Shown: piece by piece, positions 1 to 55,909 of the stretch
Position numbering within the stretch: position 1 is the stretch's first letter
Layout: every line of letters starts with the position of its first letter
Virus record (IMG/VR): IMGVR_UViG_3300030380_000259
Span: 1-55,909 of that record
DNA from: a virus
Lineage: Duplodnaviria > Caudoviricetes
DNA: 55,909 nucleotides
Reading direction: 5' to 3' (one strand)
The notes under the pieces: generated by a model
Databases searched by the model: none
What the model was told of the DNA's origin: nothing
The model's input: the letters and a program-made list of their open reading frames with translations, nothing else
Position numbers and translations under genes: made by a program

Positions 1-219
1 CAATGCACCTGTCATAGCCATAGCCGCCTTTGGTGCGTTACGTGCCATGTACATAGATGTAGCTTCTAGTATCTCATCTTTCAAACCTTTGACAATAGAA
101 GTTGTTGGTGTGTTATCTGCGTAACCAGCAATCTTTTTTGCCTGTACAACATCACCATTTGCTTCTTCAAAAAGAACTGCAAGAAACTTTTGTTGTCTAT
201 CGTTTAATTGTCGTGTCAT
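1..219 (-). CDS. Terminase small subunit-like protein, 5' part (second allele, truncated by window edge)
   Basis: Same frame and near-identical translation to 55472-55843 (MTRQLNDRQQKFL vs MTRQLNERQQKFL). Confidence 0.7.
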   Translation of the reverse strand, partial: MTRQLNDRQQKFLAVLFEEANGDVVQAKKIAGYADNTPTTSIVKGLKDEILEATSMYMARNAPKAAMAMTGAL

Positions 220-285
220 GCCATCTCTCCAGTAGCCATAGCGTGAGCCAAACGTGTGCTACGTCCTTTTACCTGCCTTGCCCAC
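1..285. repeat. Terminal overlap, copy 1 (matches 55625-55909)
   Basis: Positions 1-72 and 209-285 are identical to the other end; 17 substitutions lie between them. Confidence 0.97.
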
Positions 286-704
286 CTGCTGTCTAACATC
301 TCTTTTGCTGCGGTAGCAAAGTCATTGTTATGTACAGCTGCCCACATTTTTTTAAACTTCTTTAATCTTGGAACACCCATATTAAATGCCATGTCCATTA
401 GTACTAGTTGACGTACAGCGTCTAGGCTATCCACGCAAGAGTGCGCTTGACATAGTTCTCTTTCGACTATCTGCACGTCATTCGTTGCTAAGTAGACCGC
501 ATCTGCTTCTGTTATACCATGCTCATATATTGCATCCATATTTGGAATGTCCATATGGTCAAGTTCTTCTTTACTTATGCCACGGTCTTTTAGGTTTCTT
601 CCTATTCCAATGGTATCAATGCCTAATGTATCTTGATAGACTGTAAGTACAAGCCCTTCCCCTTGGATTAGTTTATCTATAAATTTCTTACGTTCATACT
701 TCAT
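216..704 (-). CDS. Endolysin, T4-type lysozyme (GH24)
   Basis: EG-x5-Y-x-DT-x4-TIGIGRNL catalytic region; MAFNMG, FKKM and DSRWARQV motifs. Confidence 0.92.
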   Translation of the reverse strand: MKYERKKFIDKLIQGEGLVLTVYQDTLGIDTIGIGRNLKDRGISKEELDHMDIPNMDAIYEHGITEADAVYLATNDVQIVERELCQAHSCVDSLDAVRQLVLMDMAFNMGVPRLKKFKKMWAAVHNNDFATAAKEMLDSRWARQVKGRSTRLAHAMATGEMA

Positions 705-898
705 TTTTTCTCCGAACCTAGCCAGACTGCAAATGCACCCGTCATTGCACCACTGACTACACTAATCATTGCGCTTTGCTGTGTGCTAATATCATCTAAT
801 GAAATGCCCCACTCAATCACTCGTATATACATTATAGTCATTACAAGCATCATTAAGCGTGGTAGAATCTTGTACTCTAATATCTTCTTTGCAGCCAT
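701..898 (-). CDS. Small 2-TM membrane protein (holin/antiholin candidate)
   Basis: Two hydrophobic segments; overlaps the lysozyme start. Confidence 0.55.
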   Translation of the reverse strand: MAAKKILEYKILPRLMMLVMTIMYIRVIEWGISLDDISTQQSAMISVVSGAMTGAFAVWLGSEKK

Positions 899-900
899 CT

Positions 901-1284
901 TTATTTCTTTCCGAAGAATTTAGTTGCGCTACGTACTCCAAAAGAAGCAGCCACAATAATACCAAGACTATACTGATACCATTGCGGCATCGCTTCCAAC
1001 TGGGCAAACCCATTTGCTACCACCTCTTCCATTCCCGGTATGAACGCTAGTATAAGTGGAATACTAAACAGTATGGTAAGCCATTCGTCTTTCCAAGAAG
1101 ACTGACTACCTTTAGCCATCTCCAAATCCCAGTCTATTTCCCCAGTAGCTTTCTTCTGCATTACTATAGCTTCGGCTTGCGCTCTAGCTACTTTGGTTGC
1201 TGACTGAGCTTTCTTTTCTTCTACCTTACCACTTAACCATGTACCAGCTAAATCTGCTACAGGTCCTATTAGCATATTAAGCAC
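901..1284 (-). CDS. Holin (GTA 3TM-holin-like)
   Basis: SWKDEW motif, PxWYQ motif and FGVRS C-terminus. Likely start is GTG 1284 or ATG 1275, not 1383. Confidence 0.7.
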   Translation of the reverse strand: MLNMLIGPVADLAGTWLSGKVEEKKAQSATKVARAQAEAIVMQKKATGEIDWDLEMAKGSQSSWKDEWLTILFSIPLILAFIPGMEEVVANGFAQLEAMPQWYQYSLGIIVAASFGVRSATKFFGKK

Positions 1285-1522
1285 GTCTAAACCTCGCTGT
1301 TTTCTTTGCAATACTCTTCGGTTGTTTGACGAACTGCTTTCCCTTCCTTGTTCCTTCTCTCTTCGCTCGTGATGTTGCCGCATATTCCGCAGATGTAAGG
1401 CTCTTTATCGCTGAAGTAGGAAGGTAACGCTCTCCAGTTTCGCTTGATTTTTTCCCAGACTTTGTTCGCCATTTTTGTTTCGTCCACGATTTTAAACTTT
1501 GTTGTGATTTTGCTAATGCCAT
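1277..1522 (-). CDS. Small basic protein (DUF5872-like, SLxxWTxxxW part)
   Basis: QSLKSWTKQKWRTKSG...ERYLP; very K/R-rich. Confidence 0.65.
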   Translation of the reverse strand: MALAKSQQSLKSWTKQKWRTKSGKKSSETGERYLPTSAIKSLTSAEYAATSRAKREGTRKGKQFVKQPKSIAKKTARFRRA

Positions 1523-1523
1523 A

Positions 1524-1973
1524 TTACATACCCTGTAAAAACATAATCCACCAGATTATACCACCAATACCACCTACAGCTACTAAAATTAGTACACCTA
1601 TTAAAATAGCATCTATTAATTCTTTTTTCTGTCTTTCAGCTAGTGCTATCTTACGTTGTCTTTCTTTCCTAGCTTTTGCTTGAAATGTTTGCCAGTCTTG
1701 CCACAATCCGGGACGACCAGCCCATATCATATATTCTTTAATCCACTCTTCTTCTTCACGAATCTTTTCAAGTGCCATAAACTCTTCTAGTTCTGACCCA
1801 CCTTTATCACCCCAAAAGCTATTCTTTTTCTTTTCACCTCTATGGCGTAAATCTTCTTTAGCTTCCACAAACTTAAAGATACTGTCTCCTGCATCAACAA
1901 TATCTTTTCCGTTCTGTAAAGTTTGTTTTATCACGGCAAACGCCGCATTTGCTGCGGCTAACTCTGCTAACAT
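1524..1973 (-). CDS. Hypothetical protein with C-terminal TM helix
   Basis: AGGAG RBS, tight operon packing, C-terminal hydrophobic segment. Confidence 0.75.
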   Translation of the reverse strand: MLAELAAANAAFAVIKQTLQNGKDIVDAGDSIFKFVEAKEDLRHRGEKKKNSFWGDKGGSELEEFMALEKIREEEEWIKEYMIWAGRPGLWQDWQTFQAKARKERQRKIALAERQKKELIDAILIGVLILVAVGGIGGIIWWIMFLQGM

Positions 1974-1999
1974 GTGTCTCTCCTTTCACGTGTAGCATT

Positions 2000-2284
2000 T
2001 TATTTGTAACCACCACCAGCTTTCTTATATGCTTGTGCAAGCATCTGTGCTTTACGAGCAGACCATTGACCTGCACCACCACCTTTTGTTCCAGCTTTGA
2101 TACGTTGGAACTGCCGTTTACGCATTGCAGGTTTTGTATAATTACCTGCTTTATTTACTGTACTACCACCTTTGTTTAATTTAAGGCTAGATAAAGTCTT
2201 AGCTTGTTTAGCATGTAAGTTAGATGCTTTTTTTAAACCTGCTACAACTTTTTTAACTTTCTTTTTATTTGTTGTTTTTGCCAT
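2000..2284 (-). CDS. Small basic protein (DUF5872-like, GQWSARKAQ part)
   Basis: NYTKP...KGG..GQWSARKAQMLAQAYKKAGGGY. Confidence 0.7.
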   Translation of the reverse strand: MAKTTNKKKVKKVVAGLKKASNLHAKQAKTLSSLKLNKGGSTVNKAGNYTKPAMRKRQFQRIKAGTKGGGAGQWSARKAQMLAQAYKKAGGGYK

Positions 2285-2287
2285 AGT

Positions 2288-2641
2288 TTACCTCGCTGGG
2301 TCAAAGTATTCCTCTGCTGCAAATAAAGCTATAATATCGTTAGCATTACTACCAGTTCCTTTTAGTACATCACCCTCACTCATAAAGAAAGGTTTACCGT
2401 CATCAAATATGTAAGCAATGTTTGCAGATTGAGTTACGCTAAATGCATCTATTATCTGTTGAGGAGAACCCCCACTTGCTGTATAGGTTATATCAAAAGT
2501 TCTATCAGCTACATTTGATATATTGGTAAACGCTAAAAGTTTTATAACAGCTACGTAATTTTCAGGAACAGTATATATTGTTGTATCAGTATCTAACGGC
2601 ACAACATCATTTTTAAATTTAACGGTATTTAAAGACGGCAT
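2288..2641 (-). CDS. Hypothetical beta-rich protein (possible virion component)
   Basis: RBS AGGA; TIYTVP motif typical of small phage structural proteins. Confidence 0.65.
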   Translation of the reverse strand: MPSLNTVKFKNDVVPLDTDTTIYTVPENYVAVIKLLAFTNISNVADRTFDITYTASGGSPQQIIDAFSVTQSANIAYIFDDGKPFFMSEGDVLKGTGSNANDIIALFAAEEYFDPAR

Positions 2642-2653
2642 GATATTATCCTA

Positions 2654-2764
2654 TTAACCAAAAAAGTTTTTAGGCTTATTAGCTTTATTAACATTTTTAT
2701 TGTGTTTTCCCGGTCTACGTATACGTTTCTTTTTTATAAACTCGTTAGCAAATTGTTTTGCCAT
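2654..2764 (-). CDS. 36-aa basic peptide MAKQFANEFIKKKRIRRPGKHNKNVNKANKPKNFFG (below ORF-track cutoff)
   Basis: ATG overlaps the SET gene stop (TAATG). Fills the gap. Its Pro-Gly is coded CCG GGA like all other Pro-Gly pairs in real genes. Confidence 0.7.
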   Translation of the reverse strand: MAKQFANEFIKKKRIRRPGKHNKNVNKANKPKNFFG

Positions 2765-3120
2765 TATTCTAGTCTACTTTCCCAATAATCATGTCCATAA
2801 TCATGTACTATTTCTTCATCTTTTTTAATATCTTCAACTGCAAAAAATCTAACAAACCTATCATCTGTTTCAGATATTTCCCATTCAGCATTAGGTTTAG
2901 AACTATGATTATATATCATAGCGTAACCAAGAGGTATTAAAAAATCTGTATCATCTTCGTATGGTGAATAAAAAATATAATTATGTAATATGCAATCTTC
3001 TTTTATACTATCTTCATTAACTATCAGATAAGGACACATCTCAATAGTATCACCTTTGAAATAGTCCTTATCTGCAAATATACCATGACCATGTATACTA
3101 GAATCTGCTAGATACGGCAT
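2764..3120 (-). CDS. SET-domain protein-lysine methyltransferase
   Basis: HGHGIFA (GxG motif I), YNHSSKPN (NHS motif) and EEIVHDYG (ELxxDY motif). Confidence 0.9.
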   Translation of the reverse strand: MPYLADSSIHGHGIFADKDYFKGDTIEMCPYLIVNEDSIKEDCILHNYIFYSPYEDDTDFLIPLGYAMIYNHSSKPNAEWEISETDDRFVRFFAVEDIKKDEEIVHDYGHDYWESRLE

Positions 3121-3269
3121 TACTTCTTTTTCTTAGCCATACCACCACGCATCATTTTCTTTTTCTTAGCCATTTTAGCCATACCACCACCCATCATTTT
3201 AGGTTTCATAGTACCGCCACCGCGCATCATTTTTTTCTTTTTAGCCATTTTTGCTTTGCCCATTGCCAT
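3120..3269 (-). CDS. 49-aa Lys/Met/Gly-rich repetitive peptide (below ORF-track cutoff)
   Basis: Translates MAMGKAKMAKKKKMMRGGGTMKPKMMGGGMAKMAKKKKMMRGGMAKKKK. AAGGA lies upstream. Its TAA overlaps the SET ATG. Confidence 0.8.
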   Translation of the reverse strand: MAMGKAKMAKKKKMMRGGGTMKPKMMGGGMAKMAKKKKMMRGGMAKKKK

Positions 3270-3786
3270 TTCTTAGTTTCCTTCTTTCTAATACTAAAGA
3301 TTGATATACTTCTTCAGGGAAATGTTTATAGTACCCTGACTTTTCTAAACTTAGTGCCGCACTATCCAACACTGATAATAATTGTATGAAAACCATACAA
3401 TATTCTAACTCGTCACTAGTAATGCCGTTATCGTCTAAAAATTCTAAACCAGCTTCACCAGCATCGTAGTCAGGGTGAAACACCATCAAATGCATATCTA
3501 TACCTGCAATTGAAAATGCTTCGTTCATACCATCACAAAGCCCATCAAGATATTCTATGTGCGGTAATTCTTCAGATGCCCATACTACTATATCATAGTT
3601 ATGTTCATTAAACTTTTCTACTTCTTCACGTAAACCTTCAAATCCTGTATTGATACTAAACTTTACCTGATTATCTACCCATGCTTTTCTAGCATAAGGA
3701 CAAGGTGGTAAGCCGTTTAACTTATCATTAGGAACTTCAAGAAAGTCATGTGACCACTTACGTATGTCAGCTTCTACTGGATGCAC
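3241..3786 (-). CDS. DUF1415-like protein
   Basis: PPCPYAR and FHPDY motifs. Confidence 0.6.
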   Translation of the reverse strand: MHPVEADIRKWSHDFLEVPNDKLNGLPPCPYARKAWVDNQVKFSINTGFEGLREEVEKFNEHNYDIVVWASEELPHIEYLDGLCDGMNEAFSIAGIDMHLMVFHPDYDAGEAGLEFLDDNGITSDELEYCMVFIQLLSVLDSAALSLEKSGYYKHFPEEVYQSLVLERRKLRNGNGQSKNG

Positions 3787-4063
3787 GTGTTTTATTCTTT
3801 TGTTGTTCTATAAATTTTCTATACACACCAGCCGCACCAGCTTTTCCAGCCGCTTTAGCTCGTTGCTCCATAGCGATAGCCGCTTGTGTTTTATGATTAT
3901 GGCTTCTGCTCGATGATTTTATTTTACGTACAGATGCCTGTGCATCTTTTACTGTAGCAAACTTTAAACCGTGAATTGTACCTTTTGGGTCTTCATCCGT
4001 ATACAGGTCACTGTGCTTTTTACTTTTAGCAGGTTGACCTTTTTTTCTTGGTATTCTACGCAT
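3767..4063 (-). CDS. Basic hypothetical protein (DLYTDExPKGTIHGL family)
   Basis: Conserved-looking motif; overlaps both neighbours. Confidence 0.7.
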   Translation of the reverse strand: MRRIPRKKGQPAKSKKHSDLYTDEDPKGTIHGLKFATVKDAQASVRKIKSSSRSHNHKTQAAIAMEQRAKAAGKAGAAGVYRKFIEQQKNKTRASSRS

Positions 4064-4664
4064 TTTTTGTAATTTTATTAAATACCTCTGGGTTTGCTTT
4101 CTTTAATGCTTTCAGTCCCGGGTTCATTGTGACTGAACCACCTGCTGCATACATATGTGCTTTGCCATATGCCATACCACCATTAGCCATCTTTGTTTTA
4201 CCTTTAGGCATCATACCTACACTAACTGCAATAACAGGTACTTTCTTTTTCTTTGACATGCCACCGTCTTTCATTTTTGTTTTATCTTGCGGTTTTTTGT
4301 CACCCATACCTTTTGGTTCAGCCCTTTTCCTTGCAACTTCTCTAATTTTTTTTAAATTTTTTTCTTTAATTATTTCTGCTTTAGTTTTTTCACCAACGGG
4401 TTTACGTGGTTTAACATCTTTTAAAGGTTTTTTCTCAATCAAATGTGTTACAAACATATCTTTTAAAGATTTTTCTCTTTTTGCAATAGATTCAGCAGCA
4501 CCATCATTTTCTTTTAACCATTTAATTTCTGCTTGTATTCTATCATAAGATTTTTGTACATCTTTTGACCTAGTACGTGCCAGACCACGTTGACCTAGTT
4601 GTATGCGTTTTGCATCGGGTTTAGCTATAGTATCTGAAGCTGTTCTTAATACTTTACCTAACAT
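4056..4664 (-). CDS. Lys-rich hypothetical protein with three xxGG motifs
   Basis: AGGAG RBS; MKDGG, MANGG and YAAGG. Confidence 0.75.
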   Translation of the reverse strand: MLGKVLRTASDTIAKPDAKRIQLGQRGLARTRSKDVQKSYDRIQAEIKWLKENDGAAESIAKREKSLKDMFVTHLIEKKPLKDVKPRKPVGEKTKAEIIKEKNLKKIREVARKRAEPKGMGDKKPQDKTKMKDGGMSKKKKVPVIAVSVGMMPKGKTKMANGGMAYGKAHMYAAGGSVTMNPGLKALKKANPEVFNKITKNA

Positions 4665-4680
4665 AATAATCTCCTGTTAA

Positions 4681-4965
4681 TTAACATTTCCATCTTCTAC
4701 GTGCTTGTCTTAAACGACTGTTAGGGTCACGAGCCGCTTTTGGAAACTTTTTCATTTGTCCAGCAGACCTAGCACAAAAAGACTTGCGCCTCTTAGCATC
4801 TTTACTGCCTTTTTTAGGATTGCCTGTTACAGCAGTTTGTAATTTACTTCCGGGATTTTTTCTTCTATAAGCTTTTACCCCAGCTTCTGTCATACCTGCG
4901 CCCTGTTTTGTAGGGCGAAAGTTTTTCTTATTTCGTTTTGGCATGTTGTCGGGTTTACGTGGCAT
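4681..4965 (-). CDS. Basic protein, DUF6321-like
   Basis: GMTEAGVKAYRRKNPGSKL...RRKSFCARS...RRWKC; likely start at ATG 4965. Confidence 0.7.
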   Translation of the reverse strand: MPRKPDNMPKRNKKNFRPTKQGAGMTEAGVKAYRRKNPGSKLQTAVTGNPKKGSKDAKRRKSFCARSAGQMKKFPKAARDPNSRLRQARRRWKC

Positions 4966-4967
4966 AA

Positions 4968-5159
4968 TTATATACCTTTTTCTTCTTCGCATTTAAAAGA
5001 AAATGAATGTGGTGTGCCTAATAATTCTGATACATCTATAACCATCTGAGAGGCACGTTGTTCACACTGTACTTCTGTAAAATACGGACCCCAATCATCT
5101 TCGGCAATAATACATTGACCTGTTAACATAGAACAAGCCATTACAAATGTTGTAAACAT
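4968..5159 (-). CDS. Small Cys-containing putative exported protein
   Basis: Hydrophobic N-terminus, four Cys, GPY-x4-C motif; start overlaps the upstream stop. Confidence 0.6.
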   Translation of the reverse strand: MFTTFVMACSMLTGQCIIAEDDWGPYFTEVQCEQRASQMVIDVSELLGTPHSFSFKCEEEKGI

Positions 5160-5362
5160 TAGTCTGTCCACCCTTCTGCTCTCATAGCATCTTCTACATG
5201 TTTCAATGAGAACTTTCTTCCATAGCGTGCTTCAACTGCCTGTCGTACATAGAACACATCACTATGGGGAATATGTAGGCGGTCAAGTTTATTAGTACGA
5301 ATAGCTTCATAGAAAGCTGAAAGTACGTCATCTGTATATAGTTTTACAGATTTTTTAGCCAT
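5159..5362 (-). CDS. Hypothetical protein
   Basis: Operon packing; plausible composition. Confidence 0.7.
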   Translation of the reverse strand: MAKKSVKLYTDDVLSAFYEAIRTNKLDRLHIPHSDVFYVRQAVEARYGRKFSLKHVEDAMRAEGWTD

Positions 5363-5368
5363 TGTCAA
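5341..5368 (-). promoter_or_regulatory. sigma70-type promoter TTGACA-N16-TAAAAC
   Basis: Same architecture as the promoters at 38547 and 48422. Confidence 0.45.
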
Positions 5369-5510
5369 CTCTTTTCTGTAATTCTTCTTTTCCTTTTTGC
5401 CACCAATGCACTCTTTCTGCTATAGCTTTAGCTTCACACAAGCCACAGAGCTGCACGAGAGTACCTTTTTTATTATAGATACAAGAAGAACACTTTAATT
5501 CTTTATTCAT
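5355..5510 (-). CDS. 51-aa CxxC-x11-CxxC zinc-finger protein (below ORF-track cutoff)
   Basis: MNKELKCSSCIYNKKGTLVQLCGLCEAKAIAERVHWWQKGKEELQKRVDNG; first ORF after the leftward promoter. Confidence 0.55.
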   Translation of the reverse strand: MNKELKCSSCIYNKKGTLVQLCGLCEAKAIAERVHWWQKGKEELQKRVDNG

Positions 5511-5588
5511 TTAAATGATTACAGTTAAAATGTTATTGGCAAAGGAATTATTTAAGGAATAGTTAACTATTTCAGTTTAACTGTTATA

Positions 5589-5617
5589 ATTATACCAGTT
5601 TTTACAGGAAGTGTCAA
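5589..5617 (-). promoter_or_regulatory. Consensus sigma70 promoter driving the leftward (late) arm
   Basis: TTGACA-N17-TATAAT with TG extension. Confidence 0.8.
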
Positions 5618-6003
5618 GCCCTCAAATAGGAAATAGGTAAAGTTTTTCTCTATCTATGTATAAAATAGGAAAATATTCTATAATAGTGAGTATAAAAGTA
5701 TCAGTTGTAGTTGTGGTTAACACTTAATTTACCTAATCTGTGTATTTATTCATGCACATATACGCACTACCCCCGTGTGGCGCATGCACGACCCCTTCAT
5801 CTGTCGATGAAGACTGCCCCAAAAGTCTGATTCAGCAACATTTTCCATAGAAAATGCTAGGAAAACCAAGTGTTTCAGTAGTTAAAACTACTGTTATGGT
5901 ATCAGTCGTCACTCTTCGAGTGGTTTGTAAAGTTGTAAACTAGGGATTTGTAAAGAATTTACAATGCCGATGCTTGGCTTCTTCATTCATTTATGAATGG
6001 TCA

Positions 6004-6021
6004 AAGTCCGCTGACGGACTA
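6004..6021. repeat. 18-bp palindromic box AAGTCCGCTGACGGACTA, copy 1
   Basis: Exact repeat; AGTCCG-CTGA-CGGACT dyad. Confidence 0.97.
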
Positions 6022-6212
6022 ACCCTAACACCTTTGGTGTTGTAGAAATACCACATCCCCTGTTGCAGTTGGGCAACACCTCACATGGGCGCAGTTTGGC
6101 GCAGGTACTTCGGAATAACAAGTTATTCCTGCAGTCACATGAAACGGCAGGGGCAGAGGATGGCGCATCACATCACGGAAAACCGACCACTTATTTCTCT
6201 CATATTTTCTAC

Positions 6213-6270
6213 GTGTTATATAAATATTAATCACAACTTGTTGTGAGTAATTAATATTTATTTATAACAC
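6213..6270. repeat. Long AT-rich imperfect palindrome upstream of the first early gene
   Basis: GTGTTATA-TAAATATTAA-TCACAAC-TT-GTTGTGA-GTAA-TTAATATTTA-TT-TATAACAC. Confidence 0.9.
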
Positions 6271-6290
6271 TTAAAATATGGAGATAAAAA

Positions 6291-6896
6291 ATGACAACAT
6301 CAAACTTCAAAAACTTCGCCACTCAGCTTGCTGAAGCTCCTAATACTTTAGAAGCCAAAGGCTTAGTGTTATCCCGTTGGGATAAATCTATTGTTTCTTC
6401 GGAGAAGAAAACATGGAAGTCTTTGACTTCTAGAGGTGGATTTTGGTTCTCCCTTGGAGAAGTTCTGTCTGAGATTCTAAAAGAATCTGGTGGTAGCAGA
6501 ATGGACTCAGCAAAGCTGAAAGACGCTAATCTTCATACCGTTGCAAAGCAACGTAGAAACGAAGCTATCAAGTTCTTTCAGAACTTTGACTTGATTGAAA
6601 ATCAAAAGCTGACTACCAAGTTTCAATCTATGACTAGATTGATTAGTGGTGTCAATGCTATTGTCAATCCAAAGGATGACAAGCCAACTGAACCAGAGGT
6701 TCAAAATGATGGTAAGTCCGCTGACGGACTAGATGAACCAAAGGTTCAAGAGGTCAAAGCCTTTACACAACTGAACGCTGAAGAAATCGCTTTTGAAGCG
6801 TTGCTTCAATGTGAAGTAAACAATATTCCTGTTAAGGAATTTATGTTAGCTCTCAAAGACCAACTACAGTTGGTTGACCAAAAGGCAGTAGCATAA
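6291..6896 (+). CDS. First early gene, hypothetical protein
   Basis: GGAG RBS, 201 aa, followed by a terminator. Confidence 0.85.
   Translation: MTTSNFKNFATQLAEAPNTLEAKGLVLSRWDKSIVSSEKKTWKSLTSRGGFWFSLGEVLSEILKESGGSRMDSAKLKDANLHTVAKQRRNEAIKFFQNFDLIENQKLTTKFQSMTRLISGVNAIVNPKDDKPTEPEVQNDGKSADGLDEPKVQEVKAFTQLNAEEIAFEALLQCEVNNIPVKEFMLALKDQLQLVDQKAVA
6714..6731. repeat. 18-bp palindromic box, copy 2 (inside CDS)
   Basis: Exact copy encoding KSADGL; flanked by two TGAACC-ARA-GGTTCA dyads. Confidence 0.97.
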
Positions 6897-6915
6897 GCTA
6901 CTGTCTAACTTTTTT
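6884..6915 (+). terminator. Rho-independent terminator candidate
   Basis: GGCAGTAGC-ATAA-GCTACTGTC followed by a slightly offset T-tract. Confidence 0.55.
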
Positions 6916-6930
6916 ATTGGAGATAAAACT

Positions 6931-7164
6931 ATGCGTAATCCACAAGCTACGTCATTCATTCGTAATTTCAACGCAAAGCGTATCACTTCATCATGGAACG
7001 CTACAGACGAAGCCTATGGCTTTGCCGTCTTTCCTGATAGAGATAACACTAAGCCATTCTGTTTTCGGAGTGGGCAAGCAAAAGCTATGGCTGATGAATA
7101 CAAGCGCAAACAAGCTATGCTTGACAAAGCTGAAGCAATGGCTATACTGGATTCACTACTTTAG
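6931..7164 (+). CDS. Early hypothetical protein
   Basis: GGAGATAAAA RBS, same as the upstream gene. Confidence 0.75.
   Translation: MRNPQATSFIRNFNAKRITSSWNATDEAYGFAVFPDRDNTKPFCFRSGQAKAMADEYKRKQAMLDKAEAMAILDSLL
7121..7148 (+). promoter_or_regulatory. sigma70-type promoter TTGACA-N16-TATACT
   Basis: Good hexamers at the end of a CDS, upstream of a non-coding structured region. Confidence 0.5.
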
Positions 7165-7165
7165 A

Positions 7166-7220
7166 GTTATAACATAAAATAAATAAGAATGTTTATGATT
7201 ATTTATTTTATTTATATAAC
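7166..7220. repeat. Second AT-rich imperfect palindrome
   Basis: GTTATA..ATAAAATAAATAA...TTATTTATTTTAT..TATAAC; shares the TATAACACTTAA tail with 6213-6274. Confidence 0.8.
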
Positions 7221-7228
7221 ACTTAACT

Positions 7229-7246
7229 AAGTCCGCTGACGGACTA
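7229..7246. repeat. 18-bp palindromic box, copy 3
   Basis: Exact copy. Confidence 0.97.
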
Positions 7247-7249
7247 ACA

Positions 7250-7430
7250 AATTGAAAGGTTTTAAAATGTAGCGAAAATCTAATGGCAAAAAAAGTGTGA
7301 GTAGGTTCGCCCCATGTGAATTGAAAGCTATGCCAAGCAAGGTGACATGGGGGCATACCGTAAAAGTCTAGGCGGTATGTAGGCAGTGATGCGACCACGT
7401 AAAAAGCCTAGCATCCTTTAACTTCGTTAC
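7250..7430 (+). ncRNA. Putative structured non-coding RNA (three adjacent stems)
   Basis: Stems CCCCATGT/ACATGGGG, GCATACCG/CGGTATGT and AGGC/GCCT; no credible ORF; lies between two boxes. Confidence 0.4.
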
Positions 7431-7431
7431 C

Positions 7432-7449
7432 AAGTCCGCTGACGGACTA
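7432..7449. repeat. 18-bp palindromic box, copy 4
   Basis: Exact copy, immediately before the RBS of 7462. Confidence 0.97.
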
Positions 7450-7461
7450 AGAGAGGACATT

Positions 7462-8088
7462 ATGAAAAAAGAATTTGAAATGGAAATTGCTATCAAGAAT
7501 ATTATCGCTATCAGACGCAAGGCAAAGCCTGAAGACGTAGCAGACGGTATCGCATGGTATGCAAAAGCATACGAGGAGTGCCGTATCATTGCTGAGAGAT
7601 TCGACTTGCCATTGCATATGGTAGTGGGTGTAGTTTCTGCTTTGTCACCCAACAATCGTTGGGCAACTAACATAATCAATGCGAGAGATGTTATCGAGAC
7701 ATGGGATTGTGGCTATGCCCCTGATACAGTTTCCGTATGTACTTACAATGCCATGAAGCTAAAAGCCTTTGCCATCTTAGATGGTGGTAGCAAAACCATT
7801 GATGAAGTAAAAGCTATCTTGAATGGCAAGAAAATTGTATGTTTCTTTGAGAATATACTAGGTGAGGACACTTGCACGATTGATGGTCATGCTCGTAACA
7901 TTGCATACAATCAACGTGTCAATCTTACAGATGCTAAAACTAGCATAGGCAAGCTAGAGTATGCCAATCTACAAGAAGCATATTTGCAAGCGTCAAAGCG
8001 TTGTAGCGTCAATGGCAGACGCTTGAAAACATACGAATTGCAAGCAATTACATGGGTCACATGGAGAAAGATGCACAATATTGCATAG
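7462..8088 (+). CDS. Conserved phage protein, distant HhH-GPD DNA-glycosylase-like fold
   Basis: WY...ALSPNNRW..N...K...F..NI...TIDGH...QAITW pattern. Confidence 0.55.
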   Translation: MKKEFEMEIAIKNIIAIRRKAKPEDVADGIAWYAKAYEECRIIAERFDLPLHMVVGVVSALSPNNRWATNIINARDVIETWDCGYAPDTVSVCTYNAMKLKAFAILDGGSKTIDEVKAILNGKKIVCFFENILGEDTCTIDGHARNIAYNQRVNLTDAKTSIGKLEYANLQEAYLQASKRCSVNGRRLKTYELQAITWVTWRKMHNIA

Positions 8089-8099
8089 GAGATTTGACA

Positions 8100-8249
8100 A
8101 TGGTGATAAGACCTGTTAATCCTGTTGCTAAAGCAATGGCACTAAGTCGTAGACGGCAACAGGTTGTTCCTAACAAGAAAAAGTATAATCGAAAAAAGGA
8201 TAAGAATTATGCAGATACGATTAGAGAAAATGAAGTCTTTAAAGACTAA
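8100..8249 (+). CDS. Small basic peptide, ArfA-like
   Basis: AGGAG RBS; NPVAKAM...RQQVVPNKKKYNRK. Confidence 0.55.
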   Translation: MVIRPVNPVAKAMALSRRRQQVVPNKKKYNRKKDKNYADTIRENEVFKD

Positions 8250-8340
8250 GCCACGCAAGTCAAAGCGTGATGAATGGAAGCGTGCGCGTCAAGCAATGCG
8301 TAAGGCAAAGAGAAATTTACAGGAGAAAATCTATGCTTAA
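8209..8340 (+). CDS. 43-aa basic peptide MQIRLEKMKSLKTKPRKSKRDEWKRARQAMRKAKRNLQEKIYA (below cutoff)
   Basis: AAGGA RBS; stop overlaps the start region of the next gene. Confidence 0.6.
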   Translation: MQIRLEKMKSLKTKPRKSKRDEWKRARQAMRKAKRNLQEKIYA

Positions 8341-8707
8341 AAATGGAATGAGAGTTCGCGTATATTGGAATTTACACAAGAATAAATATTCAGTACAAGA
8401 TGCTAAGACTAACCGAGTTGTAGCTCATGTAGGTGCTATCGCATTGCAAAACTGTAAGCTTACTATTCGTAAATCAGGACAAGAACGTGCTAGACGTGAG
8501 GGCAGGAAAAATGTGCATGCTTTTGTCACAGGTATGTTCTATACTGATGGGCGTTACAAAAACGCATGGTGGAGTGATGGAGCTAGACAAGTTTCATATA
8601 ATCCGTACAAGAATGACACGTTTATGCGTGAGAACAAACCAATTCACACGTCACCCACAATTACTATGGGTACGCATGAAGACCGTCCAAGTGTTTGGGC
8701 AATATAA
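8333..8707 (+). CDS. Conserved phage hypothetical protein (VYxNLHK...RKNVHAFV)
   Basis: AGGAG RBS before ATG 8333; recognisable phage motif. Confidence 0.8.
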   Translation: MLKNGMRVRVYWNLHKNKYSVQDAKTNRVVAHVGAIALQNCKLTIRKSGQERARREGRKNVHAFVTGMFYTDGRYKNAWWSDGARQVSYNPYKNDTFMRENKPIHTSPTITMGTHEDRPSVWAI

Positions 8708-8709
8708 CT

Positions 8710-8727
8710 AAGTCCGCTGACGGACTA
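8710..8727. repeat. 18-bp palindromic box, copy 5
   Basis: Exact copy; identity with copy 3 extends to 27 nt (8705-8731 = 7224-7250). Confidence 0.97.
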
Positions 8728-8756
8728 ACAACTAATCTCTTGAAAGGAGAATTATT

Positions 8757-9167
8757 ATGACTATACAAACTATTACTTTTCACAAGCGTTCAACAGGTAA
8801 AACAGGTCAGGTGCTTGCATCGCCACAGGTAGAAGCTAAATTAGCTAAAGTCGAAAGACTATATGCTGAGTATCATGGTGTTAAGCTAGGACGTGGCAAG
8901 CTATATGACATCGTATTGGACGCATCACGTCAAGCTAAAGAAGAGGTTGGCGGTTATTTGCAGTACACTACACAAGCCGTTGTAGGTATTGTGCTAGAAC
9001 ATATGCACAGAGAGCTTGGCAAAGCCGTAAGACGTAAGAACAGAGATACCATAGGTATTGAAGTTGGTGAATTTACTATTGTTAATCTGCGTAGTCTTGC
9101 ACGTAATACCAAAGGTAAGGTGTACGATGCCAACGGCAAGCGCGTATTGAAAGGAAAGGTGGCTTAA
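8757..9167 (+). CDS. Early hypothetical protein
   Basis: AAGGAG RBS. Confidence 0.8.
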   Translation: MTIQTITFHKRSTGKTGQVLASPQVEAKLAKVERLYAEYHGVKLGRGKLYDIVLDASRQAKEEVGGYLQYTTQAVVGIVLEHMHRELGKAVRRKNRDTIGIEVGEFTIVNLRSLARNTKGKVYDANGKRVLKGKVA

Positions 9168-9352
9168 TGATAATATACGAAGTAGGATTATCCGTTGATA
9201 ATCAAAAGGGAGTGGTGTCTGTTCAGGACACCTCTCTTGAAACATCATCATGGGAAGATGCCGTTCAGTTTGCTATAGACTTAGCACAACAAGAACATCC
9301 TAATTCCCAAGTAGAATTTGAATTTTGTAAGGAGTATGACAATGTTGCTTGA
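9167..9352 (+). CDS. Small acidic hypothetical protein
   Basis: TAATG coupling with the upstream gene. Confidence 0.7.
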   Translation: MIIYEVGLSVDNQKGVVSVQDTSLETSSWEDAVQFAIDLAQQEHPNSQVEFEFCKEYDNVA

Positions 9353-9767
9353 AACTGCATTTGTATGCCTTGCCATGAACGTGTATCACGAAGCACGTAA
9401 CCAATCTTTTATTGGGCAAGTGGCAGTAGCACAAGTGGTTATGAACAGAGTATATGATAATCGCTTTCCAGATAGTGTATGTGAGGTAGTCACACAAGGA
9501 CAGACATACTCATGGAAGCCAGATATTCCTATCAGGAATAGATGCCACTTCTCATGGTATTGTGACGGCAAGAGTGACAAGCCACGTGATGCGGAAGCAT
9601 GGGAGATGTCTAAACTAGTGGCATCAGGTGTGTTGTTTGGACACCTAGACGATTTCGTTGAGGGTTCAACACACTACCATGCGACATACATAGTGCCTGA
9701 GTGGGCAGAAACTAAACAGTACATTGTACGAATAGATGACCACGTATTTTACAGATGGGAGTATTAA
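9342..9767 (+). CDS. Cell wall hydrolase, SleB/Hydrolase_2 family
   Basis: CLAMNVYHEAR, AVAQVVMNRV, FSWYCDG and HVFY motifs. Confidence 0.92.
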   Translation: MLLETAFVCLAMNVYHEARNQSFIGQVAVAQVVMNRVYDNRFPDSVCEVVTQGQTYSWKPDIPIRNRCHFSWYCDGKSDKPRDAEAWEMSKLVASGVLFGHLDDFVEGSTHYHATYIVPEWAETKQYIVRIDDHVFYRWEY

Positions 9768-9769
9768 TT

Positions 9770-10012
9770 ATGCAACATCCAATATCACGTTACATGATGG
9801 CATCCTACGCATACTACGTAGAGGATGACCCGATACTAAGTGACGCAATGTTTGACCAATGTGCTAAGAATATCTTAGAGCATTGGGATACACTTGACCA
9901 TCCACACAAACATCTGCTATCAAAGGATATGCTAGAAGCAGGTACTTATCTAGGTAAGTATCCAGAGATAGTTAAAAATGCAGTAGCACATTACAGGAGA
10001 GAGAACACATGA
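9770..10012 (+). CDS. Stand-alone NAD-dependent DNA ligase subdomain Ia-like protein
   Basis: YAYYVEDDPILSDAMFD matches LigA Ia YYxxDxPxxSDAxYD. Confidence 0.7.
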   Translation: MQHPISRYMMASYAYYVEDDPILSDAMFDQCAKNILEHWDTLDHPHKHLLSKDMLEAGTYLGKYPEIVKNAVAHYRRENT

Positions 10013-11106
10013 ATGTATTAAGTTTATTTGATGGGAGTGCTTGCACTCGTGTTGCCTTAGACAAACTAGGTATACCAGTTACCAAGTACTATGCGTCAGA
10101 GGTAGACAAGTATGCTATCAAGGTAGCGATGGCAAACTATCCTGACATAGCACAGTTAGGTGACGTTAAGGATGTAGGCATAGCTTTCAAGGAAGGTGAT
10201 ATTGACTTGCTTGTAGGTGGTTCACCATGTCAAGGCTTTAGCTTTGCAGGTAAGCAGTTAAACTTTGATGACCCACGCAGTAAGCTATTCTGGGAATATG
10301 TCAGAGTCTTACGCAAACTCAAGCCCAAGTATTTCTTGCTTGAGAATGTACGCATGAAGCAAGAGTATCAGGACGTTATCTCTGATGCGCTAGGTGTACA
10401 ACCTATCGCTATCAACAGTAGGCTAATGTCTGCACAGAACAGATACAGATTGTATTGGACAAACATACCCAATGTCACACAACCAGAGGACAAAGGCATT
10501 GTGCTACAAGATGTCCTTGAGGATGGGTTTGCTGACAGAGAGAAGTCACATTGCCTTGATGCCAACTACTTCAAGGGTGGCAATCTCAAGACATACTTTA
10601 CCAAGCATCGTAGACAGTTAGTATTTAGTAGCGATGGCTTGTGTCATGTTGCTGACGCTGACCTCAATGGCAACGATAGCATCAAGCGTGTCTATCACCC
10701 ACTAGGTAAAGCACCTACGCTTACTACAGGTACAGGTGGCAACCATGAACCCAAGGTATTGTGTGGTGCATGGCGAGGTAGGTACACAGTCGATGGCGTA
10801 CGTCAAGACCACAAGCATAGTGTCAGAGGTATGACAGAGCAACGTCTAGAGGTACGGCTTGACGGCAAGACTAACAGTCTGACTACAGTACAGAAAGACA
10901 ATGTGGCAGTTCACTTTGACCACGATTGGAATGATACGAGTGTGTTTGACTTACAATGGCGCAAGCTGACACCGATTGAGTGCGAGAGATTACAGACATT
11001 GCCAGACAACTACACCAACCATGTGTCCAACACGCAACGATACAAGATGCTAGGCAATGGCTTTACAGTTGACGTGATAGCACATATACTGAAAGGAATT
11101 AAGTGA
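10009..11106 (+). CDS. DNA (cytosine-5) methyltransferase
   Basis: Motif I LSLFDG, IV GGSPCQGFS, VI ENV, VIII QNRxR, IX RKLTPIECERLQ and X GNG. Confidence 0.95.
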   Translation: MNVLSLFDGSACTRVALDKLGIPVTKYYASEVDKYAIKVAMANYPDIAQLGDVKDVGIAFKEGDIDLLVGGSPCQGFSFAGKQLNFDDPRSKLFWEYVRVLRKLKPKYFLLENVRMKQEYQDVISDALGVQPIAINSRLMSAQNRYRLYWTNIPNVTQPEDKGIVLQDVLEDGFADREKSHCLDANYFKGGNLKTYFTKHRRQLVFSSDGLCHVADADLNGNDSIKRVYHPLGKAPTLTTGTGGNHEPKVLCGAWRGRYTVDGVRQDHKHSVRGMTEQRLEVRLDGKTNSLTTVQKDNVAVHFDHDWNDTSVFDLQWRKLTPIECERLQTLPDNYTNHVSNTQRYKMLGNGFTVDVIAHILKGIK

Positions 11107-11294
11107 TGTATTCAAAAACACTACCATCAGAAAAGCATGAAACAAAAGTATGTAGTCTAACTGTGAGTGATTTACTTCAGATGAGTAATGATGGTTTAAT
11201 AAACTGTCCCGATGTTGACGAAGTATATTATCATTTGTTAGACTCTGTAAGAGTACGAGAGTATCTAAAGACAAAGGAGTTAAACCATGAATAG
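11103..11294 (+). CDS. Hypothetical protein
   Basis: AAGGA RBS; operon packing. Confidence 0.6.
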   Translation: MMYSKTLPSEKHETKVCSLTVSDLLQMSNDGLINCPDVDEVYYHLLDSVRVREYLKTKELNHE

Positions 11295-11538
11295 AAAACT
11301 AAATTTAAGTCGCTACCAGTTTGCGGAGATTCCTAATGACGAAGAGGGTCTAGCATTTGTAAAGCAACTCAAAACGTATCTTAACAAAGACCGATATAAA
11401 ATAGTGGTTAAGGGTCAACACATGAATGATGAAGCAAAAGCTAACTGGCGAAAGTATGTACGTGGGCAACCTATCTCTCTCTCTACTCATTTGAGGGTAT
11501 ACGTTAATGAAAAAAAGGAGTTAAATTATGGAACATAA
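11287..11538 (+). CDS. Hypothetical protein
   Basis: AAGGAG RBS. Confidence 0.75.
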   Translation: MNRKLNLSRYQFAEIPNDEEGLAFVKQLKTYLNKDRYKIVVKGQHMNDEAKANWRKYVRGQPISLSTHLRVYVNEKKELNYGT

Positions 11539-11728
11539 AAACATACCGACTAATATACTTGATGAACATATAAAGAAACACAAAGTATTAGAAGCATTTA
11601 AAGATGGGGTAGCAGATGCTTGCTTGCGAGGCATAAGAGATGATGAACAATCACACGCTTACTATAAGCAAGGCTACGACTTTGGCATGACACTATACGC
11701 AGACATGATAGAGAAGACAATAGTATGA
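11528..11728 (+). CDS. Hypothetical protein (YYKQGYDFG motif)
   Basis: AAGGAG RBS. Confidence 0.7.
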   Translation: MEHKNIPTNILDEHIKKHKVLEAFKDGVADACLRGIRDDEQSHAYYKQGYDFGMTLYADMIEKTIV

Positions 11729-11922
11729 CGGAGTTGTTTGTATTAGTAATAACTATGTGGGGAAATGATGGTTCACAATGGTTGTACATAGGTAATCAAA
11801 TAGTATTACAACAACCCATGTCACAAGAGGCATGTGAGTATATGGCAAACATGTGGGAATCATTTTATGATAATGAGTATTATAAGATGGTTATAAAATG
11901 CCACTTAGCAGGAGATATCTAA
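11725..11922 (+). CDS. Hypothetical protein
   Basis: ATGA overlap with the upstream gene. Confidence 0.65.
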   Translation: MTELFVLVITMWGNDGSQWLYIGNQIVLQQPMSQEACEYMANMWESFYDNEYYKMVIKCHLAGDI

Positions 11923-12089
11923 TGAACAGATTAGAAGAATGGATAAAAAAATTACTAACATTTTGGATGAATAAAGACGAGATGACAGACCCATCTATGG
12001 ACAACGTACTTAGGTTTGTTATCATGTCGGTGTTTGCCATTGGATTTTACATGACTGTAGTAGCATTTTGGGAGAAGTTTTTATGGTAA
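11922..12089 (+). CDS. Small membrane protein
   Basis: AGGAG RBS, TAATG coupling, one TM segment. Confidence 0.65.
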   Translation: MNRLEEWIKKLLTFWMNKDEMTDPSMDNVLRFVIMSVFAIGFYMTVVAFWEKFLW

Positions 12090-12364
12090 AAGTATATAAT
12101 TTAATTATGGATAGTGCAAAGAACCCACTATCTAACATACCTGATATAAATACTAGGCACATGATAATGCAAATATTAGCTTGGATGTGGTGTATTATAT
12201 TCAGTATGTATCTAGGTTCTATTGTTGCCTTTGGTATTAGTGCAATCATACACACACTATTACTAGCAGGTATCTTTATAACTATGGCTATGTTTGAAAC
12301 TGCCAAGCGTAGACCACAATACTTTGGTGGACTTGGCAGAGGTAATGGAGGTGAGCATGAATAG
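12083..12364 (+). CDS. Conserved marine-phage membrane protein (NPLSNIPD...MQILAWMWC)
   Basis: GGAG RBS; two TM segments. Confidence 0.75.
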   Translation: MVKVYNLIMDSAKNPLSNIPDINTRHMIMQILAWMWCIIFSMYLGSIVAFGISAIIHTLLLAGIFITMAMFETAKRRPQYFGGLGRGNGGEHE

Positions 12365-12866
12365 ATTTCTTATAGAACAAGATGTAGAAGCCATATCTAA
12401 ATCACTATGTGACCAACATATTGTGAAGATGCCATTGGAAGAAGCACAGATGCTATGCACTAGCCTATGGCATCATGCACCAGAGTATGCAGAGGAGCAT
12501 GATTTGTACAAGCCTGTACATCAGAAGCATCCATGTACCTTGTGGGCGATGGAGAACAAAGCTAACTATGCTTTTGCTTGGTTGCTCTATCGTAGTATGC
12601 TGAACGAATACACATACAGGTATGGCAAAGTTCATGGTGCGAGTAAGCATAGCTTTGCTTTGTTCAAAGGTATTAGTCTAATACCACAGGGTGACATGAC
12701 ACCTCACCCACAATGCTTTAGTGGACACGATGACTGTAAGACAGACGAAGACTACCCGATAGAAGCCTATCGTGCCTTCTATAGGATTGACAAGTTGAGC
12801 TTTGCACGATATAATCGAGGACGTAATATGCCACAATGGATGAAAGGAGATATAACATGCCATTAG
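12357..12866 (+). CDS. Pyrimidine-dimer DNA glycosylase / endonuclease V-like protein
   Basis: MNxF...CDQHIVKMPLEEAQML...HPCTLW; GGAGG RBS. Confidence 0.75.
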   Translation: MNRFLIEQDVEAISKSLCDQHIVKMPLEEAQMLCTSLWHHAPEYAEEHDLYKPVHQKHPCTLWAMENKANYAFAWLLYRSMLNEYTYRYGKVHGASKHSFALFKGISLIPQGDMTPHPQCFSGHDDCKTDEDYPIEAYRAFYRIDKLSFARYNRGRNMPQWMKGDITCH

Positions 12867-13690
12867 ATATGATACCAGAAAACCTAGACTTTGATGTAAT
12901 CTTTGAACCTACAAAGGTTGATGACAAGAAGTATGTCATTGACGGCAACACAGGCAAGTACATTGCCGTAGTTGGTAAAGACTTTAACTGTGCATCACAT
13001 GGAAACTTCTTCCGTGATGTAAGCAATGCCGTTACGAATCACTTGACAGATGAGGAGTACGAAGGTGCGAAAGTCAGTTGGAAAGACGCACACCATAATG
13101 GGTGGGCTATGATGGACATGGTGTTGCCCAATGTGACGGCTAAGATACACACCGACAAGCATCAGACAGAGATAGCACAACGTATCATTGCTCTGCATGG
13201 TGTGGATGGCACGTGTTCTAACACAGTTCTGTTCGGTGCTATCGATTTCTTCTGCACCAATGGACAGATACGTGGTGAGCATGACAAGGTAAGGCGCAAG
13301 AATACCAGTGGTTTCAGCCTTGACAGATTCATTACACAGTTAGAGCGTAGCAAGCAAGACTTTTACGCACAGTCTGCTACCTTACAGAGTTGGGCAAACA
13401 AATCTCTTGAATATAATAATGTTAGAGATATGTTACACTCACTCTTAAAGTCTGAGAAGACAGGTGACAAGATGCTAGGACTGTATGCAGAGGAAGCAAG
13501 TGTAAGAGGACACAACGCTTGGGCTTTGTACTCTGCCTTCACTAACTATGCAAGCTATGCAGACGAGCGCAACGGATTCAAGCTACGCAACACAGGCTAC
13601 GATACGAAAGCAGTATCGATGTTTGCTCGTGAGCAAGAGGTGTCCAAGTGGATTGATAGCAAGCAGTTTAAAGAATTACTAGTAGCATAA
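12857..13690 (+). CDS. DUF932-family protein
   Basis: HGVDGT, FFCTNG and NAWALYSAFTNY motifs. Confidence 0.75.
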   Translation: MPLDMIPENLDFDVIFEPTKVDDKKYVIDGNTGKYIAVVGKDFNCASHGNFFRDVSNAVTNHLTDEEYEGAKVSWKDAHHNGWAMMDMVLPNVTAKIHTDKHQTEIAQRIIALHGVDGTCSNTVLFGAIDFFCTNGQIRGEHDKVRRKNTSGFSLDRFITQLERSKQDFYAQSATLQSWANKSLEYNNVRDMLHSLLKSEKTGDKMLGLYAEEASVRGHNAWALYSAFTNYASYADERNGFKLRNTGYDTKAVSMFAREQEVSKWIDSKQFKELLVA

Positions 13691-13701
13691 GGAATTATAC
13701 A

Positions 13702-14019
13702 ATGAAAAATCAAAACGCATATAAAATGGCTAGAACGACAGACCCAGAGACAAGTCACAAGGCAGCCAAAAATATAGAACCAACACGTTTAGAGAGTGTT
13801 GTATTGGATGCCATACGACACTTTGGAGAATCAGGAGCTACTATGGATGAAGTAGATGAAGCACTGCCTAACATCAGAAGTGCTAGTATATCTCCAAGAT
13901 TTAAACCTTTGCTAGATAAAGGTTATGTCATAGGAGATGGTAGGACACGTAAAGCTCTCTATTCTAATAAACAACAGAGGATACTTTGGGCGGTAGAATT
14001 TTACAATGAAAACAGTTAA
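13702..14019 (+). CDS. Winged-HTH DNA-binding protein
   Basis: ARTTDPETSHKAA N-terminus; GATxDE...SISPRFKPL..KG wHTH pattern. Confidence 0.7.
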   Translation: MKNQNAYKMARTTDPETSHKAAKNIEPTRLESVVLDAIRHFGESGATMDEVDEALPNIRSASISPRFKPLLDKGYVIGDGRTRKALYSNKQQRILWAVEFYNENS

Positions 14020-14884
14020 CCACTTAGTTGACAGATACTATTCATCTAATGATTTCAGTATGTTAAGAGACAAGTCTAAAGCAGACTATAAATATTTCTT
14101 AGGCATAATGACTGACAAATTTGGTGATATAAAGTATGATAAGCTGACGAGTAAGGAAGCTAAACACGCATACGAAGAGTGGGTTGAGCGAGGCATTAGC
14201 TTCGCCAACCACATCTGTACTGTGTCATCCATCGTGTATCGCTATGCTATTGACATGGAGTATGCGACAATAAATCCTTTCTCTAATGTCAAGCGTAAGA
14301 CACCTATTCAACGTAAGGTTGTATGGACAGAGACAGATGTTACCAACTTTCTTGACACCGCTTATTCACAGTTTGAGTGGCGTAGCCTTGGGTTAATTGT
14401 ACATATGGCATACGAATGGTGTCAGAGATTGGGTGACATGAGGCTATTGACGTGGGATAATCTTGACTTGCCAGACAAAAAGCTATATCTGGAGCAGTCA
14501 AAGCGTAGAGCAGAGGTAACTTTGCCTATCGAAGATGACTTACACTCCATGTTGATACAACAACAGGAAGACTTCGGCTTTCAACAGTACGTTGCTCCTC
14601 GTATAAAGCCCGTACAGGGCGAGTACCAACCATATAGCATAGATAGACTAGGAAAAGCCGCACGTGTCGTTATGCGTGAAGCAGGACTGTCTGATGAGCT
14701 ACGTCTTATGGACTTACGAAGGACAGGAACAACACAAATGGTGGAAGCTGGTGTCGGTATGGCACAAATAATGTCGGTTACAGGACACAGTAACCCACAG
14801 TCAGTCAAACCATACATGAAAAATACTTACGAGAGTGCAAATTATGCCTTGACCGCACGTAAATCTCGTGGTAAAAGCAGTTAA
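14006..14884 (+). CDS. int: Tyrosine recombinase / integrase
   Basis: QRLGD (R), QSKR (K), DLRRT (R), TGH and Y catalytic pattern. Confidence 0.92.
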   Translation: MKTVNHLVDRYYSSNDFSMLRDKSKADYKYFLGIMTDKFGDIKYDKLTSKEAKHAYEEWVERGISFANHICTVSSIVYRYAIDMEYATINPFSNVKRKTPIQRKVVWTETDVTNFLDTAYSQFEWRSLGLIVHMAYEWCQRLGDMRLLTWDNLDLPDKKLYLEQSKRRAEVTLPIEDDLHSMLIQQQEDFGFQQYVAPRIKPVQGEYQPYSIDRLGKAARVVMREAGLSDELRLMDLRRTGTTQMVEAGVGMAQIMSVTGHSNPQSVKPYMKNTYESANYALTARKSRGKSS

Positions 14885-14910
14885 CTGCCCAACAGAAAGG
14901 TGATATATAC

Positions 14911-15684
14911 ATGAATAATATATATAACATTATAAGTGAATTAGATTTAAGTGCAGGAAGTACAAAGAGAATGGATTGCCCTATCTGTAGAGGTTATAAA
15001 ACCTTTACTGTGACCAACAACATGGGCAGTCTTGTATGGAACTGTTACAAAGCCTCTTGTAGTGTTTCGGGTGGAAAGCGTGTGCATTTATCAGCAGACG
15101 ATATACGTACACAATTTTACGGTGCTGAACAGATGGCAGAGCAAACAGATTTTAGATTGCCTGAATGTGTAGTGCGAGTAAATGATAAGAAGGAAGTCTT
15201 AGACTATTTACACAGGTGGTCTTTGGCATTTCTTCATTACGAACTTTTATATGATGTGAAGGAAGAGAGAATTGTTTTTCCTGTCAGGTATGAGAATAAG
15301 ATAGTGGACGCAACAGGTCGCTCTCTTGGAAAAAGATTACCTAAATGGAAAAAGTACGGCAATAGTGGCTTGCCTTTCACCTATGGGTGTGGTAAAGTCG
15401 CAGTAGTTGTTGAGGACTGTGTGAGTGCTAGTGTTGTTGGTTCACTAGGTAATTTTGTCGGGGTCGCTTTGATGGGTACTTCTCTCCTTTCAACCCATCG
15501 GGTGTTTCTTACACAGTTCTCAACGGCAGTAATCGCATTAGACCCAGATGCACTGCCAAAGACTTTGCGTATGGCAAAGGAGTTAAGAGGACACGTAAAT
15601 GATGTTCGTGTTCTACGCTTGACAGACGATATAAAGTATCGTAATCCTGAAGACATCAACAACCTAACCAACATAGGAGTATAA
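14911..15684 (+). CDS. DNA primase (Zn finger + TOPRIM)
   Basis: CPIC...CYKASC, VVVED and LDPDA motifs. Confidence 0.9.
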   Translation: MNNIYNIISELDLSAGSTKRMDCPICRGYKTFTVTNNMGSLVWNCYKASCSVSGGKRVHLSADDIRTQFYGAEQMAEQTDFRLPECVVRVNDKKEVLDYLHRWSLAFLHYELLYDVKEERIVFPVRYENKIVDATGRSLGKRLPKWKKYGNSGLPFTYGCGKVAVVVEDCVSASVVGSLGNFVGVALMGTSLLSTHRVFLTQFSTAVIALDPDALPKTLRMAKELRGHVNDVRVLRLTDDIKYRNPEDINNLTNIGV

Positions 15685-15686
15685 GA

Positions 15687-16913
15687 ATGGAGTTATCTTT
15701 AGTACGCAGTCTTATGGACAAAGGTTTCTACGATGACCATCGTGGTTCTAGATGTCCTGACCGCTTGTTCAGTCAAGACGTGCGTAAAATTAAACAAGCA
15801 ATCGATACAGCTATGGATAGATACAATAGGACTTTGTTACCTGATGAGGTACAAGCTATGTTCCTATCGAATAATCCTACGCTTACTACTGCACAGAAAC
15901 AGGCATACGATTCTCTGTTCTTGCAGATAAAAAGAGAGACACCGTTAGGCTCAGATGTATCACAGGAAGTATTGTCTAAGCTATTTCAACAAGTGGTAGG
16001 CGAAGATGTAGCCAACATAGGATTTGATATGGTCAATGGCGATGCGGATACTTTGCAAAAGCTACGTGATGTATTAGAGAAGTATGGTGATGACTTCATA
16101 CCTAACTTAAACATTGAGTGGGATGACATTACTATCGAAACCTTACTTGCTAAAGCAGAGCTAGAAGCTAGGTGGACTTTCAATATACCACCTTTGACAC
16201 GTAAGCTAGAGGGTGTGAGTGGTGGTCAGCTTATTGAGATAGGTGCTAGACCTAACACAGGTAAGACTTCCTTTCATGCTAGTCTGATAGCATCACCCAA
16301 TGGCTTTGCCCATCAGGGTGCAAACTGCATTATCTTATGTAACGAAGAACCCACACATAGAGTAGGTGCTAGATACCTTACGGCTGCATCAGGCATGTCA
16401 GCACGTGAAGTAAAAGATAACCTATCTAAAGCAAAGGCTTTGTACGAACCTGTAATGAAGAACATTAAGATTAAAGAAGCAGGTGGACGCGACATGGCAT
16501 GGGTAGAATCGGTATGTAAGGCATACAAACCAGACATATTAGTGCTTGACATGGGCGACAAATTTGGTATAACTGGGTCATTCGCTAGACCAGATGAAGC
16601 ACTCAAGGCTTGTGCTATCTACGCTAGACAGATTGCTAAGACGTATGACTGTGCTGTATTCTACATGTCACAGTTATCTGCCGAAGCAGAGGGTAGACAG
16701 AGACTGAACCAATCCATGATGGAAGGTTCTCGTACAGGCAAGGCGGCTGAAGCTGATTTAATGATATTGATTGGTAAAACTAATGCAGAGATTGAGGGTG
16801 AGGAAGAGGATAGTCCTTTGAGACACCTGAATATAGTTAAGAACAAGTTAAATGGTTGGCATGGCATGGTGAATGTAAACCTAAACTATTTAACAGCGAG
16901 GTACGAAGGATGA
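15687..16913 (+). CDS. DnaB-like replicative helicase
   Basis: GARPNTGKT Walker A; LVLDMGD, SQL and KNK motifs. Confidence 0.92.
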   Translation: MELSLVRSLMDKGFYDDHRGSRCPDRLFSQDVRKIKQAIDTAMDRYNRTLLPDEVQAMFLSNNPTLTTAQKQAYDSLFLQIKRETPLGSDVSQEVLSKLFQQVVGEDVANIGFDMVNGDADTLQKLRDVLEKYGDDFIPNLNIEWDDITIETLLAKAELEARWTFNIPPLTRKLEGVSGGQLIEIGARPNTGKTSFHASLIASPNGFAHQGANCIILCNEEPTHRVGARYLTAASGMSAREVKDNLSKAKALYEPVMKNIKIKEAGGRDMAWVESVCKAYKPDILVLDMGDKFGITGSFARPDEALKACAIYARQIAKTYDCAVFYMSQLSAEAEGRQRLNQSMMEGSRTGKAAEADLMILIGKTNAEIEGEEEDSPLRHLNIVKNKLNGWHGMVNVNLNYLTARYEG

Positions 16914-18955
16914 AGTTAACATTAGATGTAGAAAACGTAGGGCAAGTTAGAGATGGCAAGAAATACCTAGACCCTTTTGAACCAGACAACTCACTGACGA
17001 TGGTAGGTATGCTGACAGACACAGGGTTAGAAAGACGTATTACCTTTGACCATCAGGATGTATCACCTACACCTAATGGACGTGAACAAGTACAGGAGTG
17101 GCTTGATAAGGCTACTATACTTATTATGCACAACGCATCGCATGACTTATTGTGGCTTTGGGAATCAGGATTTCAGTATACTGGACCTGTGTTTGATACC
17201 ATGCTTGTTGAGTATGTACTACAACGTGGTCAGAAGAACGCTTCTCTTGGACTTGAGAAATGTGCGGAGAGGTATTCTTGTGATACACAAAAGCAGGATA
17301 GTTTGAAAGAACATCTTCGCAAGGGTGGCACAGCATACAACATGGAGCATGGTTTATTGGATAAGTATTTGTCTGCAGATTTACATGCAACGCAACAGCT
17401 TGCCGATAAACTGTGGGCTAGATTGAACACACCCGAAGATGCAGGTCTTATGGGTACGGTAGACATAACAAATGAACTATGTGTCTGTCTTGCTCGTATA
17501 TATCAACGAGGTTTCAAAGTTGATAGAACAGCTTTAGAAGAAGTTAAGAAGCAGTATGAGACAGAGAGAGATGAGCTAGTGGCTAGTCTACAAGAGCATG
17601 TTCAAAAGCTGATGGGTGATACACCTATAAATTTAAATAGCCCAGAACAATTATCTTGGGTTATCTTTAGCCGTAAGGTTATGGACAAACAGTATTGGGC
17701 AAATGCTATACACCCATACATGGATGACGAAGACTTTAGAAGCATCATTCAGGGTGGTACAAAGAGAGTATACAAAACAAAAGCAGAGCAATGCAAAGAG
17801 TGCAAAGGCTTTGGGAAGGTAAGAAAGGTAAAGAAAGATGGAACACCTTATGCTAGAGACAACGGTTGTAAAACATGTAATAGTCTTGGTTTTACTCTTG
17901 TTAATTTACAAGATGTGGCAGGGTTAAAGTTTAAGCCACCTACTCCCAAGTGGGCAAGTGCTAATGGTTTCTCTACGTCTAAGGACAACCTTACTTTCCT
18001 AGAGTCCGTAGCCAAGTCAAAAGGTTTGACAGATGCAGTAGATTTCCTATCTAAAGTAAGAAGACTAAGTGCTGTCGATACCTATCTATCTTCTTTCATA
18101 GAAGGAATAACAAATCATACAAAGCCAGATGGTATGCTTCATGTGCGTTTAATACAACAGAACACAGCCACTGGTAGATTGAGTGGGGCTGAACCTAACA
18201 TGCAGAATATGCCACGTGGTAGTACGTTTCCTGTAAAGAAGGTGTTCGTGTCTCGTTTCGATGGTGGTAAGATACTTGAAGCTGATATGGCACAGTTAGA
18301 GTTTCGCACTGCCGCATATTTATCACAAGATGGAGTAGCAATTGAAGAAGTTAAAACAGGTTTTGATGTTCACAGTTACACTGCCAAAGTTATTAGTGAT
18401 GCAGGTGAGCCTACGAGTAGGCAGGATGCGAAGGCTCATACGTTTGCTCCGCTATATGGAGCGACAGGATTTGGACGTACTAGAGCGCAAGCTAGATACT
18501 ACGAACACTTCACAGAAAAGTACCAAGGCATCAAGCTATGGCACACCCGATTGGCTAAAGAAGCTGTGAATACTAACAAGATTAAGACACCATCAGGTCG
18601 TGAGTTTTCATTCCCTGATGTTACAAGACGTAGCAATGGCACAGTCACACACTTTACACAGATAAAGAACTACCCTGTGCAGTCGTTTGCTACAGCAGAT
18701 ATAGTTCCTTTGTGTTTATTACATATAGAAAAGTCGCTTGACAATATGAAGTCTTGTGTGGTAAATTCAGTTCACGATAGTATTGTTATTGATGTACATC
18801 CAGATGAAGAAAAACAAGTTATCTGGCTTATACATTCTGTTAACAAGGAGCTACCTAATTTGATGTCTCTTAGGTGGGGAATAGATTTTAATGTACCACT
18901 ATTATTAGAGTCAAAAATAGGTAATAACTGGCTTGACACTAAGGATGTTATCTGA
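16910..18955 (+). CDS. polA: Family A DNA polymerase with DnaJ-type zinc-finger insertion
   Basis: Exonuclease DVE, HNxxxD and DTM motifs; CKECKGFG...CKTCNSLG insertion; TGRLS, DMAQLE, AKAHTFAPLYG (Phe at the 762 position) and VHDS. Confidence 0.96.
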   Translation: MKLTLDVENVGQVRDGKKYLDPFEPDNSLTMVGMLTDTGLERRITFDHQDVSPTPNGREQVQEWLDKATILIMHNASHDLLWLWESGFQYTGPVFDTMLVEYVLQRGQKNASLGLEKCAERYSCDTQKQDSLKEHLRKGGTAYNMEHGLLDKYLSADLHATQQLADKLWARLNTPEDAGLMGTVDITNELCVCLARIYQRGFKVDRTALEEVKKQYETERDELVASLQEHVQKLMGDTPINLNSPEQLSWVIFSRKVMDKQYWANAIHPYMDDEDFRSIIQGGTKRVYKTKAEQCKECKGFGKVRKVKKDGTPYARDNGCKTCNSLGFTLVNLQDVAGLKFKPPTPKWASANGFSTSKDNLTFLESVAKSKGLTDAVDFLSKVRRLSAVDTYLSSFIEGITNHTKPDGMLHVRLIQQNTATGRLSGAEPNMQNMPRGSTFPVKKVFVSRFDGGKILEADMAQLEFRTAAYLSQDGVAIEEVKTGFDVHSYTAKVISDAGEPTSRQDAKAHTFAPLYGATGFGRTRAQARYYEHFTEKYQGIKLWHTRLAKEAVNTNKIKTPSGREFSFPDVTRRSNGTVTHFTQIKNYPVQSFATADIVPLCLLHIEKSLDNMKSCVVNSVHDSIVIDVHPDEEKQVIWLIHSVNKELPNLMSLRWGIDFNVPLLLESKIGNNWLDTKDVI

Positions 18956-18961
18956 TATAAC
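18933..18961 (+). promoter_or_regulatory. sigma70-type promoter TTGACA-N17-TATAAC
   Basis: Directly upstream of the RBS of 18994. Confidence 0.65.
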
Positions 18962-18993
18962 TATAAAACTTTTAAACATAAGGAGTAAAATAT

Positions 18994-19896
18994 ATGGAGT
19001 TAACAACAATCAATACGAATAACTATTCCGCTATGGCTAAAGCTATGGGAATGGCTAACGAAGGGGTGAAAGAGAAGAAACAAACAAGTACTCTTGCACG
19101 TCTTCGTATATCTCACTCTCCTATCATGGGAGAGGGCGAGGTAAAAGGTAAGAAGGTAAATATGGAAATAGTTTCTGGCGGTACATACAAGCTAGAGATT
19201 CCAGATGGTGCTACTTACTATGCTCAATCCGCAGAGATACGTCCTTTCTTGCAGAGGTTTATGTATAAGAAGTTCGTTAAGGGTTCGGGCAATGTGCCTA
19301 ACCGTTATATTAAAACGGTGATGGCTGATAATCTTAATATGGATTTGAAAGATAACAATGGTGGCTTTAACTGTGGTAAACCTGCAGGTTGGATTAAAGA
19401 CTATAGTTCTTTACCTGATGCTACCAAAGAACTTCTCAAGTCTATAAAAAGAGTGCGTGTGGTTCTAGGAACTGTCGATTTAAAAGAAGCAGTTGACGCA
19501 GAGGGAAATGCAATTAACCTAGAACCCACACCTTTTATCTGGGAAGTAGAGAATAGAGATGCCTTTAAAACTGTGGGCGGTGTGTTCTCTAAGCTAGGTA
19601 AGATGAAGAGACTGCCAGTTCAGCATACTGTTAGTCTAAATACTGAGGAGCAAAAGTTACCAAACGGTAATAGCTTTTATCTTCCTGTTGTATCTTTAGA
19701 CCTGTCGAAGACAGTAGAGATAACCAAAGAAGATGAAGAACGCTTTGTTGATTACATGACGTGGGTTGAAAACTACAATGAATATATTATATCTATGTAT
19801 AACACTAAGGTAGAGGAGAAATCTGATGCTGAGTTAGACGAGATAGACCTTAATGATATTGTAGAGATTGATACAGACGAAATGGAAGTAGCCTAA
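18994..19896 (+). CDS. Putative ssDNA-binding/annealing protein
   Basis: Position after the polymerase; acidic C-terminal tail; own promoter. Confidence 0.55.
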   Translation: MELTTINTNNYSAMAKAMGMANEGVKEKKQTSTLARLRISHSPIMGEGEVKGKKVNMEIVSGGTYKLEIPDGATYYAQSAEIRPFLQRFMYKKFVKGSGNVPNRYIKTVMADNLNMDLKDNNGGFNCGKPAGWIKDYSSLPDATKELLKSIKRVRVVLGTVDLKEAVDAEGNAINLEPTPFIWEVENRDAFKTVGGVFSKLGKMKRLPVQHTVSLNTEEQKLPNGNSFYLPVVSLDLSKTVEITKEDEERFVDYMTWVENYNEYIISMYNTKVEEKSDAELDEIDLNDIVEIDTDEMEVA

Positions 19897-20753
19897 TGAA
19901 GCATCCTGCTGAGTTGGCGGTACATCAGTACATGACTAGTGCTGTAAACGGTGCATCTACTATGTCAGAAGATACCATTAATCAGGTAGCTAATGATATT
20001 AAAGATGCGTTATATCGCCAGTTTGGTGGGGGAAAGAAAAGAAATGACTTTAGGTTACGTATGTCAAATGTTGGTAGACCTACATGCCAGTTGTGGTATG
20101 AGAAAAACAAACCTGAAGTTGGTATTCCCCTACCTACAACATTTGTAATGAACATGATGCTTGGAGACATCGTTGAAGCTGTCTTCAAAGGACTTCTAAC
20201 AGAATCTGGAGTGAAGTATGAGGATAATGATAAGGTTCAGTTAGACTTAGGACATACGGTTATTGATGGTACATATGATATAATCATAGCAGATGCCGTA
20301 GATGATATTAAGTCTGCGTCTAACTGGTCTTATACTAATAAGTTTGAATCATACGATACTCTAAAACAAGGAGATGCATTTGGGTATGTTGCACAACTAG
20401 CAGGGTATGCAAAAGCATCAGGTAAACGTGCAGGTGGTTGGTGGGTTGTTAACAAAGCCACAGGAGACTTTAAATATGTACCTGCTGATGGTATTAATGT
20501 TGATGCAGAAGTAGCTAAGATAGATGAGACTTGTAAAATAGTCGAAGAAAATGTATTCAAGCGTTGCTTTGAAGCTGAACCTGAGATGTTTAGGGGTAAG
20601 CCCACAGGTAACAAAGTATTGAACACACATTGCGGATTCTGTTCTTATCGTTACGACTGTTGGTCTACACTAGAAGAAAGACCTGCTATTAAATCACAGG
20701 CACGTGTACCAAAGATTACTAACTACGTTGAAATTGCAGAGGAGTATAGATAA
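19896..20753 (+). CDS. PD-(D/E)xK exonuclease (Cas4/RecB-like)
   Basis: GTYD...DDIKS, QLAGY; Cys pattern C...CxxCxxxxxC. Confidence 0.85.
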   Translation: MKHPAELAVHQYMTSAVNGASTMSEDTINQVANDIKDALYRQFGGGKKRNDFRLRMSNVGRPTCQLWYEKNKPEVGIPLPTTFVMNMMLGDIVEAVFKGLLTESGVKYEDNDKVQLDLGHTVIDGTYDIIIADAVDDIKSASNWSYTNKFESYDTLKQGDAFGYVAQLAGYAKASGKRAGGWWVVNKATGDFKYVPADGINVDAEVAKIDETCKIVEENVFKRCFEAEPEMFRGKPTGNKVLNTHCGFCSYRYDCWSTLEERPAIKSQARVPKITNYVEIAEEYR

Positions 20754-20971
20754 TGGAAGAGTTAGAACAATTAGCGGAAGAAATAAAACTTAAAGAAGAA
20801 GAGCTAAGAAACCTACGTAAAGAGTATCAAGATAAAAGAATGTCAGGTTTACGTTCTGCGTTACAAGCAAGACAAGAAGCTGATAAACTTATTCAAGAAG
20901 AACTTCGGTCGATGGGTTACAAACAGTTTAATCCTATTCCGCTAGGAAACTGGCGAAACTTTGCCTCCTAA
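20753..20971 (+). CDS. Coiled-coil hypothetical protein
   Basis: TAATG coupling; AGGAG RBS. Confidence 0.75.
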   Translation: MEELEQLAEEIKLKEEELRNLRKEYQDKRMSGLRSALQARQEADKLIQEELRSMGYKQFNPIPLGNWRNFAS

Positions 20972-21425
20972 TTATAAACAGTACAAAGCCGCACGTAAGT
21001 ATGGATATAGGAGTGGTTTAGAGCATAAGATATCACTCTATCTTGATGAACTCAAAGTTAAATACGAGTACGAAAAACTCAAGATAGAGTGGGAAGACTT
21101 AGCATATCGCACCTATACACCAGACTTCGTGTTAGCTAATGGTATCATTATTGAGACTAAAGGAATGTTTACTGCGTCAGATAGACGCAAGCATCTTGCA
21201 ATTAAGAAGCAACATCCTAAACTTGATATACGATTTGTGTTTGAAAACAGTAGACGTAAGCTCAGAAAGGGTGCAAAGTCTACGTATGAAGAATGGTGTA
21301 TACGATATGGATTTAGATATTACAACAGAATAATACCAGAAGATTGGCTTAAAGAAAAAGGCAAGAATAAACATGCTAAGTTTATAAAGTTCTCTGGTAC
21401 TAAAGTTAAAAGGAGATATAAATGA
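20961..21425 (+). CDS. Endonuclease I (T7 gp3-like Holliday junction resolvase)
   Basis: YRSGLE, YTPDF, IETKG, DRRKH and DIRFVF motifs. Confidence 0.93.
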   Translation: MPPNYKQYKAARKYGYRSGLEHKISLYLDELKVKYEYEKLKIEWEDLAYRTYTPDFVLANGIIIETKGMFTASDRRKHLAIKKQHPKLDIRFVFENSRRKLRKGAKSTYEEWCIRYGFRYYNRIIPEDWLKEKGKNKHAKFIKFSGTKVKRRYK

Positions 21426-21793
21426 TAGATGAAAAATTAGTAGAAGCCTTAGAAGCAGAAGACTTTATAGTAAACATAAGACCTACCATATTAAAAAGCG
21501 GTAAATGGTCTGGAGATGTGAACGTATCAATAATGATTGGTAGAGATAACCCACTGGATGATGAGGACTATAGTAACCTTCTGCATTTTGCAAAGATGAT
21601 ATGCTCTACTGTTCCCATGATGGAATATTCAGAAGAACTAAGAGAGATGGTTAATGATTATGTGTTGAAGAACGTAGATAACGACAAAGGCACAGATTTA
21701 GTTTTTAAACCAGACAATAGAGGAAAAATTCTTGACAGAAAAGATAATGTTGTTACAGTATCATTTGGAACAGAAACTAAAGGGAGCGCTTGA
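21422..21793 (+). CDS. Hypothetical protein
   Basis: AGGAG RBS. Confidence 0.75.
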   Translation: MIDEKLVEALEAEDFIVNIRPTILKSGKWSGDVNVSIMIGRDNPLDDEDYSNLLHFAKMICSTVPMMEYSEELREMVNDYVLKNVDNDKGTDLVFKPDNRGKILDRKDNVVTVSFGTETKGSA

Positions 21794-22077
21794 TGCCACA
21801 AGATTTTCATCAACTTAGACATGAGGAATATATGAAACAAGCTATGGAACAATCAGACGTAATCACTAATCCAAAACACTACGAGCGTTACGCTATAGAA
21901 CCTGTATCATTCATAATGAATAATGAGTTACCTTTTTGGATGGGTAATGTAATTAAATATGTAATGAGAGCAGGATACAAAACAGATACAAATGAATTAA
22001 CAGATTTAAACAAAGCTAAAAGATACATTGATATGCGTATCAACCAATTAGAGGGGCGAGAGCCAAATGAAAGTTAA
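21790..22077 (+). CDS. DUF3310 (SaV-like / T7 gp1.7-like) protein
   Basis: NPKHY, GNVIKYVMRAGYK and DLNKA motifs. Confidence 0.85.
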   Translation: MMPQDFHQLRHEEYMKQAMEQSDVITNPKHYERYAIEPVSFIMNNELPFWMGNVIKYVMRAGYKTDTNELTDLNKAKRYIDMRINQLEGREPNES

Positions 22078-22225
22078 AATATACCTCACTATAGAAGTAG
22101 ACCCAGATGAATATCCTGTACCTGCAGACGGTAATGTATCGGAAGAGATTGCAGAGGGCATAGAGGAATACTTCTATGATGTAGGTGGCACAACTATCAA
22201 ACACATTAAGACAGTTCAGGAGTAA
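22067..22225 (+). CDS. 52-aa acidic protein MKVKIYLTIEVDPDEYPVPADG... (below cutoff)
   Basis: Fills the gap before RNR; GAGG RBS. Confidence 0.7.
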   Translation: MKVKIYLTIEVDPDEYPVPADGNVSEEIAEGIEEYFYDVGGTTIKHIKTVQE

Positions 22226-22228
22226 GAA

Positions 22229-24172
22229 ATGATTAATAACTATTTACCGACAGACTACCAAAACTTTATAGCTCTATCTCGCTATGCAAGATGGAAGGAA
22301 GATGAACAAAGACGGGAGACATGGGGAGAGACAGTCGCACGTTACTTTGATTACATGACAAAGCATTTAAAAGATACGTGTAATTTTACATTAGAAGATT
22401 CACTACGCAGTGAACTAGAGGAAGCAGTGCTTGAGCAACGTGTAATGCCTAGCATGAGAGCATTGATGACATCAGGACCAGCCTTAGATAGATGTCATGT
22501 AGGTGGTTATAACTGCTCTTACGTGCCTGTAGACAACCCTAGAGCATTTGATGAGACTATGTACATCTTAATGTGTGGAACAGGTGTAGGTTTCTCTGTA
22601 GAGCGTAGCAATATAGATAAACTACCCATAGTAAATGAACACTTTGAGAAGAGTGACACAGTTATTAAAGTTGGTGACAGCAGACCCGGGTGGGCAAGAG
22701 CGTTACGTGAGTTGATTGCTATGTTGTATGCAGGTCAGATACCAAAATGGGATGTATCAGAGGTGCGTCCTGCAGGTGCAAGACTGAAGACATTTGGTGG
22801 TAGAGCATCAGGACCACAACCTTTAGTAGAGTTATTTAACTTCTGTATTGAGAAGTTTAGGGGTGCATCTGGTCGTAGACTTTGGCCTATTGAATGTCAC
22901 GATATAATGTGTAAGATAGGAGAGGTTGTTGTTGTAGGTGGTGTCAGACGTAGTGCATTGATTTCATTATCAAATCTTGGAGATGACCAGATGGCACATG
23001 CTAAGTCAGGTCAATGGTGGGAGAATGAAGGGCAACGTGCGTTGGCTAACAATAGTGTAGCATATAAATTTAAGCCAGAGATAGGCACATTCATGCGTGA
23101 GTGGGTGTCTTTGTACGAGAGTAAGTCAGGTGAGCGTGGTATATTTAATCGTGCATCTGCAATCAAACAAGCAGATAAGAATGGAAGACGGGATATTGAC
23201 TATGCTTTCGGATGTAATCCGTGTAGTGAAATCATTCTACGCCCATATCAGTTCTGTAATTTATCCGAAGTGGTGGCACGTGCATCGGATGACATGGAAT
23301 CATTACGTAAGAAAGTACGTATTGCTACAATACTTGGCACATTTCAAGCTACTATGACAGACTTTAAATATTTACGTACAGTATGGAAAAAGAATACAGA
23401 AGAAGAAAGATTATTAGGTGTGTCTCTTACTGGTATTATGGACAATCAGATACTAGCAGGTCAGAGTAAAACATACGGCTTGAATATATCTTCATTGCTT
23501 GAAGAGTTAAAAGCAGTAGCAGTAGAGACAAATAAAATCTTTGCCGAACAGCTAGGCATTAATCAGTCTACTGCTATCACATGTGTTAAGCCAAGTGGTA
23601 CAGTCAGTCAATTAGTTGACAGTGCCTCTGGTATTCATGCTAGACATAACCCATATTATGTTCGCACTGTGCGTGGTGATAACAAAGACCCACTGACACA
23701 GTTCTTAGTAGCACAAGGCATACCATCAGAGCCTGACGTAATGAAGCCAGATAGCACAACTGTCTTTAGTTTTCCTATGAAGTCACCCTCTGGTGCTGTA
23801 ACACGTACAGGTATGACAGCTATTGAACAGCTTAACTTGTGGCTGATATATCAACGTCATTGGTGTGAGCATAAACCATCTGTTACTATCTCTGTCAAAG
23901 AGCATGAGTGGATGGAAGTGGGTGCGTGGGTGTATGAAAACTTTGATGAGGTGTCGGGCATTAGCTTTTTACCTTTTAGTGAGCATACATATCAGCAAGC
24001 ACCCTATCAGGACATAGACAAAGACATGTACACTGAGTTGTATACACGTATGCCAGACACAGTTGATTGGTCTTTACTGCCTGAGTTTGAGAAAGAAGAT
24101 AACACATCGGGTGGACGTGAGTTAGCGTGTTCAGCAGGAGTATGTGAAGTAGTGGATTTGACTGCGGCATGA
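22229..24172 (+). CDS. nrdJ: Class II (adenosylcobalamin-dependent) ribonucleotide reductase
   Basis: PSMR, NCS, GVRRSA, NPCSEI and KPSGT motifs; C-terminal CxxxxC; no beta-subunit gene in the genome. Confidence 0.9.
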   Translation: MINNYLPTDYQNFIALSRYARWKEDEQRRETWGETVARYFDYMTKHLKDTCNFTLEDSLRSELEEAVLEQRVMPSMRALMTSGPALDRCHVGGYNCSYVPVDNPRAFDETMYILMCGTGVGFSVERSNIDKLPIVNEHFEKSDTVIKVGDSRPGWARALRELIAMLYAGQIPKWDVSEVRPAGARLKTFGGRASGPQPLVELFNFCIEKFRGASGRRLWPIECHDIMCKIGEVVVVGGVRRSALISLSNLGDDQMAHAKSGQWWENEGQRALANNSVAYKFKPEIGTFMREWVSLYESKSGERGIFNRASAIKQADKNGRRDIDYAFGCNPCSEIILRPYQFCNLSEVVARASDDMESLRKKVRIATILGTFQATMTDFKYLRTVWKKNTEEERLLGVSLTGIMDNQILAGQSKTYGLNISSLLEELKAVAVETNKIFAEQLGINQSTAITCVKPSGTVSQLVDSASGIHARHNPYYVRTVRGDNKDPLTQFLVAQGIPSEPDVMKPDSTTVFSFPMKSPSGAVTRTGMTAIEQLNLWLIYQRHWCEHKPSVTISVKEHEWMEVGAWVYENFDEVSGISFLPFSEHTYQQAPYQDIDKDMYTELYTRMPDTVDWSLLPEFEKEDNTSGGRELACSAGVCEVVDLTAA

Positions 24173-24423
24173 AGTACGTTCCCGGGTATTTAGGAAACAA
24201 AAGAGAATATATAAACACAATAGGAGATACAATGAAAAAATTAGCACTAGAAAATTACTTGACAAGATTTATGAGATATGTTATAGACTGGCGTAAGACA
24301 CGAAAGATAATAAGAACACTACAAGATTTACCTGACCATACGTTAGAAGATATGGGTATAAGAAGACATGACATAGAAAAACTAGCGTATACAGAGTTAC
24401 AAAGAAAGAACTATGAGAAGTAA
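24169..24423 (+). CDS. DUF1127 (YjiS-like) small protein
   Basis: WRKTR....LQDLPDHTLEDMGIRRHDI; alternative start at ATG 24232 with AGGAG. Confidence 0.75.
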   Translation: MKYVPGYLGNKREYINTIGDTMKKLALENYLTRFMRYVIDWRKTRKIIRTLQDLPDHTLEDMGIRRHDIEKLAYTELQRKNYEK

Positions 24424-24583
24424 AGCATGGAGAGTATGGGCAAAAACAATTGGGAGCAAGATATCAGATGATGAAAGTGAAAGCGATATTGCCGCTATGC
24501 TACGTACCTTTTGGGTACTCACTCATCTGGTTGCTTGCTTTTTCATTATTATACATAATGGGGTCAAGCTAGGATGGTTTTAA
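24413..24583 (+). CDS. 56-aa membrane protein MRSKAWRVWAKTIGSKISDDE... (below cutoff)
   Basis: WRxWAKxxGxK motif typical of marine phages; one TM segment. Confidence 0.7.
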   Translation: MRSKAWRVWAKTIGSKISDDESESDIAAMLRTFWVLTHLVACFFIIIHNGVKLGWF

Positions 24584-24696
24584 ACTATGTAGCAAACTGG
24601 TGGGAAGTAGCCATGTTGACAGCCATATCTATTAATACTATAATAAACATAGTTGTATTCTTTAGGCATAGATTTAGACAGAGGAGTAAAGATTGA
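24574..24696 (+). CDS. 40-aa single-TM peptide MVLNYVANWWEVAMLTAISINTIINIVVFFRHRFRQRSKD (below cutoff)
   Basis: Fills the gap; stop overlaps the next start. Confidence 0.55.
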   Translation: MVLNYVANWWEVAMLTAISINTIINIVVFFRHRFRQRSKD

Positions 24697-24926
24697 AACC
24701 ATACGAGAAAATATTGCAAGCACTGACGCATCATGCACAGGCAAATATAGAATTGCATGTTACTAACATAAGCATTTATCTTACTAATCCTTCGGGTATT
24801 GGTGAACATTCTGATATACTAGAAACAATTCAAAGTGAGATGGATAAGATAGCTGTCCACAAAGATAGGCTAGAAATACTTGAGTTGTTAGAACCAGTCG
24901 AATCAAAAGAGGAGCTAAAAGAATGA
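24693..24926 (+). CDS. Hypothetical protein (NPxGIGEHSD family)
   Basis: GAGGAG RBS; conserved motif. Confidence 0.75.
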   Translation: MKPYEKILQALTHHAQANIELHVTNISIYLTNPSGIGEHSDILETIQSEMDKIAVHKDRLEILELLEPVESKEELKE

Positions 24927-25147
24927 CAGAAGAAAAGATAACGGTAGAAGGTAAGGAGCATGATGTCTCTGATTTAGATGACAAAGAGATATATGTGCTT
25001 AAACAAGTAAAAATTTTAAGACAAAGAATAGAAGACGCACGAATTAATTTAGACCAATTAGTTATGGCAGAACGTGCCTTTGCTAATACACTAGTATCAT
25101 CCTTACAGAAAGGAGAAACAAATGAAGAATCTAAAACCAAAAACTAA
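24923..25147 (+). CDS. Hypothetical protein
   Basis: GAGGAG RBS. Confidence 0.75.
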   Translation: MTEEKITVEGKEHDVSDLDDKEIYVLKQVKILRQRIEDARINLDQLVMAERAFANTLVSSLQKGETNEESKTKN

Positions 25148-25550
25148 AGATAGAAAGAAATTTGATATTGACTTAGCATATGGTGAAGTCAGAGAACAAC
25201 AGATAGCAGATATGCTAACTAATAAAAAGATAGAGGTAAAAAGTGAAAGAGATGTCTGGCAAAGAACTGGAAACATTGCTATTGAATACGAATGTTATGG
25301 TAAGCCAAGTGGAATCAACGCTACGGAATCAGATTACTGGTTTCATAATTTATGTATTGGCGAAGATACATTTGCTACGATTGTATTTGACACCAAGAGT
25401 TTAAGAAAGATAATTAGTAACCTAGATTATAAGAAGTCAGTATCTGGTGGAGATAACAATGCATCACGTTTGTATCTATTAAATCTACAGAAGCTATTTT
25501 CTTCTGATGTAATCAAAGCATTTAAAGGAAAAGAAAGTGACGTGGCTTGA
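25122..25550 (+). CDS. Restriction-endonuclease-fold protein (IEVK...TGNIAIE...SGI)
   Basis: E...EVK PD-(D/E)xK-like pattern. Confidence 0.6.
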   Translation: MKNLKPKTKDRKKFDIDLAYGEVREQQIADMLTNKKIEVKSERDVWQRTGNIAIEYECYGKPSGINATESDYWFHNLCIGEDTFATIVFDTKSLRKIISNLDYKKSVSGGDNNASRLYLLNLQKLFSSDVIKAFKGKESDVA

Positions 25551-25920
25551 ATATGAAATGCACAAATGGCAAGAGGAAAGGTATCCTAATATGCAACTAA
25601 ATGAATATCAAGATAAAGCTAGAGTATATGCTATCTATCCTGAAGACTACAGAATTACCTATCCAGCTTTAGGGCTGGTAGGTGAAGCAGGAGAGGTAGC
25701 AAATAAAGTTAAGAAAATTATGCGTGGTGATGTTAAACCTGAAGATATGGAACAAAAGAAACTAGAGGTTGCATCTGAGATAGGAGATGTATTGTGGTAT
25801 TGTGCCGCACTTGCACAAGACATAGGCATATCTTTATCTGTCATAGCTACACAAAACTTAGATAAACTTGAGAACAGGAAACAACGAGATGCTATTCACG
25901 GTGATGGGGATAATAGGTAA
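25537..25920 (+). CDS. mazG: MazG-like nucleotide pyrophosphohydrolase
   Basis: LGLVGEAGEVANKVKK, EIGDVLWY, NLDKL and GDGDNR motifs. Confidence 0.9.
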   Translation: MTWLEYEMHKWQEERYPNMQLNEYQDKARVYAIYPEDYRITYPALGLVGEAGEVANKVKKIMRGDVKPEDMEQKKLEVASEIGDVLWYCAALAQDIGISLSVIATQNLDKLENRKQRDAIHGDGDNR

Positions 25921-25950
25921 AAAAGAAGGGGCTTAATTGCCCCTTTATTC
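25919..25950. terminator. Bidirectional terminator between the converging arms
   Basis: AAGGGGC-TTAATT-GCCCCTT flanked by A- and T-rich tracts. Confidence 0.85.
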
Positions 25951-28900
25951 CGTATATACGTCTTCTAATACCTTACCTATATCAACTAGTATTGATAAGT
26001 CTTTGAAGTCCATACTATCAGGAACTTTATTATATCTCTTAAAAAATTCTAGTTGTGACTCTTCTCTTATACCGCTTGGTAAACGTCTATACTTTAACAT
26101 CGCATCAGCGTAGGCTGGAGCATCTGCAAAAAATACCTTTTCATCTGATACTTGGCTTCGTACTGTTTTAATTTGTTTGTCTAAAAAGTTTCTAATTTTC
26201 ATAGATACATAGGCTTCTTCACTATATTCTTGTTTTAATTCATCACTAGATATTTGATACTGTGACCTGAGTGCGTCTTCATAATCTTGTGCTTCTTCCA
26301 CTATCATAGGTAATGCATCTCTAACAACTTTATTTTCAAATGTTTTTATTCCCGGAACCCTAGATTTACTACTTAATTCATACTCAGTAAAACCAAAACT
26401 AGCTATGTATTCACCAAAAGGTTCATCACGAGTAGTAATATTAAGACCACCAAGCACACGAAGTATAGGAGCAACACGTTCTTTTCTTTCAGCAAATAAA
26501 AATTCTTTAGAGGGTCTTTGAAACTCTCTACTAGGTGATTCAAATCTTCCAAATGACTTACCCAGTTCACCAAAAAAAGCAGATTGAAAATCTAAGGTAG
26601 GGTCTTTACCTCTTTCTTTAAAATCTGTAGGACGCATACCGAAAGACCGTTCAGCTTCTATAACTTGACCATAAGGAACAGCCCAAGTAGATAGATAGTT
26701 TCCTAGAAGTCTACCAGTTCTTCTTCCTAAAACCTCATCACCAACTAAATCTTTAGTAGATGCTATATCAACTACCTCGTCTATGAGAGTATTACCTACT
26801 CCTGTTCTAACATTAGTGCCTAAAAAAGTTTCTCTCATCTCTCTGTCATCGTACCAATCTCCGTAAGTACCATTTATAAGACGCTTCATTGCTTCTCCCA
26901 TCCATAAAAACTGTCTTACTGGAAATTGTGGTGTGGTATCTATTTCTGAATTATCCCCAGTTACTAGCATTTTGTAATCGCTGGGAGCATCATCCATTGT
27001 TCTATATTGATATGCAGCACCCACTGTAGCTAGACCTATAAGGTTACGAGATATTCTCTGTCTATCTTTGAATGTATATTTTTTAATTTCTCCCCTACCA
27101 AGTAAACTTATGAGTCTTTTAGTCAACGGTATAGATGCACCTGCCGCATATTGACCCATAAGTTCCATACTATTAAACATAAAACGTGGAAAAGGTAAGG
27201 CAACTGTTAAGCCATTACGAACAATAAATTGAGATGTAGCCCTAAAAATCTCTACATCAGGTGCTTTAGCGTATGTCACATCTAATGCTTTTGTTGTTGC
27301 CTCTGCTATAATGTCATTAAATGACCTAGCATCTTTAGGTTTTACAGTACCTGCATCATTTAAAAGGTCACGTATTTTTCCTTTATTTATTGTGTCTATT
27401 AAATCAATTTTATATTCACGTTTTACTAATCTTTCTAACTCACCTAAAAACGCACCTCTACGTATTAGATGTTCTTGCCATCTGTTAGGTGTATTAAGAA
27501 CATCCATAGCATCTTCAAGTTCAGTAAGAACTTTATCTGTTCTACTACCAGTGCCACGTCCTGTCATCTTCTGTATTTCATTTATGTTATTAAACATAAG
27601 GTCATACTGTTTTTCTAACCCATCTTGCTTCAATATAAAATCTACATATTCTTTTACATCCATAGATGTTTCAGGACCGAACATATATTTCATATGTCTA
27701 AAACTGTCTTTCCAATTACTACCTGAAAATAAAGATTTACCTGCGGCTCTATAACCCTCTTCTGATAAATTGTATAAGGCAGTATCCATAACATTACCTA
27801 AACCTTCAAGTGGCGCACGGATACCACCTGATGTAAGGTTACGTGCGGCAGTAGCCACCTGAGATACTAGTCCTGCTCTTCTTACATTTTCTGTTCTCAT
27901 TATAAATTTACGTATAGCACCCTGTGCTTCTTTTGTAGCCGCTTCTTGTAGTGCAATCATCTCATTAGCAGGACGCATACGTTTTATTTGAGACAACTTC
28001 TGTAATGTTTTACCTGCCTCTGAACCAGAACCTACCACAGTAAGTATATAGTCTTCAAAAGATAGATTATATTTATTAAGAAGGTCTATTAGTTCTTCAC
28101 CTTTAACAAGCTCTTTATTAAGTGTTAATTCAAATAGATTATCTATAACTGTTTTATTATTGTCAAAGGCTGTAGGTTTTAACTCTTTTAAATCTGCAAC
28201 TGCCGCTACTAAAGCATCAAACTTTTCAGGTTTAAGTAATGGTTGTGTTAGTGTATCTCCTTGCCCTGCTAACAAAGCGGCATCCGCATCTATATCTGCA
28301 CTACCTAGTAGAAAATTTTTAACACCCTTTCGACTTGCTGTAACTATTTCTTCAGCAGTTTCTACTCCTGCCTCTCTGGTTTTTGATTCATTAATAACTT
28401 TTAAACCATCTTCCCCTGTATCAGATATAATCTTACCTGTTTTATTTTCAAAGGAATCTATTAAATCACTAGCAATATCACGGTTTTCAGAGGCTACTTT
28501 AGATGCTAACTCAGCTTTTGCATCGATATCTGCATCTGTATTTATCATAGCTTGTTTTGCGTTTAACTTTCTATTTAAATATTTTTGTAGTGCTTGTTCT
28601 GATTTTATCTCTTTCTTTAACTCTTTAAGAGTTCTTTTTGATGTGTTACCTGCTAAACCAAAGGTAGAACCAACGGCAGGAACAGCCTCTGCCATTTCTA
28701 ATAATGCTCCTAAATCACCAGCAAACTTTTTACCTGCTGTCTTAGGGTCAAACGGCAACATCTCTTTGCCTGTCATACCAAAGAGTTTATTATCTTCCGT
28801 AAATGTTTCGTGAATAGCACGAGTGATAGCTTCTCCTGAATCTTTCGCAGTTTCTTCTATCCCAGCAACAGCAGATATTAAAGTTTCTAAACCTGCATTA

Positions 28901-29409
28901 CCAGTAGCGGCTATTACTTTTGCTATTGTTTTTAATCCTGTCGGTGCTTTGTCAACAAAATCTTGAGCATCAATTATATCTGCTTCTGATAATAATTTAT
29001 CTATTTCTTTTTTATCTTCATATCCAAACAGTTTATCCGTCTGCTCTTCTACAGTAGGTTGGTCAAAGTCAAGAACAAGTTTAACATTAGCAGGGTCATT
29101 GGGGTCATCACTTACAGGTACACTAGGAACATACTTATAACCAACAGGAACTTTCCCTGTGCGTATATAAAATGCTTCTGGTGATTCGTCTATTTCGGGT
29201 ACATCTGTTACCACTATCTCATCTACTGCTGTAGCAGGAGTGTTGTCAGGGGTAGCATCATTTAAAAAAGTAGTATTACTTTCTATCTCATCTAGTTGTT
29301 TAGATAAATTATTAGTATCTACTCTATCTAAATTAGAAGAAGATACAGAAGATGTCTCCTCTTCTTCTAAAGCAGAAAGTTGTCTTAAATAATTATTGCT
29401 ATCTGTCAT
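25945..29409 (-). CDS. Large internal virion / ejection protein
   Basis: 1154 aa, helical; last gene of the structural arm. Confidence 0.65.
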   Translation of the reverse strand: MTDSNNYLRQLSALEEEETSSVSSSNLDRVDTNNLSKQLDEIESNTTFLNDATPDNTPATAVDEIVVTDVPEIDESPEAFYIRTGKVPVGYKYVPSVPVSDDPNDPANVKLVLDFDQPTVEEQTDKLFGYEDKKEIDKLLSEADIIDAQDFVDKAPTGLKTIAKVIAATGNAGLETLISAVAGIEETAKDSGEAITRAIHETFTEDNKLFGMTGKEMLPFDPKTAGKKFAGDLGALLEMAEAVPAVGSTFGLAGNTSKRTLKELKKEIKSEQALQKYLNRKLNAKQAMINTDADIDAKAELASKVASENRDIASDLIDSFENKTGKIISDTGEDGLKVINESKTREAGVETAEEIVTASRKGVKNFLLGSADIDADAALLAGQGDTLTQPLLKPEKFDALVAAVADLKELKPTAFDNNKTVIDNLFELTLNKELVKGEELIDLLNKYNLSFEDYILTVVGSGSEAGKTLQKLSQIKRMRPANEMIALQEAATKEAQGAIRKFIMRTENVRRAGLVSQVATAARNLTSGGIRAPLEGLGNVMDTALYNLSEEGYRAAGKSLFSGSNWKDSFRHMKYMFGPETSMDVKEYVDFILKQDGLEKQYDLMFNNINEIQKMTGRGTGSRTDKVLTELEDAMDVLNTPNRWQEHLIRRGAFLGELERLVKREYKIDLIDTINKGKIRDLLNDAGTVKPKDARSFNDIIAEATTKALDVTYAKAPDVEIFRATSQFIVRNGLTVALPFPRFMFNSMELMGQYAAGASIPLTKRLISLLGRGEIKKYTFKDRQRISRNLIGLATVGAAYQYRTMDDAPSDYKMLVTGDNSEIDTTPQFPVRQFLWMGEAMKRLINGTYGDWYDDREMRETFLGTNVRTGVGNTLIDEVVDIASTKDLVGDEVLGRRTGRLLGNYLSTWAVPYGQVIEAERSFGMRPTDFKERGKDPTLDFQSAFFGELGKSFGRFESPSREFQRPSKEFLFAERKERVAPILRVLGGLNITTRDEPFGEYIASFGFTEYELSSKSRVPGIKTFENKVVRDALPMIVEEAQDYEDALRSQYQISSDELKQEYSEEAYVSMKIRNFLDKQIKTVRSQVSDEKVFFADAPAYADAMLKYRRLPSGIREESQLEFFKRYNKVPDSMDFKDLSILVDIGKVLEDVYTE

Positions 29410-30959
29410 TACTGATACCTAGTACCTGTCCATAAAGTTGTTATAGTTGCACCATTAGCATTTTTATATTGAACTATATCACCTGCTTTTAAATTATTTA
29501 CAAATGCATCACTAACAGCTTCTTCTTTATTAGCTACTTGTTTTAGTTTACCAGAAAATGCTTGGTCACGTGAGCTTCGATAAATTTCAAGTAAAGATTT
29601 TTTATAATTTTTTACATCTAAAGCAAGATTTTTTTCTCTTTCTTTTAAAGCTGCTTCCATCCTTTCATCGTCATAAGCGGCTGTAGAAACTCGCACTTGG
29701 TCAAAAGCACGTGCCATTCGGTCATAAAATTCTGTTTCATTACCTTTTATTTGATACTCTATTTTATCTCCAATCTCTTTTACTAAACCAACAGGTTGTA
29801 ACAAGGACTTAATATTCTTTTCAAATATGACTTCAATAGTGCTATCACCAAAAGCTGATTTATATCCTGTATCTCCTGTAGTTGTTTTAGCAACTTCAAG
29901 CCTTTTTAAAGCATTTAAAGCATATGCTTGTGTTGCTTGAGCTTCAGCAAGTTTTTGTTCATCTGCAGGAGTCAATGTTTGTCCTATATATTTAGCTTCT
30001 TGTTGAACAGCATTAGCGAACATTAGTTCTAACGTGGCAAATTCTGGGTCATTGATACGTTTATCTCTTTGATACTCCGCTTCCTCAATACTTAATCCTT
30101 GAAGTTTTAATACTCCTGCTTGTTTTTCTGCCTCTCTTTTGTTAGCGGCTACTGCTAAAGCAAGTCTTTGGTCTTCTCTAGCTTGCGCTAAATCAGCACG
30201 AGCATTTTCTATTTCTTGTTGACTTGCGTTTTCGGCATCTAAGCGTTTAAGTCTTTCCTGCTGAAAAGTAACATTATCCATAGACTGTCTAATTTGTTTT
30301 TGAGATAAGTCAAATGCTTCCCCTTCTCTGTCAAATCTAGTATCGTCTTGTTCTCTTTCTTTAAGTATTCTTTCTCTTTCAACGGCTGTGAACATTTTAC
30401 CTCTATCAATACTAGCACCAGAAACATCAAATGCTTCCTTAGTTTGGTCGCCTATAGGTGCGGCTTCTTCAACTTGAGCCATTACTTTTTTAGAGGTATC
30501 AGGTCTAAATAAAGCACCGTATAAACCAGAGGCTTGTGCCTCATCTTTAGCTATAGGAAGAGTACTAATAGGTGTTACAAACTTAGAAATATAATCAGTC
30601 ATACTTCCCGGCTCTGTTCTTGTGCTTGCAAAATCTACTATTGTATTAATATCTATCTTATTATCCGCACTGAGTTTTAATTCATTGTAGAGTGCATTTG
30701 CACCCTCTACAGTTTGCCCACCTGAAACATATAATTGTGCGCCTTTGTCTATATCACCACCCACTAAAGTAGCAAGTTTATTGATACTATCTTGTATTTC
30801 TTTCTTTTCTTTTTCTTGTGCTTCTAAGGAGGCACGTCTACGTGTAACTCTATATTGAGCCATGCCATCTATACGTTCTTGTGTACGTTGCATATCTTTT
30901 TTAAGTTGGTCATCAACTGAACTGGCTAAACCTGTTACTAATCCTGTTAAAAATGCCAT
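29409..30959 (-). CDS. Putative internal virion protein
   Basis: MAFLTGLVTGLA amphipathic N-terminus, coiled coils, position in the arm. Confidence 0.6.
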   Translation of the reverse strand: MAFLTGLVTGLASSVDDQLKKDMQRTQERIDGMAQYRVTRRRASLEAQEKEKKEIQDSINKLATLVGGDIDKGAQLYVSGGQTVEGANALYNELKLSADNKIDINTIVDFASTRTEPGSMTDYISKFVTPISTLPIAKDEAQASGLYGALFRPDTSKKVMAQVEEAAPIGDQTKEAFDVSGASIDRGKMFTAVERERILKEREQDDTRFDREGEAFDLSQKQIRQSMDNVTFQQERLKRLDAENASQQEIENARADLAQAREDQRLALAVAANKREAEKQAGVLKLQGLSIEEAEYQRDKRINDPEFATLELMFANAVQQEAKYIGQTLTPADEQKLAEAQATQAYALNALKRLEVAKTTTGDTGYKSAFGDSTIEVIFEKNIKSLLQPVGLVKEIGDKIEYQIKGNETEFYDRMARAFDQVRVSTAAYDDERMEAALKEREKNLALDVKNYKKSLLEIYRSSRDQAFSGKLKQVANKEEAVSDAFVNNLKAGDIVQYKNANGATITTLWTGTRYQ

Positions 30960-31441
30960 TATGCTCTCCGTGCCATTAATCCTGTAGGCTCTTCTGGTGT
31001 CTCTTCTACTACAGGTTCTTCTTCTACAGGCTTACCTGCTTTTTCTTTCATCTGTGTACGTATATTCTCTAATATAGCTTCGTTTGTTTTATTATCTTTT
31101 ACATCTGTTAGACCATCATCGTAGTCTATACCTTCTTGTTCAGCTATAAACATTATAACCTCAACGATTAAAGGTAACACAAGCATCCCTACATCAATGC
31201 TGTGTTTACCATCCATGATACTACCCATCTGAATAGTATTTGCTAGAGATGTAACAGGTATACCCATCTTGAGTATCTCTACTATCTGTTCTGTAGCTTC
31301 AGGAGTAGATAGACGTGAGCTATAATAGTCAACTGCTTCATCTACAGTACTATATTGAGGTGGACTTTGCCAAGGTCTAGCCCCTAGCTCATGTGTTAAA
31401 GCCTGACCCGGAATAGGTGCATCAAGTAAAGGTTCATCCAT
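30959..31441 (-). CDS. Conserved hypothetical protein (DAPIPGQ.LT...PW..PP)
   Basis: Conserved-looking motif; GLMAR C-terminus. Confidence 0.75.
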   Translation of the reverse strand: MDEPLLDAPIPGQALTHELGARPWQSPPQYSTVDEAVDYYSSRLSTPEATEQIVEILKMGIPVTSLANTIQMGSIMDGKHSIDVGMLVLPLIVEVIMFIAEQEGIDYDDGLTDVKDNKTNEAILENIRTQMKEKAGKPVEEEPVVEETPEEPTGLMARRA

Positions 31442-31634
31442 TTTTCAACATCTCTCTTTGTTTTCTATAAATTAACATGTGTTGGGCTACCCTAAAAGCA
31501 GGTTCTGAAGAAGCACCGCTAGGCATAGACATAGAGTTTCTTTTAGATAACAAACCTTTTGTTTCTTCTTGTACAGGTTTTAGTTTATCTATATCCATGT
31601 TACTATATAATTCTCTTGCTGGATTATTAATCAT
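31434..31634 (-). CDS. Hypothetical protein
   Basis: GAGG RBS; operon packing. Confidence 0.65.
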   Translation of the reverse strand: MINNPARELYSNMDIDKLKPVQEETKGLLSKRNSMSMPSGASSEPAFRVAQHMLIYRKQREMLKNG

Positions 31635-31643
31635 ATCTACCTC

Positions 31644-33560
31644 TTAAAATTTTGCACCTATCCAAGCAGAACCAAGTGTACCTATAAGGCTACCAATAGC
31701 TGACCCTGCCGCAGTTTGACCTGCTTGTTTTGCAGTCTTAGCACGTTGGTCTGCATTTAATTGCGCTATTGCCATATCTGCATATCTATTTAATTCATTC
31801 TCTGCAGATGTCCAAGCCCATTCCATAGTGTCTGCATAATAACCCCACAAATTATTATAGGCTTGATTAGATATATCAAGTATAGCTTTAGCATTTAATT
31901 CATTAGCACGATTGATTGCGGCAGTATCTGCGGTAGCTATTTCTCTTCTCCACTGTGCGTTGCTCTGTGCTATAACAAGTTGGTTCTGTGCATTAAACTG
32001 GTCACGTTGATTTGCAATCTCTTGATTAAATCTTTCTACTGTATTAATCTGACCTGCATTAAACTGTGCTTGTGCATTTGCTTGTGATGCATTGAACTGA
32101 GAAGTCTGTGATTGCAAGTTAGCAAAGAACTGGTCTGTTTGATTTTGAGAAGAAGCATTAAACTGATTAGCCGCATTTACTGCCGCTTGGTCTGTAAATA
32201 AAGATTGAATACGAGACTGTGCTTTAAACATCTCTGTTTGCTGTCTATTAGATAGATTAGCCATGTCCATCTGCATGAAGTTTTGTGCGTTCATTACAGA
32301 CGCTTGCTGTCTATTAGATAAGTTTGCCATGTCTAACTGCGATAAAGCCGCAGCTTCAGCCATTACTAAGGCTTGCTGATTGCTCAGGTTTTGTAAGTTC
32401 ATTGTGTTAGCAATACGGCTATTCTCTAATGCAACCTGTTGTTCAGCAGTAAAGTTCATATTAGCTACATCAGCAATACGTCCTGCATTTTGCACACGTG
32501 CTTGAAACTCTTGGTCAAACTCCATGCCCATAAATGTAGCACGTTGCTGTGCGGCAAGCATGTTACGTTGCTGTCTGTTTGATAAGTTTTGTGATTCAAA
32601 TTGTGCTACTGTAGATGCATCAGCTTGTGCTATAGGTATAGCTGATTCCATAGCCGCTTGAATAACAGCTTGACCTGCTATGGAAGATGCTCCTAAACCA
32701 CGAGATGCTAACATACTATTTGCTTTACGCATAGCACCTGCCGCCCATGCTGGTGTATTACCGCCTTCAAAATCCTGCATTAAACTATCTAGCTGTCCTT
32801 GCACCGTAGCTTTTTGTGTAGGTGTAGCTTGAGCCGCTTGTATTTCTTCTGTAAACTTAGCCGCTTTCTGTGCATCTGCCGCACCTGTGATAAGTTCACC
32901 TTCTTCTATCTCACGTTGTACAGGATTATCCATAAGTATTCCTGCACCTTGTGCCGCACTTAAATCACCTACAGAACTTTTTGCTTGTTGTGATGCTACT
33001 ACCTCTGCACGTGGGTCAACTGTTCCTTGTGCGGCTTGTGTTGCTTGTAATGCTGTATCCACATCTTCTTTAGATGTCTCTGCTTCTACAGTTTGTGGTG
33101 CTTTCTCTTTTACTGTATCTGCCTGAGTAACACCTGCTACAGCAGTATCAATAGGGTTAATTGTACCAAGCTGACCTGTGCCAGTAGTTAATTCTGTGCC
33201 TGTTGGAACTGCACCTGATGGGTTCATTATCTGTGCGGCATCTACTTTACCACCTGTAGGCACACCGGGCTGTGTCATTCTTTGTACAGTTATATCACCT
33301 ATGTTTGGTGATGGTGGTGTAGTTTCTTCTGCTGGTTGTTCTGTAGTTTCTGTAGGTGTGGTTGTACCGCCCTCTTGTAGTTTAACAACAACACCACCTT
33401 TTGCCATCTGTTGTGCCTGTTTAACAAAGTTATTCATTTGCATTTGTTTAGCAGGATTTGCTCCAAGAAACTTATCAAAATTTTCCATGTCTCCTTGATA
33501 ACCCATAGCACGTGCTATCTTTGCCATACCACTAGGTTTAAATGCTTTGAACATAGCCAT
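31644..33560 (-). CDS. Gln/Asn/Ala-rich internal virion (DNA pilot/ejection) protein
   Basis: NLSNxQQ and QFNA repeats; Gly/Ala hydrophobic C-terminus. Confidence 0.7.
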   Translation of the reverse strand: MAMFKAFKPSGMAKIARAMGYQGDMENFDKFLGANPAKQMQMNNFVKQAQQMAKGGVVVKLQEGGTTTPTETTEQPAEETTPPSPNIGDITVQRMTQPGVPTGGKVDAAQIMNPSGAVPTGTELTTGTGQLGTINPIDTAVAGVTQADTVKEKAPQTVEAETSKEDVDTALQATQAAQGTVDPRAEVVASQQAKSSVGDLSAAQGAGILMDNPVQREIEEGELITGAADAQKAAKFTEEIQAAQATPTQKATVQGQLDSLMQDFEGGNTPAWAAGAMRKANSMLASRGLGASSIAGQAVIQAAMESAIPIAQADASTVAQFESQNLSNRQQRNMLAAQQRATFMGMEFDQEFQARVQNAGRIADVANMNFTAEQQVALENSRIANTMNLQNLSNQQALVMAEAAALSQLDMANLSNRQQASVMNAQNFMQMDMANLSNRQQTEMFKAQSRIQSLFTDQAAVNAANQFNASSQNQTDQFFANLQSQTSQFNASQANAQAQFNAGQINTVERFNQEIANQRDQFNAQNQLVIAQSNAQWRREIATADTAAINRANELNAKAILDISNQAYNNLWGYYADTMEWAWTSAENELNRYADMAIAQLNADQRAKTAKQAGQTAAGSAIGSLIGTLGSAWIGAKF

Positions 33561-33562
33561 AA

Positions 33563-33793
33563 TTATTTCCTATCTAATGCTCTATCTAATTTATCTTCTA
33601 CTCTGTGTAATGCTTCCATAACTCTATCCATATCATCACGAACTTCCATCTTAGTTGCGTAGTCTTCACGAGTTTTATTTAATAATATCTGTAATCGTTT
33701 TACTTCTGCAAACATCTGACGAAATGCCCAGAACACAGGGGCAATAACCATTGTTAGAACTACATTCCAAAATAACATAGGGTCTATTGTCAT
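33563..33793 (-). CDS. Small TM + coiled-coil protein
   Basis: WNVVLT...LLNKTREDY...KLD; GGAG RBS before ATG 33793. Confidence 0.75.
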   Translation of the reverse strand: MTIDPMLFWNVVLTMVIAPVFWAFRQMFAEVKRLQILLNKTREDYATKMEVRDDMDRVMEALHRVEDKLDRALDRK

Positions 33794-34263
33794 GTTGATA
33801 TCTCCACAGCTATAAGAGAACAATTTCTTATGTCAAAAACAATCGGGGATACATCTAAATCATTAGAGGTAACAGTATAAGTTACAGAAGAAGTAGTATT
33901 TGGTTGGTCTACATATTGAGTAGATAAATGATAATACCAAGGGTCTGCTGAACCTGAATTAACAAAACCTCCAGAACGCAACTCTCTTAGACTTCCTGAT
34001 AATTCTGTTCCATCTCTTTTTAATGCAATTTGTCCTCTATTAGTTCTTTCTTGTTCATCAGGAATACTACCAGAAGTGCTAGGTGTTACATGCGATATTT
34101 CCATACTAGTAAGTAATAAAATTTTTGCGCTAGTTGTTGAGGGTGTAATTGTTACAGTTGCTCTAGTAACATGTGAACCATATGTAGTTGTTGATGTAGA
34201 ACTACCTACTTGGTTAAAACCTGTTGTATTATTTACACCTCTGCTACTTAATGATATTGGCAT
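33790..34263 (-). CDS. Tail-fibre-associated protein
   Basis: TITPSxTSxKIL...DxPxTTSxVTY domain common at fibre ends. Confidence 0.65.
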   Translation of the reverse strand: MPISLSSRGVNNTTGFNQVGSSTSTTTYGSHVTRATVTITPSTTSAKILLLTSMEISHVTPSTSGSIPDEQERTNRGQIALKRDGTELSGSLRELRSGGFVNSGSADPWYYHLSTQYVDQPNTTSSVTYTVTSNDLDVSPIVFDIRNCSLIAVEIST

Positions 34264-34264
34264 A

Positions 34265-34954
34265 CTATGTCTTTCTTCCGTTATAAAAATTAGTTAATGC
34301 TAATTTACCACTAGTAGGAACATTAGTATTTACAGGAATAGTATAAGATATATTAAAATCTCCTGTAGGAGAAACTGCCTGACTTGAAGTGTTTCCTATA
34401 GTAGTGCTTTCTATTGTTGCATCATATCCTGTGTTATTTGTAAAAGTATAAACTAAACTTGATTGAGTGTAAAAATATCTCAACCTTACACTAACATTTT
34501 GACCTGCATTTGTAATAGTGTAAGGACCAATACCAATAGGTAGAGATGATTGACTGTTTTGTACAGAAAAGCTACTAGAACCACTTGAACCTGTAACATT
34601 AACATATATGCCAGAGCTTTGTGAATCATCATCTAAATTGTAAAGATTATTAGCAACAAAAGTATTACTGCTCGAATTACCAACACTTACACTTTGTCCT
34701 TGACTTAGACCACTAGTATTAGTAGGACCAACTTGACTAGTGGAAGTAGACCTAACATTTGTTAAACCCGTAACACCCCCAAAATCATTATATGTTCCAT
34801 TACTAGATGGAGCAGTTTGCGTTGCAGAACTTGTAAGTGTTGCTGGAACATTATCTCCACCTTTTAAATATTCTGACATAGAATGAGGAGCAGTGCCACC
34901 AAACTCTGTGGCTATTTGATTAAGAGATATTGCACCTGAACTTTGTAATGCCAT
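34265..34954 (-). CDS. Fibre-tip adhesin-like protein
   Basis: MALQSSGAISL..I..EFGG..PHSMSEY N-terminus and VPTSG...NFY C-terminus. Confidence 0.65.
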   Translation of the reverse strand: MALQSSGAISLNQIATEFGGTAPHSMSEYLKGGDNVPATLTSSATQTAPSSNGTYNDFGGVTGLTNVRSTSTSQVGPTNTSGLSQGQSVSVGNSSSNTFVANNLYNLDDDSQSSGIYVNVTGSSGSSSFSVQNSQSSLPIGIGPYTITNAGQNVSVRLRYFYTQSSLVYTFTNNTGYDATIESTTIGNTSSQAVSPTGDFNISYTIPVNTNVPTSGKLALTNFYNGRKT

Positions 34955-36981
34955 TATGATATAGTTCCTGAAGCTGTTACATCACCTACAGCAGTAAAGT
35001 TTCCACTTGTGTCGATAGCAAATTTAGCGGTGCCATTGTATTTAAATACAAGTGCATCTGTTTTTGCTGAACTGTTGATTGTAAAGTCACCTACTTCTAC
35101 AGTCCAATCATCGCTTGCACCTATTTGTATAGATGTTGTTCCTGACGATGCATTAGTTGCTTTGAGAACAGGAGAATCAACACTATCTGCGTATACATTA
35201 GCATATCGATTAGACGTAGTTCCTATGTTATATGTGCTATCAGTGGTAGATACTATATTACCTGTAGTTACAGAACCTGTGCCTGCATCTAAACTAGTAA
35301 ATGTACCACCACCAAATACTACATCACCTGCATTACCGCTAAATACTTCACTACTATTCGTTGCATCAGCTATAAAGGTAAATTTACTTGCACTATCATC
35401 GTATCCAAAGAAACCAACTTTAGCAGTAGTACCTGTGTGATATCTAAACTCTATACCTCTATCTTTATTATCATCTGAACTAGGAGCAGTATCTCCACCT
35501 AATGTAAATATAGGGTCATCAATAGTTACTGTAGTACTATTTACTGTAGTTGTTGTTCCATTTACAGTTAAGTTACCACTAATAGTAATACCACCTGTTA
35601 TGTTAATATTACCTGTTCCTGTTATATTAGAACTATTTAAATCTAAGTTGCCACCCAATTGAGGACTACTATCTGCTGATAAATCTGTATTTATAGCTGT
35701 AAAAGAAAGTTGACCACTACCATTTGTTTGTAATACTTCATTAGCATTTCCATCTGCTATAGGAAAATTTAAACCATCTAATACTATTTTACCATTACCA
35801 TTAGGTGTAATTGTTATATCACCATTTGTATTTGTGCTAGTTAAAGAATTAGTATCTAATAATAGATTACCAACAGCTACATTTCCAGCAAAAGTAGCAT
35901 TAGCACCTGCAAAAGTTAAAGCTGTTGTAGTTCCTGATTTAATAATTAAGTTACCAGAAGTATTTGTTAATGAACCGTATGTAGAACCTGCATCTTTAAG
36001 AAAGACATCTCCACCATCTGCATCCAATATAATATCTGTTGTAGCATCTAAAGTAATTGTACCACTGCTATCTATTTCTTCTATAATAGGAGTAGTTAAA
36101 GTTTTATTAGTAAGAGTTTGTGAACCTGTTAAAGTAGCTACTGTGCTATCTATAGCAAATGTAACAGCATTTCCAGAACCACTAGTATCAATACCTGTTC
36201 CTCCAGTAAAGGTTAATGTCTCACTATCTAAGTCTATAGATAATGCACCACCACTGTCAGCTTGAAAGTCTAAATCTTGTGCAGTTACTTGTGAATCAAC
36301 GTATGCTTTTACAGATTGTTGTGTTGGAACATGCGTGTTAGAATCAGAGGACATGTCATCTTCATCTTTAAACCCAGCAATATCTGTTGTACCATCTGAT
36401 AATGTTCCAAAGGTAATAGTATTAGTTGTTGTAATAGCACCAAACCCAGACGCTATAGAACCAGAAGCTAATGCACCAACAGTTGTAACATTTGATAGAG
36501 TATCTAAAGCTGATTCAAAGTACGTTTCAAAATCAGTTAAAGCTACTTGAACCATAGTGCCATTATCATTTACAATTAATCTATCAGCATCAGCTAATGT
36601 TGTTGAAGTAGCAGATGTACCACCATCTATAATATTTAATTCTGCACCTGTAGATGTAATAGCTGTGCCATTTAAATTTAATGTATCTATGAAAGCTATA
36701 CCATCTAAATAAAAATCTTTAAACTTAGCAGATGATGCTCCTAAATCTACAGTGTTATTTGAGTTTGGTTTAATAACATTAGCACTTGTACCTAATAGTT
36801 CTCCTGCCTGTCCAAAAACAGTAATGCGTCCACCTTCTTGTGCATTACCACTATGTGTGTGTCCAGCACTAGCACTAAATGCATCTACTAATTTATTAAA
36901 TTCTGCATTGAAATCTGCAGCATTAATTACCAGACCAGTGGCAATATTACTAGTAGATTGTCTTGTATACGAGTTTGCCAT
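34954..36981 (-). CDS. Tail fibre protein
   Basis: N-terminal anchor (DFNAEFN...GHTH); S/T/G-rich; PTQQSVKAYVD, LTNKTL and PQLGGNLD repeats. Confidence 0.85.
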   Translation of the reverse strand: MANSYTRQSTSNIATGLVINAADFNAEFNKLVDAFSASAGHTHSGNAQEGGRITVFGQAGELLGTSANVIKPNSNNTVDLGASSAKFKDFYLDGIAFIDTLNLNGTAITSTGAELNIIDGGTSATSTTLADADRLIVNDNGTMVQVALTDFETYFESALDTLSNVTTVGALASGSIASGFGAITTTNTITFGTLSDGTTDIAGFKDEDDMSSDSNTHVPTQQSVKAYVDSQVTAQDLDFQADSGGALSIDLDSETLTFTGGTGIDTSGSGNAVTFAIDSTVATLTGSQTLTNKTLTTPIIEEIDSSGTITLDATTDIILDADGGDVFLKDAGSTYGSLTNTSGNLIIKSGTTTALTFAGANATFAGNVAVGNLLLDTNSLTSTNTNGDITITPNGNGKIVLDGLNFPIADGNANEVLQTNGSGQLSFTAINTDLSADSSPQLGGNLDLNSSNITGTGNINITGGITISGNLTVNGTTTTVNSTTVTIDDPIFTLGGDTAPSSDDNKDRGIEFRYHTGTTAKVGFFGYDDSASKFTFIADATNSSEVFSGNAGDVVFGGGTFTSLDAGTGSVTTGNIVSTTDSTYNIGTTSNRYANVYADSVDSPVLKATNASSGTTSIQIGASDDWTVEVGDFTINSSAKTDALVFKYNGTAKFAIDTSGNFTAVGDVTASGTIS

Positions 36982-38531
36982 TATCTTCTCCCGTTAAGGC
37001 TATATTCTAATACTATTGTATCTAAACTAAAAGGTGGATTTGTATCGTCTGTAGTTATTTGTAATTGAAATGCTTTAGCAGAACCTATCAAAGGTTGAAC
37101 AAGACTGCTATCAAAATTATCCGAACTATATTTAACTGTTGCACCACCATAAATAGATGTTAAAGAATCAAATACAGAAAACTCAGTTAAATCATTTGCA
37201 TATGTTATACATATAGGTTGAGGGTCAACTTTACCAAAATCTAAAATTGGACATACCTGCATACTGACTGCACCTGATGGGTCTGTATATACTGTACCTT
37301 TATAAAATGTTTTTCTTAACTGAGGGTCATCTAAAGTTAAATGAGGTGTATGAAAGATAGCTTTTATATTTGCTCCATCAAAACTGTTACCACTTTCCAT
37401 TCTATAAATATAGCCATCATCATTTCCAAAATATATAAACTCTTCATCATTTTCATATTCACTAAATATAGCTCTAGCTTTTATACCTGCTGTTTCAGAC
37501 CAAGAAAAATTACCTTGTATTCCTTGTGTTCCTAATATTCCTTGTGAAGAAGCATCATTTATGGCTGTGTTATATGCAAAAATTCTATACTGACTTTTAG
37601 TTCTTATCGTAGTAGATGCAAACACAGAAGAAAAACTAGCAAGGTTTGTTATTTCTTTTTGTATTGGATTTGATAAATTTTGAAGACTAAAATCTCCTAT
37701 CTTATCTGTTGCACCTAAAGATTTTAAACCATCAGGTCCTAAGAAAATAACATCTCCTGCAACTTCTTGTACTGTATCAGGTGCTATTGCTCCTAAATCA
37801 TTTGTTACAGGTTCTATTCTGTAATCTTCAGCACTACTTCCTACAATTCTATTTATACTATTTTTTGTAAATACAATTAATTGTTCACGAAAAACTATTA
37901 AGTCTGTTATTGTATCATTAAATCTAAATATACCACCACCAGATGCTGATGTGAAATCTGTATCACTTAAATAAGCAGAATATGCTAAAGTAGAACCGTT
38001 TGCTACAAAGATATGTCCTTTTAATAAAGCAACAAAGTCAGCACCTGTAAGAGAAGAAGAACTAACTGATGTTATTGTATTTGCAACTTGGTCGTATATT
38101 CTTGGATTACTTGTACCATCAACTATAAATAAATTTTCGTTACCATCAAAGTTATATTTTAAAAATCTAACTCGTCCTGAACCAGATAAAGATACTCCTG
38201 TGCTACCAAAACTACCATTATCAGTTATCTGTGTCCAACCACTTCCTGATGAGCGATATAGGTGTGTTGTTCTAGCCGCAATCACAAAACCTGCATAACG
38301 AACTACACCTCTAATTATATCTGGGCTACCACCTGTATTTGTTCCTGCAATTGTATTACTATCAAACTTAGAATATCCTTGTATTCTTCTATAACCACCT
38401 TCAATAGAGGGTTCAAAGTTACGTAGAAGTGTAGCAGTTCCTATGGCATTTATACCTTGCTGTAAAGGACTAAGATTGGTTATTAACCCACCTGCTAACT
38501 CTATTGGATATGTTCTCCATGCGTCTGCCAT
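36981..38531 (-). CDS. Tail nozzle / tubular protein B-like
   Basis: GGL..., NFEP...GGYRRI.GY; beta-propeller-like; position after the adaptor. Confidence 0.7.
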   Translation of the reverse strand: MADAWRTYPIELAGGLITNLSPLQQGINAIGTATLLRNFEPSIEGGYRRIQGYSKFDSNTIAGTNTGGSPDIIRGVVRYAGFVIAARTTHLYRSSGSGWTQITDNGSFGSTGVSLSGSGRVRFLKYNFDGNENLFIVDGTSNPRIYDQVANTITSVSSSSLTGADFVALLKGHIFVANGSTLAYSAYLSDTDFTSASGGGIFRFNDTITDLIVFREQLIVFTKNSINRIVGSSAEDYRIEPVTNDLGAIAPDTVQEVAGDVIFLGPDGLKSLGATDKIGDFSLQNLSNPIQKEITNLASFSSVFASTTIRTKSQYRIFAYNTAINDASSQGILGTQGIQGNFSWSETAGIKARAIFSEYENDEEFIYFGNDDGYIYRMESGNSFDGANIKAIFHTPHLTLDDPQLRKTFYKGTVYTDPSGAVSMQVCPILDFGKVDPQPICITYANDLTEFSVFDSLTSIYGGATVKYSSDNFDSSLVQPLIGSAKAFQLQITTDDTNPPFSLDTIVLEYSLNGRR

Positions 38532-38546
38532 AATGTACCTTATATA

Positions 38547-38574
38547 GTTATATGTAAATTATTGATTTTGTCAA
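38547..38574 (-). promoter_or_regulatory. sigma70-type promoter TTGACA-N16-TATAAC
   Basis: Occupies a 45-bp intergenic gap. Confidence 0.65.
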
Positions 38575-38576
38575 GT

Positions 38577-39317
38577 CTAATCAAACGCAGCACCGTCAGT
38601 GGTTCTTGCATTACCTAAACTAGTATTACCTGTATTATTTATAATCATACCAGAACGAACATATTCAAATCTATTTACTAATAAACTTCTCATATTCTCT
38701 ATACCTTCATTAAATTTTTCTTTAGCTACCATTGCATCTTGTGTATTTTCTCTAAATAAATATGCATAAAACATTGCTCCATCTAAAATAACGTGAGCAA
38801 ATCTTTCAGGTATTGTTGGCACATCATCATGCAGTTCTAAATCTGTAGGAAATTGATAATATTCATATATTATAGTATATGCTTTATCAGGAGCAGGTAT
38901 TAAACCATATCTAAAATCAGGTGTTCTAAATACATATTGTGGTTTAGCTGATTTTGAATTATCATATTCATATTCTATATATTTATTAAGGTATTCTTCA
39001 TAATCTATTACTTTTAATTTTCTTGTTTCAATATCAAGCGTTGTATCCTTTTTAATTCTAAATGTATCCATAGCCACTGTTTTTAACGTATCAGGAAAAT
39101 CATAACGCATTACATTTGCAGTTACTGTTTCTTCTTCTTCTACGTGATTAAAAGGATAATTATATTGTTGTTGATTTATATCTCTTACTGAATGATTAAC
39201 TGCATCTTTTGCTTGTGCATAAAAACCTGATGCAGTAGCAAAATTAGAAGAAGTTAATTCTACTTCATTTAATCTTCTGTTTATTTGATTAACTAATCCT
39301 AAAAAATCATATGCCAT
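38577..39317 (-). CDS. Head-tail adaptor / tail tubular protein A-like
   Basis: FLGLVN...RLNEV, PAPDKAY and IPERF motifs. Confidence 0.75.
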   Translation of the reverse strand: MAYDFLGLVNQINRRLNEVELTSSNFATASGFYAQAKDAVNHSVRDINQQQYNYPFNHVEEEETVTANVMRYDFPDTLKTVAMDTFRIKKDTTLDIETRKLKVIDYEEYLNKYIEYEYDNSKSAKPQYVFRTPDFRYGLIPAPDKAYTIIYEYYQFPTDLELHDDVPTIPERFAHVILDGAMFYAYLFRENTQDAMVAKEKFNEGIENMRSLLVNRFEYVRSGMIINNTGNTSLGNARTTDGAAFD

Positions 39318-39318
39318 T

Positions 39319-39648
39319 TTATTGCTCTTTTATCATAAGTTTTATTACTCGTTCTGCTGAAATTGCTCTAGTATCTGTCATACTACAAAATAATTTGTAT
39401 TGAGTATGTACAGTTCCTGCAGATAAAAATATAGTTGCAACTGTACCATCTGAAGAAATATTTTGTGCTGTGGTTGTTAATCCATTAACGGTATCTCCTG
39501 CATCAAAACGTGTTTTAACACCGTTTTCATTAATAATAAACCAAATGACTTGAGATATACTTGTACCCTGTCGTAAAAACCTACTCCAATCTACACTGTA
39601 GTCTAATGTTTCATCTGGGTCTTTATTAGGAAACCTAAAAGACGACAT
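39319..39648 (-). CDS. Fibre-tail adaptor-like protein (KDPDExLDYxxDW)
   Basis: Recognisable N-terminal motif; AAGGAG RBS. Confidence 0.65.
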   Translation of the reverse strand: MSSFRFPNKDPDETLDYSVDWSRFLRQGTSISQVIWFIINENGVKTRFDAGDTVNGLTTTAQNISSDGTVATIFLSAGTVHTQYKLFCSMTDTRAISAERVIKLMIKEQ

Positions 39649-39662
39649 TTCTATCTCCTTAT

Positions 39663-41033
39663 TTATCTAATACGCACACGTCTTTGTGCGCTAAGTCTAT
39701 CAAATGTTGGTGGTATTCTAACAACTCTATTCTGTGAAAGTATAAATACTCTTCTATCTTCAGGTCTTGCATCAAGTCTCGCTTGTACATATACAACTCT
39801 ATCTCTAGTAAATAAATCGCGTAATGATAGATAATTTATTTTTATAGTATCATCACTAGAAGTAGAAGCATTTCCTGTAGCTGAAACAGATACTATTTTA
39901 ACTACACGAGATTCAGTTGTTGCATTAGCATCACCTGATATAGAACCACTAGCTAATACTCTTATAGAAGGTATTGCTATAACTGATGCTGAACCTGATA
40001 TACTGCTATCGACAGCATTTATATGTGCAGGTGTATTAGCTACTGCGCTTGAACCTGAACTAGTAATATCAGCATTAAAAACTTTAACTGCAGAACTAGA
40101 GGTAGCACTTTGACCTGTTATTGAACTACTAACATCTTTTAACTTATCTGCTACTGCTGATACAGTTGTTGCACCACTAACAGAAGCACTAGCAATTTCA
40201 ATATCAGATGTACTAACACTAATAGATGCTGAACCAGATGCACTAGCTGAAGAATCAAATGTCTGATTAGCTGTACCTGATGCAGTACCGTCACCTAAAA
40301 TGCTTCCTGCACCTAAAGTACGTCTACCAGCTATACTAGATGCACTTGCTGACCCTGAAACAGAAGCATCTGCCTCTTGTCCAACTAAACCTTGAGCAGT
40401 AGCACTACCTGTTACTGAAGCCTCACCTAACAACACTTTTACAGCAGTGCTTGATGCTGTGCTTTGACCTGTTACATTTGCTTCAGCTTTAAATCTTTGA
40501 TTAGCAGAACCTGATGTAGTTGCCTCACCTGATACACTTGCTTCTGCAGGTCTTACTTTTATAGCAGTAGAACTTACACTACCATCACCTGCTATACTTG
40601 CTTCTGCAGGTTGTACTCTTACAGCCGTAGAACTTACGCTACTATCACCTGATACGGATGCATCTGTTGTTATTCTTACACCAGCAATAGCAGATACACT
40701 AGCTGAACCAGATATTGCAGACTCACCCGGTCTTAAACCTGTAGCTGTAGAAGACGATGAACCATTTGCAGATATTGAAGTTCTAGCATCTAATGTAGCA
40801 ACCGCAGTGCTTGCCTCTGTACCAACACCCGATACACTAGCACTTGCAGGTTGTATTTTTACAGCACTTGAGGATACTGCACCTTGACCTGAAACTGATG
40901 CAGAAGAAGTTTGTATTCTTATAGCACTTGAGGATACTGCACTTGCGCCTGATACGGATGCATCTGCTGTTAATATTCTACCTGCTTCAGCAGAAAACGG
41001 AGCAGTAGAAAAAGGAGCAATAGAAAACGTCAT
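39663..41033 (-). CDS. Ala/Ser-rich 20-aa repeat structural protein
   Basis: Repeated ASVSG units; 60-nt DNA periodicity. Confidence 0.8.
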   Translation of the reverse strand: MTFSIAPFSTAPFSAEAGRILTADASVSGASAVSSSAIRIQTSSASVSGQGAVSSSAVKIQPASASVSGVGTEASTAVATLDARTSISANGSSSSTATGLRPGESAISGSASVSAIAGVRITTDASVSGDSSVSSTAVRVQPAEASIAGDGSVSSTAIKVRPAEASVSGEATTSGSANQRFKAEANVTGQSTASSTAVKVLLGEASVTGSATAQGLVGQEADASVSGSASASSIAGRRTLGAGSILGDGTASGTANQTFDSSASASGSASISVSTSDIEIASASVSGATTVSAVADKLKDVSSSITGQSATSSSAVKVFNADITSSGSSAVANTPAHINAVDSSISGSASVIAIPSIRVLASGSISGDANATTESRVVKIVSVSATGNASTSSDDTIKINYLSLRDLFTRDRVVYVQARLDARPEDRRVFILSQNRVVRIPPTFDRLSAQRRVRIR

Positions 41034-41260
41034 ACTGCATCACCTATAGCAATACCATACCATGCACCTCGCCAGAAGAATAATTTATTTGTGCTAGTTA
41101 CGTATGCCATATCACCTACACTAGCTGATGCTGGTATATCTGAAGCATTGGTATAAGCAGTTACCACACCACCTGTTAATGTACCATCACTAGCTATAAT
41201 ATCGTTAGCAACAGCTTGACCAGCACTTGTTGCTATGTCTCTGTTTCTACTTTCTGTCAT
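41030..41260 (-). CDS. Short paralogue of the N-terminal domain of the LamG protein
   Basis: MTESRNRD(I/L)ATS... aligns with 41265-44501 over ~75 aa. Confidence 0.8.
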   Translation of the reverse strand: MTESRNRDIATSAGQAVANDIIASDGTLTGGVVTAYTNASDIPASASVGDMAYVTSTNKLFFWRGAWYGIAIGDAV

Positions 41261-41264
41261 TATT

Positions 41265-44200
41265 CTAGCCTAATAGTTCTGAAGTTGGGGGTGTAAATTT
41301 ATTTCCTGCAATTGCATGAGCAACCGTACCTCTTTGTATTCTAAAGTTAGAGATGTAACCACTAAAAGGATAACTATTATCCCAACGTCCACCTAAACCA
41401 AATTCTTGTAAATCATACCCAGTTGAACTACTAAGAGTACCATTACCCATAATTTTACCATCGATATAAGAACTATAATTAAAAGTATTTCCACCTTGGT
41501 ATTCCTCTGAATAATAAAGATGATGCCATGTTCTAGGATGCACATGATTTGATATAGCTATATCATAAGTACTACCACTTGTTGAGTGTCCTCTAATTCT
41601 TAGATTATTAGATTGAAAACCTATTTGAAAATTTGCAGCACTAGAGGAGGCGTTATAAGTACTCATTATATGTGTGTTAGCACTAAAATCATCTTCGTCT
41701 AACCAGAACCAAAATTCTATAGACATGTTATCAGCCGCACCACCAGTTGTACTACCCATTGTGTAAACTGAAGAAGCACCTGTATGCGTTAGTTTGAGTA
41801 CTTGGTCTGAGTTTTGTGGAAAATAAACTGACTTCATACCATCTGCAGGTCCGAAGTCATATACAGTAGGTGCTGTACCATTAGTAGCTACTGACCAACT
41901 TCCACTTACAGTTGTAGAAGATGCGGCATGACAGGCAAGTAAAAAGGTATTACTATCTGCAGTTAATGTTTTTGCTACAGTATCTAGTGGTAATCTAACA
42001 TGGTCTAAACTTACTCTAAAATCTTCTATGTAAACATCCGCACCATTAGAATATCCACCAGCAATTACAAAAGTACCTGTGGTATTAATATCTTGAGTTC
42101 CTGAAGTGCTTTTTGTAGCTACTAAAGTACCATTTAAATATAAATATATTTTATCATAAACACGAGTAAGGGCAACATGTGTCCAAGCTGTGCTTAACAT
42201 ATTATTATTAGCTGAACCCATAGTAGAACTATCAAATCCAGATATTGAAGAATTGATATTTCCACCAGTAATATATACAAATAATCCAAAACCTGACCGA
42301 AGTTGGCACGTAATATTGTTGTTAAAACCGCCCGGACTAACTTCAAATAAAGTTTTTTCACTACTATTTATAGTGCTATCTAACCAATACCAAAATTCAA
42401 TAGTAAAATTTTTTCGTCCAAAATACAATCTTTCCGCATCATCTCCCTTGTCATCAAAATAAACACCATGACCCGAAGCTGAAGCATTTGGACGTATTGA
42501 TGCAGAAGCATGTTTTGTTCTAGTTGTAGATGATGTAGTAGAAGCCAATCTTACTCTATGATTTTTACTAACATCAAATATTTTTGAAGCAGATGGATTT
42601 ATTAAAAACTTAGTATTTGTTATAGCAGTTAATGGTGCTGAAGGTGGATTAAATGCGCCTGTATATACAGCAGTTCCTTTTACAACTCTCAAATCTGCTA
42701 TATAACCCTTAAAAGGAGATGAAGTAGCATTTCCATCTATACCTATATAAAAATTACCTGCCTGATAATTAGTACTATTAGTTGCAGTTCCAACAGAAAC
42801 ACCATTTACATAATAGGTAAGAGTAGTACCGTTTCTAACAAGAGCTAAATGATGCCAAGTATTTACATAAGGATTATAGGCAGAAGTAAAAGTGTGGTCA
42901 ATATCAGTTCCCGGACGACTAACCGTAATCTCTCCATTGCTTCGTAGATGTGAGCCAATTCCAGTTGTTCCATAACCTACAGCAAAAAGTATAGCATAGC
43001 TTGAAGCTACTGTTTGATATGCCCAACATTCAATTGTAAAATCACCTGTGCCAAATGCAAAATCACTGTTACTTCCTGCCGAAAGGTAATCACCTGAACC
43101 ATCTAAAAATACTGAACCTTTGTGTTTACTAGCATTGTAAGTTACTGTATCAAAAGGACTGAATGTATTTTTTTCAATAGTGCCATTATATGTGAAAGTT
43201 TGATTTTGACCTGACTCATCTTTTAAATAAGGTAGTGCGCCTAATAACAATTTAGTATTTGTTATAGCAGTTACATTTTCATAAGGAACATCTATAGTTG
43301 TATTTGACGCATTATTAGGATGAGAACCATTAATAAATCTAACTCCTCGTACAAATCCTTCAAATCCTTCTGAACTATTTCCAGTTGCACCAATGTATGC
43401 ATAGGTATTACCTGTACTAATTGAGGCACTATAACTACCATTATGAGCAATTCTACTGCCATCATAAAATATTGCTATATTTGTACCTGTTCTAGAAACA
43501 CACAGATGATGCCATTCACCTTTTCTAAAAGATTGTGTAGATGTTAATTGTCTATCTATAGAACCATCATGCCAATAAGCAGTAATCTTGTTACTATTTG
43601 AATTATCATAGAGCATAAGACCAAAAGATTTACTATCACTGTAATACGGTCCTAAACCAAATCCACGAGTTTCGTTTTGGAAACTGTAAGATGGAGCAAC
43701 ATAGAACCACCCTTCATATGACCAATCACCTGTTCCACCTATATCAAAATCAGCGGATGAACCAGTTCTAATATATGATTGATTCGTATTTAAAAGTGTG
43801 CTATATCCCCCATTTTTATAAGGAGTAAAAGTAGTAGTATGAGCATCATTAAATAAACTTATTGTATGATTACTAGTAGAGGAATCGGTAACTGTATTAT
43901 TAGTTCCAGCATTACCACTAGCTTTAATTAAAAATGTAGTTTTTTTACTATTTTCAGTAGGTATACTAAATACTAAAGTAAATGTAGAAACAACATCTGT
44001 ATTATTAACACTATCAGATGCTCTAAAAGTTAATGTACCGCTTTCAGTTGTAGCAACACCATCTGCTTTAGGTGTAACTGTAAATACATTTGTATTGTTA
44101 CCTGTACCTTGTGCTACAGTAGCAAGCCCATTAAAATTATTATCTGCTATAGCACTATATGTGATAGTAAAACCTTCAGGGTCAGTAGCTACTACTGTGA

Positions 44201-44501
44201 TTGTAGTTGCTGTGCTACCATCTGTGGCTAAACTATAAGATGAATTAGGAGATGTAGTATATGTAGGTGATGTATTGATAAGTGCTATTACATACCAACC
44301 TGATGAACCCCTAATGTACAAACCATTGTTTGCTGTAACAAATCCTAAGTCACCTGCACTAACACCTGAACTTGGTAGGTCAGATAGATTAGTATATGTA
44401 GTAACACCACTGATAGCAAGCGAACCATCTGTTGCAATGTTGTCAGACGCAACTGCCGCACCTATACTTGTAGCTAAATCTCTATTACGTGATTCGGTCA
44501 T
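41265..44501 (-). CDS. Multi-LamG / concanavalin A-like receptor-binding protein
   Basis: Repeated FTIExW, WHHLAL and FxGYIxxxR motifs. Confidence 0.88.
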   Translation of the reverse strand: MTESRNRDLATSIGAAVASDNIATDGSLAISGVTTYTNLSDLPSSGVSAGDLGFVTANNGLYIRGSSGWYVIALINTSPTYTTSPNSSYSLATDGSTATTITVVATDPEGFTITYSAIADNNFNGLATVAQGTGNNTNVFTVTPKADGVATTESGTLTFRASDSVNNTDVVSTFTLVFSIPTENSKKTTFLIKASGNAGTNNTVTDSSTSNHTISLFNDAHTTTFTPYKNGGYSTLLNTNQSYIRTGSSADFDIGGTGDWSYEGWFYVAPSYSFQNETRGFGLGPYYSDSKSFGLMLYDNSNSNKITAYWHDGSIDRQLTSTQSFRKGEWHHLCVSRTGTNIAIFYDGSRIAHNGSYSASISTGNTYAYIGATGNSSEGFEGFVRGVRFINGSHPNNASNTTIDVPYENVTAITNTKLLLGALPYLKDESGQNQTFTYNGTIEKNTFSPFDTVTYNASKHKGSVFLDGSGDYLSAGSNSDFAFGTGDFTIECWAYQTVASSYAILFAVGYGTTGIGSHLRSNGEITVSRPGTDIDHTFTSAYNPYVNTWHHLALVRNGTTLTYYVNGVSVGTATNSTNYQAGNFYIGIDGNATSSPFKGYIADLRVVKGTAVYTGAFNPPSAPLTAITNTKFLINPSASKIFDVSKNHRVRLASTTSSTTRTKHASASIRPNASASGHGVYFDDKGDDAERLYFGRKNFTIEFWYWLDSTINSSEKTLFEVSPGGFNNNITCQLRSGFGLFVYITGGNINSSISGFDSSTMGSANNNMLSTAWTHVALTRVYDKIYLYLNGTLVATKSTSGTQDINTTGTFVIAGGYSNGADVYIEDFRVSLDHVRLPLDTVAKTLTADSNTFLLACHAASSTTVSGSWSVATNGTAPTVYDFGPADGMKSVYFPQNSDQVLKLTHTGASSVYTMGSTTGGAADNMSIEFWFWLDEDDFSANTHIMSTYNASSSAANFQIGFQSNNLRIRGHSTSGSTYDIAISNHVHPRTWHHLYYSEEYQGGNTFNYSSYIDGKIMGNGTLSSSTGYDLQEFGLGGRWDNSYPFSGYISNFRIQRGTVAHAIAGNKFTPPTSELLG

Positions 44502-44519
44502 TCTATTAATTTATCTCCA

Positions 44520-46157
44520 TTAGCTTGCTGCTAAATCTCCAAATAACTGCCATGTATCTGATGCAATTTTAATACAACTTGCTTGACTGTGTTGTGTACG
44601 AAGTTTTAATGTTGGTGTCGAATTAACGGTAACACCAGAACCACCTGCCACTGTTACTTGCCCAGCCCCTATTTGAATAAATTCTAATTGTGTACCAACA
44701 GGATACGTTACACTAGAATTTGGCGGTATTGTAAGTGTAATTGCTGAACCATTATTTAAAGTTATTAACTTAGCATCATCGGTTAAAACTGGGGTATATG
44801 TTGTTCCTGTCTGTGTATTAATACTTTTAACTGCACTACCAAAAAATGAAGCAATCTGTACTTTATCATTAACAGCCGCACCAGATGCTAAAACTACAGA
44901 TGTACCATTAGTAGCTGTATAGTCATCTGTATCTACTAATAGCACCCCATTTAAATATACAAATATATTTCCTACTGTATAAGATAGTGTAGCTGAATTA
45001 GCATCACTACCACTAAAGGTTGTTTGATTAGCTGTAGCTGTGTATTCATATGTATTTATAGTAATAGGTGTTCCACTACCGCCACCGCTAACTGTAATAG
45101 TTTTTGTTGCACCTGTGCCTGACGCTGTTATATTACTACCTACAAAATTAAGTGTAGTAGCAGTAGTAGATAGTGAGCTACCTTCTTCTTGAACTGTTAC
45201 ACCGCCACCACCTGAACCTGTGCTTGCGGCAGTAAGTCTGCCTTGTGCATCTACAGTAATACTAGCATTAGTATAACTACCTGCACTAACAGAAGTATTA
45301 GCAAGTTTATCAGCATTAACAGCATCATCAGCTATCATACCAGTGGCAACTGTGCCTGTATCTCCTGTACCTATAAGTGTACCAGAAGTTGTAGGAAATG
45401 TCAAGAGTGCTTCTGAGTGATTTATTTTATTAGAACCAATAATAATAGCATGATTACCCATATAACCATGAGCAGAACATTGATAATATAATATGTTTGG
45501 AGTATCTTCAGTTACTGCTATTTGTAAATATGTGCTTGTTGTTGTAACACCTGTTGTATATGCTGTTGTTTTATCTGCATCTAAGTAAAGTCTAAATGGG
45601 TGACTTGACATATCGCTTGAACTAAGAGTAAATCTATAATGATACTCTGAATTAGATGTTACGTTATCAACACCATATAATGTTAAAGCAGGTGATTCTA
45701 TTCCATTTATAGCATAACCTAGACTGCTTCCATCTCCGTAGTATGGATGTGCAGATGTTTTTGTTACTACAGCTACGCTAAATTCTACAGGATTAGAAGA
45801 ACTTCCATAACTGCTAGATAACAAAAATGCATCTACGTATTCACTTGCTTCTTTATATACTGCTTTTTCTGCAGGTTGTGTTACAAAAATATCTCGTGTG
45901 CCAGAAGTCCAGTTAACGGCACTATCAGAATTACTGGACTGTAAAATAGTTGTACGGGCGAGAGTAGTTCCTGAAGAGGTATATGTTCCTATACCTACCT
46001 CAAAATCACTCCCGTCCGTACAACAGTAATAAGTTGTATTTCCATTTCCTATGGATGCAAATGATTCAAAACCAGTAACCGCACCTGCAAGAGTATATGT
46101 ACCCGTACCAGTTGTAGTAGTGGTTTCTTTCACTCTGTCAGCGACTACTAAAGCCAT
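44520..46157 (-). CDS. Tail fibre / virion structural protein
   Basis: DRVKETTTTTGTG N-terminus; YYQCxxH cupredoxin-like module; TATANQTTF and VYLNG modules. Confidence 0.8.
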   Translation of the reverse strand: MALVVADRVKETTTTTGTGTYTLAGAVTGFESFASIGNGNTTYYCCTDGSDFEVGIGTYTSSGTTLARTTILQSSNSDSAVNWTSGTRDIFVTQPAEKAVYKEASEYVDAFLLSSSYGSSSNPVEFSVAVVTKTSAHPYYGDGSSLGYAINGIESPALTLYGVDNVTSNSEYHYRFTLSSSDMSSHPFRLYLDADKTTAYTTGVTTTSTYLQIAVTEDTPNILYYQCSAHGYMGNHAIIIGSNKINHSEALLTFPTTSGTLIGTGDTGTVATGMIADDAVNADKLANTSVSAGSYTNASITVDAQGRLTAASTGSGGGGVTVQEEGSSLSTTATTLNFVGSNITASGTGATKTITVSGGGSGTPITINTYEYTATANQTTFSGSDANSATLSYTVGNIFVYLNGVLLVDTDDYTATNGTSVVLASGAAVNDKVQIASFFGSAVKSINTQTGTTYTPVLTDDAKLITLNNGSAITLTIPPNSSVTYPVGTQLEFIQIGAGQVTVAGGSGVTVNSTPTLKLRTQHSQASCIKIASDTWQLFGDLAAS

Positions 46158-46183
46158 ATTACTAAGCCCCTGCTATTGCTATA

Positions 46184-46585
46184 TTAGGTTTCTGATATGG
46201 TTATATTTGTATCTGCAAATCTTAATGTATCATTTGCCGCTATAGTTTTTGAAGCAGTAAGCTGACCATAGTATATTAAGTTACCTGCTCCATGAGTGCC
46301 ACTATCCCATATACCAAAATGTGTTACTGTTCCAAAACCACCACTACTGTTAGCAGTAAATTCTACTGCACCATTACTAGTGGCAGAACCACTTGATGCG
46401 GCATTAAAATTTATAGCTTGCCTAGAATAGTTGTTAGAGTTTGCTACCTCTGCTCCACTACCTGCATCTGTAGGGTCAGCAGTATGCAAAGCAAGATACT
46501 TCTGTGTTACAAAACTAGATTCAGTAGTTCCTAAGAAATGGTCTAATACTTTATTTTCTAAGTAATTAGATTTTGCGTCTGACAT
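46184..46585 (-). CDS. Small virion structural protein (SNYLENKVLDH family)
   Basis: YLALHTADP, YSRQ and THFGIWD motifs. Confidence 0.75.
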   Translation of the reverse strand: MSDAKSNYLENKVLDHFLGTTESSFVTQKYLALHTADPTDAGSGAEVANSNNYSRQAINFNAASSGSATSNGAVEFTANSSGGFGTVTHFGIWDSGTHGAGNLIYYGQLTASKTIAANDTLRFADTNITISET

Positions 46586-46604
46586 TCTTTTCTCCTATGT
46601 CGTT

Positions 46605-46631
46605 AAGAAAGGGGCAAGTTGCCCTGCCCCC
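46605..46631 (-). terminator. Terminator after the capsid genes
   Basis: GGGGCAGG-GCAA-CTTGCCCC followed by TTTCTT. Confidence 0.8.
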
Positions 46632-46639
46632 TAGTTAAG

Positions 46640-47134
46640 TTAAGCAAGAGTGTCTCTATCAACCTCTTGAGCAGTCATATCACTACCTTGGTCAGTACAA
46701 TCCATCAAAACTGCCCAGACTCTGATTTTACCAGTAGTCAAAGCTGTGCTTGATTGTGTGGCTAGAGTGACATCGATGTTGTCATTCGCTACACACATAA
46801 TGGGTTGATAAGCGGCAGGGTTCTGTGAAACAGTACCTGCGGCTGTACCAGATGCGTTGTTGTAACCATCTACAAAACAGTCAGGGTCAACGCCTGTACC
46901 TACATCGATTGTGGATGTTCCTGCTGAAGTAGCAGTAACAGTCTCAACACCTACGTTCAAAATCATTGTGCCTTTTTTGACAGCAATAACTGGAATTACA
47001 TCTCCTGCGGCAAGAGCAGTTTCCTTGTCTGATAATGCAGTAGCAAAATCTAATTCCGTTTGAACAAAGTAAGGATTGCGACCACGTTGCGAATTGCCAC
47101 GTGCTGCTTGGAGAGTATTATCGCCTAATGCCAT
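46640..47134 (-). CDS. Capsid decoration / minor capsid protein
   Basis: Immediately downstream of MCP and before the terminator; beta-rich. Confidence 0.6.
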   Translation of the reverse strand: MALGDNTLQAARGNSQRGRNPYFVQTELDFATALSDKETALAAGDVIPVIAVKKGTMILNVGVETVTATSAGTSTIDVGTGVDPDCFVDGYNNASGTAAGTVSQNPAAYQPIMCVANDNIDVTLATQSSTALTTGKIRVWAVLMDCTDQGSDMTAQEVDRDTLA

Positions 47135-47147
47135 TTTTCAATCCTCC

Positions 47148-48245
47148 TTACGCTAAGTTGTATGCGGCAGTTACGATTGCTTCAGGACGAAGTATCTTTC
47201 TACCGTATAGGTGCATACCACGAACAATGTCAGCAAAGCTGTCAGGGTCACGGTAGGTTTCAGTCTTATTAATCTGCTCTGCAGTAGCAATAGCAGAAGT
47301 ATGACCAGCCACGATTATGCCCATGTTACTAGCATTAGAACCACCTGTTGTCGAAGGACCTGTGCCTAGTGACGGTAGGTTGTTAGACTGATAGATTTGG
47401 AAACCGTGAAGGTTATTTAAAACAAGACCATTCTGAAGTCCAGAACCACCGAAGTCTGAATTTAGAAGACGTGAATCTTCGTCTTTCAAGATTTCAATAA
47501 ATACTGGGTCAAGAACAAGCCAACGTCCTTGAGTGTCCACGTTTTGTTGGTCAAGTAAACGTGCCATACGCGCAATAACTTGCAATGGAAACGCATTACC
47601 TGTTGTACCACTCTTAGCCGCAGTTGCTCCACCAGCACGAGGCTCAAGACCAATTGACTGATTTGCAGTACCTGCAGTGCCATCGGTTTGTGTGAAGTCA
47701 GATGCGTCCAAAGACATGGAAGCTAAAAGTTCTGCACCAACTAAGTTTGCACCGCTAGATGCAGACGTGACAGCCTTTGAACCATTAACGCTTGTGTTAA
47801 CAGCATTAGGTGTACCGTGAATTGCAGACTGTTTAAAACCTGACAAGTAACCAAGAACCTCTTGGTCAAACTGGTCAGCCAAACGATATGCCGCACGGTC
47901 TGATGCTAGTTGTTGGAAGTTCACATGTGAATGTGCTTCTTCGATATCATCAACCTTAAATGCAAAGTAGTTAGCTTTGTCGATGGTTAATGAAAAGTCT
48001 TCATCGTCAAGGTCTTGTGGTGTTATTGTTGTACCACGAGCGTATTCCTTAACGGAGATTTCGGGTTCTTTGATAATCTTAACAGAATCACCCATTTGTG
48101 CAATCTCTCCAAAGTAATCGGAGTTAGTGATTGCTTCAGCAACGGCAGACTTGCGGAAGGCAAGTTGTACCTGTTTGCTGTAAATAATAGGGCTAAAATT
48201 GCCGTTAGGAAGATTACCATAACCACTAGCAGTAGTAAATGCCAT
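47148..48245 (-). CDS. Major capsid protein
   Basis: FSPIIYSK, GEI...GDSVKI, IDKANYFAFKVDDIE and DIVRGMHLYGRKILRPE. Confidence 0.93.
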   Translation of the reverse strand: MAFTTASGYGNLPNGNFSPIIYSKQVQLAFRKSAVAEAITNSDYFGEIAQMGDSVKIIKEPEISVKEYARGTTITPQDLDDEDFSLTIDKANYFAFKVDDIEEAHSHVNFQQLASDRAAYRLADQFDQEVLGYLSGFKQSAIHGTPNAVNTSVNGSKAVTSASSGANLVGAELLASMSLDASDFTQTDGTAGTANQSIGLEPRAGGATAAKSGTTGNAFPLQVIARMARLLDQQNVDTQGRWLVLDPVFIEILKDEDSRLLNSDFGGSGLQNGLVLNNLHGFQIYQSNNLPSLGTGPSTTGGSNASNMGIIVAGHTSAIATAEQINKTETYRDPDSFADIVRGMHLYGRKILRPEAIVTAAYNLA

Positions 48246-48421
48246 GATTATTCTCCTATGTTATAGCATTGTTACAGATACAAACTCACAAAATTTAGAG
48301 GCTGATTAGGTTAGGTGTGACTGTACGGGTCAGGCTAACTGCTTCAGGTAATCCGAAGATTTGTTCGTTTGCTGATTAATTGTGCAAGTAGTTAGCTAGA
48401 CAACTTACACTGTTGACTATA

Positions 48422-48449
48422 GTTATATTCATAAATATCTATTTGTCAA
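48422..48449 (-). promoter_or_regulatory. MCP promoter TTGACA-N16-TATAAC with a ~170-nt structured leader
   Basis: Hexamers lie directly after the scaffold stop. Confidence 0.7.
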
Positions 48450-48453
48450 CTGA

Positions 48454-49323
48454 TTATCTGGCAGAACCAGATATATCATATATGAATTTGCCAGAACGGA
48501 TTGCTTCCATTATTTCATCTGACTTCTTTTCATATTCTTGTGCCGACATTCTTTGAACCTCGGATTCTTTTAAATAAGAACTAGCCTCATTCTCTTGGGG
48601 CTTTGTCCTTGTATTTTTCGTATTAACCGCTTCAGCAACACTTTTATCATTTTTGCTCTTTTTTTCTTTGCCAATATTTCTATCTGATTTGTATAAATCA
48701 ATAGCTCGTGCCGCTGACCTTGCATCATTATCATTCTCGTATAGTGCCTCCTGAACCCATTTAGGTTGTTCGTCTGCCCATTCGTGAAAATCATCACTAT
48801 CTCTAATCTCACCAAAGTCAGGATGTAGTCTCATTAATTCAACCTCTGCTTTTTCTTTTGTAGCAGAAAGTTGCATTTCATTAATTACTTTAACTTGGTC
48901 TTCTAGCTGTTGAGATTGTTCTCTAGCTTTTTTTAGAGCAATAGTTTCTATGATTGCGGCAACATCTGGATAATCTGCCGCCCACTTTTCTATATCATCA
49001 TCTGACTTAGGCAGTTTTATTTCTTTTCTTGTAGCTTCAGATAGCTGTGCTTTTAACTTATCTATCTCTACTTTAAATTCTTCTGCTTGTTTTTGCTGAT
49101 GTCTACGTAAGTCAGAATATCTTTTCTTAAAAGTTTTTTCTTCTGCACTAGCAGGTTCAGGCTCTTCAGGTTTAGTTTCTTCTACTTCACCCTTTTGTTC
49201 TTTAATTAATTGTTCTAATTCTTCCTCATCCTTTTTTATTTTTTCTTCTCTTGAATAAGGTTTAGTTACAAATGCTTTCTTTTCTTGTGGCTTCATTTCT
49301 TCTGCCATGATTGTGTCTGACAT
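48454..49323 (-). CDS. Capsid scaffolding protein
   Basis: Acidic coiled coil, KKRYSDL and HPDF motifs; directly upstream of MCP. Confidence 0.8.
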   Translation of the reverse strand: MSDTIMAEEMKPQEKKAFVTKPYSREEKIKKDEEELEQLIKEQKGEVEETKPEEPEPASAEEKTFKKRYSDLRRHQQKQAEEFKVEIDKLKAQLSEATRKEIKLPKSDDDIEKWAADYPDVAAIIETIALKKAREQSQQLEDQVKVINEMQLSATKEKAEVELMRLHPDFGEIRDSDDFHEWADEQPKWVQEALYENDNDARSAARAIDLYKSDRNIGKEKKSKNDKSVAEAVNTKNTRTKPQENEASSYLKESEVQRMSAQEYEKKSDEIMEAIRSGKFIYDISGSAR

Positions 49324-49338
49324 ATTATGTCTCCTATG

Positions 49339-49384
49339 CTGGGGCTAACCGTAGCCACTGTCGGGTGGGGAGTTAGGTAGCCAG
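49339..49384 (-). promoter_or_regulatory. Structured leader abutting the scaffold RBS
   Basis: Three-helix hairpin with two CC/CUAC internal loops. Confidence 0.55.
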
Positions 49385-49394
49385 TTAATGTGGA

Positions 49395-51098
49395 TTAATT
49401 TTTAGAGGCTAATCCACCTGACCTCATCTGTTTAGGTTTAGCTTTTTGTTTAGAAAGCAAACCACCTTTTGCAATACCTGCACCATAAGCACCTGTTGGG
49501 TCTACTTTAGTTTTTGCTCGTTCTCTTGCTCTTTCTTGTGCGGCTTTTAATCTTTCTCGTTGTCGCTCTCTTGCATCTGCTCTTTTTTCTTGTTCTCTTT
49601 TTCTCTGCTCTGCAGTTAATTTGTTAGAGATAGGTTTTTTATTTACATTTTTCATTTCTTTTAAAACATCACTTTGTATAGATGACGCAAATGCTTTTTC
49701 TGCTGTATCCTTTTCCCTTGCTCTTTGTTCAGGTGTAATCTTAGAAAATCTTTCTACACCCTCTCGTTGCATTGTTGCTAATAAAAATCTTCTATTAACA
49801 CCGCCTTCTTTAGAAGTATCTAACGGTGGTTTATCTTTAGGATTAACAGCAAACTTTATACCATCTGTACCAAAAAACTCTTGTTGTCCTGTCTCTGGAT
49901 TTAACAATTCACCATTATCACCAACAAGATAACCACCTGTTGTAACTGTTCCCGGCTCTAAGTTGCCTGTTATATCACTAAAAGGTTTAGCACTACGACC
50001 TGTTAGATAATCTTCTCCAAACATTTCAGCTATTATATCTTTTCTATTCTTAGCTTCTTCAAATTGTTTTCTTTGTTCTTCATCTTTTCTACGTTCACTT
50101 GTAGTATCTTGTCTTACTTGTGCTTGACCAACAGTAGGTACAACAGATACTTTATCTTTATCAGGTGCAGTATATTCACTTGCTAACACAAAACCTTCTG
50201 GTAATTGAGTTACACCCGGAATATAATTTATTGTTCTACGCTCACCTGTTTCTGGATTAATTATTTCTTCTAAACGTGGAGCTTGAGGTGCAGTCATAAC
50301 TTGTTCAAAACTTAAATTAGAATAGTCAGGTTGTGTTGGAGTAGTTGTTTGTTGCGGTCTAACATACTCAACAGGTGATGCTATAGGTTGTGGTACTGTA
50401 GCAGGTTGTGGTGTTGTAACTGCAGATGGTACAAAACTTTGTTGTGGTGGTACATAACCACCTACATTATACTCCATATCATCTTCTATGTCAAGGTCTG
50501 ATAATTCAAAAGGTATATCATCTGGTATAACAGCTTCATCACCATTACCCATTTGACCCATCTTATCCATCATAGACAAACCTGTTTTAGCTTCTTGTCT
50601 CATCTGCATAAGTTTTTCAAGACCAATGTATCGCACTACATCAGCAGGAAATACAAACTCACCTTCACTTAACTGTGCTGGTATATCATCACGAACTTCT
50701 TCTTGTGTAGAACCTACTGGCACATCATTACCTGATACAGGGTCTGTTGTGCCACCTTCTTCCATTAAACCACCATCGTCAAATAGTTCCATTTGTTTTT
50801 TCATGGGTACTCCACCTTCTGCCATTAACGTAGAACTTCTTTTTTCTGCCTCTTGAACCGCTTCTTCTAATGTATCATGTCTGCTCGTAGGTTTAACTTT
50901 ACCATCAAGTAACATCTGACGAATTTCATCTTCAGTATATTTTATACCATTATGTATTGAAGGAGCATTTACATAAGCATTTTCTCCAAATTTAATAGTA
51001 ACAGATTTTTCAGAAACCATTTCACCTTTAGGAGTTTTATATATAGTTTTTCCTGCATTAGATTTTTTATTAGTTTTCTGACCTACTTTTTCAGCCAT
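49395..51098 (-). CDS. Virion-associated protein with DDIPAQLSEGEFV domain and multiple xxGG motifs
   Basis: Lies between portal and scaffold. Confidence 0.75.
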   Translation of the reverse strand: MAEKVGQKTNKKSNAGKTIYKTPKGEMVSEKSVTIKFGENAYVNAPSIHNGIKYTEDEIRQMLLDGKVKPTSRHDTLEEAVQEAEKRSSTLMAEGGVPMKKQMELFDDGGLMEEGGTTDPVSGNDVPVGSTQEEVRDDIPAQLSEGEFVFPADVVRYIGLEKLMQMRQEAKTGLSMMDKMGQMGNGDEAVIPDDIPFELSDLDIEDDMEYNVGGYVPPQQSFVPSAVTTPQPATVPQPIASPVEYVRPQQTTTPTQPDYSNLSFEQVMTAPQAPRLEEIINPETGERRTINYIPGVTQLPEGFVLASEYTAPDKDKVSVVPTVGQAQVRQDTTSERRKDEEQRKQFEEAKNRKDIIAEMFGEDYLTGRSAKPFSDITGNLEPGTVTTGGYLVGDNGELLNPETGQQEFFGTDGIKFAVNPKDKPPLDTSKEGGVNRRFLLATMQREGVERFSKITPEQRAREKDTAEKAFASSIQSDVLKEMKNVNKKPISNKLTAEQRKREQEKRADARERQRERLKAAQERARERAKTKVDPTGAYGAGIAKGGLLSKQKAKPKQMRSGGLASKN

Positions 51099-51300
51099 TT
51101 ACTTCATCCCTAAGATATTTAAGTTTTCTTAATGCTGATATTGCGCCTTGTTGTCTGTGTACTAAAACTGTGTCAGAAGTTTGTTCTAGTACATTTTGAT
51201 GTACTTCTATAGTAGCATCTATATAATTACTGAACGCTTCCCACTGGTTGTTGTTGTTGACCAACGGCTTGAGCTTGCTGAGTATTTGCCCCTTGTTCAT
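51091..51300 (-). CDS. Small conserved protein downstream of portal (RxQG motif)
   Basis: HRQQGAISALRKL; likely start at ATG 51300. Confidence 0.7.
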   Translation of the reverse strand: MNKGQILSKLKPLVNNNNQWEAFSNYIDATIEVHQNVLEQTSDTVLVHRQQGAISALRKLKYLRDEVNG

Positions 51301-53365
51301 TTCCTGTAAATCCTTGTTCTCCCGGCACTGGTGCTTGTCCAACACCTATGTTACCGCCACCTGCTCCACTGGTATCCATTGCATCTGCTCCTGCAGGTGC
51401 GCCCTCTGGTTCTTGTGGTTGTTCTTGTTGAAAGCCTTTCATCAACTCTGCTTGAATAGCGGCTTCATTCATATTGTTGGTAACTTTGTCGGGGTCTAAC
51501 TCCATAGACTTTGCAATCTCACGAATAATATATTGGAACTTCGCAAATGGTGCAAGTGCTGGATTACTTGCTACCTGTAGGAATTGCATAAGTCTTTGAC
51601 TACGTACTTCATTAGCCATGAGACTTTCTGTACCTCTAGCTCGTACTTCTAAGTCTCCTTTAATATCTGGGTCAAAATCAAACTGCATGTTAAATCTAAA
51701 CAACCCTTCTCCTAACGGTCGTAATAGATAATCATCTACATTCTTAATAACAGTCTTAGTGCTTCCTTGAGCCGCACCCATTAGCATAGAAATACCAGAA
51801 GCAGTTCTACCTACTCCTGATACACCTGTTTGCCCATGAGCAAATGATGGGAAGCCTGTGCTTTCATCTGCAAGTACACGTGCTTTATCAAATAGCATCA
51901 TGTTCTCACTAGACACATTCGGGAACTTTGTACCAAATATCGCTTGTCCCGGTGCGCCACCTTGTCTGCGGAACACCTTTCCCGGATATAAGGATAAGTC
52001 TTGACCCGGCACTAGGTTTGTTTCATCTACCTCTACAATTAAATTACCAGATAATACAGCATTATCAACAGCCATACGCATAAAGCCATTCATCAAAGTC
52101 TGTGTATCATCCATGTTTTCAGCAATACCTACACCAAAGAATGAGTATGGGTTTAACTCATAGGGTGCAGAATGATAAGGTATCTTTGCAGGTTTAAATG
52201 GATTAAGAACCATTCGTATGAGTTTACCATTACATACCCATACGTTTGCCTGTAATTCATCAAAAGTTTTTAGTTCATCTGGAATATTAATCTCTGCTTC
52301 TTCGAGCATTTCTGTATCTACCATACCCCAGTATTCTAATACATCAAAGCGTTCTACTCCGTGTTCTGGTGCATAATCAGATAAGTCATCTTCCCAATAT
52401 TCTTTAGTATAGTTTTCTCCTAGCTGTATGACTTCATCTATAACTGTGTCTCTGAACATCGGTCTTTTCTTGAGATTCCGAAGTTGCGACCTTGACATCT
52501 TATGTCGTTCAATGACATACTGTGCTTCATCCATATTATTGGCATCAGGGTCAGGGTAAAAATTCCAGACAGAAACGTGTGAAACTTGGGGCATTGTTTT
52601 AAACTGTGGGTCATATTCACCATCCTCATCCCAATTAGGATATTCTTTATCTACAGCAAAAGGTCCTTTCATTACACCTGTTCCAAATAAAGCCATCTCA
52701 AATGCTGTGCTACGAAGATGTTTACTAGCACTTGATTCTTCTAGCTGGTCGTGTATTTTCTTCTGCATCTTCTTTGCGGCTATCATGGCTGGGCTAAAGG
52801 TAACAGAGGTAGGTGTAGCACCTGCTCCTTCTTTAAGCCCCTCTATACCCTCTAATTTCTCCGTTAAAGGACCTAACATTTCTTGAAGAGACTTTTCTGT
52901 AGCACCTGCAGGTAAATCCTTACCATCTCCTGAAAAACCATATGGACTACTTAGGGAAGTATCACCACGCAACTGTTCTGGTTCTTTGGGGTCAAAGTGT
53001 ACGTCTGCGACAACTCCTTCTGGTAACTCAGTAGGTTCAACAGAAACAGGAAACTTATTATTAGCAAACAGTACATCAACAATTTGCCCATATGCCGCAA
53101 GAGTTTTTGTTTTTGTAACTTTAATAAAAACACGTGACTTCTCCGATTCAGTAAACTGAACATCTGGTCCGTATAGTCCTCTATAGTTTCTATAGGCTTT
53201 TAACCAGCGTTGTTCATCTTGATAACGATAGTCTTCTGCTCTTTTAAATCTTTCGTGAATAAATGGTATTATGGAAGATACATCAGCATCTTCAGTTGTG
53301 CTATCCTCTACATCTTCTAAAGATATAGAATCTGCTTCAATCATTACATTTTCATCTTCAGCCAT
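51227..53365 (-). CDS. Portal protein
   Basis: 712 aa after TerL; FGTGVMK, FYPDP, FFGVGI and RTASGISML motifs. Confidence 0.92.
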   Translation of the reverse strand: MAEDENVMIEADSISLEDVEDSTTEDADVSSIIPFIHERFKRAEDYRYQDEQRWLKAYRNYRGLYGPDVQFTESEKSRVFIKVTKTKTLAAYGQIVDVLFANNKFPVSVEPTELPEGVVADVHFDPKEPEQLRGDTSLSSPYGFSGDGKDLPAGATEKSLQEMLGPLTEKLEGIEGLKEGAGATPTSVTFSPAMIAAKKMQKKIHDQLEESSASKHLRSTAFEMALFGTGVMKGPFAVDKEYPNWDEDGEYDPQFKTMPQVSHVSVWNFYPDPDANNMDEAQYVIERHKMSRSQLRNLKKRPMFRDTVIDEVIQLGENYTKEYWEDDLSDYAPEHGVERFDVLEYWGMVDTEMLEEAEINIPDELKTFDELQANVWVCNGKLIRMVLNPFKPAKIPYHSAPYELNPYSFFGVGIAENMDDTQTLMNGFMRMAVDNAVLSGNLIVEVDETNLVPGQDLSLYPGKVFRRQGGAPGQAIFGTKFPNVSSENMMLFDKARVLADESTGFPSFAHGQTGVSGVGRTASGISMLMGAAQGSTKTVIKNVDDYLLRPLGEGLFRFNMQFDFDPDIKGDLEVRARGTESLMANEVRSQRLMQFLQVASNPALAPFAKFQYIIREIAKSMELDPDKVTNNMNEAAIQAELMKGFQQEQPQEPEGAPAGADAMDTSGAGGGNIGVGQAPVPGEQGFTGNEQGANTQQAQAVGQQQQPVGSVQ

Positions 53366-53375
53366 TTTTTAATCC

Positions 53376-54932
53376 TTAATATCCAAAGGTTGAATCTGCT
53401 ACTGGCATACCACCGTTAGGTCTACCCATTGGGTCGTAGTCAAATATACTAAATCTAGGTCGTGACATTATTCCGTATCGCAACGCATCATACAAATGGT
53501 CTTCTGCTTTCGTGTCAATATCCTCTGGATTTTTCTTATCCAACGGCAATGAAGGCAATTGTGAGATAATGTCTGTGCAACTACTAAAGAAAACAAGTCT
53601 AGGCTCTTCTGTAAATTCATCAATCTGTAGTCGTCTATGTATTTCATTCTTACCAGAAACACGGCTACCTCTGCTTCTGTCTGATGGTCGCCATCTGCAA
53701 CCCTTCTGTATCATTTGCTCTGCAAGGCTAGGACCAGTATCGCCACGCTTATGCCAAAGAGAACTATCAAGCACACCATACTTAATATTGCCATCTTCAG
53801 CCTCTAACTCTAGTATCATATCAGCTAAGTCTGTAGCTAAGACTTTTGACACGTACAGTTCCCTGTACACAATGAGTTGTTCAGACGGACTGACAGCAAA
53901 CCATACAACAGCACTGTAAGACCCATACCCATAGTCACATGCTCTGAACTTAACCCAATTGTTAGGAATATTAAAAGGTTCAACAACATGAACATCACGA
54001 TTAAACTCAGTAAATGCCGCACCTTCTTTAATGTCCCAATCCCCATCCAAGAGTTGTCTTCGTTGTTGCTCTGGCAACGACAGGAGCATGGCTTCGTAGT
54101 CTCCAGCATCTGAGAGATAGGGGTTATCAGATAACCTAGCAGGTATAAACCGCCTCTTGAAAAGCGGTCGCCCAGCCCTGCTATGCCCTGCTGGATACTT
54201 GAGAATTTCACCTGTTTCAATATCTGTCGCATCAAATGCCTTTCCGTATGGTGCTGGGTCTATGAACATTTTCTTAACCCAATGATGACCTCTTCCACCC
54301 GGGTTTGTTGTTGCCCTCATAAAGATAGGCAAATCAGGGGCAGTGGACCTAAGACGAGAGCGCATATAGTTCCATGCGTATGGAGATTGCCATTGTGTTA
54401 ACTCGTCAAAGCCAATCCAGCTAAATGCTAGACCCTGATAACGCAGGACATCTTCATCTCTGTCAAGGTATGACATCCACAATCTCGCTCCAGATGGTGC
54501 TGTCCACTGCATTTTTCGTTCAGACCATTTTATGCCTGACCATATTTGTGGATACAACTCTTGTGATTTAAAAATAAGTTCACGAAGTTCTTCTGTTGTA
54601 TGTCGTAACAGCAATCCACTAAATGCTGGATGCCCCATGTATCGCAGTGGGTCAGCTAACATGGCATAGGATTTACCACCCCCTGCCGAACCACCATATA
54701 ATACTTCACGCTCACTAGCCGCTAGAAAATCTGTTTGAGGACCTTCATTTGGCTTAAATAACACATTAGCGTGTTCTTCTTCAAACTCTGTTTCATATGA
54801 AACATCTTCAATTATTTTAGGCTTTTGCGCCTGTTCTTTCTTCTTCAAGGGCTTTCGCTTTGGCGATTGCCGTTTCCGCATATTCTGCCCATTTGCGGAT
54901 GCTTGCAACTTTGTTCTTACGCTGTCGCTCAT
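53376..54932 (-). CDS. terL: Terminase large subunit (start uncertain)
   Basis: YGGSAGGGKS Walker A, IGFDELT Walker B, TTNPGG, DYG and DHLYDALRY nuclease motifs. Confidence 0.95.
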   Translation of the reverse strand: MSDSVRTKLQASANGQNMRKRQSPKRKPLKKKEQAQKPKIIEDVSYETEFEEEHANVLFKPNEGPQTDFLAASEREVLYGGSAGGGKSYAMLADPLRYMGHPAFSGLLLRHTTEELRELIFKSQELYPQIWSGIKWSERKMQWTAPSGARLWMSYLDRDEDVLRYQGLAFSWIGFDELTQWQSPYAWNYMRSRLRSTAPDLPIFMRATTNPGGRGHHWVKKMFIDPAPYGKAFDATDIETGEILKYPAGHSRAGRPLFKRRFIPARLSDNPYLSDAGDYEAMLLSLPEQQRRQLLDGDWDIKEGAAFTEFNRDVHVVEPFNIPNNWVKFRACDYGYGSYSAVVWFAVSPSEQLIVYRELYVSKVLATDLADMILELEAEDGNIKYGVLDSSLWHKRGDTGPSLAEQMIQKGCRWRPSDRSRGSRVSGKNEIHRRLQIDEFTEEPRLVFFSSCTDIISQLPSLPLDKKNPEDIDTKAEDHLYDALRYGIMSRPRFSIFDYDPMGRPNGGMPVADSTFGY

Positions 54933-55212
54933 TCTGTAACCGTTTCCTTAATCCTACGTGTGATATGTATCTATCGCTATTTGTACTCAACCAGTTAGCT
55001 ACCTCACGATAGCTGTATTGATTTACGTGCTGTCTAGCCTTTTCTAACAAATCTAACTCTGTCGGTATGGGGTCAAGAATATCAGGGTCTTCTTCGTTTT
55101 GTTTATATCCGAATGGTACAGTACGTGCTATGCGTGGTATCTGTACCCATTCGTTCTGTTCTTTAATATCTGTTGGTTGTGGAAGTTTCCACTTGCCTAT
55201 ACTACGTGTCAT
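54817..55212 (-). CDS. Recombinase-domain-like DNA-binding protein
   Basis: VPFGY...P...E...SYREVANWL...ISHVGL resembles the DNA-binding domain of large serine recombinases. Confidence 0.6.
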   Translation of the reverse strand: MTRSIGKWKLPQPTDIKEQNEWVQIPRIARTVPFGYKQNEEDPDILDPIPTELDLLEKARQHVNQYSYREVANWLSTNSDRYISHVGLRKRLQNERQRKNKVASIRKWAEYAETAIAKAKALEEERTGAKA

Positions 55213-55472
55213 CTTGCTTTATTTTTTGGTTTTAAATCTATTATAATTGTATCTTCTTCAGTGCTATTACTTTGTGCTTTTGGTGCTACACGATATTGTC
55301 CTATACTTTTACTTTCACCATAAGGTGAATTAGCTTTTAAACCTAAAATATTTAATTGCTTTTCAACTTCTCTAGCAGTTAACTTACCATTTTTATGTTT
55401 ATTAAATAGTGTTTTTGCTTTTTGTAAGTTTGTTTTTGAAATAAGACTTTTTAATATTTTTGATGTAGCCAT
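55209..55472 (-). CDS. Basic hypothetical protein
   Basis: TAATG coupling; Lys-rich; AT-rich DNA. Confidence 0.65.
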   Translation of the reverse strand: MATSKILKSLISKTNLQKAKTLFNKHKNGKLTAREVEKQLNILGLKANSPYGESKSIGQYRVAPKAQSNSTEEDTIIIDLKPKNKAR

Positions 55473-55843
55473 TAATCATCCTCACTTACTGCTTTAGGTG
55501 GCATAAGCATAACACCACCGCTTGCTTCTACCTGCATTTTTTCTGTCTTCACCAAACCTGAACGGTCTAATAGTTCTTTAGCCGCTGACATCTTGTCACG
55601 TATGCCTAGTTCTGTTGGGTCATACAATGCACCTGTCATAGCCATAGCCGCCTTTGGTGCGTTACGTGCCATGTACATAGATGTAGCTTCTAGTATTTCA
55701 TCCTTTAGTCCTTTGACAATAGAGGTAGTTGGTGTATTGTCTGCATACCCAGCAATCTTCTTTGCCTGTACAACATCACCATTTGCTTCTTCAAAAAGAA
55801 CCGCAAGAAACTTTTGCTGTCTTTCATTTAACTGTCGTGTCAT
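55472..55843 (-). CDS. Terminase small subunit-like protein
   Basis: LNERQQKFL...A...AGY HTH; AAKELLDR motif; upstream of TerL. Confidence 0.65.
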   Translation of the reverse strand: MTRQLNERQQKFLAVLFEEANGDVVQAKKIAGYADNTPTTSIVKGLKDEILEATSMYMARNAPKAAMAMTGALYDPTELGIRDKMSAAKELLDRSGLVKTEKMQVEASGGVMLMPPKAVSEDD

Positions 55844-55909
55844 GCCATCTCTCCAGTAGCCATAGCGTGAGCCAAACGTGTGCTACGTCCTTTTACCTGC
55901 CTTGCCCAC
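55625..55909. repeat. Terminal overlap, copy 2
   Basis: Matches 1-285 with 17 substitutions. Confidence 0.97.

Follow-up and report, generated by a model that had tools for sequence, protein, structure and literature searches.

Does a marine phage encode an enzyme that methylates lysines side by side with the lysine-rich peptide on which it acts? The question is raised by three short minus-strand ORFs that lie in series in a window of 55,909 nt, the whole stretch of viral DNA analysed here (IMG/VR record IMGVR_UViG_3300030380_000259). They encode a peptide rich in lysine, methionine and glycine (the K/M/G peptide), a SET-domain protein and a basic peptide of 36 residues, in that order (Table 1). 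An earlier note on this DNA had read the first two as a writer–substrate pair of a podophage.

The window represents the complete genome of a marine podophage of the HMO-2011 type: the completeness of the record is 100%, Puniceispirillum phage HMO-2011 is the top DNA match and the structural genes are of the SU10/GP4 podophage type. According to the accessible text of PMC9038755, the host of HMO-2011 is a SAR116 strain, HMO-2011-type phages are among the dominant viral groups in the sea, and host-derived auxiliary genes have been reported for them. The string of minus-strand genes that holds the peptide and SET genes is headed by a perfect sigma-70 consensus promoter-like site. The only minus-strand terminator-like sites in the list are at 5140-5116 and 988-950, so that none lies between 5116 and 988. 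The SET gene is surrounded by small basic proteins, seven in all, with net charges of +11 to +32 and lysine contents of 16-35%.

Table 1. Coordinates of the features discussed, in positions of the window
Feature	Position	Strand	Basis or remark
Lys-rich basic small proteins clustered around SET	1277..4992	-	103 aa (DUF6321), 202, 98, 49, 36, 94 and 81 aa
Conserved 117-aa gene, MPxL..SKF type	2288..2641	-	Directly after the K/M/G gene in many SET-less relatives
Basic 36-aa microprotein gene (MAKQ...KPKNFFG)	2654..2764	-	ORF read; conserved; accessory gene of the slot behind K/M/G
Stand-alone minimal SET-domain lysine methyltransferase gene (predicted), 118 aa	2764..3120	-	Pfam PF00856; net charge -18
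K/M/G-rich microprotein gene, 49 aa	3120..3269	-	ORF read; family conserved in viral contigs
Acidic conserved 181-aa gene, phrog_28122	3241..3786	-	PHROG match E 3.9e-71; net charge -18
AAGGA Shine-Dalgarno-like site	3279..3283	-	9 nt 5' of the K/M/G ATG; read from sequence
Sigma-70 consensus promoter-like site, perfect (TTGACA, 17-nt spacer, TATAAT, with TG)	5589..5617	-	Heads the minus-strand gene string with peptide and SET

A conserved microprotein gene and the accessory-gene slot behind it

The K/M/G ORF reads exactly as the earlier note had quoted it. Its 49 residues comprise 17 Lys, 13 Met, 9 Gly, 6 Ala, 2 Arg, 1 Thr and 1 Pro, without any Asp or Glu (35% Lys, 26% Met and 20% Gly; net charge +19), and contain MAKKKK three times. 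The peptide is built from repeated M-x-G-G(G)-M-A-K...KKK units, followed by a conserved C-terminus, KKKMMRGGMAKKKK. A search with the back-translated C-terminal motif places the family in at least 119 viral contigs, with homologues in HMO-2011 itself and in roseophage CRP-345. Because the same ORF recurs in more than 100 viral contigs, it lies far beyond chance expectation.

An in-frame ATG-to-stop ORF is kept in 122/122 rows, with many length variants; the pattern locus L104, which has no ORF of at least 30 aa with the motif, was left out. The frame is likewise kept in all of the 99 distinct DNA versions, which measure 105-402 nt (135-222 nt except for one truncated and seven long forms), while the +1 frame is closed in 99/99 and the +2 frame in 97/99. 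Compared with L004, a locus found through its SET gene, the first 18 codons of the window ORF include 14 identical, 4 synonymous and 0 non-synonymous ones; against HMO-2011, the last 20 codons divide into 10 identical, 7 synonymous and 3 non-synonymous. Asp and Glu are absent from all 64 unique short forms. Two deep clades share the last 14 residues and the repeat grammar, and in long forms of 99-218 aa this tail follows other N-terminal domains. The ESM Atlas contains the window peptide, identical in every letter, and its 30 nearest clusters there are all viral and lack a Pfam family; searches of Pfam and PHROG with the peptide gave no match. Judged by this conservation, the ORF is a genuine, strongly conserved gene for an acid-free polycationic microprotein, and part of the backbone of this phage group.

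Non-coding explanations of the locus were rejected: TRF detects no tandem DNA repeat, Rfam gives no match within 2600-3400, and the plus strand of the window opposite the ORF has no ORF of at least 25 aa. Open antisense frames occur in 82 and 93 of the 99 versions, but this follows from codon composition alone. We also rejected a frameshift fusion that would attach the peptide to the C-terminus of the 181-aa protein encoded just upstream; among 68 longer K/M/G relatives (longest 218 aa), the eight that were read, the four longest included, all lack that protein. The 181-aa ORF overlaps the K/M/G ORF by 29 nt, and a homologue lies upstream of the K/M/G gene in 103/103 rows that have an upstream ORF. 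Its AF2 model (pLDDT 78) has no convincing match in a Foldseek search of the PDB (best E 0.043), a wide search with VIA-align reached a best Z of 5.9, inside the tool's stated noise range, and the match of the protein to Pfam DUF6875 is weak and under the cut-off (E 0.035).

In its high lysine content and its lack of acidic residues, the K/M/G peptide resembles protamines, H1 and Hc1. Those polycations typically combine lysine with Ala/Pro/Ser or Arg and contain few methionines, unlike the Met- and Gly-rich phage peptide, which also falls outside the Pfam and PHROG families. The short, acid-free basic core peptides of adenovirus, Mu and pVII, are thought to neutralise packaged DNA. The M-x-G-G repeats of the K/M/G family (3.0-4.4 per peptide) resemble what we take to be the consensus of the adenoviral protease site. 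Protease processing at M-x-G-G found no support: Peptidase_C5 and Peptidase_C48 have 0 matches anywhere in the phage and Pfam identifies no protease among 20 large late ORFs, which leaves the motif as a bare resemblance.

The two junctions of the series have the form that the earlier note described: the TAA of the K/M/G ORF overlaps the ATG of the SET gene, and the SET stop overlaps the ATG of the 36-aa ORF. One base is shared in each case (3120 and 2764), and both junctions therefore read TAATG. What has to be given up is the idea that this overlap couples the peptide to SET in particular. In SET-less relatives, the same AAGTAATGCC junction joins the K/M/G gene to unrelated genes; besides SET, its partners include a 119-123-aa gene, the 36-aa gene, a 419-aa structural gene and others. 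The position directly behind the K/M/G gene is thus a slot that carries different accessory genes across relatives, and coupling belongs to the slot and is not specific to SET. The 36-aa gene is one of the accessory genes of this slot: a homologue follows SET in L002, and homologues directly follow the K/M/G gene, SET being absent, in L073 and L113. With these homologues, the second micro-ORF of the earlier note also stands as a conserved gene. HTVC027P gp51, likewise of 36 aa, was considered as a relative and is not homologous. The 117-aa protein encoded further downstream in the window is 28% identical to its homologue in L004.

The SET protein and its cellular relatives

The product of the middle ORF matches Pfam PF00856 with an E value of 2e-14 and 54.3 bits (cut-off 22.4) over profile positions 1-105 of 105. 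The match covers residues 11-109, so that the protein consists of the SET core alone, with no pre- or post-SET domains. Homologues are mostly 116-125 aa long, and the enzyme occurs in at least 231 stretches of viral contigs. In an alignment of 16 sequences, 34 columns are invariant, among them those of the GxG, NHS and DYG motifs; G11, G13, N71, H72, Y108, G109, Y112 and W113 are among the invariant residues. As the cofactor-binding and catalytic motifs we take the N-terminal GxG, the NHS and, in the C-terminal motif of the ExxxDY type, the Tyr.

Among sequences of solved structures, the best match is vSET of the chlorovirus PBCV-1 (E 1.4e-19), whose FNHS..PNA and SYG segments align with YNHS..PNA and DYG of the phage protein. 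Its AF2 model (pLDDT 83) likewise finds vSET (3kma) as the top Foldseek match, with TM values of 0.76/0.85 and 29% identity; at E <=0.001 the matches number 311 PDB chains, and all of those listed are SET enzymes. The model thus has the SET beta-fold in a vSET-like form, with the catalytic motifs intact, and the earlier description of a compact stand-alone SET domain is accurate. The protein is probably an active SAM-dependent protein-lysine methyltransferase.

PBCV-1 vSET (A612L) forms a dimer and is packaged in the virion. Like the phage protein, it is a virus-encoded SET without flanking domains, and it is of nearly the same size (119 aa vs 118 aa). The bacterial hosts of the phage are not known to have histones. 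According to the accessible text of PMC10117894, vSET, in contrast, is the enzyme of a virus that infects a eukaryotic alga, and its substrate is histone H3. The residue modified by vSET is Lys27, an implausible target for the enzyme of a bacterial virus. vSET is also the more distant relative, at 29% identity compared with 48-55% for bacterial SETs of SAR116.

The 11 best genome matches to the phage SET, at 48-55% identity, are all from Alphaproteobacteria, with SAR116 or Puniceispirillaceae as the label of six and only Alphaproteobacteria as that of the rest. A match at E <=1e-5 is present in 87/96 SAR116-family genomes. These chromosomal proteins, which are uncharacterised, resemble the phage SET over the full length (122-129 aa in 10 of the 11 loci whose ORFs were read, 149 aa in L131) and are acidic too. 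They differ in being near-core genes with cellular neighbours, namely a Gate-domain membrane protein, an acyltransferase with a GNAT protein, or a molybdopterin oxidoreductase. No K/M/G ORF was found beside the SAR116 chromosomal SETs; a search of five SAR116 genomes with a peptide profile came back empty in all five, a result that carries little weight as the search had no positive control. The SAR116 SETs are also less acidic: the median net charge is -21 in phages (n=48), -14 in SAR116 (n=11) and -5 in other cells (n=5).

In a quick tree, the only SET phylogeny computed, phage and SAR116 SETs fall close together, apart from Myxococcus and gammaproteobacterial sequences. The main phage clade (46 rows, SH-aLRT 93) is part of a polytomy with SAR116 clades, while L028 and L074 fall apart from it. 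By sequence, then, the nearest cellular relatives of the phage SET belong to the near-universal chromosomal SET of SAR116 (Puniceispirillaceae). As would be expected of a host-derived gene, the closest cellular homologues are widespread in the host lineage known from HMO-2011. The gene has probably been exchanged with that lineage, and most simply may have passed from host to phage; the relevant node of the tree is a polytomy, compatible with one origin of the phage SETs or with several.

Association of SET and peptide across relatives

To what extent do enzyme and peptide go together? Independently of the peptide, 80 SET loci were collected, of which six with <230 nt upstream were not scored. 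The K/M/G stop overlaps the SET start in 73 of the remaining 74; in the exception, L153, one gene lies between the two. These loci belong to one phage group and so represent few independent events. In two distant cases, L005 and the megaphage locus L230, the phage SET lacks a K-rich ORF upstream. The co-occurrence of SET with adjacent lysine-rich micro-ORFs, for which the earlier note had proposed a test, is borne out at the 73 loci and fails at these two.

Seen from the peptide, SET is the next gene in 47/47 unique SET-bearing loci and is absent from 49/96 unique peptide loci, including that of HMO-2011. The whole roseophage-like clade has the peptide and lacks SET, the whole MAMKPRAM clade is SET-less, and CRP-345, found separately, has no SET in the stretch scanned. 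Each partner thus also occurs alone, SET in SAR116 genomes and in the two distant phages, and co-occurrence does not hold in both directions. In a tree of the conserved upstream gene (FastTree, computed with no support values), SET-bearing and SET-less phages interleave, which suggests repeated loss or gain of SET beside a peptide that hardly altered.

The sequence of the peptide was compared with the presence of SET. The motif GGMAKM[AST][KR]K occurs in 29/37 unique SET-linked peptides and in 3/14 and 0/13 SET-less ones, a difference confounded by relatedness. The share of methionine is alike whether or not a phage SET is present (25.9%, 21.1% and 25.2%). In the window, enzyme and peptide are oppositely charged (-18 and +19). 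A predicted complex of SET, K/M/G peptide and SAM, run without controls, gave a score of 0.00 and a mark of 0.32, which speaks neither for nor against binding. Of the proposed writer–substrate pair, the regular adjacency and the opposite charges stand, and prokaryotic SET enzymes provide precedents; an obligate pairing does not, given the peptides that lack SET and the SAR116 SETs that lack the peptide.

Candidate substrates and competing explanations

We consider the lysine-rich phage microproteins to be the leading candidate substrates of this host-lineage SET, a tentative assignment to which we give somewhat less than an even chance. The SET protein would act as a SAM-dependent lysine methyltransferase, expressed from one minus-strand transcript with the seven lysine-rich basic microproteins, and the phage polycations, the K/M/G peptide foremost, would be its likeliest substrates. 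Methylation would leave the charge of a polycation in place and alter its bulk, hydration and protease sensitivity, and may in this way tune its binding to nucleic acid or another polyanion. The pairing would be facultative: in many relatives the peptide presumably functions in the absence of a phage SET, and there it may stay unmethylated or be modified by the host's own SET. The working model comes from small prokaryotic SET enzymes that act on the cell's own lysine-rich nucleoid proteins, Chlamydia cpnSET (Hc1/Hc2) and Methanosarcina Go1-SET (MC1-alpha); according to the accessible text of PMC3980110, cpnSET methylates Hc1 and Go1-SET methylates MC1-alpha, both endogenous basic DNA-binding proteins. 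Those systems are cellular, and their substrates are larger and, in that text, not reported as products of neighbouring genes. A more elaborate version, which we think improbable, would make the locus a phage chromatin-like writer–substrate module: a SET captured from SAR116 would methylate the MAKKKK repeats and perhaps the lysine-rich neighbours, the methionines would hold the enzyme as lysine mimics, the methylation state would tune the neutralising or condensing of nucleic acid in packaging, ejection or host takeover, and SET-less phages of SAR116 would use the host SET.

A host protein as the target is nearly as likely as a phage microprotein. The SET gene would then be a host-derived auxiliary gene whose product methylates the SAR116 protein served by the core SET of the host, or another host protein, and maintains or redirects host physiology during infection; its place beside the K/M/G gene would be no more than an inherited slot position. 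We regard this as a serious possibility, if on balance a doubtful one. A host-derived enzyme may simply retain its host substrate, and the homologue is nearly universal in SAR116-family genomes (87/96), in chromosomal contexts. The many unrelated genes that enter the slot through the same junction, the unchanged peptide of SET-less relatives and the position of SET one gene further away in L153 all fit this explanation, as do the host-derived auxiliary genes reported for HMO-2011-type phages in the accessible text of PMC9038755. It accounts less well for the divergence of the phage SETs, which are only 48-55% identical to those of the host and more acidic (-21 vs -14); this greater acidity suggests a shifted, more cationic target. 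Moreover, with the enzyme already available from the host, a redundant copy wants a reason, and direct adjacency is kept in 73/74 loci.

Two further explanations concern the peptide itself, and we consider both very unlikely. The methionines, which make up 26% of the residues and are interleaved with lysines in MAKM and KKMM contexts, could occupy lysine-like positions and fill the lysine channel of a host or phage SET, making the peptide a tether or an inhibitor, instead of or besides a substrate. Precedents are the eukaryotic Lys-to-Met inhibitors: as far as the accessible texts go (PMC5335568, 10.1101/585729, PMC6609211), Lys-to-Met peptides (H3K27M, H3K36M) and EZHIP/CATACOMB inhibit SET enzymes through a methionine in a lysine-like context, and the SETD2–H3K36M complex has been solved. 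The phage peptide, with 13 Met to 17 Lys, shares this feature, and a core SET is at hand in the SAR116 host lineage. Those inhibitors, however, belong to chromatin systems, while the methionine richness of the phage peptide is independent of a phage SET and the family extends to roseophages. Alternatively, the peptide would be functionless and its ORF a leader that acts through its poly-Lys stretch, its A-rich codons and its overlapping stop, which together would govern how fast the next accessory gene is translated. The runs of AAA/AAG codons and a TAATG overlap that is kept with whichever gene comes next are as such a leader would have them. It would hardly need an amino-acid sequence preserved through synonymous change, a C-terminus of 14 residues and a repeat grammar held across two deep clades, or the same tail on the other N-terminal domains of the 99-218-aa forms. 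The lysine-rich microproteins remain our preferred candidate substrates, with a target in the host close behind.

To our knowledge, protein lysine methylation is almost unexplored as an interface between phages and bacterial hosts. The locus offers a small enzyme together with a few co-expressed candidate substrates, a combination that is directly testable, and it points to the uncharacterised, near-universal SET of SAR116, which are abundant bacteria of the surface ocean. A SET lysine methyltransferase of a bacteriophage appears not to have been described in print: none was found among the literature matches listed, HMO-2011 together with a SET domain returned no literature, and SAR116 with a SET domain returned, in the accessible part of the source, only an unrelated case, on HIMB59. 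In the accessible main text of PMC9038755, the principal comparative study of these phages, the words 'methyltransferase' and 'lysine' are absent. As the K/M/G family and the basic proteins around it show, conserved microproteins of abundant marine phages are being overlooked or left unannotated. In the RefSeq record of HMO-2011 the equivalent K/M/G ORF is unannotated, and in CRP-345 the homologue lies at the position annotated as gp77, a shorter (123-nt) feature.

A conserved basic microprotein gene

The window record is a complete virus of 55,909 bases. At the DNA level it most resembles Puniceispirillum phage HMO-2011 (72% identity across 35% of the window's first 8 kb), and its late genes match the portal, adaptor and fibre families of SU10/GP4-type podophages and a large terminase. 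The minus-strand gene string carrying the K/M/G peptide and SET begins behind a sigma-70 consensus site and continues through lysis and packaging genes, with no terminator-like site on the minus strand between 5116 and 988. A second promoter-like site faces the opposite direction, both lying in one 780-bp gap between divergent blocks. Seven lysine-rich basic small proteins (net charges +11 to +32) surround SET; several are function-unknown families frequent in marine phages, for example DUF6321 and phrog_17747. Direct reading and residue counts bore out the earlier note's description of the locus: the peptide contains 17 Lys, 13 Met and 9 Gly, no acidic residue and three MAKKKK units (net charge +19), and TAATG forms the junction at both peptide/SET and SET/36-aa, one base being common to each ORF pair.

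Coordinates of features in the window and in related phage records (L001, HMO-2011; other L numbers, loci of relatives)
Feature	Record	Position	Strand	Remark
117-aa ORF	window	2288-2641	minus	
36-aa basic ORF	window	2654-2764	minus	
118-aa SET ORF	window	2764-3120	minus	
49-aa K/M/G ORF	window	3120-3269	minus	AAGGA site 9 nt ahead of ATG
181-aa ORF	window	3241-3786	minus	overlaps K/M/G ORF by 29 nt
GG-module small proteins	window	4056-4664	minus	
Perfect sigma-70 consensus promoter-like site	window	5617-5589	minus	12/12 positions, with TG; heads peptide/SET gene string
Second promoter-like site	window	5563-5590	plus	10/12
GP20-b RNA motif match	window	7351-7410	plus	sub-threshold
ORF downstream of GP20-b match	window	7462-8088		
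1078-aa late protein	window	41265-44501	minus	four Laminin_G_3 stretches
50-aa K/M/G ORF	L001	about 5801-5971		between gp66 and gp65
GG-module small proteins	L001	6470-6817		
GG-module small proteins	L147	5111-5494		
GG-module small proteins	L148	2634-2804		
GG-module small proteins	L149	7117-7473		
Peptide, 119-aa gene, SET	L153	986-1851		

Three relatives found via SET (SET identity 92, 70 and 61%) all carry a K/M/G ORF directly upstream of it, one as a 111-aa form with an additional N-terminal domain. The back-translated C-terminal motif MMRGGMAKKKK occurs in at least 119 IMG/VR contigs; 118 of these, together with L001, L002, L004 and the window, gave 122 rows (L104 was dropped, having no usable ORF). 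Every row holds an in-frame ORF from ATG through the conserved C-terminus. The 99 distinct DNA versions span 105–402 nt (135–222 nt except for one truncated and seven long forms), and the remaining two sense frames are closed in 99/99 and 97/99 of them. Two codon comparisons are independent of row selection: over the first 18 codons the window and L004 share 14 and differ synonymously at 4, with no non-synonymous change, the neighbouring proteins being 28–85% identical; over the last 20 codons the window and HMO-2011 agree at 10, differ synonymously at 7 and non-synonymously at 3. Because TRF finds no tandem DNA repeat in the gene, the peptide repeat is maintained at the protein level. The HMO-2011 ORF is unannotated in RefSeq, and roseophage CRP-345 has a homologue at a site for which its record gives just a shorter feature, gp77. 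In long forms (99–218 aa) the same C-terminal tail follows N-terminal domains of several kinds, basic or helical, which have no Pfam match; the nearest Atlas clusters to the peptide are all viral and all unnamed. These comparisons show that the K/M/G ORF is genuinely a gene, and a conserved one. With 26% Met and 20% Gly, its product is unlike classical DNA-condensing proteins in composition, and the invariance of its C-terminus suggests that it acts through a specific partner and not by charge alone.

A candidate partner of the peptide is the acidic 181-aa protein, on account of its opposite charge and universal synteny: a homologue precedes the peptide in 103/103 rows with an upstream ORF among the matches listed. 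In this protein the motif L-P-x-C-P-Y-A, where a predicted helix begins, is invariant, and the predicted structure yielded no convincing fold match above noise. Related K-M-x-x-G-G-M/Y-x-K-K modules also occur in further small proteins of this phage, HMO-2011, CRP-1, CRP-345 and pelagiphage HTVC027P (examples are KMANGGMAYGKAHMYAAGG and KKGGMAKKKKYNKGGYAKCGASYKG), so the K/M/G tail looks like one instance of a broader GG-repeat basic module of marine phages.

A minimal SET enzyme and its relatives

Pfam SET matches the window ORF across the entire profile, and 34 columns, including the GxG, NHS and DYG positions, are invariant among 16 homologues. Among solved structures, the best sequence match is PBCV-1 vSET (E 1.4e-19), which is also the closest fold to the AF2 model (pLDDT 83), followed by the minimal SETs Plasmodium PFL0690c and S. 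pombe Set7. Sequence and model together show an intact phage SET that belongs to the minimal viral type. Phage SETs are strongly acidic, with a median net charge of -21 versus -14 in SAR116 and -5 elsewhere, which counts in favour of a link to the peptide.

With one genome per species searched, the 11 best prokaryote matches (48–55% identity) are all from Alphaproteobacteria, six of them labelled SAR116 or Puniceispirillaceae, the host lineage of HMO-2011. A SET match at E <= 1e-5 is present in 87 of 96 genomes of that family. The stand-alone SAR116 protein (122–149 aa; loci L125-L136), near-universal in the family, lies in conserved chromosomal settings, either next to a Gate-domain membrane protein plus an acyltransferase/GNAT protein or close to a molybdopterin oxidoreductase; no K/M/G ORF adjoins it in either. 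We found no report of its substrate. A peptide profile matched none of five SAR116 genomes, in a search that had no positive control.

A quick maximum-likelihood tree groups 46 phage SETs in a single clade (SH-aLRT 93), placed in a polytomy with SAR116 clades and far from Myxococcus and gammaproteobacterial sequences. The phage SETs of L028 and L074 fall outside the main phage clade, and one origin is neither shown nor excluded. As SET is near-core in the host family and patchy in phages, host-to-phage transfer would most simply explain these sequences, its direction not being settled by the tree. We class the phage enzyme as a minimal SET, of viral or prokaryotic type, that is carried by a bacteriophage and akin to a core gene of the host lineage. 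HMO-2011 has no SET relative, and the only deposited or cultured phage with one is a megaphage (two records). This 735-kb, unannotated genome (LR756501, L230) encodes SET at 40% identity; the surrounding frames are fragmented into short ORFs under table 11, so it may use another genetic code.

Pairing of SET with the peptide and possible substrates

In a profile-based scan, 231 stretches of viral sequence encoded a relative of SET. Among the best 80 of these, six had too little upstream sequence; the K/M/G stop overlaps the SET start in 73 of the 74 scored. In the sole exception, L153, a 119-aa gene lies between the two, so that SET is shifted by one gene inside the same region. Viewed from the peptide, SET is next in 47 of 96 deduplicated loci among the matches listed, and something else in 49: a 119–123-aa MPxL gene, a 36-aa gene, a 419-aa structural gene, or 83-aa and 64-aa genes, usually joined through the same AAGTAATGCC junction as SET. 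The translational coupling described by the earlier note belongs to an accessory-gene slot that also leads into unrelated genes. Two distantly related phage SETs lack any K-rich neighbour. In the upstream-gene tree (FastTree, no support values shown), a deep MAMKPRAM-peptide clade that includes the roseophage type is entirely without SET, and phages with and without it are interspersed in the other. Taken together, the adjacency is real and confined to one phage group, and neither SET nor the peptide requires the other to exist.

That SET methylates the peptide is a hypothesis. We tentatively propose that SET, of host-lineage origin whichever way the transfer ran, would be an active lysine methyltransferase made alongside a group of phage polycations; these, the K/M/G peptide foremost, would be its substrates, and methylation would modulate their binding to nucleic acid or another polyanion, in a facultative pairing. 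Precedents are cpnSET with Hc1 and Go1-SET with MC1-alpha (PMC3980110), and vSET with histone H3 (PMC10117894). Also in favour of a link, 29 of the 37 unique peptides linked to SET contain the motif GGMAKM[AST][KR]K, versus 3/14 and 0/13 SET-less ones, a difference confounded by relatedness. The main rival, only a little less likely, is that SET retains its host substrate and that its position behind the peptide is historical; the cellular SETs lacking a K/M/G neighbour and the interchangeable slot genes would fit such a history, the near-invariant adjacency the proposed pairing. Two readings are minor: that the peptide's methionines act as lysine mimics, like the K-to-M inhibitors of SET enzymes, and that the K/M/G ORF is a translated leader and nothing more.

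We found no published report of the phage SET enzyme, the K/M/G peptide family or the SAR116 SET, although they may appear in the supplementary orthogroup tables of PMC9038755; the substrates of the phage enzyme would plausibly form a new class.

Elsewhere in the window, a sub-threshold Rfam hit for the RNA motif GP20-b (31.7 bits, below the gathering score 36.2; E 6.8e-4) lies just upstream of an ORF, and the 1078-aa late protein with its concanavalin-like lectin stretches is probably a fibre or receptor-binding protein.

Follow-up and report, generated by a model that had tools for sequence, protein, structure and literature searches.

In an HMO-2011-type podophage, a control region and the complete first gene of one genome arm are covered by an array of about 30 short hairpin-forming sequences, the stems of which are unrelated to one another in sequence. 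The array is strongly enriched over shuffled controls, is conserved and covaries among relatives, and obeys DNA-like rules in its loops and closing pairs. Since relatives keep the hairpin positions while the sequences change, selection appears to act on nucleic-acid structure, probably on DNA structure. The explanation tentatively preferred here, to which we give somewhat less than an even chance, is that a selected, DNA-level hairpin array marks a strand-opening or replication-start zone beside divergent early promoters.

The hairpin array and its surroundings

Perfect inverted repeats with a stem of at least 5 bp and a loop of 2–4 nt were listed over the window, i.e. the whole stretch of 55,909 nt that was analysed. 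It contains 268 such dyads, 33 of which (stems of 5–8 bp) lie inside positions 5795–6905. Counted per 600 nt in steps of 300, the dyads number 10 at 5701, 16 at 6001, 23 at 6301 and 13 at 6601, as compared with a maximum of 8 outside the array and a window median of 2. Stems of at least 6 bp occur 25 times in the 1.1 kb of the array and 66 times across the remaining 54.8 kb, and the median spacing between neighbouring array hairpins is about 11 nt. The saturation with short inverted repeats described in a previous, sequence-only reading of this DNA is thus real and far above chance in all shuffles, and the fall in density that it placed past about 6900 is borne out by the drop from 29.7 dyads per kb in the array to 7.6 in 6906–9000 and 3.4–4.8 farther on.

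Gene 1 (6291–6896, + strand; 201 aa; 22–23 perfect dyads) carries 22 dyads by this definition, whereas synonymous-codon shuffling yields 3.92 ± 1.87 (maximum 10; z 9.5), codon permutation 2.25 ± 1.53 and mononucleotide shuffling 1.84 ± 1.33 (1000 shuffles each). The shuffle control that had been proposed for every gene sets gene 1 clearly apart from the others among 70 ORFs (z 9.5, with 3.6 for the runner-up and a median of 0.09). All 20 dyads previously listed in its coding sequence were found at their positions, the one at 6859 being better written as ACCAACT-AC-AGTTGGT, and three further overlapping ones were detected at 6325, 6793 and 6870. Nine of the ten dyads listed upstream were recovered as well; the remaining one, at 6061, has a 6-nt loop and fails the definition, and one at 5876 had been missed. 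A repeat family search over 5400–9000 returned the AGTCCG box only, and shared sequence of the REP, MITE or CRISPR-like kind was not found among the dyads. This box, AGTCCG-CTGA-CGGACT, is present in five copies (6005–6020, + strand; 6715–6730, 7230–7245, 7433–7448 and 8711–8726) vs none in shuffles. Of 112 loci, 76 contain it, as a rule some 270 nt 5' of the gene 1 start and again just past the stop.

The array is bordered on the left by back-to-back sigma-70-like promoters on both strands (5563–5617), the hexamers of which are conserved in 42 upstream sequences; the leftward promoter-like element is TTGACA-17-TATAAT, with 12/12 matches, and the rightward one TTAACT-16-TATAAT. Directly left of the array lies a conserved non-coding block (5711–5790, + strand) that reads TGTGGTTAACA..ACCTAATCTGTGTA and is followed by a C-rich stretch. 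Its column identity is 0.82–0.89, its identity to roseophage CRP-345 is 83%, and it was found in 82 clade-1 loci and most clade-2 loci, with about 10x depth in metagenome unitigs; it is a candidate sequence-specific signal. The non-coding part of the array (5795–6250, + strand) holds 10 perfect dyads, one of them a copy of the AGTCCG box. It overlaps an imperfect, AT-rich palindrome of 100 nt (6191–6291, centre 6238; minus-strand self-match 76%), at which hairpin density dips and which contains the promoter-like sequence TTGTGA-16-TATAAC(ACTTAA) 5' of gene 1 together with a mirrored copy. Within gene 1, two TGAACC-ARA-GGTTCA copies flank the AGTCCG box in the linker-coding segment (6689–6748, + strand). 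Such iteron-like palindromes of the type NNCC-RRA-GGNN are present in 2–5 copies per genome, with a core that is the same within a genome and different between clades, and duplication of a peptide repeat could account for them equally well. Where gene 1 ends, the dense array is bounded on its right by a terminator-like hairpin and an ensuing T run (6883–6915, + strand); by the intrinsic-terminator criterion, 6883–6906 is the only array hairpin with a clear T run.

Gene 1 is a real coding sequence, as judged from codon-position entropies of 0.63/0.44/1.00, and in its product a variable linker joins a conserved N-terminal part of about 120 aa to a C-terminal part of about 40 aa. It has 522 homologues and belongs to no recognised family: the protein had no match in Pfam and PHROGs, the PDB profile search gave only a GARP-domain hit at E 0.026, taken as chance, and the ESM Atlas gave only a weak DUF3102 lead (score 0.92, 150 shared features). 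A profile search of 1.84 billion proteins returned 77 representatives, and Pfam scans of 10 distant relatives left 9 without a match and produced one spurious hit. A role as small terminase was rejected, as CRP-345 has TerS annotated elsewhere, and so was that of an HUH/Rep nickase, the invariant columns containing neither an invariant Tyr nor an HUH motif. The rightward arm that opens with gene 1 carries genes for a DnaB-like helicase, DNA polymerase A and endonuclease I; from its position, gene 1 is presumably early.

Conservation and covariation among relatives

All 80 distinct close homologues of gene 1 (median nucleotide identity 60%) contain 16–25 hairpins. The distant homologues (n = 65), whose loci were searched by subgroup alignment, have a median of 20.2 hairpins per kb vs 2–4 per kb on the leftward arm. 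Paired cells amount to 84.4%, a share that sinks to 30–43% once partners are slid; both sides have changed in 43 of the 124 pairs vs 14–25 with slid partners, and the covariation score is 0.171 vs 0.036–0.073, counts that are not independent events, the homologous sequences sharing kinship. In the non-coding part, 25–40 of the 42 upstream alignments keep the hairpin positions, their stems being made of alternative sequences. Variability at synonymous sites is 0.55 in stems vs 1.00 at free sites (p 0.018), a comparison that is partly circular since stems were defined by conservation, and with respect to codon phase, pairings that involve the wobble base are favoured (80 and 53 vs 28). Absence of enrichment and covariation from homologous first genes had been named beforehand as the outcome that would speak against the proposed structural code; both are retained, and together with the codon-position entropies they uphold the view that a structure-level constraint is laid over a genuine protein gene.

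Where gene 1 ends, the aggregate profile falls from 3.25 to 0.95 hairpins per 100 nt, and it dips at -100 to 0; on the right arm a one-sided gradient of hairpins reaches about +2.5 kb. A bump at -1000 to -800 was not counted as part of the array: it consists of AT-rich promoter palindromes which lack C-G closing pairs and therefore represent a different class from the array hairpins.

Hairpin rules and competing explanations

Compared with shuffles, 3-nt loops are eightfold and 2- and 4-nt loops about fourfold enriched, loops of at least 5 nt occur at about the shuffled frequency or less, and 0-nt loops are depleted. Closing pairs are C-G in 127 cases, T-A in 71, A-T in 21 and G-C in 23, vs 73, 86, 51 and 50, respectively, in the flanking control. 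Triloops of the type GNA outnumber TNC by 124 to 39 and ANA outnumber TNT by 115 to 49, so that the + (coding) strand bears the GNA/ANA loops in a ratio of about 3:1; the non-coding part behaves similarly, with Y-R closing pairs 99 vs 48 and, of 64 loops, 38 R-N-A vs 12 T-N-Y. The GNNA tetraloops include 15 GNYA and 22 GNRA, and neither UNCG nor CUUG occurs among the array loops. At conserved pairs, the counts of G·T and A·C under three thresholds are 1219/1219, 409/350 and 75/144, and internal single mismatches comprise 8 G·T, 7 A·C and 42 others in the gene and 6 G·T vs 2 A·C upstream; a tolerance of G·U far above that of A·C, as in functional RNA helices generally, is not seen here. Computed folding energies of single array hairpins as ssDNA range from -3.5 to -5.9 kcal/mol, and fold z-scores are stronger with DNA than with RNA parameters and equal for both strands. 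The covariance models of Rfam 15, run over 5795–6905, gave only a chance-level CRISPR-DR match (E 0.34); CsrA-type sites were dismissed, GGA loops being rare. Several of these features fit DNA mini-hairpins better than RNA, from which we infer that the array acts at the DNA level. The DNA triloop character claimed in the sequence-only reading agrees with this picture, as the loop and closing-pair rules resemble those of the N4-promoter mini-hairpins.

The hairpins could alternatively fold in the early transcript, i.e. the leader and gene 1 mRNA, and serve in resistance to RNases, Rho, R-loop formation or RNA-guided defence or in the tuning of translation. The array does lie 3' of promoters, thins out at the promoter and RBS of gene 1 and stops at a terminator-like hairpin that carries a T run; gene 1 alone is affected among the 70 ORFs, A-rich loops stand on the sense strand, and RNA viruses offer a close analogue, their ORFs bearing dense and uniform short hairpins with an altered codon pairing phase. 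We nevertheless consider this explanation unlikely, if by no means negligible, given that G·U is tolerated no more than A·C, that 3-nt loops outnumber 4-nt ones, with UNCG and CUUG absent and GNYA nearly as common as GNRA, that fold z-scores are lower with RNA parameters and stems equally good on both strands, that no Rfam family matches, and that the upstream hairpins sit 5' of gene 1's own promoter-like element. A mutational origin of the array is improbable. Intrastrand template switching (quasi-palindrome correction) in an often single-stranded stretch would keep turning imperfect dyads into perfect ones, the hairpins themselves being functionless, and hairpin numbers that remain stable (16–25 per gene) with conserved positions over 80 homologues at 60% median nucleotide identity, loops and closing pairs that obey stability rules, strand asymmetry of the loops and a codon-phase bias that shows accommodation to the protein all argue otherwise. 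The lower synonymous variation in stems likewise speaks for selection over template switching, with the circularity mentioned above, and the process would still require a local cause. In its favour, stems are perfect and have sharp limits, one-mismatch intermediates are few (57 distinct vs 242 perfect dyads), G·T and A·C are symmetrical, and copying from arm to arm would mimic compensatory change.

Two further explanations assign the array to a phage polymerase or to the end of the genome. Hairpins serving as promoters or entry sites for a structure-reading enzyme (virion RNA polymerase or primase) would be of the right type, since a 5–7-bp stem, a 3-nt GNA-type loop and C-G closure are those of the N4 virion-RNAP promoters, and, with the + strand as lagging-strand template of a rightward fork, its GNA loops would suit a primase. 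However, the hairpins share no sequence, they number about 30 instead of the three of N4, the left end of which has at most 7 per 600 nt, and the strand that bears their GNA loops is the non-template one with respect to downstream genes. Furthermore, the large virion ORFs showed no RNAP match in Pfam, PHROG or PDB-sequence searches; a PF00940 scan was empty but uninformative, its control having been empty too. We regard this possibility as very remote. There is also little probability that the array marks a physical terminus or terminal repeat that serves entry, end protection, concatemer processing or packaging. One 80-kb contig corresponds to 1.45 genome lengths, headful packaging from a pac site is predicted for the relative PhiM6, and the terminal overlaps of the window and other complete contigs lie elsewhere, in inconsistent places, as is typical of wrapped circular assemblies. 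The window itself is such an assembly, its ends sharing an overlap of 285 nt (93% identity) that falls within coding sequence, so that the 'probable first-injected end' of the sequence-only reading is not established. What suggests a terminus is the conserved non-coding motif directly left of the array, the five independent contigs that begin in the C-rich stretch just past it, one 56.6-kb contig with a 247-nt terminal repeat that starts in the same stretch, and a hairpin density that decays with distance on one side only; marine genomes with Puniceispirillum-phage-like terminases are, moreover, reported to have fixed terminal repeats. The unitig breaks at the motif, on the other hand, are due to its being common to many co-occurring strains and are not molecule ends, and the contig breaks near it can be explained by strain-graph branching. 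In the published accounts, as far as they extend to relatives, both fixed terminal repeats and headful packaging occur.

According to the preferred explanation, a strand-opening zone, the array would work on DNA once the stretch is unwound or negatively supercoiled. Its + strand, the lagging-strand template for a fork that moves rightward and the non-template strand when transcription runs that way, would fold into a row of hairpins that impedes re-annealing and gives SSB or RecA little space; the outcome would be a strand-opening, replication-start or priming zone adjoining the divergent early promoters. Gene 1 may encode an initiator bearing its own site, the iteron-like palindromes in the linker-coding part, as in lambda O/ori. 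The array coincides with the minimum of the cumulative GC skew and with the place where the strands diverge, the skew being confounded with gene orientation. Hairpins of such type extrude in N4 at physiological supercoiling, according to a review. Stems of 5–8 bp are marginal for cruciform extrusion, and the phage encodes a T7-type endonuclease I which would cut extruded cruciforms. Against an origin, the leftward arm lacks a mirrored array, although a bidirectional origin predicts one. Also against this reading, the dense array stops exactly at the gene 1 stop and the terminator-like hairpin and dips at the promoter/RBS; these limits fit a transcript-level unit at least as well, and sense-strand loops rich in A are compatible with RNA too. 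An origin or priming role of the array is speculative, and the broader claim that a sequence-independent DNA structure code, written via codon choice, determines where strands are opened, replication starts or priming occurs in HMO-2011-type phages is possible but doubtful.

Relation to known systems and significance

Origins are known inside initiator genes, as with the lambda ori in gene O and SPP1 oriL in gene 38, and consist of several copies of one iteron and an AT-rich unwinding element. The array resembles them in its position in the first gene of the replication arm, in the dyad repeats in a part coding for a flexible linker and in the adjoining early promoters; it differs in that most of its dyads have no sequence in common and that they extend over the entire gene, for which no initiator homology was found. 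Single-strand initiation signals, such as the G4 complementary-strand origin and the ssi sites of plasmids, comprise one to three specific hairpins. They share with the array stable hairpins on SSB-coated ssDNA as possible priming entry sites, whereas the array is a conserved set of about 30 hairpins over a gene.

The N4 hairpins have, according to the review, a 5–7-bp stem closed by C-G and a 3-nt loop with a sheared G:A pair (GNA), and resist SSB. The array agrees with the N4 virion-RNAP promoters in this small-hairpin type (5–7-bp stem, purine-rich 3-nt loop, C-G closure), and the N4 left end shows hairpins of the same type. N4, however, has three of them, with a conserved -17 to +1 sequence, located 5' of genes and read by a virion RNAP of 3500 aa, while the roughly 30 hairpins of the array are unrelated in sequence, lie mostly within coding sequence and have no shared sequence of the -17 to +1 type. 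GNA is carried by the template strand in N4 (its complement being on the + strand) and by the non-template, coding strand in the array. The pervasive short-hairpin folding (peHaPi) of capsidless RNA viruses is similar to the array in that coding sequence is tiled by short, uniform hairpins arranged in rows, the codon pairing phase is shifted and the loops have no common motif; it spans whole RNA genomes, in contrast to a local 1.1-kb stretch of a dsDNA phage with DNA-type loops and no G·U tolerance. Perfect inverted repeats within protein-coding sequence are also reported for Nematomorpha mitochondria; these are reportedly long (up to 284 bp) and few, unlike the dense 5–8-bp stems with 3-nt loops found here (PMC6649704). 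A literature search that combined HMO-2011 with inverted repeats or hairpins and included the main paper on HMO-2011-type phages found no mention of the array; its scope did not extend to the 2013 HMO-2011 paper or to any supplements.

Short DNA hairpins have so far been known as single regulatory sites, namely the N4 promoters and single-strand initiation signals, and coding sequence densely tiled with hairpins has been reported only very recently, solely for RNA viruses. The array represents a conserved, localised tiling that follows DNA-type rules in a dsDNA phage group dominating marine viromes. It indicates that the synonymous sites of a whole gene can face strong structural selection, which bears on dN/dS analyses and on recoding, and inverted-repeat surveys that demand arms of at least 10 bp are blind to such elements. 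HMO-2011-type phages are among the most abundant phage groups of the sea, and the cultured HMO-2011, CRP-1 and CRP-345 offer a testable candidate for the replication-start or genome-end signal of the group. If the broader claim of a sequence-independent structure code is true, the array would represent a new class of origin or ssDNA-management element, conserved by structure instead of iteron sequence.

Enrichment of short hairpins in the leader and gene 1

Dyads, taken as perfect inverted repeats whose stem is 5 bp or longer and whose loop spans 2–4 nt, were listed over the whole 55,909-nt window. Of the 268 dyads found, 33 lie inside 5795–6905, the array that comprises a non-coding leader and gene 1 (CDS 6291–6896, + strand, 201 aa). 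All 20 dyads that the sequence-only reading had placed inside this CDS were recovered, as were nine of its ten upstream ones; the tenth, at 6061, fails because its loop is 6 nt long. Counts in 600-nt windows peak at 23 (at 6301), the median being 2 and the maximum elsewhere 8, and stems of at least 6 bp number 25 within the 1.1-kb array versus 66 over the other 54.8 kb. The described fall in density after about 6900 was also upheld, with 7.6 dyads per kb in 6906–9000 and 3.4–4.8 per kb farther out. Gene 1 itself contains 22 dyads, compared with 3.92 ± 1.87 in 1000 synonymous-codon shuffles (maximum 10) and 2.25 ± 1.53 after codon permutation. Among 70 ORFs submitted to the shuffle test no other was comparable to gene 1 (z 9.5; runner-up 3.6; median 0.09).

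Gene 1 is a real protein gene, with codon-position entropies of 0.63/0.44/1.00 in 80 distinct homologues; marine data contain 522 homologues (E ≤ 0.001). In its product, a variable linker joins a strongly conserved N-terminal part of about 120 aa to a C-terminal part that is also conserved; neither the protein nor its distant relatives matched any Pfam, PHROG or PDB-sequence family. Since synonymous shuffles retain 3.9 dyads versus 2.25 for codon permutation, the protein sequence has in part adapted as well.

Puniceispirillum phage HMO-2011 is about 70% identical in nucleotides to the array region, and its gp74 is 48.5% identical to the gene 1 protein. A leftward arm (terminase and structural genes) begins at about 5.5 kb and a rightward arm (C5 methylase, integrase, DnaB-like helicase, DNA polymerase A and T7-type endonuclease I) at 6.3 kb, and cumulative GC skew is lowest where the two arms diverge. 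As judged from the encoded tyrosine integrase (14006–14884, +), the phage may be temperate. The T7-type endonuclease I (20961–21425, +), a cutter of Holliday junctions and cruciforms, would cut the array were it extruded as cruciforms. The ORF that closes the structural arm (25945–29409, −; 1154 aa), without a match in Pfam, PHROG or PDB-sequence, may from its sequence encode an ejection protein or a polymerase, both being candidates. A GP20-b cis-regulatory RNA motif (Rfam) at 7351–7410 (+) scored below threshold (31.7 bits, gathering score 36.2, E 3e-4).

Conservation, covariation and selection

The sequence-only reading had proposed a structure-level code overlaid on a protein gene, and in the relatives of gene 1 both the enrichment and compensatory changes were found. 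At 22 viral-contig loci each homologue carries 18–25 hairpins (30–41 per kb), compared with 3.5–7.9 per kb in the flanks, and the 80 distinct homologues of the first clade, 55–95% identical in nucleotides to the window gene (median 60%), carry 16–25 each (median 21). The second, distant clade, of which roseophage CRP-345 gp01 is a member, has a median of 20.2 hairpins per kb in 65 distinct genes (range 5.3–32.6) and the same profile. Aggregated over the 80 loci, hairpins per 100 nt amount to 1.5–2.8 between −500 and −200, dip at −100 to 0, reach 3–4.6 in the gene, fall sharply at the stop codon and stay at about 1 to some +2.4 kb, the leftward arm having 0.1–0.5.

At fixed hairpin positions the stems vary, for example TTATCCC/GGGATAA versus TTGTCCC/GGGACAA, and one site has the alternative stems ATCACC, ATCAGC and ATCTGC. 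In a consensus structure of 124 pairs, derived from a MAFFT alignment of the 80 genes and controlled by sliding the partners, 84.4% of cells are paired (30–43% with slid partners), 43 pairs show changes on both sides (14–25) and the covariation score is 0.171 (0.036–0.073), the sequences being related and the counts hence not independent events. Non-coding hairpins behave as those in gene 1, with conserved positions and differing stems; near 5956, 38 of 42 sequences have a hairpin, with five different stems among them.

Synonymous third positions of conserved residues had a variability of 0.55 in stems (n = 26) versus 1.00 outside hairpins (n = 17; p 0.018), a comparison with some circularity, conservation having served to define the stems. 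Triloop hairpins number 80 and 53 in two favoured codon-phase classes, in which a wobble base is present in two of the three stem pairs, versus 28 in the wobble-wobble class, as would be expected if hairpins were fitted onto a constrained protein.

Pairing and loop rules of the array

Several features suggest that the molecule that folds is DNA and not RNA. G·T is not commoner than A·C in conserved pair columns (1219/1219, 409/350 and 75/144 at three thresholds), nor is it enriched in the pair directly outside the stem (45 versus 70). Hairpins with one internal mismatch gave G·T 8, A·C 7 and other 42 in the gene (n = 57), and 6, 2 and 27 upstream of it (n = 35). Loops of 3 nt are enriched 8-fold and those of 2 or 4 nt about 4-fold, loops of at least 5 nt show no enrichment, and spacer-less palindromes are depleted. 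The closing pairs 5′-C..G-3′, T..A, A..T and G..C occur 127, 71, 21 and 23 times, versus 73, 86, 51 and 50 in the flanks. In both clades together, GNA triloops outnumber their complement TNC (124 versus 39) and ANA outnumber TNT (115 versus 49); GNNA tetraloops number 37 (22 GNRA and 15 GNYA), and no UNCG or CUUG tetraloop occurs. Because the non-coding part has the same bias (R-N-A 38 versus T-N-Y 12, n = 64), codon usage does not explain it. Stems are symmetric between strands, but loops favour the + strand. These loop and closing-pair rules are those of the d(C-GNA-G) mini-hairpin, which a review on N4 describes for promoter hairpins extruded under physiological supercoiling. Relative to synonymous shuffles, fold z-scores were −7.0 and −8.1 with DNA parameters versus −5.3 and −6.0 with RNA parameters, nearly equal between the two strands, and single hairpins have ssDNA folding energies of −3.5 to −5.9 kcal/mol.

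Surrounding elements and possible role

Conserved back-to-back sigma-70-like promoters (5563–5617) are followed, directly before the array, by a conserved non-coding block (5711–5790) consisting of TGTGGTTAACA..ACCTAATCTGTGTA and a C-rich stretch. The block is kept across both clades, including CRP-345, and its roughly 10-fold unitig depth in marine metagenomes indicates that it is common to many co-occurring strains; its candidate functions are those of a pac site, a terminus, an origin or a promoter signal. An AT-rich imperfect palindrome (6191–6291; 100 nt, 76%, centre 6238) holds the promoter-like TTGTGA-16-TATAACACTTAA of gene 1, an element that recurs at 7193–7226, together with a mirrored leftward copy behind which no ORF lies. 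Gene 1 ends in a terminator-like hairpin. The box AGTCCG-CTGA-CGGACT has five copies (6005–6020, 6715–6730, 7230–7245, 7433–7448 and 8711–8726) versus none in shuffles. Its general form, AGTCCG-N4-CGGACT, is found at 76 of 112 loci, usually about 270 nt upstream of gene 1 and just past the stop. The box typically brackets the gene and precedes ribosome-binding sites of downstream genes. In relatives the stem is kept and the loop is mostly ACAG, usually uniform per genome, some genomes having the upstream copy inverted (loop CTGT); a regulator that is dimeric or binds hairpins may recognise the box. The segment of gene 1 that encodes the linker is made up of 2–5 NNCC-RRA-GGNN palindromes, whose core is repeated within a genome and differs between clades. 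In lambda, the segment of gene O that encodes the linker holds the iterons.

A genome-end function of the array is unlikely. In one complete contig, a terminal repeat of 247 nt begins right after the conserved motif of the 5711–5790 block, and five contigs start there; sharing of the motif by many strains, however, makes unitigs break there as well, and the overlaps of another complete contig and of the window lie elsewhere. The two ends of the window (1–285 and 55625–55909) share a 285-nt overlap that is 93% identical and situated within coding sequence. Its differences resemble strain variation, so the window is a circular assembly that wraps around and derives from a mixed population, and the overlap was rejected as a terminal repeat. 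In the literature, fixed terminal repeats are given for Puniceispirillum-phage-like marine genomes, and the relative PhiM6 is predicted to use pac-type headful packaging. One 80,374-nt viral contig (about 1.45 genome lengths) carries the gene 1 homologue twice (loci L151 and L191), about 55.2 kb apart, and is a concatemer or wrap-around assembly of a clade-2 phage. Some contigs of metagenome runs X2–X4 match the window at the motif (5747) and the gene 1 terminator (6881) and not between, likely reflecting co-occurring strains with array and gene 1 less than 90% identical.

A footprint of template switching is about as improbable as a genome-end function. Structured early RNA, ranked second of five explanations, is possible, the array boundaries being transcript-like, but the pair and loop rules do not fit it. 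N4-like promoters rank last and are very improbable: the hairpin type is alike, but the hairpins here share no sequence, number and strand differ, as probably does the reader, and the left end of N4 itself has at most 7 dyads per 600 nt. Short hairpins pervading capsidless RNA viruses similarly tile ORFs, but in RNA and genome-wide. A large inverted-repeat survey required arms of 10 bp or more, so that an element of this type would escape it. Literature on HMO-2011, the 2013 HMO-2011 paper and its supplements lying outside coverage, yielded no paper on inverted repeats or hairpins, and the main paper on HMO-2011-type phages, supplements aside, mentions no hairpin, palindrome, inverted repeat, replication origin, terminal repeat or promoter.

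Best supported is the conclusion that selection acts here on a hairpin array of DNA type. The closest known systems further include single-strand initiation signals and origins located within initiator genes. Tentatively ranked first, although at somewhat less than even probability, is a role as a zone of strand opening, replication start or priming, where unwinding would let the + strand fold.

Follow-up and report, generated by a model that had tools for sequence, protein, structure and literature searches.

What is the function of an 18-bp palindromic box that recurs five times near one end of a viral genome? The window analysed here, which is the whole 55,909-nucleotide virus record, is a complete HMO-2011-type marine podophage, and in it AAGTCCGCTGACGGACTA occurs as five exact copies, all on the + strand and all within positions 6004-8727, starting at 6004, 6714, 7229, 7432 and 8710. 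A first-pass annotation made from the letters alone had reported these copies and seen no others, and a genome-wide scan bore this out: with up to 3 mismatches allowed there were 5 matches, every one exact, against 0.01 expected by chance, and none in the rest of the 55.9-kb genome. None of 100 shuffled sequences contained 5 matches, and over the whole record the 18-mer was found 5 times forward and 0 times in reverse, with 0 for the backwards control. Perfect sites for the degenerate core GTCC-N6-GGAC in the window are exactly the same five; the 3 further sites with one mismatch are at chance level (8 in total against 6.26 expected).

The region is called early because of its position alone, since the boxes adjoin a divergent promoter region and lie upstream of the replication genes. 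By consensus scan only, back-to-back sigma-70-like promoters are predicted at 5563-5617, with TTAACT-16-TATAAT on the + strand (5563-5590) and TTGACA-17-TATAAT on the - strand (5617-5589). All the features that follow lie on the + strand. A non-coding leader (5712-6200), conserved at the nucleotide level in HMO-2011 and CRP-345 and rich in covarying hairpins, holds box 1 (6004-6021) about 270 nt 5' of the first rightward gene; the small hairpins flanking this box covary in relatives, and double changes were found in 29 of 76 predicted pairs of the leader around it. A long AT-rich hairpin (6213-6270) ends in TATAAC just 5' of the first gene itself (6291-6896, hereafter 6291), which encodes a 201-aa protein of an orphan family. 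Box 2 (6714-6731) lies in frame within this gene, as the first-pass annotation had it, encodes KSADGL (residues 142-147) in what is predicted to be a disordered linker, and has a small GAACC/GGTTC hairpin after it; a canonical intrinsic terminator with a 10-bp stem and a T run (6883-6906) comes after the gene. A second long AT-rich hairpin (7166-7220) ends in TATAAC directly 5' of box 3 (7229-7246), after which come a Shine-Dalgarno (SD) sequence, an ATG (7267-7269) and an immediate TAG. Box 4 (7432-7449) is 12 nt 5' of the ATG of a DUF7178 gene (7462-8088), and box 5 (8710-8727) begins 2 nt past the stop codon (8705-8707) of an L5-gp82-like gene and lies 29 nt 5' of an ATG at 8757. Boxes 3 and 5 do have 27 nt in common and each does follow a TATAAC, as had been described, though the hexamer is 8 nt 5' of box 3 but 1 nt 5' of box 5, and the spacing is therefore not fixed. 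The box folds as a hairpin in every window context. None of the five was called as an intrinsic terminator on the + strand and no T run follows them; the single terminator flag, on box 5, is on the - strand (8726-8711), antisense to the genes. Rfam gave 0 matches at the gathering threshold in the window and in 16 related loci, and no match on any box at a relaxed E<=1.

Comparison with relatives indicates that the box is this genome's version of a palindrome, GTCC-N6-GGAC, common to HMO-2011-type phages. A gene-6291 profile identified 69 loci, of which 65 carry it in 2-7 copies. It is also present in all 22 loci with a DUF7178 protein that shares at least 64% identity with that of the window, and in none of 58 loci with a more distant DUF7178 protein. 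In the whole genome of HMO-2011 all five sites fall within one 3.3-kb stretch, and in that of CRP-345 four of six fall in the region that matches this stretch; backwards controls in both genomes gave 0. The boxes are syntenic across relatives and confined to the + module, within the initial ~3 kb of the rightward operon, where they occupy the leader, the linker-coding part of the first gene, and positions about 20 nt 5' of early start codons. Equivalent boxes in the early region of relatives, which had been set beforehand as the test of the original proposal, are thus present, and they support its view of a phage-specific regulatory repeat at the start of the rightward operon. Judged by this conservation, the boxes are a genuine control site common to the HMO-2011 group. 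HMO-2011-type phages are counted among the most abundant marine viruses in one report (PMC9038755), and we found no description of this box element, nor anything on gene regulation in these phages, in the searchable literature. The element provides a cis-acting site conserved across phages of SAR116 and Roseobacter hosts and many uncultured relatives, and could help to mark the early region, and to assign specificity classes, in metagenomic contigs.

All box copies of one genome are of one type, and types differ between genomes. In one related locus (L162) the flanks of box 3 are ~90% identical to those of the window, and the 14-bp core alone is swapped to a CCCC..GGGG palindrome. Copies within a genome change together, and this concerted change and the core swap imply a phage-encoded reader of variable specificity. 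The winged helix-turn-helix (wHTH) protein encoded beside the integrase (13702-14019) had been put forward for this role, with the boxes as its operators; it is small, is assigned to phrog_1123 as a putative DNA-binding protein, and is encoded in the same strand block. However, it has no tblastn homologue (E<=0.001) in 50,697 phage records, which include HMO-2011 and CRP-345 with their 5 and 6 boxes, and we regard it as a most improbable reader.

The box set is most likely read by the product of the first rightward gene. The 6291 protein is predicted to consist of a helical N-domain (9-125) joined by a disordered linker (130-158) to a C-terminal helical hairpin (163-200). Its family occurs in 21 of the 22 loci with boxes and in none of 57 without them, a co-occurrence that is confounded by phylogeny, as other early genes are likewise confined to the clade. 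In types A, B, C and E alike, one box falls in the stretch of the gene that encodes the linker, always in the same frame. Residues R88, R89, E91 and A92 are invariant in the family, which matches the invariant GTCC, and the neighbouring helix residue 86 varies with the outer bases of the box: it is K or R in 79 of 79 GTCC loci (25 distinct helix strings) and S or D in 3 of 3 CCCC loci (2 helix strings). Neither the full-length tree nor the N-domain tree places the two CCCC lineages as sisters, giving 2 of 2 independent contrasts, two switches with which a sign test cannot reach significance. Tracking of the inner base by the helix motif is incomplete, with IDKRRR or VDKRRR accompanying GTCCG in loci L029/L220 and L069. 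The protein was predicted to form a symmetric homodimer with a score of 0.82, against 0.00 for the best of three controls, at least 41% of contacts agreeing between runs and a partner pLDDT of at least 69; among proteins of solved structure, 20 of 30 that form pairs of one chain and 1 of 23 that are single chains passed the mark used, counts that apply only roughly here as a self-made alignment was used. The predicted interface takes in residues 78-84 and 88, adjoining the proposed recognition helix, and the DNA-binding geometry is a proposal only. Pfam and PHROG hold no family for this protein, and Foldseek returned nothing at E<=0.001. The best VIA rows were TssA (Z 5.4) and the KorB DNA-binding domain (PDB 1r71), the latter at Z 5.3 with an rmsd of 3.2 across 87 residues. 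The two are unrelated folds in a tie, neither attains the score that the tool counts as meaningful, and the KorB match does not rise above background. These data offer a likely function for an orphan family with more than 500 members in metagenomes, and provide a named candidate reader together with a residue-to-base prediction, position 86 against the outer two bases, for which natural specificity variants are available for testing.

We favour, at a likelihood somewhat short of even, a reading in which the boxes form a multi-copy set of DNA operators and roadblocks for a phage-encoded protein, most likely the dimeric 6291 product. A dimer of this protein would bind GTCC-N6-GGAC on duplex DNA. 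A box just 3' of a promoter-like upstream element would serve as an operator that covers the start of transcription, and one between or inside genes would be a roadblock, so that the product of the first early gene would hold down its own operon along with the four to six genes that follow. The effect would be repression, and the outcome an auto-regulated early shut-off or timing switch. The architecture of the family box suits such a role: GTCC and GGAC are invariant, the half-site centres are 10 bp (one DNA turn) apart and the centre is less constrained, which on site pattern alone is what is expected of an operator for a dimeric repressor of the 434/lambda type. Duplex DNA rather than RNA is the most likely target, because the invariant letters sit in the arms while the centre varies (ATGT 84, ACAG 43, ACGT 40, ACAT 22, and others), and because the centre, A-Y-R-T, is itself a degenerate palindrome that occurs in both orientations, is often perfectly palindromic, and includes TG, CA and CG steps. 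The asymmetric, invariant spacer of the window copies had been taken to mark a directional element; this holds inside the window genome but not across the family. It also argues for DNA that 71 of 235 box contexts (30%) lie inside open reading frames, where they would be translated through, and that a conserved, promoter-like upstream element precedes the box by 27-31 nt in 56 of 62 cases, a spacing at which the box would roughly coincide with the predicted start site. The two AT-rich hairpins of the window ending in TATAAC are variants of this element.

Other features count against the DNA reading. An SD sequence and start codon within 55 nt on the sense strand follow the box in 156 of 230 contexts (median 20 nt, IQR 19-24). 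The corresponding figures are 342 of 1840 for random positions and 25 of 230 for the antisense side, and this coupling fits a role in the 5'-UTR of an RNA at least as well. The flanks are asymmetric, with A at -1 in 82% and T at +15 in 49% only, one centre orientation dominates within most genomes, and the leader around box 1 contains the covarying hairpins and many compensatory pairs noted above. Non-Watson-Crick inner pairs are G.T in 14 cases and A.C in 2, the bias expected for a sense-strand RNA, the 14 coming from ~4 homologous sites in one clade. The boxes may accordingly be RNA hairpins in early transcripts, with a 5-6-bp stem and a 4-nt loop ~20 nt 5' of start codons, bound by the 6291 protein or another factor and acting in translational repression, end protection of processed cistrons, cleavage or antiterminator loading. 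Folding in every window context is consistent with this, as is the fact that, should the upstream element be a promoter, the hairpin base is where its transcript would start. The order of promoter, box 1 in the leader, first gene and terminator (6883-6906) further resembles PL-nutL-N-tL1, the corresponding order in lambda. We nevertheless consider this reading, the main rival, possible rather than probable. RNA-binding proteins that read loops usually have targets with conserved loop rather than stem letters, and here the reverse is seen; ribosomes would unfold those hairpins that lie in reading frames; type-C stems are weak, and type-C positions 6 and 9 remain complementary though unable to pair in a 2-nt loop; and a purely structural element needs no joint conversion of all copies. 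A broader proposal spans both readings: the boxes and the 6291 protein may be a new, rapidly re-programmable pair of address and reader, in which a dimer of new fold would read small palindromic hairpins, formed either by extruded DNA or by nascent RNA, where each early cistron begins at its 5' side, and would time early expression, the specificity types (GTCC..., CCCC...) forming incompatibility or immunity classes between co-infecting relatives. We regard this as doubtful.

Several known systems come close. In the lambda N system, an arginine-rich peptide recognises the conserved loops of boxB, and the nut sites are untranslated and number two per genome. The present locus is similar in that a first early product would act on 5-bp-stem hairpins in its own leader and downstream of early genes, before terminators, and in that box and protein types co-vary among related phages. 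In contrast to boxB, it is the stem that is invariant here and the loop that varies, 30% of the boxes fall within reading frames, and there are 4-7 per genome. KorB is a dimeric helical global repressor that acts on dispersed OB palindromes in IncP plasmids, and ParB-type dispersed sites occur in the phage-plasmid N15. The boxes resemble these as identical palindromes scattered among promoters and genes, with a candidate protein predicted to be helical and dimeric; however, the 6291 protein matches no ParB or KorB sequence family (0 Pfam families), there is no partner ATPase or partition context, and the box sites are coupled to start codons. A further parallel is with the stoperators of cluster A (L5-type) mycobacteriophages, which, according to one study, are many identical short sites for one phage-encoded repressor, placed at promoters and in short intergenic gaps in an orientation that correlates with transcription, and proposed to block both initiation and elongation (PMC9283540). 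They are described there as asymmetric 13-mers bound by a repressor monomer with two DNA-binding domains, at more than 20 sites genome-wide, functioning in lysogenic immunity and diverging in specificity type among related phages (PMC9283540). The boxes likewise sit in short intergenic gaps and at promoter-like elements, oriented with transcription, and differ in type between related phages. In contrast to stoperators, the box is a 14-bp palindrome whose candidate binder is a predicted symmetric dimer of unrelated sequence, the sites number 4-7 and do not extend beyond the first ~3 kb (5 in 2.7 kb in the window, 5 in 3.3 kb in HMO-2011), and gene 6291 is placed like a cro, first in a lytic-direction operon.

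The location of box 2 raises the alternative that the 6291 protein is a replication initiator and the boxes its binding sites, with the AT-rich hairpins as unwinding elements. Lambda O binds four clustered iterons beside an AT-rich region, inside the O gene. Here too a site lies in the linker-coding part of the candidate binder's gene, the N-domain carries specificity and the C-domain is more freely exchanged, two AT-rich hairpins of ~55-60 bp lie beside boxes, and the phage has genes for a DnaB-type helicase and, separately, a primase but no recognised initiator (HMO-2011 annotation and open reading frames). We consider this improbable: only one site is in the gene, the others being dispersed between neighbouring genes over 2.7-3.5 kb, one per intergenic gap and not in iteron-like clusters, the coupling to start codons has no place in an origin, and the protein lacks similarity to known initiators.

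Confinement of the boxes to the first DNA of the operon, in a fixed sense orientation and a short distance from SD and ATG, is also reminiscent of the hairpin promoters of the N4 virion RNA polymerase and of the early RNase III sites of T7, which are likewise small hairpins that recur a few times, in a single orientation, in the earliest part of a podophage genome. A box stem of 5-6 bp is far too short for RNase III. The boxes could instead be promoters of hairpin type, or start signals, used by a non-canonical RNA polymerase that is injected with the DNA or assembled early, and identical copies per genome, genome-specific types and joint conversion are as seen with phage-RNAP promoters; some boxes also come after terminator-like hairpins. 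Against this, a sigma-70-like element is already upstream of many boxes, 30% are inside genes, and no phage polymerase was recognisable. The latter had been remarked in the first-pass annotation and agrees with our examination of the large virion proteins, in which Pfam and PHROG matches are structural or absent and no DxDGD-type or T7-type motif occurs in any of the seven scanned. We judge an N4-like signal very unlikely; a promoter for an injected factor, as originally suggested, is possible, although no reader was recognised among these proteins. Strings of the form D-x-D-x-D occur only in a 1154-aa protein, within D/A-rich helical stretches. The named atlas clusters nearest to this protein, which at scores of 0.90-0.92 are no more than leads, carry the polyvalent-protein domains LPD38 and LPD3.

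Differences in gene content beside the boxes suggest one further role. The PeSL elements of T4-like phages are described as small composite repeats of terminator and promoter type between variable early genes, associated with gain, loss and replacement of cassettes (PMC4122927). The boxes and their conserved flanks could similarly be chiefly recombination joints that shuffle early gene cassettes, with any regulatory role secondary, although this too seems to us very unlikely. Homologous exchange requires neither an invariant palindrome nor genome-specific core types; unlike PeSL, described as carrying host-type promoter and terminator motifs, the boxes have a genome-specific palindromic core and a candidate cognate phage protein; and the swapped core within retained flanks in L162 is the opposite of a simple crossover at the box. 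As in PeSL, a putative promoter, the upstream element, is joined to the box at a fixed spacing, and CTAA-type flanks are common to boxes. Locus L111 has a protein gene in place of the window's non-coding stretch and box 4, with the break right after box 3, and L162 joins a 95%-identical DUF7178 gene to a far more diverged upstream region.

The 18-bp palindrome AAGTCCGCTGACGGACTA (the box) is present in the window in five copies at 6004, 6714, 7229, 7432 and 8710 (boxes 1 to 5), all exact, all on the + strand and all within the first 2.7 kb of the rightward gene block, a position from which we infer that the region is early. The first-pass annotation had reported five same-orientation copies and none elsewhere, in agreement with a genome-wide mismatch-tolerant scan that found no further match to the 18-mer in the window at up to three mismatches (chance expectation 0.01; 0 of 100 shuffles reached five). 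A degenerate-core scan for GTCC-N6-GGAC, the core common to the family, returned exactly the five boxes as perfect sites, and one-mismatch sites outside them were close to chance (8 in all against 6.3 expected). The placement of the copies was also as first described: box 2 lies in frame within the CDS 6291-6896, box 4 ends 12 nt upstream of the ATG at 7462, box 5 lies 2 nt past a stop codon and 29 nt ahead of the ATG at 8757, and boxes 3 and 5 have 27 nt in common and are each preceded by TATAAC, but at a spacing that differs between the two.

Equivalent repeated early boxes are carried by relatives, including two phages in culture, Puniceispirillum phage HMO-2011 and Roseobacter phage CRP-345, and metagenomic loci. 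HMO-2011, with 70% nucleotide similarity across window 5712-6701, has a box with identical arms and a different centre (GTCCGACAGCGGAC), and its whole genome contains 5 sites, all within one 3.3-kb stretch spanning the record start. CRP-345, with 83% nucleotide similarity across the non-coding 5712-5800, has the box GTCCAA..TTGGAC at 6 sites genome-wide, four in the equivalent stretch and two outside; backwards-pattern controls gave 0 in both genomes. The two outlying CRP-345 sites (MZ892990.1, 7079-7092 inside the integrase gene and 14469-14482) are full boxes, unlike the situation in the window and HMO-2011, which have zero boxes beyond the early stretch. Among 80 loci found with the DUF7178 protein (window gene 7462-8088), GTCC-N6-GGAC is present in 22 of 22 with a DUF7178 identity of at least 64% and in 0 of the 58 more distant ones, one of which (L162) instead has four copies of a CCCC..GGGG variant. 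Copy number is three to six in 21 of these 22 loci and one in L122, whose sequence ends just upstream. In a second set of 69 loci, found with a profile of the gene-6291 protein, 65 carry at least two copies. Box positions are syntenic across relatives and restricted to the rightward block, with the first in the leader about 270-300 nt ahead of the first gene, the second within or just past the 3' part of that gene, and the remaining copies in successive intergenic gaps as far as the gene-8757 homologue. In bacterial and archaeal genomes (596 Gb) the G-type box pattern gave single chance-like matches, with no multi-copy cluster or prophage among the matches listed. The comparisons with relatives indicate that the box set is a real, conserved cis-regulatory repeat. 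It is apparently undescribed in print: no description was found in the HMO-2011-group literature searched, the two main HMO-2011-family papers make no mention of palindromes, promoters, hairpins or stem-loops, and in PMC4981710 the term palindromic appears solely within the name CRISPR.

The window is a whole virus record with completeness rated 100%. Its 285-nt terminal direct repeat (1-285 and 55625-55909, 94% identity) probably reflects overlapping ends in the assembly of a genome, circular or circularly permuted, from a mixed population. The leftward genes start at 5510, reach position 1 and carry on round the circle into the terminase, portal, capsid and tail genes. A divergent non-coding region (5511-6290) with predicted back-to-back sigma-70-like promoters on both strands (5563-5617) separates them from the rightward block, which opens at 6291 with small genes whose function is unknown, followed by methyltransferase, DUF932 protein, integrase, primase, helicase, polymerase and ribonucleotide reductase genes. 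The leader 5712-6200, which contains box 1 and leads from the divergent promoters to the first rightward gene, is conserved at the nucleotide level. Its hairpins show compensatory changes in 8-12 relatives, notably at about 6105-6170, with 29 of 76 predicted pairs changed on both sides. No Rfam match was found in 5712-6200, and this region might represent either a novel structured RNA of the leader or an element acting as DNA, for example an origin.

As RNA, the window box is predicted to form a 6-bp stem closed by a 4-nt loop, and the boxes could be 5'-UTR hairpins, a reading that we consider possible but on balance doubtful. It is favoured by the structure-rich neighbourhood and by a tight sense-strand coupling to ribosome-binding sites: an SD sequence and start codon follow within 55 nt in 156 of 230 box contexts (median 20 nt, IQR 19-24), against 342 of 1840 random positions and 25 of 230 on the antisense side of the boxes. 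Rfam gave no match on the boxes of the window and 16 related loci. On the upstream side, a conserved promoter-like element precedes the box in 62 contexts and consists of a hairpin with a covarying stem and conserved loop, then an A/T-rich stretch ending in a -10-like TATACT or TACACT. This motif ends 27-31 nt before the box in 56 of the 62, so that, if the element is taken as a promoter, the transcription start would fall at or just before the box. The window variants of the element are long hairpins of near-pure A/T at 6213-6270 and 7166-7220, both ending TATAACACTTAA (TATAAC), and the stretches holding them have fold z-scores of -6.4 and -3.9, respectively. Boxes lie inside open reading frames in 71 of 235 contexts, against 815 of 1860 for random positions. 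The copy in the first-gene linker, read in a constant frame as KSADGL, KSDSGP, KSNVGL or NPNVGA, accounts for most of the 71. The position of the box where a promoter-like element is predicted to start transcription, and the translation through about 30% of sites, both argue for recognition as DNA, and that the boxes form a set of DNA operators or roadblocks is the interpretation to which we give somewhat less than an even chance. An origin/initiator pair, a special promoter and a recombination joint receive smaller shares of probability than either the DNA or the RNA reading.

The anatomy of the site in 230 non-identical contexts bears on both readings. Bases G1, T2, C3 and C4 and their partners are invariant, and the inner pair (positions 5/10) is A-T in 118, G-C in 88, G.T in 14, T-A in 3, A.C in 2 and another mismatch in 3. 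Position 6 is A in 93% and position 9 is T in 75%, with a pyrimidine at 7 and a purine at 8; the centres seen most often are ATGT (84), ACAG (43), ACGT (40), ACAT (22), ACCT (15) and CTGA (9). Invariant GTCC arms and an A/pyrimidine/purine/T centre thus make the 14-mer as a whole a degenerate palindrome, in which GTCC half-sites lie one helical turn apart with a flexible pyrimidine-purine step on the dyad. This is consistent with a DNA site, in that the invariant letters are in the arms and the variable centre is itself palindromic, is found in both orientations and is commonly perfectly symmetric. In box type C, moreover, positions 6 and 9 stay complementary though they would be unpairable in a hairpin. 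A hairpin would be better suited to the asymmetric flanks (A at -1 in 82% against T at +15 in only 49%), to the dominance of a single centre orientation in most genomes and to the excess of G.T over A.C at the inner pair (14 against 2), but this last bias comes from about four sites in one clade, at one of which L248 has the flipped form.

Copies within one genome are nearly always of one type, and the type can switch. L162 has a DUF7178 gene 95% identical to that of the window and about 90% identity around box 3, where the 14-bp core alone differs (CCCCAACCTTGGGG against GTCCGCTGACGGAC in the window); five copies of CCCCAACGTTGGGG occur in a second CCCC-type lineage (L436, L409). A hairpin acting by shape alone would not need such core conversion, and a site for a conserved host factor is disfavoured because the core has been swapped in a near-identical background. 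The sequence data imply that the box reader is phage-encoded with changeable specificity.

The box set has an identifiable candidate reader in the product of the first rightward gene (6291-6896), a protein of 201 aa with 522 homologues among metagenome proteins, including HMO-2011 gp74 and CRP-345 gp01, and with no Pfam domain among the 120 of these homologues that were listed. The family is present in 21 of 22 boxed loci (the missing locus ends upstream) and in 0 of 57 unboxed loci, a co-occurrence to be read with the fact that other early genes are likewise confined to the box-bearing clade. In the AlphaFold model (mean pLDDT 77.7) a helical N-domain (residues 9-125) is joined by a disordered linker (130-158), partly encoded by box 2, to a C-terminal helical hairpin. 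In helix 86-97, R88, R89, E91 and A92 are invariant across 29 diverse sequences. All 79 GTCC-type loci in which the motif could be detected have K or R at residue 86 (25 distinct helix strings), and all 3 CCCC-type loci have S or D there (2 distinct strings), counts that leave out ten motif-less loci and two partial loci with a basic residue and fewer than two boxes. In this comparison of sequences residue 86 tracks the outer box bases, with only two contrasts, so that statistical significance is unreachable for the link. The two CCCC proteins do not group as sisters on quick maximum-likelihood trees, whether of the full-length protein or of only its N-domain: L211, on the same contig as L162, groups with L213 (support 98-99), and L436 with the L240-249 group (support 88-93). 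This implies two independent switches, each with loss of the basic residue.

Homodimer prediction for the 6291 protein scored 0.82, compared with 0.00 for the best of three controls. Among proteins solved as pairs of one chain, 20 of 30 attained the mark, against 1 of 23 among those solved as single chains; both counts are only rough, since our own alignment was supplied. At least 41% of contacts agree between runs, partner pLDDT is at least 69, and the predicted interface is symmetric and lies in the N-domain. A candidate reader that is a predicted symmetric dimer also argues for DNA as the target. On its model, the fold appears to be without a convincing relative. Foldseek gave no match in the PDB at E<=0.001; the VIA wide search reached only Z 5.2-5.4, below the tool's meaningful level, with TssA (Z 5.4) and the KorB DNA-binding domain with operator (Z 5.3, rmsd 3.2 over 87 residues) tied at the top; and a second VIA search gave a best Z of 5.0 (Raf1). 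A sequence profile search of the PDB returned one chance-level match, and in the protein atlas the N-domain matched unnamed viral clusters only, a 'translation repressor' row (0.90) being at chance level.

Other readers and readings fared less well. The wHTH protein (13702-14019), which the first-pass annotation had suggested as reader, has no homologue in 50,697 phage records, yet HMO-2011 and CRP-345 are boxed, and it is not the reader. The C5 cytosine DNA methyltransferase (10009-11106, +) was rejected as reader, since just 1 of the 22 related loci with boxes has it; it is therefore an accessory gene of the window's lineage. As in the first-pass annotation, no phage RNA polymerase was recognised, by family or motif, among the proteins examined, and a DxDGD-type motif is absent from the 1154-aa virion protein. 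The latter (25945-29409, -) lies last in the virion module and matches nothing in Pfam or PHROG; its nearest named atlas clusters carry the large-polyvalent-protein domains LPD38 and LPD3 (scores 0.90-0.92, leads only), and it may be an ejected multi-domain protein. The terminator reading was also rejected: the boxes lack the T run of a terminator, a proper one being present at 6883-6906, and the only terminator-like call on a box was for box 5 on the antisense strand. RNase III needs a longer stem than the box offers, and cleavage by this enzyme was rejected on that ground. A sigma-70 promoter within the box was likewise rejected, the box being GC-rich and too near the SD sequence for a -10 element.

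Among known systems, KorB with its dispersed palindromes, lambda N with nut, and lambda O with an ori inside O's own linker each bear a partial likeness to the boxes and each fail in some features. The operator/stoperator set of L5-type mycobacteriophages comes closest to the boxes in its logic (PMC9283540). As described there, many identical sites serve one phage protein and are found both at promoters and in gaps between genes, in the orientation of transcription, as are the boxes; the two differ in site symmetry, protein oligomeric state, genome-wide spread and the role in lysogeny (PMC9283540). The PeSL cassettes of T4-like phages have some features in common with the boxes and others not (PMC4122927).

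Several further observations concern the box region and the wider genome. Past box 3 the window has an SD sequence, an ATG (7267-7269) directly followed by TAG, and then some 160 non-coding nt before box 4, whereas in the close relative L111 (4700-5000) the stretch corresponding to 7267-7431 is a protein-coding gene without box 4; this difference is a cassette replacement bordered by boxes. The GC-rich non-coding sequence between boxes 3 and 4 gave a sub-threshold Rfam match to GP20-b (7351-7410, +; 31.7 bits against a gathering score of 36.2, E 3e-4), which is absent at the gathering score from 16 related loci. The SD sequence of gene 8757 (8736-8750, +) is predicted to form a hairpin with an upstream CUCUU that may mask it, a hairpin not seen in the relatives inspected. 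A tRNA scan of the window found no tRNA genes. Imperfect 60-nt tandem repeats (65-85% identity; 40517-40936, -) lie within a 456-aa gene of the tail/fibre region. Two overlapping small ORFs (8100-8249 and 8209-8340, +) encode very basic peptides, both conserved in relatives by tblastn; in most relatives the first is preceded by a box at a distance of about 16 nt, and in L436 the second contains one.
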